From positions 480,001 to 512,000 of the forward strand of contig NZ_CP089976.1 in the NCBI RefSeq assembly GCF_022701215.1: 32,000 nucleotides of DNA, read 5' to 3'. The position numbers and the translations under genes are program-made. Below, piece after piece: positions 1-32,000 of this stretch (its first letter is position 1; each line of letters starts with the position of its first letter). The notes beneath the pieces were generated by a model. The model did not search any database, was not told the DNA's origin, and saw only the letters and a program-made list of their open reading frames with translations. This DNA is from Moraxella nasovis. Its GTDB lineage: Bacteria > Pseudomonadota > Gammaproteobacteria > Pseudomonadales > Moraxellaceae.

Positions 1-188
1 TTAAAGACGCTAAGTGCCCAAGCATCAATCATCAGCCTACCACGATCAAGCCAAAGGTCATCAATATTACAATAAAACAGGCGATGATGACGCTCATCAA
101 TCGCCCACATCATGGCAAGCGTTGAGTCTTTTTTGTAGTTGATTGTGGAAATGTCGTCCATGACGATAAGAAAATTCAGTGCTTTCAT
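1..188 (-). CDS. gshB: glutathione synthetase, N-terminal part (gene continues past the left edge of the window)
   Basis: Not in the ORF track because it is truncated. The reverse-strand ATG at 188-186 reads MKALNFLIVMDDISTINYKKDSTLAMMWAIDERHHRLFYCNIDDLWLDRGRLMIDAWALSVF. This follows the E. coli GshB N-terminus pattern (LGIVMDPIANINIKKDSSFAML...GDLYL) as I recall it. Confidence 0.6.
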   Translation of the reverse strand, partial: MKALNFLIVMDDISTINYKKDSTLAMMWAIDERHHRLFYCNIDDLWLDRGRLMIDAWALSVF

Positions 189-191
189 ACA

Positions 192-854
192 TTACACCCC
201 ATACTGCTTGCGATACGCCATCATTTTGGTCAAATACTCATCACCATCTTGATTGCCCAAAAAATCAATAATATCATCAATATCAATCAAGCTATGCACG
301 CTCACACCAAAATCATCTTTGATTTGACAGACGGCACTGCGGTCATCTTGCCCTTTTTCTTTGCGGTCAAGTGCAATCACTATCCCTGCCAAGCTTGCCC
401 CAGCACCTTGCAAAATCTCCACCACTTCACGCACGGCGGTCCCTGCTGTCATCACATCATCAATCACCCATACCGACTTACCTGACAAATCCGCCCCCAC
501 AAGACTGCCACCTTCGCCATGCGTTTTGGCTTCTTTGCGGTTATAACCCCACGCCACATCAATGCCATGAGCCTGCCACAAGGTCTGGGCGGTGGTTGCC
601 ACAAAAGGAATGCCTTTATACGCCGCTCCAAAAATGGTCGGATTATCCTTATCTTTCAATTGACTGGCAAGCACATCAGCATAACCACAAGACAGCATAT
701 CCAAGGCTTGTCCGCTCGCCAATAGCCCTGCATTAAAAAAGTAGGGGCTGACTCGTCCAGATTTTAGGGTAAACTCACCAAATTTTAGGACACCACAATC
801 AAGCAGTAGTTGAATAAAGGCTTGTTTATCAAATGCGTGTGTTTGTATATTCAT
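192..854 (-). CDS. pyrE: orotate phosphoribosyltransferase
   Basis: 220-aa ORF. It has the PyrE N-terminus (FGEFTLKSGRVSPYFFNAG) and the PRPP-binding loop VWVIDDVMTAGTA. Confidence 0.93.
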   Translation of the reverse strand: MNIQTHAFDKQAFIQLLLDCGVLKFGEFTLKSGRVSPYFFNAGLLASGQALDMLSCGYADVLASQLKDKDNPTIFGAAYKGIPFVATTAQTLWQAHGIDVAWGYNRKEAKTHGEGGSLVGADLSGKSVWVIDDVMTAGTAVREVVEILQGAGASLAGIVIALDRKEKGQDDRSAVCQIKDDFGVSVHSLIDIDDIIDFLGNQDGDEYLTKMMAYRKQYGV

Positions 855-884
855 GTATTACTCCAAAAAAATATAGTGTTTATT

Positions 885-1622
885 TTACACGGTTCTGGGG
901 TAAATTTCTTGGGAATTTACTGCAGTAAATTTTTGCTCAATCAAACTGTGGCTATCCACCAAAAACCGTCCCCACTCATCATCTTGGCACACTTGCACAT
1001 AAGACCCTGTTTCCAACGCCTTTGGCACATCAAGCCCACCTAAAAGACTATCATCACCATGATGATTAAGTTTTGGTAAATCGCCCAAATACCCTGCCAC
1101 ATCATCAAGCGTTAAAAACTTACCATGCAAATCAAACCCTACATTTAAAATCCGCCCAGCCACATCTGCCATGCGGTCATGAATATGCCCATGCAAATGA
1201 TAATAACCCTTATGACAGCCATCCCACTCATTAATCGGATAATGAAACAAAATCAATGTCTTATCAGCGATTTTTAGTTTTAAATACGCTTGGGCGGACG
1301 AAAGCATTGGGTGTCCGTCTAACTTTTTGGCGGTCAACAATTTATCCAAATGCGTGGCAATCACGTCATCATGATTACCAAAAATCAAATGATGTTGCCC
1401 ATTTAGTCGCTCAAGTACTGTTTTAATACGACACAAGTCATAAGAAAAACTCAAATCACCCAAATTATAGACCACATCATTAACACCCACCGTGTCATTC
1501 CATAGCTCAATCATATACTCATCAAGCACATCAATCGTGCCTTGTGGGCGAGTATGTGGGCAAAATTTAGCAATATTTTTATGCGAAAAATGTAAATCAG
1601 AAGTGAAAAATATTTTGCTCAT
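885..1622 (-). CDS. calcineurin-type binuclear metallophosphoesterase; candidate RNA 3'-end healing phosphoesterase
   Basis: 245-aa ORF with the full metallophosphoesterase motif set: SDLHFSH (DxH), LGDLSF (GD), GNHDD (GNH[DE]) and HLHGHIH (GHxH). Its ATG (1622-1620) lies 2 nt after the stop of the upstream kinase-ligase gene (TAA at 1627-1625), so the two are probably translationally coupled. Confidence 0.85.
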   Translation of the reverse strand: MSKIFFTSDLHFSHKNIAKFCPHTRPQGTIDVLDEYMIELWNDTVGVNDVVYNLGDLSFSYDLCRIKTVLERLNGQHHLIFGNHDDVIATHLDKLLTAKKLDGHPMLSSAQAYLKLKIADKTLILFHYPINEWDGCHKGYYHLHGHIHDRMADVAGRILNVGFDLHGKFLTLDDVAGYLGDLPKLNHHGDDSLLGGLDVPKALETGSYVQVCQDDEWGRFLVDSHSLIEQKFTAVNSQEIYPRTV

Positions 1623-1624
1623 TT

Positions 1625-3154
1625 TTAATCCAACTTTTCCAAAAACCCTTGAATAAACGCAATTTTATCCAACTCATTCATTTGGTTAAACATCTGTTTG
1701 TTTGCCTTAATATAATCCACAAGCGGATAATATTCTTCATCAAATTCTTGTTTATTTAATTGGGTGGTGTTTAATTTATGGCTTAAATTTTTATCGGTAC
1801 TTCTACCCAAAAACTTTGAAATCAAATAATACGGCGATTTTAATTTAAACAATAATCGCCAATGCTCATCAAACACCATAAACCCTTCGTGCTTGACCAT
1901 TTTTAATAACGCCTTTAATTCACCAAAAGGAATTTTTTCAATGGCTTGTGGACGTTTTAAGCCAAATTTTTTGCCAATTTCGTCCAATGTTTTTTCATCA
2001 AATTGTACACCTGTCGCCACATCCACCACGCCAATCAAGGTTTCACCAAAATCTTCATTGATGATATGCACATCAGCCGGATCAGTAATTTCAAACAAAA
2101 AAGTATGGTTGGGGAAAGCCTTAAATACAGACTCATATTGCTGGCAGTGGCTTTGAGTCATTTTGGCAAAATCGCTATCAAGCGAGCCTGTGGTAGAATA
2201 CAGCACTTGGCGATTAAAACTCGCTCCAAAACTTGGGTGTGTGTTATCCAAATCCACAAACGTACACACGCCCAAAAAACCATTAACCTTAACCACCGCA
2301 TTAACAATCGTATCATCGCTTATGGTAATCGGATAACGGCTGTTTTGAGTAATGCGTTCAGAATAATTAAACACTTTTTTAAATGGACGGACAATAATAC
2401 GGTTATGGCTATCCACGATAAGCCCGCGCATTTCAAGCAAAGCATCATCAAAACTATTTTCATAAAACACCTTGCGGGCATATTTAAGCACCGACAGCTC
2501 AGGATAACGCTTACTTGTCTTTTTGCTAAAGTTTTTACGAGCAAAAGTTAAATATTCATCGGTAACAAAGGTGTTTTGTACTTCATCAAAAGGTAATTTC
2601 CCTTGACTAAAGGTATTCATTTTATCAACCAAAGCTTGCGTTGCTGCATCAATAGGCTTAATCGCAGGAACGTGAATTTCTTCTTTTAAACGGTTGTTGT
2701 TTAAGTTGATATAAGCAGTCAAAACATCTGCTTGTTTAACGTTGTGTGTGTTGTTAAAAAAGTTGTGCAAGCGATACACTTGTACCTCAAAATCAAACTT
2801 TTTTGCCATTTGCATAAGATGAGTACAAGCTGCAACCTTTTGGTTGGTGTTAGAATTAACGATTAAAATGTGCTGACTTGGATTTTGTCGCCCTTGCTTT
2901 AAGGCGTTTTTGAAAGTCGCTAAGTTTTGACGTTGTGCTTTATCCACCGCTTGCACAGACCAGCGATACACGCCTTTTTCATCGGTCAATAACAAGTCAT
3001 TTTCCAAATGAATAATTAGAGCATTGGGATAAGTTTTTAAAAATTCGTCAATTTTTTGCTTTGCAAAAGTAGATTTACCTGAGCCTTGATGCCCACGGAT
3101 TAGGATAAATTGTTGCATAATAAAACCCTTATTCATCGTTACTGTTTTAAACAA
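1625..3154 (-). CDS. fusion protein: N-terminal P-loop polynucleotide-kinase-like domain plus C-terminal ATP-dependent RNA-ligase-like nucleotidyltransferase domain
   Basis: 509-aa track ORF that opens with TTG at 3154. The ATG at 3118 (MQQFILIRGHQGSGKST), preceded by AAGGG, is the more likely start. Kinase part: P-loop GHQGSGKST, LENDLL and IVNSNTN, laid out like T4 Pnk (GCPGSGKST / NRDD / ISDTN). Ligase part: motif I K289-V-N-G (nt 2290-2279), motif III FLFEITD, motif IV LIGVVD, motif V EGFMVF...LFKLKS. Confidence 0.78.
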   Translation of the reverse strand: MFKTVTMNKGFIMQQFILIRGHQGSGKSTFAKQKIDEFLKTYPNALIIHLENDLLLTDEKGVYRWSVQAVDKAQRQNLATFKNALKQGRQNPSQHILIVNSNTNQKVAACTHLMQMAKKFDFEVQVYRLHNFFNNTHNVKQADVLTAYINLNNNRLKEEIHVPAIKPIDAATQALVDKMNTFSQGKLPFDEVQNTFVTDEYLTFARKNFSKKTSKRYPELSVLKYARKVFYENSFDDALLEMRGLIVDSHNRIIVRPFKKVFNYSERITQNSRYPITISDDTIVNAVVKVNGFLGVCTFVDLDNTHPSFGASFNRQVLYSTTGSLDSDFAKMTQSHCQQYESVFKAFPNHTFLFEITDPADVHIINEDFGETLIGVVDVATGVQFDEKTLDEIGKKFGLKRPQAIEKIPFGELKALLKMVKHEGFMVFDEHWRLLFKLKSPYYLISKFLGRSTDKNLSHKLNTTQLNKQEFDEEYYPLVDYIKANKQMFNQMNELDKIAFIQGFLEKLD

Positions 3155-3490
3155 TGAAAATAACCGTTAAAACAATGTAAAATTTATCATGACAATCAAT
3201 ATCAAAGTAAGACGAACTGTCATTCGCCCAGTCACTTAGAAAATGAACTCACATAAAAATCTTACACATAAAACCAACAATTTTATAAAAATTGCGATGC
3301 GGCAGGGTCGTAGCTTGGGGATTATATAATTTTCACTCTTTTAAAATTATATAAATGTGAAATTTATCAAAAAAAATGGATAAATTTTTGTCAATGACTT
3401 ATTGTAATGCTAAATTTGAGTTTGTCAAGTAATTTTGTGGTCAAAAGTTTTGATTGTAACGCCTAAATAAAGGCGGTCAGAATTTATCAT

Positions 3491-3527
3491 AATAAAAAAG
3501 CCCAATCATTACAATCGGGCTTTTTGT
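3491..3527 (-). terminator. rho-independent terminator downstream of tsf
   Basis: The minus-strand RNA AGCCCGAU-UGUAAUG-AUUGGGCU forms an 8-bp stem with one G-U pair, followed by UUUUUAUU. It starts 14 nt after the tsf stop. Confidence 0.65.
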
Positions 3528-3540
3528 TTAAGCAATTGGC

Positions 3541-4419
3541 TTATTTGTTAGCAGCAGCTTGAGCGGCAGCTACTTCAGCAGCAAAGTCTTCTTGCTTTTT
3601 CTCAATGCCTTCACCCACTTCTAAGCGTTTAAAGCTAAGAACAGTAGCGCCGTCAGCTTTTAGAACATCGCCGACTTTTTTATCATTGTCCATAACATAA
3701 GGTTGGTTCACAAGCGTTACTTCGTTTAGGTATTTTTGGATACCACCAGTAATCATTTTCTCAACCACGTTTTCAGGCTTGCCAGATTCTTTGGCTTTGG
3801 CTTCAATGATGTCTTTTTCACGAGCCAAGATATCAGCAGGTACACTTTCTTCATTTACCGCTAGTGGGTTAAATGCAGCTACTTGCATTGCAACAGCTTT
3901 ACCAAGCTCTTCGCTACCGCCTTCATAAGACACTACCACACCGATACGAATGCCGTGACGATAAGCAGCAAGATTTGCCCCTTCAATCACTTCGGCACGA
4001 CGAATCTGGATATTTTCGCCAATTTTTTGAACCAAAGCCACACGAGCTTCTTCAACATTAGAACCATCGCCATATGGCAATTCAGCAATCTTAGCTACAT
4101 CAGTTGTGTCATTCGCTAATGCTAATTGAGCAACTTGGTTAGCAAATGCGGTGAAGTTTTCATCTTTTGCTACAAAGTCTGTTTGGCAGTTAACTTCTAA
4201 TAGTAATGCTTTATTGCCTTCTTGAGCAATAATAATTGCACCATCAGCTGCAATATTACCTGCTTTTTTAGCAGCTTTTGCTTGACCTGATTTACGTAAG
4301 TTATCAATGGCAAGCTCAATATCGCCATTTGCTTCTTCTAGTGCTTTTTTGCATTCCATCATACCAAGACCAGTACGATCACGCAATTCTTTTACAAGTT
4401 TTGCAGATACTTGACTCAT
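3541..4419 (-). CDS. tsf: translation elongation factor Ts
   Basis: 292-aa ORF with the EF-Ts N-terminus [38 protein letters not shown]. It lies directly downstream of rpsB, the conserved rpsB-tsf order. Confidence 0.97.
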
Positions 4420-4453
4420 AATATACCCTTATTAATATGAATTTATTAACCAA

Positions 4454-4478
4454 AATGGCGGTTCTTATCACCGCCATT
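4454..4478 (-). terminator. intercistronic hairpin between rpsB and tsf (possible attenuator)
   Basis: Perfect 9-bp arms aatggcggt / accgccatt with a 7-nt loop. On the minus strand it is followed only by a short UUUGGUU, so it is at best a partial terminator. Confidence 0.35.
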
Positions 4479-4496
4479 ATATTTACGATTATCAAA

Positions 4497-5324
4497 TTAG
4501 CCGTGTGGGTTATTTACCACTTGACCTGTTTGATCAACCTTGTCTTCAACTTCTGCGGTAGCATTATCACGGCTAGCTTGCTTTTCTTCATCAGCAGCTT
4601 GTGCATTAGCACCACCTTGAGTCTTAGCATACTCTTTACCAGCGATAATTGCATCTGCCATTGCAGTAGCGTATAAAGTCACTGCACGGATTGCATCATC
4701 ATTAGCAGCAATCACATAGTCAACGTTATCAGGATTAGAGTTAGTATCAACAACGCCAATTACAGGAATACCTAAGTTTTTAGCTTCTTTAATAGCAATG
4801 GCTTCATGGTCTACATCAATTACAAAAATAGCATCAGGTAGGCCATTCATGTCTTTAATACCACCAAGACCACGCTCAAGCTTTTCCATGTCACGAGTAC
4901 GCTCTAAAGCTTCACGTTTGGTTAGCTTAGCAAAAGTACCGTCTTCTGCTTGTTTTTCTAAATCTTTTAGACGAGTGATAGATTGACGAATGGTTTTCCA
5001 GTTAGTCAAAGTACCGCCAAGCCAGCGATGATCGATGTAAGGCATACCTGCACGAGTAGCTTGCTCACGAATTGCTTGGCTTGCTGCACGTTTAGTACCA
5101 ACAAATAGGATCTTATTGCGGTTAGCAGCTTGCTGATTAGCAAAAGTTAAAGCTTCGTTAAACTGCTTAACAGTGTGCTCAAGGTTAATGATATGAATTT
5201 TGTTGCGAGCACCAAAAATGTATTGGTTCATTTTTGGGTTCCAGAAGCGAGTTTGGTGACCAAAGTGAGCACCAGCTTCTAATAAATCACGCATTGAGAT
5301 TTGAGTAGGGTTTTTTTCTGACAT
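4497..5324 (-). CDS. rpsB: 30S ribosomal protein S2
   Basis: 275-aa ORF containing [22 protein letters not shown], which is diagnostic for S2. It carries a polar C-terminal tail of about 35 aa compared with E. coli S2 (241 aa, from memory). Confidence 0.97.
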
Positions 5325-5505
5325 GTCAGTTTTCCTAGTTTGGGTTACGCCTCCACGAAATTAAGCATCAAATTAGATTGCACGCATTAATCACAGTAAT
5401 TGATCAATTAATCAAGCAATCCAACACCCTGAATACTTATATGTAAATTAGTTTCGTGTGTGTAGTTTTGGTTAAAGGTAAATCCATTGTAAAAAATGGA
5501 GTACC

Positions 5506-5535
5506 TATTCTAGCAAATAAAAGACTATTTGTAAA
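5506..5535 (-). promoter_or_regulatory. candidate sigma70 promoter of rpsB-tsf
   Basis: The minus strand reads TTTACA-18 nt-TAGAAT, about 180 nt upstream of the rpsB ATG. This would leave a long leader, as is known for rpsB. Confidence 0.35.
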
Positions 5536-5549
5536 TAATAATGTATTAA

Positions 5550-6008
5550 TTAGTTATCTTTATGTTGACACCCTTTAGTTAAGTATTTTTGCTCAATATT
5601 AGAAGTACACGACCAAGCTCCATCGATCTTAGCCCATGTAACATGCTTTGACTTTAACTGAGTAGCGGCATCACCGCCTAATACAGCCTTAATCGTTGGT
5701 GAATTGCCTAGAGTAACAACCAATCCTTTTTGACCTGTATTAGCAGTTGTTTCGGCTGCATTTTGAGTTTCATCAGTATCCAATAAATTACTTTTTGTCC
5801 AGCCTAGCTCACATGTTGTTTCATCATCACCTTGCATTTGACAAATATCAACAGTACTACGCAATTGGCTTGTTTCCATAACAACTCTATTAACTTGAGC
5901 AGCTATCGTCCGATCCTGAAATTTAGGAATAGCAAACATCGCCAAAATGCCGATAATCACTACAACAATCATCAATTCAATTAGAGTAAATCCTTTTTGA
6001 TAACCCAT
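5550..6008 (-). CDS. type IV pilin (prepilin with short class-a leader)
   Basis: 152-aa ORF. It has the leader MGYQKG followed by FTLIELMIVVVIIGILA (Gly-1 / Phe+1 / Glu+5 prepilin peptidase site). There are two Cys pairs, including a C-terminal loop C...12 aa...C. Confidence 0.85.
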   Translation of the reverse strand: MGYQKGFTLIELMIVVVIIGILAMFAIPKFQDRTIAAQVNRVVMETSQLRSTVDICQMQGDDETTCELGWTKSNLLDTDETQNAAETTANTGQKGLVVTLGNSPTIKAVLGGDAATQLKSKHVTWAKIDGAWSCTSNIEQKYLTKGCQHKDN

Positions 6009-6111
6009 AAAAAACTCCTAATATAATCACATTTCATACATTAAACAAACTCCCTATTCTACCAACCTTTCCCCCTAAATGATAGCCCTTTTTCACCTTT
6101 CACCCCTCTCC

Positions 6112-6142
6112 CAAAACAAAAACCCCCGCATTTGCGGGGGTC
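6112..6142 (-). terminator. rho-independent terminator of the rrn operon
   Basis: The minus strand reads GACCCCCGCAAAUGCGGGGGUUUUUGUUUUGGG: a GC-rich stem plus a U-run, about 10 nt after the 5S 3' end. Confidence 0.75.
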
Positions 6143-6151
6143 TTAAATAAG

Positions 6152-6268
6152 GGTGCTGACGATGACCTACTCTCACATGGGCGAACCACACTACCATCGG
6201 CGCTAAGACGTTTCACTTCTGAGTTCGGGAAGGGATCAGGTGGTTCCATCTTGCTATTGTCGTCAGCG
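6152..6268 (-). rRNA. rrf: 5S ribosomal RNA
   Basis: The reverse complement aligns along its length with E. coli 5S (CCGAACUCAGAAGUGAAACG...GCGCCGAUGGUAGUGUGG...GAGAGUAGG). The terminal helix pairs 6154-6161 with 6261-6268. Confidence 0.9.
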
Positions 6269-6426
6269 TAAAAGGATTAACAACGATTATGAGTCTGTTT
6301 TTATTTAAATTTAATTTATTAAATTGATTTAATCTTTATTAAATTTACTTCAAGATATATTCTTTATCAAGCTTGTTAGGTAAAATCTTTACACTTTAAT
6401 CATACAAAACCACTTGGGTGTTGTAT

Positions 6427-9290
<2,864 letters not shown>

Positions 9291-9556
9291 ATACAACCCC
9301 AAGTAGTTTTACTTACTTGTGATGTATGAGAATGATTGTAACGATTTACCTATGTTTACGCTTGATTCAGTTCTCTTTACTTTTAGGTGATTATATTGGG
9401 TATAATCACCATGGTTAATTATTTGTTGGAATAAATAATTAACCCAGACTCATAATATGTTGTTAAATAATGATATAAACTTCGTCAGTTTATAAAGTTA
9501 AAGCATAAATAAGAAATCTTATTTAAATTGCTTATGTATGCTTATTGATGTTTTAA

Positions 9557-9632
9557 TGGTGGAGTTAAGGAGAGTCGAACTCCTGACCTCCTGCGTGCAA
9601 GGCAGGCGCTCTACCAACTGAGCTATAACCCC
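9557..9632 (-). tRNA. tRNA-Ala (anticodon TGC), in the rrn spacer
   Basis: The reverse complement is GGGGTTATAGCTCAGTTGGTAGAGCGCCTGCCTTGCACGCAGGAGGTCAGGAGTTCGACTCTCCTTAACTCCACCA. It folds as a cloverleaf, has the G3:U70 identity pair and an encoded CCA. Confidence 0.95.
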
Positions 9633-9641
9633 ATGTGTTAA

Positions 9642-9718
9642 TGGTGGGTCTAATAAGACTTGAACTTATGACCCCCGCGTTATCAACACGGTGCTCTAAC
9701 CAACTGAGCTATAGACCC
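9642..9718 (-). tRNA. tRNA-Ile (anticodon GAT), in the rrn spacer
   Basis: The reverse complement is GGGTCTATAGCTCAGTTGGTTAGAGCACCGTGTTGATAACGCGGGGGTCATAAGTTCAAGTCTTATTAGACCCACCA. Confidence 0.95.
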
Positions 9719-9780
9719 GTTTTAAAACATCTTTCCAAAGAACAACTTGTTGTGAATTCTTGCCAATCAGATAATATCGT

Positions 9781-11312
<1,532 letters not shown>

Positions 11313-11464
11313 AATCTTTGTTTTGCCTAAGGCTTTAAAGTAAATTAAAGATTAGGACTTGGCTCATTTATGTTTATTACTAGCAAAATTTGCTCATCGT
11401 GTAAATGAATTAACTTTGAGTATTTTTGTCATGATAATAAATAATAAATGATACTTGCATATTT

Positions 11465-11493
11465 ATATTATTTGATTTATCTTGTATTGACAA
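11465..11493 (-). promoter_or_regulatory. candidate rrn promoter (most proximal of the array)
   Basis: The minus strand reads TTGTCA-17 nt-TAATAT. Confidence 0.4.
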
Positions 11494-11567
11494 AAATCCA
11501 CACAAGTTGTTCTTTGTTTGATTTTAAATAGTGTATGATACATCGTCTGTATCAATTAAGGCTGTAC

Positions 11568-11595
11568 ATTATATATTGAAAAGTTATAATGTCAA
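11568..11595 (-). promoter_or_regulatory. rrn promoter, near-consensus sigma70
   Basis: The minus strand reads aaaaaaagcTTGACA-16 nt-TATAATgtacagcc. An A-tract lies upstream in the position of an UP element. Confidence 0.6.
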
Positions 11596-11685
11596 GCTTT
11601 TTTTAAGTTGTTTTTTCACTGTATCAAGTTGGCTACGATTGCTATTTGTAATCGTTGGTAACTGCCTTGACTTTGTGAGTGGCGT

Positions 11686-11713
11686 ATTATACGCTTTTAA
11701 TATTTGATGTCAA
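11686..11713 (-). promoter_or_regulatory. rrn promoter, near-consensus sigma70 with GC-rich discriminator
   Basis: The minus strand reads gaaaaaaagcTTGACA-16 nt-TATAATacgccactc. The 16-bp spacer and the discriminator resemble E. coli rrnB P1 (TATAATGCGCCACCACT, from memory). Confidence 0.65.
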
Positions 11714-11808
11714 GCTTTTTTTCAAGAATTTTGGAAGTTTGTTTAAAACTAACTAAGTTATTGAAATTTAACAAGTTTTTTAGAACTTGAACTGCTTGAG
11801 TGGTGCGT

Positions 11809-11836
11809 ATTATACCTAAGATTTGATGTGGGTCAA
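11809..11836 (-). promoter_or_regulatory. rrn promoter, near-consensus sigma70 with GC-rich discriminator (most distal)
   Basis: The minus strand reads caaaaaaccccTTGACC-16 nt-TATAATacgcaccactc. Confidence 0.6.
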
Positions 11837-12142
11837 GGGGTTTTTTGAAGAAAGTTAGGAAAAGTTTGTAAGTGATTGTTTTTGTGGGGATTTTTTTTGA
11901 TATTTTTGTTGTATCTTTTATGCCATTCATGTATTATTTCGTGTATTATTGATTTGGTTGCGATTTGATTGTTATACCTGATCAGAAATTTATCCATTTA
12001 ATTATTCAATTTAATAGCCATTTGAGCGGTGCAAATACCGCCATCATCAATACCATCATCGCCAAAGAAGGAATTGTCCAATGTAATTATCGTCATCAAA
12101 CTAATCAAGCTAATTTTTATTTTAGTTGAACAAGGATTATGT

Positions 12143-13384
12143 ATGAGACGATTTATATTGGGTAATCGTGCTTTTTTGACGAGCCTATTTTTTGTTGTGA
12201 TGATGCAACTGTTGGTTGCTTTTTCTACTTATTGTATCAGCAAACTTGCCCAAAGCGTGGCTCATGGCAGCCTAAACGTGGGCTACTTATTTGGATTTGT
12301 CGGCAGTTTGGTGGGGGTATTTATCCCTGCTTATCTTGGTAGTATTTATTTTGAGCGGGCAACTTTTGACGCTCTACTACGCTACCATGATGATTTTGAA
12401 CGACATTTTCTAGGCAAAGCCTGCCACTATCATGATGGCAACCTTACACAAAATGCCAAAGCCCTATTATCCCAAGAAGCCAAGCTGACCCTTGATGATA
12501 CGCTACTGACCATTTATGATTTGACATCACTTATCTTTAATGTCGGTTTCAATCTATTTGTGATTGCGTGGGTGATTGATGGGCGAATTTTGTGGGGTTA
12601 TGCGGTGGGCTTTGTTTTGGCGTTGGGGGTGGTTTGGCTCTTTAAAAACCGCCTAAGCACAAGTGCCACTGTCGCCCAAAACACTCGCCTGTCGGTGCTG
12701 TCCGCCCTATCCTATGCGTGGGATAATATCATCATATTCAACACCTACAATCACACTCGCCACCGCCACAAAGTCAATGACAGCCTAGCTGCCGCCAAAC
12801 GTGCGGTCGTGCGTGCCAAGCTGATTCATCATGTCAGTGCCAATCTTGGTATGCTATCTTTGATGTCGTCTGCACTGGGCGTTACGGCGTGGCTGTTTTG
12901 GCAACACCACCACAATATCGCCATGCTTGCTGTATTGGTCGCCACCTTGCCACGTCAAATTCAAATGCTACAAATGTGCGAAGCCATCATCGCTTATCAG
13001 GCTAATCTGATGGCACTATCGGCAAGGGTTGATGGGCTGTTGGGTATTTTTAAGACACCCAAAATCTCGCTTGCTAATTTCATACAAAGCGATAAAATTT
13101 TGGTCAAGCAGACAGGGCGAGTATTTGATTTGACAAAACTTTTGGACAATCCGCCACGCACAGGGCGTATTACGCTCGTTGGCGATAATGGCGTGGGCAA
13201 GTCCTGTGTGCTTTTGACCATCAAAGAGCGGTTGTATGCCAAGTCCTATTACCTGCCTGCCAAGCACGAGCTGTGTTTTGATAATAATTTTGGCTCAACA
13301 GGGCAACGACTCATGAGTGAGATTGACGAGCTGACACATGATGATACGCCATACTTTTGCTTGATGAATGGGACGCTAATCTAG
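12143..13384 (+). CDS. ABC exporter-like membrane protein with a miniature, possibly frameshifted ATPase domain
   Basis: The likely start is the ATG at 12143 (MRRFILGN), preceded by AGGA. The track ORF starts at a GTG at 12029. About six hydrophobic helices are followed by Walker A (GDNGVGKS) and a signature-like GSTGQR. The Walker B motif (ILLLDEWDANLD) is only readable in the -1 frame from 13351, and that frame ends at 13437. Confidence 0.6.
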   Translation: MRRFILGNRAFLTSLFFVVMMQLLVAFSTYCISKLAQSVAHGSLNVGYLFGFVGSLVGVFIPAYLGSIYFERATFDALLRYHDDFERHFLGKACHYHDGNLTQNAKALLSQEAKLTLDDTLLTIYDLTSLIFNVGFNLFVIAWVIDGRILWGYAVGFVLALGVVWLFKNRLSTSATVAQNTRLSVLSALSYAWDNIIIFNTYNHTRHRHKVNDSLAAAKRAVVRAKLIHHVSANLGMLSLMSSALGVTAWLFWQHHHNIAMLAVLVATLPRQIQMLQMCEAIIAYQANLMALSARVDGLLGIFKTPKISLANFIQSDKILVKQTGRVFDLTKLLDNPPRTGRITLVGDNGVGKSCVLLTIKERLYAKSYYLPAKHELCFDNNFGSTGQRLMSEIDELTHDDTPYFCLMNGTLI

Positions 13385-13484
13385 ACACTCAAAATACCGC
13401 CCGAATAGACGATAAAATTGATACGATAAGTCTTTGACAATCTAAAATGATGGCAAATGTCGGTCAAATAACAGTCAAATGCGG

Positions 13485-13530
13485 TTACCATTTGATTAAG
13501 TTTATCCCATCAAACTTAACCAAATGGCAA
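13485..13530. repeat. imperfect inverted repeat in a convergent intergenic region
   Basis: The arms ttaccatttgattaagttt (13485-13503) and aaacttaaccaaatggcaa (13512-13530) match at 17 of 19 positions, with an 8-nt loop. No U-run follows on either strand. Confidence 0.5.
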
Positions 13531-13706
13531 CCAGAACTTCTAGCTGGCAAATATTTGACTTAGCCAAATTTTTTGTTAAATTTTAAAGCCGTCTGTCTGC
13601 CCCCAAAACCACCCACCACAATCTATCCACCACAATCTACCCATCAAAATTTATCCAATCAAGCCAAATGACTTGAACGTATCGGTTGCTTATCTTGTAA
13701 GGGCAA

Positions 13707-14567
13707 TCATGAAGTGGTACTTGGTGTGGGTTTTGTTGACTGGTATTTTTGTTTTGATTTGGCGAACAAAACCGCCAACACGAACGCTGCCGCTTGCAAT
13801 AGCACAATGGTCGCCCCTGTCGCTGAATCTAAATGATAACTTAAAATCACGCCCATAAAACTTGTTAAACACGAACTTAACACCGCCACAACCAACATGG
13901 TATGAAACCGCCGACACAGCACAAATGCCGTAATGCCAGGCGAGATGAGCATTGCCACCACCAAAATCACGCCAACGGCTTGCATGGCAACAACAATGGT
14001 CGCCGACAACAGCACAAGCAGTCCATAATGCAAAAACTTTGGCGACAGCCCTGCCACTCGGGTGTGGCTGACATCAAAACAATAAAGTAGCAGGTCTGAT
14101 TTTTTGAGCATCATCGCCACAAACACCACCGCACAAATGGCAAGCGTCTGATACAGCATATCTTGTCCGATACCCAAAAGATTGCCAAATAAAATGTGCT
14201 TTAAGTGCTGGTCGGTATCAATCTTGGTGAACATAATCAGTCCGAGTGCAAACATACCTGCAAAGACAATGCCCATGAGCGTGTCTTCTTTGATGCGAGT
14301 GTTGCTTTTTAGATAGCCCACCGACACCGCACAAAACAGCCCTGCCACGAACGCCCCGAGCGATATGGGTAGACCTGCCCACACCGCCACGACCACCCCC
14401 GGGAACACCGCATGGCTTATCGCATCGCCCATCAACGACCAGCCTTTTAGCACCACAAAACACGACAGCACCGCACACACCACACCCACTGCCATCGCCG
14501 AAATCAAGGCGTGTTGCATGAAAGTGTGGGATAGGGGTTCGGCTAGGTAGGATAAGAGGTTAGTCAT
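13707..14567 (-). CDS. yfeD: metal (Fe/Mn) ABC importer permease, ABC-3 family, second permease
   Basis: The true start is probably the ATG at 14567 (MTNLLSYLAEPLSHTFMQHAL), with AGGTGG 9 nt upstream. The 50 extra N-terminal codons of the track ORF overlap the neighbouring ORF. The protein has multiple TM helices and the motif KGWSLMGDAISHAVFPGVV shared with its paralog yfeC. Confidence 0.85.
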   Translation of the reverse strand: MTNLLSYLAEPLSHTFMQHALISAMAVGVVCAVLSCFVVLKGWSLMGDAISHAVFPGVVVAVWAGLPISLGAFVAGLFCAVSVGYLKSNTRIKEDTLMGIVFAGMFALGLIMFTKIDTDQHLKHILFGNLLGIGQDMLYQTLAICAVVFVAMMLKKSDLLLYCFDVSHTRVAGLSPKFLHYGLLVLLSATIVVAMQAVGVILVVAMLISPGITAFVLCRRFHTMLVVAVLSSCLTSFMGVILSYHLDSATGATIVLLQAAAFVLAVLFAKSKQKYQSTKPTPSTTS

Positions 14568-14583
14568 CGTTTGTAACCACCTG

Positions 14584-15216
14584 TCAAAAACTGGGTCCGT
14601 CCATATCACATGAACGGTTAGGTGTATGATCTTTTTGTATTTTTTGGGACAAGTCCAAGTTTTTTTCCAATTTAAACTCTTGTATGGCTTCAAATAATGA
14701 TGCAACCACACCTTCATTATTTACGACCAGCATATTATCCAACTCATGGATAATACCACCTGCCGAACCCTCTTTCTTACCTTTTAGTTTTTCCTCAATA
14801 ACAACTTCTAAGTATTGTTTAAAATCCTGATATGAAATTGCAGAATCAAATAACCTTTTTTTATCTACAGAGTAAAACCTATCCTTCAAATTATTATTTA
14901 AAAAATCACAATAATTTGTCATCAATAGAACAAAACTTTGATTGTTATTAGCCCCATAAATTATAAAATGACAAGATGATGATTGGGAACTACTTAAAGT
15001 ATTAATAGAATGTTGAAAATCAGTATACTTCTTCTGTTCACTTTGGATACATGCTAGTTCGGATGTTCGTTTAAACTCTACCAAAAAAAATTTATCGTCT
15101 TCACCAAAAATAACATCGCCCATTTTTTCTAAATTGCCGTCCAAAGGAGTGGCAATAAAGTCAAATTGACGCACAAAAGCATATTCCACTGACTTTTCAA
15201 ACCATTTTATATTCAT
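14584..15216 (-). CDS. hypothetical protein, AT-rich insert in the yfe operon; PD-(D/E)xK-like motif
   Basis: 210-aa ORF with GGAG 9 nt upstream of its ATG. It has no TM segment and no signal peptide. The N-terminal third reads E10...P24-L-D26...FFLVE47-F-K49. G+C spot counts are 20-28% here versus 55% in yfeC. Confidence 0.7.
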   Translation of the reverse strand: MNIKWFEKSVEYAFVRQFDFIATPLDGNLEKMGDVIFGEDDKFFLVEFKRTSELACIQSEQKKYTDFQHSINTLSSSQSSSCHFIIYGANNNQSFVLLMTNYCDFLNNNLKDRFYSVDKKRLFDSAISYQDFKQYLEVVIEEKLKGKKEGSAGGIIHELDNMLVVNNEGVVASLFEAIQEFKLEKNLDLSQKIQKDHTPNRSCDMDGPSF

Positions 15217-15261
15217 AACAATTCTCCACTAAAAAACAAGTATATTTAATCACAAATCATG

Positions 15262-16137
15262 CTATCTTGTTAGTTGATTTTTTGCAAATCTTTGCGTCAT
15301 CACCCCAAACTTCGGCGAAAACAAAAACGCCAATACAAATAAAGCAGTCTGCAAAGCGACAATCACCCCACCTGTCGCACCGTCCAGATAATAGCTCAAA
15401 TACGCCCCAACACCCCCTGTCAGCACCCCAAAGGCAATCGCCATCAGCACCAACGGACGAAAACGGTCGGTCAGCTGAAAAGCGGTCGCCCCCGGGGTAA
15501 TCACCATCGCAATCACCAAAATCGCCCCCACCGTCTGCAAGGCTGCCACCACGCACGCTGACAACAAGCTAAAAAACAGCACCTGATACACCTTGGGCGA
15601 CAACCCTACTGCACGAGCTTGAATTTCATCAAAAAAAACCAACAACAAGTCTTTCCAAAAAATAAGCAAAAAAAGCAAACACACGCCCATGACAATCGCC
15701 ACTTGCACCATGTCGGTGTCGCTAATGCCCAAAATATTGCCAAAAATAATCTCTTGCACATTGACGGCGGTTGGATTGACCGAAATGATAAACAGCCCCA
15801 AAGCAAAAAAGGTGGTAAAAATAAAGCCAATGACCGCATCTTCTTTTAGATTAGTCAATGCCTTAATCCACAAAATAGATAATGCCGCCAAAATCCCTGA
15901 AAAAAACGCCGCCACCGCATAAGGCAAGCCAAAGGCATAAGCAATCGCCACCCCCGGTACGACCGCATGAGATAACGCATCGCCAATGAGCGACCAGCCT
16001 TTTAGCATCAAATACGCCGACAAAAACGCACACACCCCACCCACCAACGCACTGAGTGCCACAGCTTTTAGCATATATTCATAAGCAAAAGGCTCTAATA
16101 ATAGCGTAACTATCTGTGTCATGGCTATCTGTGTCAT
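15262..16137 (-). CDS. yfeC: metal (Fe/Mn) ABC importer permease, ABC-3 family, first permease
   Basis: 291-aa polytopic ORF containing [19 protein letters not shown]. Its ATG at 16137 overlaps the stop of the ATPase gene (ATGA). A duplicated ATG at 16122 is an alternative start. Confidence 0.88.
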
Positions 16138-17198
16138 GGCGTATCCTTTGATGGCGAGTGGCTGGCTGTGGTGGCTGATTGTGTCTGTGATGGATAAGTA
16201 CTGCCACTTTTTGGGTCAAAAATTTGTACTCCGCCACCGCCTGCTTGACCACAGCCACTGACATCTTTAAAGGCATTGATATTGATTTGTGCCAAACGGC
16301 TGTGTTTTTCTTCGGTGTAGTCATTGCTTTTGGTTGTGCCATCTTGCACGCCATAAAACACCGCAGGCACTTCATCGTCCGCCAAAATCGTTACCGAACG
16401 GCGGTCATCATCATCATGCAAATCCCTACCGCCCAAGCGAATTTGTCTTAGCACACCGCCAAAGACTTTTTCTAGATTGGTCTGGGTAAAAGTGTCAGCC
16501 GTACTGCCTGCCGCCAATACCGTGCGGTTAATCATCACCACTTGGTCGCAAAATTCAGGAATCGTGCCTAAGTTGTGCGTAGAAATCAAAATCAAATGCC
16601 CTTCGCTACGCAAGTCATCAAGCAGTGCCATGATTGCTTTTTCGGTTTTGACATCAACGCCGGTAAACGGCTCATCAAGCAAGATGATTTTGCTTTCTTG
16701 TGCCAACGCCCTTGCCAAAAATACTCGCTTTTTTTGACCACCTGACAGCTCGCTGATTTGACGGTCTTGTAGGTGGCTGATGTCCACACGAGCCATCGCA
16801 TCTGCTACTTTTTGTTTGTCTATGGCTTTGGGTATTCGCAAAAAATTCATGTAGCCATAACGCCCCATCATTACCACATCAAATACCGACACAGGAAACT
16901 GCCAATCCACTTCTTCGCTTTGGGGGACATAGGCAACCAGATTTTGTTTAAGTGCGATATTGATGGGCATATCACATAGGCGGATTTGTCCAGATTGCGG
17001 ACACACAAGCCCCATGATGGATTTAAATAACGTGGATTTGCCAGAGCCATTGACCCCCACCAAGGCACAGGTCGTCCCCCCAGTCAAACAAAAAGTCATG
17101 TCGTACAACGCATGATGACCATTGGCATAGCGGACGTTCACGCCTGCTACGTCTATTTTGGCGATGGGTTTTGTGGTGGCATGTGGTAATTTTTGCAT
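16134..17198 (-). CDS. yfeB: metal ABC importer ATP-binding protein with a C-terminal extension of about 100 aa
   Basis: Walker [11 protein letters not shown]-loop YVPQ, signature LSGGQKKR, Walker [12 protein letters not shown] and H-loop STHNL are all present. The length is 354 aa. Confidence 0.9.
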
Positions 17199-17487
17199 GG
17201 TCGCATCGTTAGTTTGTTAATTTAAAAAACATAAAAACGCCAAGATGAAGATTTTGTGTTTTTTAAATCAATATCTTATTTCACCAATGTCTTGTTTTTC
17301 ATATCTTATTTATAACGAACATCAAATAAGCAAAGACCCTCATGATGATTGAATTATTATAAAGGATTGATGTTTGATGAACAATTTAAAAAACAAAAGA
17401 CTTGGTTATCCTAAAAATATTTAAAAAATTAAGCAGTGTCTTTTTTTAAGATTGATGTATGTTGGCATGACAAAATTTGATAAAAAT

Positions 17488-17519
17488 GACAATCAGCCAT
17501 ACACCGATTGCTGATTGTC
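17488..17519 (-). terminator. intra-operon hairpin/terminator downstream of yfeA
   Basis: Perfect 10-bp arms gacaatcagc / gctgattgtc with a 12-nt loop. On the minus strand it is followed by AUUUUUAUCAAAUUUU. It lies 32 nt after the yfeA stop. Confidence 0.5.
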
Positions 17520-17550
17520 CTAGTACACTTTTAATTACTTTTTCTTGTCA

Positions 17551-18504
17551 TTACTTTTTCTTAGCATCTTCAAATCCCTTGACCACCGTAGAGACGGTAA
17601 CATTGAGCAGGTCAAGATAAGTTGGTACTGCCCCATTTGGCTCAGACAAGCTATCTACATACAAGACACCGCCATAATAAGCCCCACTTTCTTTGGCAAC
17701 TTGACGGGCAGGCTTATCAGAGATGGTGCTTTCGCTAAATAGCACAGGGATTTTGTTGGTACGCACAGTATCAATCAACGCTTTGACCTGCTTGGGTGAG
17801 CCTTGTTGTTCGGCATTGATGGGCCATAAATATGCTTCTTTTAGACCATAATCTTTCGCCAAATAACTAAACGCCCCTTCACTACTGACAAGCCACCGCT
17901 CATTTTGGGGAATTTGTTCTAATTTGGCACGCAAGGGTGCGTCAAGCTCTTTGATTTTTTGGCGATAAGCTTCGGCATTTTTGATATACACGTCTTTATG
18001 CTCAGGGTCATATTTTATCAAAGCATTTTTGATATTCTCTACATAAATCAACGCATTAGATGGCGACATCCACGCGTGCGGATTGGGCATATCTTTATAC
18101 GACCCTTCTTTGATGGGCAGGGGTGTGATGCCTTCTGTAACCACCACAGCAGGCACATTTTTAACACCTTGGTAGAATTTTTCAAACCACCGCTCCAAAT
18201 TTAGTCCATTATACAAAATCAAATCCGCCTGATTGACTTTGGCGATGTCTTGGGGTGTTGGTTCATATTCATGAATCTCAGCACCTGCTTTGGTGATGGA
18301 CTGCACATCGGCAGCATCGCCTGCCACATTTTGGGCGATGTCTTGAATGACGGTAAAGGTCGTCAGTACGGTAAATTTGTGGTCTGCTTGAACGGCAGGC
18401 TCTTGTTTGGCGGTGTCTGCGGTGTGTTCAGTGGGCTGGTTACAGCCTGTCAATGCCAACACAAACGCAAAACACGCCCCTAATGTTTTTAATGATTTCA
18501 TCAT
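17551..18504 (-). CDS. yfeA: metal (Fe/Mn) ABC importer substrate-binding lipoprotein, cluster A-I (YfeA/SitA/PsaA-like)
   Basis: The probable start is MMKSLKTLGACFAFVLALTGC (lipobox LTGC), with GGGAGGG abutting the tandem ATGs at 18504 and 18501. Conserved blocks include EIHEYEPTP, NGLNLERWF, PNPHAWMSP, SSEGAFSYLA, LWPINAEQQGSPKQV and SESTISDKPARQVA. Confidence 0.9.
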   Translation of the reverse strand: MMKSLKTLGACFAFVLALTGCNQPTEHTADTAKQEPAVQADHKFTVLTTFTVIQDIAQNVAGDAADVQSITKAGAEIHEYEPTPQDIAKVNQADLILYNGLNLERWFEKFYQGVKNVPAVVVTEGITPLPIKEGSYKDMPNPHAWMSPSNALIYVENIKNALIKYDPEHKDVYIKNAEAYRQKIKELDAPLRAKLEQIPQNERWLVSSEGAFSYLAKDYGLKEAYLWPINAEQQGSPKQVKALIDTVRTNKIPVLFSESTISDKPARQVAKESGAYYGGVLYVDSLSEPNGAVPTYLDLLNVTVSTVVKGFEDAKKK

Positions 18505-18613
18505 CCCTCCCAACAACCAAATAAAATGAACACTTATGATAAACTGCCCAAAAAATAGCACTATTTATATTTGAACGGCATTTATGAACGACACATATCT
18601 TAGCTGATATTTT

Positions 18614-18632
18614 GATAATGATATTTATTATC
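18614..18632. promoter_or_regulatory. Fur box
   Basis: GATAATGATATTTATTATC matches the 19-bp Fur consensus GATAATGATAATCATTATC at 17 of 19 positions. It overlaps the -10 and spacer of the yfe promoter. Confidence 0.7.
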
Positions 18633-18646
18633 ATTTATAAAGTCAA
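18618..18646 (-). promoter_or_regulatory. sigma70 promoter of the yfe operon
   Basis: The minus strand reads TTGACT-17 nt-TATCAT, about 110 nt upstream of the yfeA start. Confidence 0.55.
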
Positions 18647-18851
18647 GGGGTTTTGCCGATTTTTTGGAAATTGAGATATGTAATGACCAATAAATTTCTG
18701 TATAAACCCTTTAAACTCCGCTTTTATACTTATTTTCTTTTCTTATTTTTTCACCGATACGACTGGCACATATTGGTTATTGTAGCAAACTTTGTTATAA
18801 TAAAAAATTACCCAAATAACTAGCCAATATTTACCAAACTTAGGAAAAATT

Positions 18852-20780
18852 ATGGTCGCAATCACTCTGCCAGATGGTAGTATCAGACACTATGACAACG
18901 CCACTACTGTAATGCAAATCGCCCAAGACATCGGAGCAGGCTTAGCTCGTGCCACCATCGCAGGGCGTGTGAACGGTCGTCTTGTAGACGCTTGCGACCC
19001 CATCACCACCGATGCCAATGTGCAAATCATCACCGCCAAAGATGAAGCTGGCGTAGAAATCATTCGCCACTCTTGTGCCCACCTGCTTGGTCATGCCGTC
19101 AAACAGCTGTATCCTGAGGTCAAGATGGTCATCGGACCTGTGATTGAAGATGGCTTTTATTATGACATTTATAGCGAACGCCCTTTCACGCCTGACGACA
19201 TGGCGGCGATTGAAGCACGCATGAAAGAACTCATCAACCAAGATTATGATGTCATCAAAAAAATGACCCCACGAGATGAAGTCATCAAGACATTTAGCGA
19301 GCGTGGCGAAACCTACAAGCTACGTCTGGTAGAAGATATGCCTGATGAGACACACATGGGACTGTATCATCATCAAGAATATATTGATATGTGTCGTGGT
19401 CCACACGTGCCGAATACTCGCTTTTTGAAAGTCTTTAAATTAACCAAAATGAGCGGTGCGTATTGGCGTGGCGATGCCAAAAACGAGCAATTACAAAGAA
19501 TCTATGGCACAGCGTGGGCAGACAAAAAAGATTTGGCAGCCTACATCAAACGCATAGAAGAAGCTGAGAAACGAGACCACAGAAAGATTGGCAAACAGCT
19601 AGGACTGTTTCATTTGCAAGAACAAGCCCCCGGTATGGTGTTTTGGCACCCCAATGGTTGGACAATTTGGCAAATACTTGAACAGTATATGCGTAAAGTA
19701 CAAAAAGACAACGGCTATCTAGAAATCAAAACCCCACAAATTGTAGACAGAAGCCTGTGGGAAAAATCTGGGCATTGGGAAAACTATGCCGAAAATATGT
19801 TCACCACATCTAGCGAAAACCGTGATTATGCCATCAAACCCATGAACTGCCCTTGCCATGTGCAAGTGTTCAATCAAGGCTTAAAGTCTTATCGTGATTT
19901 ACCGCTACGCCTTGCTGAATTTGGCTCATGCCACCGTAATGAGCCGTCTGGGGCGTTGCATGGCATCATGCGTGTGCGTGGTTTTGTGCAAGATGATGCT
20001 CATATCTTTTGTACCAATGCTCAAATCAGACAAGAAGCTCTTGATTTTATTCAAATGACCTTAAAGGTGTATCAAGATTTTGGTTTTGATCAGGTACTGA
20101 TGAAACTCTCCACTCGCCCTGACAAGCGTGTCGGCTCAGATGAGCTTTGGGATTTAGCCGAAAAAGATATGGCGGACGCATTAGATGCCGCAGGTCTAGA
20201 TTGGGAACTACAAGCAGGCGAAGGGGCGTTTTATGGTCCTAAGATTGAATTTACTCTAAAAGACTGCCTAGGTCGTGAATGGCAATGCGGTACATTGCAA
20301 CTAGATTTTAACCTACCAGAACGCCTAGATGCCGAATTTGTGGGTGAAACTGGCGAGCGTGAGCGTCCTGTCATGCTACACCGTGCGATTTTGGGCAGTT
20401 TTGAGCGGTTTATCGGTATTTTGATTGAGCATTATGCAGGTCTTTTCCCTGCATGGCTTGCACCGACACAAGTTGCCGTCATGAACATCACCGACAAGCA
20501 AGCAGACAACGTAAACGAAGTGGTGAACAAGCTTAGCAGTGCAGGCTACCGTGCAATTGGCGATGTCAGAAACGAAAAAATCGGCTTTAAAATCCGTGAA
20601 CGCACCCTAGAACGCATACCCTTTATGCTAATACTGGGCGATAAAGAAGTAGAAAGTGGCACAGTAAACGTACGTACTCGTGAAGGCGACAATTTAGGCA
20701 GTATGAATCTAGATGATTTTGTGGCAATCCTGGATAAAGCGATTGCGATGAAAGGACGGGTTGAAGCGAAAGCGGAATAA
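18852..20780 (+). CDS. thrS: threonine--tRNA ligase
   Basis: 642-aa ORF. The N-terminus [15 protein letters not shown]...[12 protein letters not shown] parallels E. coli ThrRS. Class II motifs and the zinc site (CPCHVQ, HRNEPSG) are present. Confidence 0.97.
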
Positions 20781-20787
20781 ACTAAAA

Positions 20788-20819
20788 CAAAAAAGTCGGC
20801 TTTACGTCCGACTTTTTTG
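20788..20819 (+). terminator. rho-independent terminator after thrS
   Basis: AAAAAAGTCGG-cuuuacgu-CCGACTTTTTT: a stem extended by A/T pairing, followed by a U-run, 8 nt after the stop. Confidence 0.7.
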
Positions 20820-21162
20820 TTATTTAACGCCATTATTTAACAAATATTAAAAAATACTACACAGATGTCAAATTTGAACTTTTTTATAACCTTTTTCAAA
20901 TTATAAAGGCAAGCTGTACTAATTTGTATTTGATGGTAAGCATAAGATTATCACGACTTTTATCCACCGATGGTTGCCAAAACACCAAGCAATGCCGATG
21001 TTTTGGGGAAAGTTTTTGGTTCGTATATGCAGCTTATCACAGTTCATATGTAGTATTTGATAAATATCACAATTCTTATGCCATCACCTTGGATAGTTAT
21101 TATATGGCGGGCTTTGGTACAAAATCACCGCCAAACTTCTAAAATGATTGCTAGATAAATCC

Positions 21163-21190
21163 AAATCCACTGATAAAAAGTGGATTTTTT
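21163..21190 (+). terminator. orphan intrinsic terminator in the thrS-infC spacer
   Basis: aaatccact-gataaaa-agtggattt forms a 9-bp stem running into TTTTTT. No annotated gene ends here. Confidence 0.45.
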
Positions 21191-21200
21191 GTAACAAGTC

Positions 21201-21229
21201 TTGTAACTCATTGTGAAATTGGGTAGAAT
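21201..21229 (+). promoter_or_regulatory. candidate infC promoter
   Basis: TTGTAA-17 nt-TAGAAT, about 33 nt upstream of the AUU start. Confidence 0.5.
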
Positions 21230-21261
21230 AAGTATCTATCTTTTTATTTGGAGTATGACTT

Positions 21262-21783
21262 ATTAAACCGTCCAATCGTCTAAACGTGAATGAAGACATT
21301 CGTGCAAAAGAAGTCCGCTTGGTTAATGCCGATGGCGAGCAAGCAGGCGTCGTTGATTTAAAAACTGCCCTAAAAACTGCACAAGACAGCGAACTTGATT
21401 TGGTAGAGATTGTACCAGACGCTAAGCCCCCTGTATGTAAAGTCATGGACTACAAGCGTTACTTGTACGATCAAAAGCAAAAAGCAAAAGAAGCCAAAAA
21501 GAACCAAAAAGTCACACAAGTTAAAGAAATCAAGCTTCGTCCAGGAACAGAAGAGGCGGATTATCAAGTTAAACTGCGTAAGATTTTGGAGTTTTTGGAA
21601 GAAAAAGCCAAAGTTAAAGTATCTATCCGTTTCCGTGGGCGTGAGATGGCTCACCAAGAAATCGGCAAAGCACAGCTTGAGCGAATTGTAAAAGACACTG
21701 AAGAGTTTGCGACACTTGAACAAGCTCCTAAAGTAGAAGGTCGCCAAATGGGTATGCTACTTGGACCTGCCAAAAAGAAATAA
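21262..21783 (+). CDS. infC: translation initiation factor IF-3 (AUU start codon)
   Basis: The track ORF starts at a GTG at 21286, but the frame is open back to 21259. ATT at 21262, with GGAG 8 nt upstream, gives (M)[19 protein letters not shown], matching E. coli ...RPNRINGEIRAQEVRL. The rest matches IF-3 ([42 protein letters not shown]). Confidence 0.9.
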
Positions 21784-21799
21784 GCAAATCTAATACCAA

Positions 21800-21840
21800 A
21801 CCAACCCTAATGGTTATACCTTAAGATTTCTAGGGTTGGT
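21800..21840. terminator. hairpin between convergent infC and rimI
   Basis: Perfect 10-bp arms accaacccta / tagggttggt with a 21-nt loop. The U-runs are weak on both strands. Confidence 0.35.
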
Positions 21841-21842
21841 TA

Positions 21843-22313
21843 TCATATTAATAACTGTTTTTGAAAAATAATAGCATCAATAGCACCTGATGACGTCTTA
21901 TAATAGTTTTTACGCACGTCAATCTGAACAAAACCACAGGTTTGGTATAAATAAATTGCAGGCATATTATCAGCACGCACTTCTAATAAAATCCTTTCGC
22001 ATGGCACAAAGTCTTTGGTGCATAACTGGCAAAGTTTTTTAATCAACCCCCTTGCTATGCCTTGCTTTTGATATCTTGGGTGCGTGCCAATACGTAAAAT
22101 TTCTGCCATCTCAAATACACAAGAAAATAGACAATAACCCACCAATACATCATCAGACATTTGCCATAAAGCACCCGACCCATACTGATTAAGAACATCT
22201 TGTATCGCGTATCTGTCCCAAGCATCGTCTGCTTGTAAGCATAACTCAAGGCTTGCGATATTATCCAAGATCACATCGCCAACCACACCTTTTTGATAGA
22301 ACATTTGCATCAT
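21843..22313 (-). CDS. rimI: ribosomal-protein-alanine N-acetyltransferase (GNAT)
   Basis: 156-aa ORF. RIGTHPRYQKQGIARGLI and LEVRADNMPAIYLYQTCGF...RKNYY...DAIIF parallel E. coli RimI (VDPDYQRQGLGRAL / LEVRASNAAAIALYESLGF...RRNYY...DAIIM). Confidence 0.8.
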   Translation of the reverse strand: MMQMFYQKGVVGDVILDNIASLELCLQADDAWDRYAIQDVLNQYGSGALWQMSDDVLVGYCLFSCVFEMAEILRIGTHPRYQKQGIARGLIKKLCQLCTKDFVPCERILLEVRADNMPAIYLYQTCGFVQIDVRKNYYKTSSGAIDAIIFQKQLLI

Positions 22314-22421
22314 TTTACTTATCCATTATTTTATATAAGCATTTAATAAAATCTGTTGTGATATGATACAATGATTTAAACAATTTACCTAACTTATCCG
22401 TTTTAGAAGTTAATAAAGCAT

Positions 22422-24671
22422 ATGACTACCCAACACTGGAATGATCCGAACGCCAACGTAGAGGCGTCAAAATACCAAAACCCTATCCCATCACGCCTGC
22501 TCATTTTGCAAACTGTCGCACAAATGAATAACCGTGGTGAAGCTGCAACCATAGAAAGCTTAGGCTTACATTTTGAAATCTTAGGCGACGAGGATAGATT
22601 TTTTGCCTTAAATAACCGCCTAAAAGCCATGCTAAGAGATCATCAACTTGAACGCACAGATGGCATTCATTTTAGCATCGCCCCACTGCCAACCATCGTA
22701 ACAGGCAAGGTGGCAAGCAACGCTAAAGGCTTTGGATTTGTTGTCCTAGATGATATGCCAGATTTATTCTTACACGAAAAACAGCTTAGAGTGGTGTTTG
22801 ATGGCGATACAGTAGAGGCGGTGGCAACGGAGTTTCGAGGCAAGCCTGAGGCGCGTATTGTCAATGTCATCAAGCACGCTCAGACTGAATTTGTTGGCGT
22901 GCTAAGCTCTGATGATGATGGCTATTTTGTACAGTTAAGCGGAGTAAATGCCCACCAGCCCATCACACTCACCGATGAAAACGTCTCTGAATTTGGGGCA
23001 AACTTAGGTGATAGCGTTAAAGTTGCGGTGATTGATTTTCCGACATATCAAGAGTATGCCACAGGTAAAATCACCCAACTGCTAAGCGGTCTAAATGATA
23101 GAGAACTAATCATTGAAACCACTTTACAAAATCACGGTATTCCAAATGAGTTTAGCAAGGCAGCTTTAGATCAGGCTTATCGTTATGATGAACCGAGCAA
23201 ACAAGACATTCAAAATCGCACTGACCTAAGAGATTTACCACTAATTACCATTGATGGTGAAGATGCACGTGATTTTGATGATGCTGTCTTTGCCCAAAAA
23301 CGTGCAGGGGGTAACTTTCGTGTGGTCGTTGCCATCGCTGACGTCAGTCATTATGTCACTCCAAGCTCACCACTTGATGTTGACGCTTATGAACGTGGCA
23401 CATCTGTGTATTTCCCACATCGGGTTATTCCCATGTTGCCAACGGTGCTATCAGATGGACTATGCTCATTAAATCCAAAAGTTGATAGACTGTGTATGGT
23501 CGCTGATATTAAGCTATCTCGTGCTGGTAAAGTGACAGGCTATGAGTTTTATCCTGCGGTTATGCATTCTAAAGCTCGACTCACTTATAATCAAGTAAAT
23601 GCCTATCTTGATGATCCAACCAACGAAACACTGCCTGATGATTTGGTGCAAAATCCTGATGTTTTAAAATCAGTAGATACGCTACACCAAATATACCAAT
23701 TACTAGAGCAAAAGCGTGAAGAACGTGGTGCTATGGCGTTTGAAACTGCTGAAACTTACATCGTCTTTGATGAAGATGGCGACATCAAAGACATTAAAGC
23801 ACGCACTCGTGGCGATGCCCATAAACTCATTGAAGAGATGATGCTCCTTGCTAATACTTGTGCTGCCAATTTTGCCCTAGAGCATGAACTGCCTGTGCTA
23901 TATCGCAACCACGATAAACCAAGTGAAGAAAAATCACTTCGTCTGTCTGAATATGTTAAAACTTTTGGACTGTCTTTCCCAAGTGAGAACCCAACACATG
24001 CCGATTATCAGCGTATCATTCATGCCACTAAAGACAGAGCAGACGCTGTAAGTATTCACAGTATGTTACTACGCTCTATGATGCAAGCAAATTATAGTCC
24101 TGATAACATTGGGCATTTTGGTCTTGCTTATGATGAATATAGTCATTTCACATCACCCATTCGCCGTTATCCAGATCTTATGCTACACCGTGCCATCAAA
24201 GATAAGGTGACCAAACAAAAGCCTGCTACACCACTATACAAAAATCTTGATGAAGCTGGCGAGCAGACATCAACAACCGAACGCCGTGCCGAAGAAGCCA
24301 GCCGAGAAGTGGAAACATGGCTTAAGTGCCACTACATGACTCGTCATGTAGGCGATGAATTTACCGCCACGGTCACGACTGTAACGAACTTTGGGCTATT
24401 TGTTACCTTAAACGAGCTATTTATTGATGGGTTAATTCATATCTCTGGGCTGGGTGATGATTATTTCACTTATGATGAGAAGACCCAAACGCTTGTTGGC
24501 GATAAAGGCGATGTATACGGTTTGGGTCAACAGCTGCTTGTGAAAGTTGCAGGCGTGAACATGGATCTGCTTCAGATTGACTTTGCTTTAGTTAAACAGC
24601 TGAACGAAAACGCCAAACCAAAGACCAAAAAGCCAAGAACAAACAAAAAAGCAAGATCTAAAAAAGACTAA
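22422..24671 (+). CDS. rnr: ribonuclease R
   Basis: 749-aa ORF. It has an RNB catalytic core (ITIDGEDARDFDDAV, HFGL..YSHFTSPIRRYPDL), a C-terminal S1 domain (NFGLFVTL) and a lysine-rich tail. Confidence 0.93.
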   Translation: MTTQHWNDPNANVEASKYQNPIPSRLLILQTVAQMNNRGEAATIESLGLHFEILGDEDRFFALNNRLKAMLRDHQLERTDGIHFSIAPLPTIVTGKVASNAKGFGFVVLDDMPDLFLHEKQLRVVFDGDTVEAVATEFRGKPEARIVNVIKHAQTEFVGVLSSDDDGYFVQLSGVNAHQPITLTDENVSEFGANLGDSVKVAVIDFPTYQEYATGKITQLLSGLNDRELIIETTLQNHGIPNEFSKAALDQAYRYDEPSKQDIQNRTDLRDLPLITIDGEDARDFDDAVFAQKRAGGNFRVVVAIADVSHYVTPSSPLDVDAYERGTSVYFPHRVIPMLPTVLSDGLCSLNPKVDRLCMVADIKLSRAGKVTGYEFYPAVMHSKARLTYNQVNAYLDDPTNETLPDDLVQNPDVLKSVDTLHQIYQLLEQKREERGAMAFETAETYIVFDEDGDIKDIKARTRGDAHKLIEEMMLLANTCAANFALEHELPVLYRNHDKPSEEKSLRLSEYVKTFGLSFPSENPTHADYQRIIHATKDRADAVSIHSMLLRSMMQANYSPDNIGHFGLAYDEYSHFTSPIRRYPDLMLHRAIKDKVTKQKPATPLYKNLDEAGEQTSTTERRAEEASREVETWLKCHYMTRHVGDEFTATVTTVTNFGLFVTLNELFIDGLIHISGLGDDYFTYDEKTQTLVGDKGDVYGLGQQLLVKVAGVNMDLLQIDFALVKQLNENAKPKTKKPRTNKKARSKKD

Positions 24672-24673
24672 CT

Positions 24674-24709
24674 AAAAAAACCCGCTTAATATATAAAGCG
24701 GGTTTTTAT
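24674..24709. terminator. bidirectional rho-independent terminator shared by convergent rnr and hisA
   Basis: aaacccgctt-aatatata-aagcgggttt forms a 10-bp stem flanked by an A-run and a T-run. Confidence 0.75.
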
Positions 24710-24751
24710 ATACTTAAACAAGCCAAAGATGATACTCAAAAACACATCTAA

Positions 24752-25483
24752 TCACAGATCCAAAAATGCCTGCGCCGCTGCCAAATCTAGCGTGCCTTCA
24801 TAAATGGCACGCCCTGTGATTGCTCCAAGTAGATACTCACTGTAAGGCTTTAACGCCTTAACATCATCAAGATGACTAACACCGCCTGATGCAATGACAG
24901 GTAAACCACATGACTTAGCAAGCTCAACTGTCTGCGTTAGGTTTACCCCTTGCATCATGCCATCTTTAGCGATATCAGTATAAACAATGCTTGATACGCC
25001 TGCATCAGCAAAACGTTTGGCAAGCTTAGTTGCCTTAACATCTGTCACATTCGCCCAGCCATGCGTCGCCACAAAGCCTTCTTTGGCATCAATGCCCACC
25101 ATAATATGACCGCCAAATTCACGGCAAGCTTCTTCCACAAATTTAGGCTCTTCGACTGCTTTTGTGCCAATAATAATATAGCTTAATCCTACTGACAGAT
25201 ATTCTTCAATAGTTCTTAGACTTCTTACGCCACCGCCTAACTGAATGGGTAGGTTTGGACAGGCTTTTGCAATGTCTGCCACCACAGATTTATGCACAGG
25301 CACGCCATCAAATGCCCCATTAAGATCCACTAAATGCAGACGCCTTGCCCCTTGATTAACCCACTTTACCGCCATCGCGGTCGGGTCATCGCCAAATACG
25401 GTATCATCTTCCATTCGCCCCTGCTTTAAACGAACGCATTTACCATCTTTTAGGTCGATGGCAGGGATAATCAGCATAGACAT
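24752..25483 (-). CDS. hisA: ProFAR isomerase (1-(5-phosphoribosyl)-5-[(5-phosphoribosylamino)methylideneamino]imidazole-4-carboxamide isomerase)
   Basis: The probable start is the ATG at 25483 ([19 protein letters not shown]), with AAGGAAA 5 nt upstream. Motifs include [24 protein letters not shown] and ASGGV. Confidence 0.92.
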
Positions 25484-25657
25484 GATTGTTTCCTTAAAAT
25501 TAAATAAAAGCACGCAAATAAATCATTTTGGCATTGTAACAAACTTTTTATAAGATTTGTTAGCCAAATTTTTAATGGTTTGCATTTTCCAATGTATCCA
25601 TTTTTGCATTTCTTTGGTTACAAATTTGCTAATCTCTAGCAACCTTATGAAAAACCC

Positions 25658-25686
25658 TACAAATTTATAGCAATTTATGGTATGAT
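25658..25686 (+). promoter_or_regulatory. candidate nqr promoter (extended -10)
   Basis: TACAAA-17 nt-TGgTATGAT. This would give a leader of about 170 nt. Confidence 0.35.
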
Positions 25687-25829
25687 AGATGAAATTTTGT
25701 GCATTTAAAATGCAACAAAAAGGGTAGCCAGTCGCCACTGTAACCACAAGCATTAACGTGTTGTTAAGGAGTCTAAGGTCAGCGTTAAAGCTCTTATGCG
25801 GTTCGCCGTTGTACCAACAGGAGTCTGGT

Positions 25830-25862
25830 ATGGTTATTTTACTAAGAGTATTTAGCTTATGA
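25830..25862 (+). promoter_or_regulatory. candidate 10-codon leader uORF ([10 protein letters not shown]) overlapping the nqrA start
   Basis: AGGAG (25819-25823) lies 6 nt upstream of the ATG at 25830. The uORF stop TGA (25860-25862) overlaps the nqrA ATG (25859-25861) as ATGA. Confidence 0.3.
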
Positions 25863-27208
25863 TTACCATCAAAAAAGGTCTTGACTTGCCAATTACTGGC
25901 GAACCGTCAAGCACCATCAGCGAACATACGCCCACGCATGCCGCCCTAATCGGCTACGATTATATTGGCATGCGTCCTACAATGCTCGTCAAAGAAGGCG
26001 ATATCGTCGCCAAAGGTCAGGCAGTTTTTACCGACAAAAAACGTGAAGGCGTGATCTACACCGCTCCTGCATCAGGTCGTGTCATTGCCATTAATCGTGG
26101 TGCACGTCGTGTTTTTGAGAGTCTAGTCATTGAGATTGACGACAGTATTATCGACGAAATCACATTTAGTGCCTATGATAGCGATAGCCTAAGCACGCTA
26201 AATCGTGAAGCGGTTGTCCACCAGTTGGTGAATTCTGGTGAGTGGACTGCATTTCGCACACGTCCTTTTAGCCGTACACCAGAAATTACAGACATACCGT
26301 CTGCAATTTTTGTGACAGCAACAGACACCAACCCTTTGGCAATCGATCCTATAGCGGTACTTGAAGACAGTGATAAGCTACAAGCCTTTAATGACGGCTT
26401 GGCAGTGCTATCTACACTGTCGCCAAAGACATACGTCTGTCATGGCAAGGTAGAATTGCCACGTGTGAAAGTTGCCAATGAAACAACATATCACCAATTC
26501 ACTGGTGTTCATCCAGCAGGCAATGCAGGCACGCATATTCACTTTTTACATCCATTAAGTCGTGGTGTTAGCGTCTGGACAATTGGTTATCAAGATGTGA
26601 TTGCTATCGGCAAGCTGTTTACCACAGGCAAGCTTTATACCGAGCGTCTTATCAGCTTGGCAGGTCCATCTGTTGCCAACCCTCGCTACATTCGCACAAC
26701 CCGTGGAGCTGACCTATCAAAGCTTACTGATGGTGAACTTATCGGTACAGATAACCGCATCATCTCAGGCTCTGTGCTTTCTGGTCGTCAATATTCGCTG
26801 ACTGTGGCTCACTTAGGACGCTTCCACACTCAAGTAAGTGTCCTAACAGAAGGTCGTGAACGCCCTGCCCTGCACTTTTTCTCATTAGGGCTAAATCGCT
26901 TCTCTAAGATGCCAATTTATCTATCAAAATTCTCAAAGAGCAAAAAGTTCACTATGACCACAAGCACGAACGGCTCACCCCGTGCGATGGTGCCTATCGG
27001 TGCTTATGAAAAAGTCATGCCTCAAGACTACTTACCTACTCAACTTCTGCGTGCACTTATTGTAGAAGACATCATTACAGCAGTTGATTTAGGTGCTTTA
27101 GAGCTTGATGAAGAAGATTTGGCATTATGCACCTTTGTTTGCCCAGGCAAATATGAGTATGGTGACATTCTGCGTGAAAACTTAACACGCATTGAGATGG
27201 AAGGATAA
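25859..27208 (+). CDS. nqrA: Na+-translocating NADH:quinone oxidoreductase subunit A
   Basis: 449-aa ORF with the N-terminus [17 protein letters not shown], typical of NqrA. It is the first gene of a six-gene nqr cluster. Confidence 0.95.
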
Positions 27209-27214
27209 CCAAAG

Positions 27215-28465
27215 ATGAAATTTATTCACAATATCTTTGACCGTATGGAATCGTCCTTCACCAAAGGCGGTAAATACGAAAAATACTACGCCGTGTTTGA
27301 GATGTTTGACACATTTTTCCGTCAGCCAGGCACACAAACTCACAGTGCTTCTCATGTGCGCGATGGTATCGATCTTAAACGCATCATGATTACAGTTTGG
27401 CTATGTACTTTCCCTGTCATGTTCTGGGGTATGTATAACACTGGCTTTCAGGCATTAACTGCCATGGCTCATTATGGGCTACAAGCACAAGGGTGGCGTA
27501 CTGCCATCACATCATTGGTAGGTTATGATCCAAACAGCATTTTGGCCTGCTTTGTCTATGGTGCAATGCAGTTTTTACCCATCTATGCGGTAACCTTTGT
27601 GGTAGGTATTATTTGGGAAGTTATCTTTGCAGTCGTACGCGGGCATGAAGTTAATGAAGGATTTTTCGTAACCTCAGTACTGTTCGCTTTATCACTACCA
27701 CCTGATATTCCACTTTGGCAAGTCGCCTTAGGTATCAGCTTTGGTGTTGTTGTTGCAAAAGAAGTCTTTGGTGGCACAGGTAAAAACTTCTTAAACCCTG
27801 CTCTTGCAGGTCGTGCATTTCTTTATTTTGCATACCCTGCTTATATGTCAGGCGATACAGTCTGGACAGCGGTCAAAAGCCTAAACACAGTAGATGGTTA
27901 TAGTGGTGCAACACCACTTGGTCAGGCAGCTACTGGCATTCTACCAGATCAATTTATCGATGCGTATGGCAATGCCATCACTTGGACAGATGCTTTTTTT
28001 GGCAATATGTCAGGCTCAATCGGCGAAGTATCAACGCTTGCTATCTTAATCGGCATGGCTGGTCTTTTAATCACTAAAATCGCCTCTTGGCGTGTTATCG
28101 CAGGTGCTGTGATCGGTCTTGTACTGACTGCCTTTGTTTTTAATATCTTTGGCAGCAGTGAAAATCCGATGATGAGCCTTGCACCACATTGGCACTTGGT
28201 TTTAGGTGGCTTTATGTTTGGTGCGGTATTCATGGCGACCGACCCTGTATCAGCCGCTCAAACGAATACTGGTCGCTGGTTCTATGGACTGCTTATCGGC
28301 TTTATGACTGTGGTAATCCGTGTGATTAACCCAGCATTCCCAGAAGGCATTATGCTTGCCATCTTGTTTGCCAACTTGTTTGCACCGCTATTTGACTATT
28401 TTGTCACACAAGCCAACATCAAACGCCAAGCAACACGGAGATTAGCCCATGTCAGCGAAAAATAG
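27215..28465 (+). CDS. nqrB: Na+-NQR subunit B
   Basis: 416-aa polytopic ORF with the FMN-attachment motif YSGATPLG. Confidence 0.95.
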
Positions 28466-29246
28466 TAACGCCAGTACAATAATGACCGCCCTCGTGCTTT
28501 GTCTTGTGTGTTCGGTCATGGTGGCGGCAGTTGCCGTAGGTCTTAAGCCTAAACAAAACGAAAACGCTTTATTAGACTTAAATAAAAACGTACTCGTTGC
28601 TGCTGGTCAATTTGACCCAGCAACTGACACCAATGCTGTCGTTGTCGATCGTATCAAAGACTTCGAAATTAAGCTTATTGATATGCAGACCGGTGAGTTT
28701 ATTAGCGATGATGTCATTCAGGCACAAGGCATTAATGTTGAAACTTATGATATGGGTAAAGCTAGCAAAACACCCAGCATGAGTAGCACGCTCACAAACG
28801 ACATCGTACGCATCGGGCGTGTGCCAAAATATGGCAAAGTCTATATCCAAAGAGCTGCCGATGGCTCACCTAAGCTTATCGTCATGCCGTTTTATGGTTA
28901 TGGTCTATGGGGTACGATTTATGGACTAGTTACCTTAGAAGGTGATATGAATACCATTAAAGGCGTTAGTTTTTACCAACACAAAGAAACTCCCGGCCTA
29001 GGTGCACTCATCGAAGAAGATTGGTGGCGTGATACATGGGTAGGTAAGCGTGTCTATAACGACCAAGGTCAGATTATCACAGGTATTACAAAAGCAGGTA
29101 ATAGCCGAGAAAACTACATTGATGGTATCAGCGGAGCAACGCTTACAGGGCGTGGCGTAAATAACATGATACAATTTTGGCTAGGCGAAGATGGTTATAA
29201 GCCATTCTTGGACAACTTACGCCAAAAGTACGGTAAAGGAGCGTAA
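28449..29246 (+). CDS. nqrC: Na+-NQR subunit C
   Basis: 265-aa ORF with a single N-terminal TM helix and the FMN-attachment motif [11 protein letters not shown]. It overlaps nqrB by 17 nt. Confidence 0.95.
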
Positions 29247-29248
29247 TT

Positions 29249-29911
29249 ATGGCTGACAAAAAAAGTCTTTTAACCACGCCGATTATTAACAACAACCCCA
29301 TCGCTTTACAGATTTTGGGTATTTGTTCGGCATTGGCGGTTACTACAAGCATCCAAAACGCCCTTGTCATGTGCATTGGCTTGACATTGGTAACTGCATT
29401 TTCAAGCTTTTTTATTTCGATTATTCGTAATAAAATTCCGTCATCGATTCGTATTATCGTACAAATGGTAATCATCGCTTCACTTGTAATTATCGTAGAT
29501 CAAATCTTACAAGCTGTTGCTTATGACACTGCCAAATCGCTTGGAGCGTTCATTGGTCTAATTATTACCAACTGTATCGTGATGGGACGTGCTGAAGCGT
29601 TCGCCATGAGCAACCCACCTGTACCAAGCTTTATTGATGGCATTGGTAATGGTCTAGGTTACTCTGCCGTACTCATCTTTGTGGCAACCATTCGTGAGCT
29701 ACTAGGAAGTGGGTCGTTATTTGGCTTTCAAATCCTAGAAAAAGTGACTGATGGCGGCTGGTATGTACCAAATGGCTTACTGCTACTACCGCCATCTGCT
29801 TTTTTTGTGATTGCTTTATTCATCGCCATTTTACGCATTTGGAAACCAGCACAACAAGAGCCTGCCGAGTTTGTCATGAAGGCACAATCTAAAGGCATGG
29901 GAGGTCACTAA
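29249..29911 (+). CDS. nqrD: Na+-NQR subunit D
   Basis: 220-aa polytopic ORF of the NqrD/RnfE type ([18 protein letters not shown]). Confidence 0.95.
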
Positions 29912-30519
29912 TGGGCGATTATATCAGTTTATTTATCACATCCGTATTCATTGAAAATATGGCGTTGTCCTACTTTTTGGGGATGTGTACATTCATTGCT
30001 GTCTCTAAAAAAGTGCCTACCGCTATCGGTCTTGGCGTGGCAGTTATTGCTGTAATGGCTATCGTTGTGCCATTAAACAATATACTGTACCAATTTTTAT
30101 TAAAAGACGGTGCACTTGCTTGGGCGGGCTTTCCTGATGTGGACTTAAGCTTCTTAGGTCTGCTGTCTTATATCGCACTGATTGCAGCAACTGTGCAAAT
30201 CTTGGAAATGTTCCTTGATAAATTTATGCCTGCACTGTATAACGCTTTAGGGGTATTCTTACCTCTTATCACAGTAAACTGTGCCATCATGGGTGGCGTA
30301 CTGTTCATGGTAGAGCGAGATTACACCATCGCTGAATCTGCCGTTTATGGTCTAAGCTCAGGTCTTGGCTGGGCGGTAGCGATTGTACTACTGGCAGCGA
30401 TTCGTGAGAAGCTGAAATACTCGGACGTGCCTGCTCCTTTACGTGGACTTGGCATTACCTTTATTACTGTAGGACTGATGTCGCTTGGCTTTATGTCATT
30501 CGGCGGCATGTCGCTATAA
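29911..30519 (+). CDS. nqrE: Na+-NQR subunit E
   Basis: 202-aa polytopic ORF of the NqrE/RnfA type ([14 protein letters not shown]). Its ATG overlaps the nqrD stop (TAATG). Confidence 0.95.
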
Positions 30520-30539
30520 CTGATTAGGAGTAAAGTATC

Positions 30540-31775
30540 ATGGAATTTGGTACAGCATTTGGCGGTGTTGCCATGTTTACTGCCATTATCATGAGCTTGG
30601 TTGCTGTCATTTTGGTAGCACGCTCACGATTAGTTAGTTCAGGCAAAGTAACAATCAACATCAACGACAATCCAGAAAACAACATCACCACTTCAGCTGG
30701 TGGAAAACTACTACAAACACTTGCCAGCGAAGGCGTATTTTTATCTTCAGCTTGCGGTGGTGGTGGCACTTGTGGGCAATGTCGCTGTCAAGTGACCGAA
30801 GGCGGTGGTTCAATCCTACCGACAGAAGAAGGACACTTTACCCAAGGTGAAATTCGTGATAACTGGCGTTTGGCGTGCCAAGTAGCCGTTAAGCAAGACA
30901 TGAAAGTTGAGATTGACCCTGAATTCTTTGATGTTAAAAAATGGGAATGCGAAGTTATCTCTAATGATAACGTTGCTACTTTCATTAAAGAACTGACCCT
31001 TAAAATTCCTGAAGGCGAAGTTGTGCCATTTCGTGCTGGTGGCTATGTACAGCTAGAAGCACCAGCACATGAAGTGCATTATAAAGACTTTGATATTGCA
31101 GAAGAATACCGTCCAGACTGGGATCAATTTAATCTATGGCAGTACACTTCTAAAGTAGATGAGCCTGTGATTCGTGCTTACTCAATGGCAAACTATCCAG
31201 AAGAAAAAGGCATCATCAAGTTTAACATTCGTATCGCAAGTCCACCGCCACGTGGGCCTGAAGGCATTCCACCAGGTAAAATGTCATCTTATGTGTTTAG
31301 TCTAAAACCAGGTGATAAAATCACCGTGTCAGGCCCTTATGGCGAGTTTTTTGCCAAAGACACTAAAGCTGAGATGGTATTTATCGGTGGTGGTGCAGGT
31401 ATGGCTCCTATGCGTTCGCACATCTTCGATCAGCTAAAACGTCTAAATTCTGACCGCAAAATCAGCTTTTGGTATGGTGCTAGATCTAAGCGTGAGATGT
31501 TCTATGTAGAAGATTACGATGGGCTTGCTGAAGAGTTTGACAACTTTGAGTGGCATGTTGCTTTATCTGACCCACAGCCAGAAGACAACTGGGAAGGTTA
31601 TACAGGCTTTATTCATAACGTGCTTTATGATAATTACCTAAAAGATCACCCTGCTCCTGAAGATTGTGAATTCTACATGTGTGGGCCACCAGTGATGAAC
31701 GCCGCTGTCATTAAGATGCTCAAAGACTTGGGCGTAGAAGATGAAAACATCTTGCTTGACGACTTTGGCGGTTAA
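30540..31775 (+). CDS. nqrF: Na+-NQR subunit F
   Basis: 411-aa ORF with an N-terminal TM helix, a 2Fe-2S ferredoxin motif ([12 protein letters not shown]), an FAD motif (RAYSMANYP) and an NADH motif ([12 protein letters not shown]). Confidence 0.96.
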
Positions 31776-31789
31776 TCCCAAGCTTAAGA

Positions 31790-31817
31790 CCACCCAAAAG
31801 ATTTGGGTGGTTTTTTA
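31790..31817 (+). terminator. rho-independent terminator after nqrF
   Basis: ccacccaaa-aga-tttgggtgg followed by TTTTTT, 15 nt after the stop. Confidence 0.8.
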
Positions 31818-31880
31818 ATTTGATATTTATTTTATTTTTAGGCTATGCTACACTTTCAAGAAAAACAAAGGGAGGTTGTC

Positions 31881-32000
31881 ATGTTACTAAAAAGCCAAAA
31901 GAGCCTAAATAGCTGGCTTAGCGATTATGCAGTCAGTCATAAAAATATCACAAATAAAAAAATTCATTTTGTTTGTGTGCCTATCATCTTTTTAACCATT
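31881..32000 (+). CDS. DUF962 / Mpo1-like membrane protein, N-terminal part (runs off the right edge)
   Basis: The ATG at 31881 has GGGAGG 5 nt upstream. MLLKSQKSLNSWLSDYAVSHKNITNKKIHFVCVPIIFLTI follows the L..Y...H....N..IH...VP.I pattern I associate with DUF962 proteins. Confidence 0.5.
   Translation, partial: MLLKSQKSLNSWLSDYAVSHKNITNKKIHFVCVPIIFLTI

Follow-up and report, generated by a model that had tools for sequence, protein, structure and literature searches.

The window, a stretch of 32,000 nt of Moraxella nasovis DNA, contains a cassette of two minus-strand genes that is flanked on either side by pyrE (PF00156) and tsf and encodes a kinase-like domain fused to an RNA ligase domain and, in the second gene, a stand-alone metallophosphoesterase. 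Both ORFs and the 2-nt gap between them, proposed in a preliminary description of this DNA, are confirmed by the ORF list and by the sequence, and the motifs quoted there translate as claimed in both proteins. The layout is as follows:

1625..3118, minus strand: kinase-ligase coding sequence, 497 aa from the ATG at 3118 (the ORF itself spans 1625..3154, 509 aa from a TTG start at 3154)
1623..1624, minus strand: intergenic spacer of 2 nt (ligase stop TAA, aa, phosphoesterase ATG)
885..1622, minus strand: stand-alone metallophosphoesterase, 245 aa

The 2-nt spacer is consistent with an operon and translational coupling. The kinase-ligase gene likely starts at ATG 3118, because the NCBI annotation and all homologues begin there; the annotated Moraxella nasovis protein has 497 aa and is 100% identical to the window protein, and the alignment of homologues starts at M13 of the 509-aa ORF. 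In the 497-aa numbering, therefore, the lysine previously called K289 becomes K277.

The C-terminal part of the first protein carries the following elements:

1628..2548, minus strand: T4 Rnl1-family RNA ligase domain, residues 191-497 (Pfam, PHROG, Foldseek, profile alignment and conservation)
2279-2290, minus strand: ligase motif I, KVNG (K277-V-N-G)
2084-2101, minus strand: ligase motif III, FLFEIT (E343)
1835-1891, minus strand: ligase motifs IV and V, HEGFMVF...FKLKS (E411, G412, K425, K427)

That this domain is a covalent nucleotidyltransferase, as first suggested, is upheld by matches to Pfam PF09511 (37.9 bits vs a cutoff of 28.3) and to PHROG 562, the T4 Rnl1 family (4.1e-43), and by Foldseek, which places T4 Rnl1 (9do4, 5tt6 and 2c5u; E about 1e-11) at the top, followed by the fungal Trl1 ligase; the AlphaFold model of the kinase-ligase has a pLDDT of 89.9. 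The ligase family profile also matches the T4 Rnl1 PDB sequence (E 5.8e-12). Among 23 full-length kinase-ligase homologues (33-76% identical to the window protein; mean column identity 39%), the residues invariant in 23/23 are K277, N279, G280, E343, E411, G412, K425, and K427 in the ligase part and G12, G14, K15, T17, D41, and H125 in the kinase-like part, and motif conservation, as judged from this alignment, exceeds chance. Profile alignment pairs K277, E343, E411-G412, and K425/K427 with T4 K99, E159, E227-G228, and K240/K242; the earlier choice of LIGVVD as motif IV is thereby corrected, since the T4 Rnl1 alignment assigns motif IV to the E-G of EGFMVF and motif V to K-L-K. Moreover, T4 R54, K75, F77, and Y246, which are essential according to the T4 mutagenesis literature, pair with family-invariant R, K, F/N, and Y in ECRG, PF-K-x-F-N, and SPYY. 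The equivalent of T4 K119 in the motif Ia region is absent from the profile alignment, where T4 S-K-G-S aligns with S-T-T-G-S and an invariant Thr. The alignment ends at T4 residue 249, and the TM score normalised to T4 is only 0.50; beyond motif V, the model shows a short helical C-terminal module of about 70 residues. The helical C-terminal module of T4 Rnl1, which is the source of its tRNA preference, has no alignable counterpart in the alignment or the model, the module in the window being shorter. By sequence and predicted fold, the C-terminal domain is a T4 Rnl1-family ligase, for which a sealing activity is predicted.

The N-terminal part contains a P-loop domain with these elements:

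2594..3118, minus strand: Pnk-like P-loop domain, residues 1 to about 175
3068-3097, minus strand: P-loop RGHQGSGKST in translation, of which GHQGSGKST is invariant in the family
2990-3004, minus strand: ENDLL in translation (E-N-D41)
within 2594..3118, minus strand: the S-N-T-N and N-x-H125-x-V elements

This domain had been described as Pnk-like, and polynucleotide kinases are indeed its best solved relatives. It matches PHROG 2071 (2e-15) and PHROG 505, a polynucleotide kinase family (1e-5), and many members of the kinase-ligase family have a precomputed PF13671 match. The fold relatives found by Foldseek are PSTK, T4 Pnk, CthPnk, and the Trl1 kinase. Besides H125, R8 is also invariant in this domain. 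Because the canonical Pnk arginines are missing, kinase activity is the least secure of the predicted functions: the D-x-x-R arginine of T4 Pnk and CthPnk is absent from the homologue alignment, in which D41+3 is a variable position occupied here by Leu, and the R-x-x-x-R lid of both enzymes is replaced by N-F-F-x-N-x-H-N-V, with no conserved Arg. Instead, the subfamily, including its stand-alone phage versions, has a signature of its own (R-G-x-x-G-S-G-K-[ST], [ED]-x-D, Y-x-W, S-N, and H-x-V). This absence, together with the Pfam AAA_33 score of the window protein (22.8 bits, under the cutoff of 27) and the rank of the tRNA-dependent kinase PSTK ahead of Pnk among the closest folds, would suit a domain that is not a 5'-OH polynucleotide kinase and instead hydrolyses NTPs, has a regulatory or RNA-loading role, or phosphorylates some other group. 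In that case, the ligase and the phosphoesterase would still act on RNA ends, although in another RNA transaction, such as trimming or clearing of cyclic-phosphate RNA signals, circularisation, or processing. We regard this as unlikely, since T4 Pnk is the best sequence-level PDB match of the family profile (E 2.8e-4, with CthPnk and Pnkp1 also detectable), S-N-T-N aligns with the S-D-T-N of T4 Pnk (family profile vs 1ly1), and the invariant D41, directly after strand 2 of the model, may correspond to the general-base Asp of Pnk (T4 D35, Cth D38), although the HMM alignment does not keep register with T4 in this stretch. Furthermore, the standard logic of end healing combines a ligase that needs a 5'-phosphate with a P-loop phosphotransferase, here fused to it in all loci examined, and with a linked phosphoesterase. 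A polynucleotide kinase thus remains the preferred assignment, and the chemistry of this arginine-less subfamily may be unusual, in its catalytic arrangement or in its phosphate donor.

The second protein, already described as a metallophosphoesterase, also folds as one (model pLDDT 84), and its motifs are located as follows:

1587-1601, minus strand: D9-x-H11 (SDLHF)
1455-1463, minus strand: G55-D56 (LGD)
1368-1379, minus strand: GNHD
1179-1190, minus strand: GHIH

Across 24 phosphoesterases, D9, H11, H127, G145, H146, and H148 are invariant, and G55-D56 and G82-N83-H84-D85 are at least 90% conserved. Residues ~190-245 form a C-terminal extension that is common to the nearest Moraxella/Faucicola homologues and missing from most others. 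Neither PF00149 nor PF12850 from Pfam reaches E 0.1 for this protein; PHROG 547 matches it at 5.5e-45, and PDB 1xm7 does so both by sequence and by fold (E 8e-10). Its best fold matches are 1xm7, YfcE, Vps29, and Rv0805, and phage COG4186-type phosphoesterases reach TM scores up to 0.87 against the window model. CthPnkp (4j6o) is not among the 50 fold matches listed, and a BLASTP comparison with a Pnkp-like triple fusion yields E 0.23. The window phosphoesterase falls in the COG4186/YfcE/Aq_1665 clade and not in the lambda-phosphatase clade of bacterial Pnkp. The nearest solved phosphoesterase, 1xm7, is a structure without known function. By homology, the window enzyme is predicted to act on RNA 2',3'-cyclic ends; we know of no member of its clade shown to do so.

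Homologues of all three modules are clustered in phage genomes. In Ralstonia phage RSP15, ORF098 (kinase), ORF097 (ligase), and ORF094 (phosphoesterase) follow the same order as in the cassette, with the kinase gene overlapping the ligase gene, and in Pseudomonas phage M5.1 the modules are gp33, gp31, and gp29; to our knowledge, these proteins are uncharacterised in both phages. Identity to the phage modules is 29% for the kinase and 37-40% for both the ligase and the phosphoesterase, and a phosphoesterase adjoins the phage-type ligase in 9/9 viral contigs. However, whereas RSP15 and M5.1 have three separate genes, the bacterial loci encode kinase and ligase in one polypeptide. The preliminary description had seen in the cassette a rearranged bacterial Pnkp. 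This origin is ruled out by the clade of the phosphoesterase and by the phage-type modules, which match phage gene clusters; a COG4186-type phosphoesterase with phage homologues therefore indicates a phage-type module instead.

The arrangement is well conserved in related bacteria. Kinase and ligase are fused in 96/96 related loci, and the phosphoesterase lies downstream in 56 of the 69 loci with enough flank, that is, in 16/18 lineages when clusters are defined at 90% ligase identity, which bears out the co-conservation expected for the gene pair. In one Neisseria-like clade, this phosphoesterase does not accompany the kinase-ligase (0/11 loci). RtcR and Rsr each occur in 52/67 loci with enough upstream flank, and the order in Neisseriaceae is RtcR, a sigma-54 promoter, Y-RNA-like genes, Ro60/Rsr, and then the gene pair. 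For example, the locus of Alysiella crassa comprises rtcR, a sigma-54 promoter, two YrlA-like RNAs (66.6 bits, E 8e-15, and 45 bits, E 1e-8), rsr, a gene for a 253-aa protein, the kinase-ligase, and the phosphoesterase, as well as a weak YrlB-like match. In Neisseriaceae, the pair is the output of the sigma-54 activator RtcR, in most cases alongside Ro60/Rsr and Y-RNA-like genes, and occupies the position held in enterobacteria by RtcB/RtcA; the annotated homologous loci contain no homologue of RtcA or RtcB. RtcR is activated by tRNA halves with a terminal 2',3'-cyclic phosphate (PMC7790460). The RNA ends that it senses have a 5'-OH partner (PMC7790460), which also argues against a P-loop domain other than a 5'-OH kinase. 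The Neisseriaceae setting of RtcR, Rsr, and Y RNA provides independent support for RNA repair.

Repair of 5'-OH/3'-phosphate nicks or breaks in DNA has to be weighed against this reading, since Pnk-type kinases and metallophosphoesterases can often use DNA ends, mammalian PNKP together with a ligase processes 5'-OH/3'-phosphate DNA ends, and mammalian PNKP and Mre11/SbcD-type proteins are among the weaker fold matches. It is nevertheless very unlikely: the ligase belongs to the Rnl1 family and not to a DNA ligase family, the partners RtcR, Ro60/Rsr, and Y-RNA-like genes are RNA-centred, and no DNA repair genes are linked to the pair in seven annotated homologous loci. Likewise, no Hen1 is found near the cassette in the window or in the same seven loci, in agreement with the original observation.

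The M. nasovis copy has a simpler setting. No sigma-54 motif or Y RNA lies nearby, and RtcR and Rsr are not among the window ORFs scanned (~11 kb beside the cassette plus eight larger ORFs beyond), so the regulatory argument is borrowed from the homologues. The elements around the two genes are the following:

3490..3530, minus strand: tsf intrinsic terminator, a G+C-rich hairpin plus T run (inverted repeat I4)
3401..3428, minus strand: sigma-70-like promoter TTGACA-16-TACAAT, 11/12 consensus positions, ~280 nt upstream of the ATG
855..884, minus strand: spacer of 30 nt that separates the phosphoesterase stop codon from the pyrE ATG, containing GGAG and lacking a terminator

No sigma-54 -24/-12 element is present upstream, and the cassette appears to be driven by the putative sigma-70-like promoter, recognised by consensus match only. 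In the close relatives M. marmotae and M. bovoculi, no gene lies between tsf and pyrE, and the cassette is therefore an insertion, whose upstream limit is the tsf terminator and whose downstream limit is the 855..884 spacer. The AT-rich spots noted earlier are reproduced (30.0% G+C at 1681-1740 vs 53.3% at 361-420); over their whole length, the ligase gene has 36.4% and the phosphoesterase gene 39.6% G+C, the mean of 18 other window coding sequences is 44.1% (sd 2.6%), and the GC3 of the cassette genes is not unusual. An inserted segment with G+C lower than its neighbours, with modules that have phage homologues and with the RtcR/Rsr partner missing nearby could represent a decaying remnant of phage or horizontally acquired DNA, without current function. 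However, both frames are intact and every family-invariant residue is present, no phage genes or mobile-element repeats flank the cassette in the window, and the same minimal two-gene arrangement is kept in other Moraxella-like, Cardiobacteriaceae, Pasteurellaceae, and Campylobacter loci, which makes decay most improbable.

Taken together, the cassette probably represents a phage-type RNA heal-and-seal repair module with predicted activities, a reading to which we assign a probability of roughly 0.8; enzymatic activities, substrate, and physiological trigger are all inferred by homology. A metal-independent ribonuclease would cut RNA, most likely in a tRNA anticodon loop, leaving a 2',3'-cyclic phosphate and a 5'-OH. 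The COG4186-type metallophosphoesterase would then open and remove the cyclic phosphate to give a 3'-OH, while the Pnk-like N-terminal domain would phosphorylate the 5'-OH. Finally, the Rnl1-type ligase would seal the break, with K277 being adenylylated, AMP being transferred to the 5'-phosphate, and the 3'-OH attacking. We rate the cassette as a new, uncharacterised form of a known kind of RNA repair; the literature searched holds no biochemical or genetic data for any member, and an earlier computational listing is possible, the main comparative-genomics survey being outside that search. A broader and rather speculative proposal is that in Neisseriaceae the RtcR/Ro60/Y-RNA system drives Pnk-Rnl1 plus COG4186 heal-and-seal repair instead of RtcB, as part of a horizontally spread, broad immunity against tRNase toxins. 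If so, the module, including the stand-alone M. nasovis copy, would have spread horizontally among mucosal Proteobacteria, and its targets would be tRNA-cleaving toxins that bacteria exchange with one another or that serve in phage defence.

Among the known systems, the RtcR-regulated rsr-Y RNA-rtcBA operon of Salmonella, and rtcBA of E. coli, share with the homologous pairs an upstream context of RtcR, a sigma-54 promoter, YrlA/YrlB-like RNAs, and Rsr, which the M. nasovis copy lost or never had. Their sealing chemistry is not the same: RtcB ligates a 3'-phosphate or cyclic phosphate directly to a 5'-OH, whereas in the window system both ends would be healed before a 5'-phosphate ligase acts.

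Pnkp/Hen1 of Clostridium thermocellum and Pnkp1-Rnl-Hen1 of Capnocytophaga combine the three chemistries that are predicted for the window system, namely those of a kinase, a metallophosphoesterase, and an ATP-dependent ligase. Unlike them, the window system consists of two genes, with a kinase-ligase fusion that lacks a phosphatase domain, a phosphoesterase that is not of the lambda-phosphatase type, and no Hen1, and the 50 Foldseek matches listed, headed by T4 Rnl1, do not include the CthPnkp ligase domain. In a separate set of proteins of 700-800 aa, this Rnl1-like ligase is combined with Pnk and a CthPnkp-like phosphatase (4j6o, E 6e-13); the system in the window does not belong to that set.

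In fungal and plant Trl1 and in baculovirus Pnk/ligase, a ligase of the Rnl1/Trl1 group is likewise fused to a P-loop polynucleotide kinase, the Trl1 LIG and LIG-KIN structures are strong fold matches in Foldseek, and motif I of yeast Trl1 is also K-x-N-G. However, the window protein has the reverse order, kinase then ligase, without a 2H cyclic phosphodiesterase or a HAD domain, its phosphoesterase being a separate metalloenzyme, and there is no sign of a 2'-phosphate requirement and no linked Tpt1/KptA.

In phage T4, tRNA repair by Pnkp and Rnl1 reverses the damage caused by the PrrC anticodon nuclease. There, the kinase is fused to a phosphatase, in contrast to the kinase-ligase fusion of the window, and 3'-healing is performed by a DxDxT (HAD) phosphatase instead of a binuclear metallophosphoesterase; furthermore, the window ligase is ~70 aa shorter than T4 Rnl1, has no alignable C-terminal tRNA-specificity domain, and bears Thr at the K119 position, and the window system is chromosomal in bacteria. 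Nevertheless, both systems pair an Rnl1-family ligase with a Pnk-type P-loop kinase and follow the same logic of end healing and sealing, and among solved structures T4 Rnl1 and T4 Pnk come closest to the two domains of the window protein.

The cassette of Moraxella nasovis consists of two minus-strand genes, one for a kinase-ligase and one for a metallophosphoesterase, within the minus-strand gene order rpsB, tsf, cassette, pyrE; the two encoded proteins, like EF-Ts, are 100% identical to NCBI proteins of this species. The features of this region and of the adjoining part of the window are the following:

855-884: spacer of 30 nt from the phosphoesterase stop to the pyrE ATG, with GGAG and without a terminator
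885..1622, minus strand: cassette ORF 2 (phosphoesterase)
1625..3154, minus strand: cassette ORF 1 (kinase-ligase)
3428-3401: sigma-70-like promoter upstream of the cassette, rated good
5550-6008, minus strand: type IV pilin gene, followed by a complete rRNA operon (5550-11312 with the pilin gene)
6154-6267, minus strand: 5S rRNA
6425-9290, minus strand: 23S rRNA
9560-9718, minus strand: two tRNAs of the rRNA operon
9781-11312, minus strand: 16S rRNA
12029-13384: 451-aa ORF with a GTG start, adjoining the rRNA operon; no Pfam match at E 1e-5

The two cassette ORFs meet at TAA-aa-ATG, and the kinase-ligase gene most likely starts at ATG 3118, since the annotated length is 497 aa and the same start is found in 22/22 aligned homologues; residue numbers refer to this form (add 12 for the 509-aa ORF). 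Each of the motifs quoted in the preliminary description translates at the position assigned to it. The NCBI name of the kinase-ligase (window 1625-3118), "2'-5' RNA ligase", looks wrong, as this name belongs to the unrelated 2H LigT/ThpR family. The tsf terminator is also located upstream of the cassette, and no sigma-54 element was found there in the window. With 30 nt and no terminator before it, pyrE may now be transcribed through the cassette. The -10 box upstream of the cassette (TACAAT type) resembles the one preceding pyrE in relatives; the insertion may have split pyrE from its own promoter. No Y RNA was returned by an Rfam scan of window 700-3600, and neither RtcR, Rsr nor Hen1 occurs among the window ORFs scanned (a set omitting some beyond 21 kb), in keeping with the earlier remark that no Hen1 lies nearby.

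The M. nasovis cassette is an insertion. The tsf-pyrE gap measures 155 nt in M. marmotae and 137 nt in M. bovoculi, both without the cassette, which bears out the acquisition at this interval first proposed from the sequence, while in M. nonliquefaciens a TonB-dependent receptor gene occupies the spot (7197-9545 of L101, an M. nonliquefaciens-like contig; compare window 855-3540). Thus, being empty or holding a receptor gene or the cassette according to the species, the tsf-pyrE junction looks like a recurrent insertion spot in Moraxella; the cassettes of Faucicola and M. bovis sit at other sites. The AT-richness noticed at first reading holds for the whole genes, with a G+C content of 36.4% (kinase-ligase) and 39.6% (phosphoesterase) versus 44.1% (sd 2.6%) in the other window genes; GC3 of the cassette genes is unremarkable, and the flanks of the cassette showed neither mobile-element genes nor convincing direct or inverted repeats.

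Profile and structure searches agree that the C-terminal part of the larger protein is a nucleotidyltransferase of the RNA ligase type, as the preliminary description had held. Pfam RNA_lig_T4_1 passes its curated cutoff over residues 241-443 of the 509-aa ORF, the PHROG family containing T4 Rnl1 matches the kinase-ligase at 4e-43, and the best PDB matches of the AlphaFold model (built on 23 homologues, mean pLDDT 89.9) are three T4 Rnl1 entries, with E about 1e-11, followed by the fungal Trl1 ligase and archaeal Rnl3. Moreover, a profile of the kinase-ligase family together with related 300-aa phage ligases matches the T4 Rnl1 sequence at E 5.8e-12, and in this alignment T4 R54, K75, F77, K99, E159, E227-G228, K240, K242 and Y246 pair with family-invariant residues. 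Motif I is K277-V-N-G, motif IV is E411-G412 and motif V is K425-L-K427; thus, LIGVVD, formerly read as motif IV, has to be given up as such. Two differences from T4 Rnl1 are seen: the cassette family has an invariant Thr in place of T4 K119, and its helical C-terminal module, of only ~70 residues, fails to align.

Residues 1 to about 175 are predicted to adopt a P-loop kinase fold, with fold matches to PSTK, T4 Pnk, CthPnk, mammalian PNKP and a Trl1-type kinase, and T4 Pnk is the best solved-structure sequence match of the family profile (E 2.8e-4), followed by CthPnk and Pnkp1. R8, G9, G12, G14, K15, T17, D41 and H125 are invariant, a signature common to stand-alone phage homologues. In Pnk enzymes the general base sits directly after strand 2, and D41, which follows strand 2 in the model, is a candidate for this role. 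Nevertheless, the family has neither the Arg at D+3 nor the arginine lid found in T4 and Cth Pnk, and Pfam AAA_33 remains below threshold for the M. nasovis protein, so that 5' kinase activity is likely and yet the weakest link. The same absences leave some room for the P-loop domain to have a non-kinase role, in a different RNA-end transaction, which seems unlikely beside the Pnk matches and the position of D41. A place among catalogued defence systems was rejected, as PADLOC gave only a weak P-loop match to mad8.

The second gene encodes a metallophosphoesterase with the complete motif set attributed to it at first reading: all binuclear-metal ligand motifs are present and conserved across 24 homologues, and PHROG 547 matches at 5.5e-45; Pfam gave no match at E 0.1. 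The nearest fold of the model (pLDDT 84) is Aquifex Aq_1665 (1xm7, function unknown), followed by E. coli YfcE, Vps29 and Rv0805, and there is a close fold likeness to phage proteins labelled COG4186 phosphoesterase (TM up to 0.87, 30-37% identity). No Pnkp phosphatase structure appears among the best 50 fold matches listed, and BLASTP against a Pnkp-like fusion protein was insignificant; membership in the lambda-phosphatase clade of bacterial Pnkp is ruled out on both counts. The closest homologues, from Moraxella, Faucicola and metagenomic relatives, share a C-terminal extension of ~30-50 residues (window 885-1055; residues about 190-245) missing from most others, modelled with low confidence at residues 190-214 and as one helix at 216-237. 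With the invariant ligase residues and metal ligands in place, it is hardly credible that this inserted copy is a non-functional relic.

When genome contigs were scanned with the full-length alignment, the P-loop pattern dominated the result and just two Campylobacter loci came back; the ligase-domain alignment replaced it as query, against metagenome and viral contigs. The comparison comprised 96 related bacterial loci (16 from genomes or assemblies and 80 metagenomic), and a fusion of kinase domain and ligase is encoded in 96/96. Where 2.7 kb or more of downstream sequence is available, 56/69 loci have the phosphoesterase on that side, at a distance of 13 to about 2,600 nt. The gene pair does co-occur across genomes, as the preliminary description had proposed to check: the phosphoesterase accompanies the kinase-ligase in 16/18 clusters at 90% ligase identity (counting also loci with shorter flanks), which span Moraxellaceae, Neisseriaceae, Cardiobacteriaceae, Pasteurellaceae and Campylobacter. 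The exceptions are a singleton locus and one Neisseria-like clade (0/11 loci), in which RtcR, Rsr and the kinase-ligase are present (metagenomic and assembly loci L014-L016, L081, L083, L085, L088, L089, L094) and no COG4186 phosphoesterase lies within 6 kb. This clade carries instead 266-aa and 111-aa proteins and often DUF6988, one of which may supply the missing 3'-end healing activity. The 266-aa protein is 39% identical to a 253-aa protein of Alysiella; the latter and the 259-aa accessory protein are unrelated to each other, and neither Pfam nor PHROG gave an informative match for the accessory genes (253/266-aa family, 259 aa, 136 aa, 111 aa, DUF6847, DUF6988).

Of the 67 loci with 5 kb or more of upstream sequence, a divergent RtcR gene is present in 52, and in 52 Ro60/Rsr immediately precedes the kinase-ligase; RtcR occurs without Rsr in Kingella negevensis and several metagenomic lineages. 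In Alysiella crassa (CP091519.2), the order is rtcR, a sigma-54 element, two YrlA-like RNAs, rsr, the 253-aa gene, kinase-ligase and phosphoesterase, the -24/-12 element TGGCACGCACTTTGC lying between rtcR and rsr, in the stretch 2857-3450 of this locus (L006). The tandem YrlA-like RNAs score 66.6 bits (E 8e-15) and 45 bits (E 1e-8), just under the Rfam gathering score of 69, and the same stretch holds a weak third YrlA-like copy and a weak YrlB-like match; these appear to be unannotated Y-RNA genes of a Neisseriaceae genome. Of 54 RtcR-linked loci, 24 show a strict sigma-54 pattern in the interval from rtcR to the ligase gene. RtcR is switched on by tRNA halves with a 2',3'-cyclic phosphate end and normally controls RtcB/RtcA (PMC7790460). 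Neither RtcB nor RtcA is found in the annotated related loci, so the kinase-ligase and phosphoesterase hold the position of the repair enzymes. This placement can be taken as independent, contextual support for RNA repair, and DNA end repair by the cassette seems very improbable beside it and the Rnl1 kinship.

The ligase domain is 37-40% identical to ~300-aa ligases of many phages. In Ralstonia phage RSP15, the ligase gene ORF097 shares its start with the preceding, overlapping gene of a kinase homologue, ORF098 (29% identity, E 2e-10), and is followed by a phosphoesterase homologue, ORF094 (40% identity, E 6e-32); the counterparts in Pseudomonas phage M5.1 are gp33, gp31 and gp29, and a phosphoesterase homologue lies within about 2 kb of a phage-type ligase in 9/9 further viral contigs. 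The annotation of the Rnl1-like ORF097 (2962-3897 of RSP15 locus L017) as "metallophosphoesterase" looks wrong. A related review points to calcineurin-like domains as the possible source of the phosphatase in some RNA repair sets of phages (PMC7824862). The RSP15, M5.1 and viral-contig gene sets indicate that the bacterial cassette corresponds, in fused and chromosomal form, to a three-gene module widespread in phages. The idea of a rearranged Pnkp is thus abandoned, since the modules match the phage set and the phosphoesterase is not of the lambda-phosphatase clade. Separate triple-fusion proteins of 700-812 aa (P0283, P0328, P0333, P0336 and P0372 of the representative library) join an AAA_33 kinase to a metallophosphoesterase of lambda-phosphatase/CthPnkp-like type (4j6o, E 6e-13) and to an Rnl1-like ligase that has about 40% identity to that of the window; they have a Pnkp-like domain order but an Rnl1-type ligase, and, to judge from PHROG 8238 (737 aa), some members may be encoded by phages.

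In one viral contig (IMGVR_UViG_3300008521_000114, 41.5 kb; L102/L103), a bacterial-type kinase-ligase gene is split at its S-T-T-G-S region by a ~38 kb Mu-like prophage with MuA- and MuB-like transposition proteins, a CI-like repressor and tail-fibre genes, and the 3' fragment is followed downstream by the phosphoesterase. As Mu-like phages show little preference for particular targets when they transpose, this is probably a chance insertion, and targeted integration into the ligase gene was rejected.

From this architecture, linkage and context we infer a heal-and-seal pathway, in which 3'-end healing would fall to the phosphoesterase, 5'-end phosphorylation to the P-loop domain, and sealing of the break, through a K277-AMP intermediate, to the Rnl1-type domain. 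The likeliest substrates, given the Rnl1 kinship and the RtcR link, would be tRNA anticodon loops cut by ribotoxins. In Neisseriaceae, the location of the cassette genes behind RtcR, Rsr and Y-RNA genes suggests two alternative outputs of the bacterial RNA-damage response, with unrelated ligation chemistries, and offers a tractable way to ask what RtcR/Rsr/Y-RNA systems repair. As the proteins are small and soluble-looking and the hosts (Kingella, Moraxella, Neisseria) are culturable commensals or pathogens, the predictions are directly testable and, if confirmed, would assign a role to COG4186 phosphoesterases, which are common in phages.

The idea of a kinase, a phosphoesterase and a ligase acting together is not new, and the surprise for specialists should be moderate; the searchable literature holds no characterisation of a Pnk-Rnl1 fusion with a COG4186 phosphoesterase under RtcR/Rsr/Y-RNA control, and an earlier computational listing is possible. 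Heal-and-seal RNA repair is known from T4 (Pnkp and Rnl1), bacterial Pnkp/Hen1 and eukaryotic Trl1. The M. nasovis locus and about 100 related loci would represent a fourth arrangement, in which a Pnk-Rnl1 fusion is paired with a phosphoesterase of a clade without assigned function.
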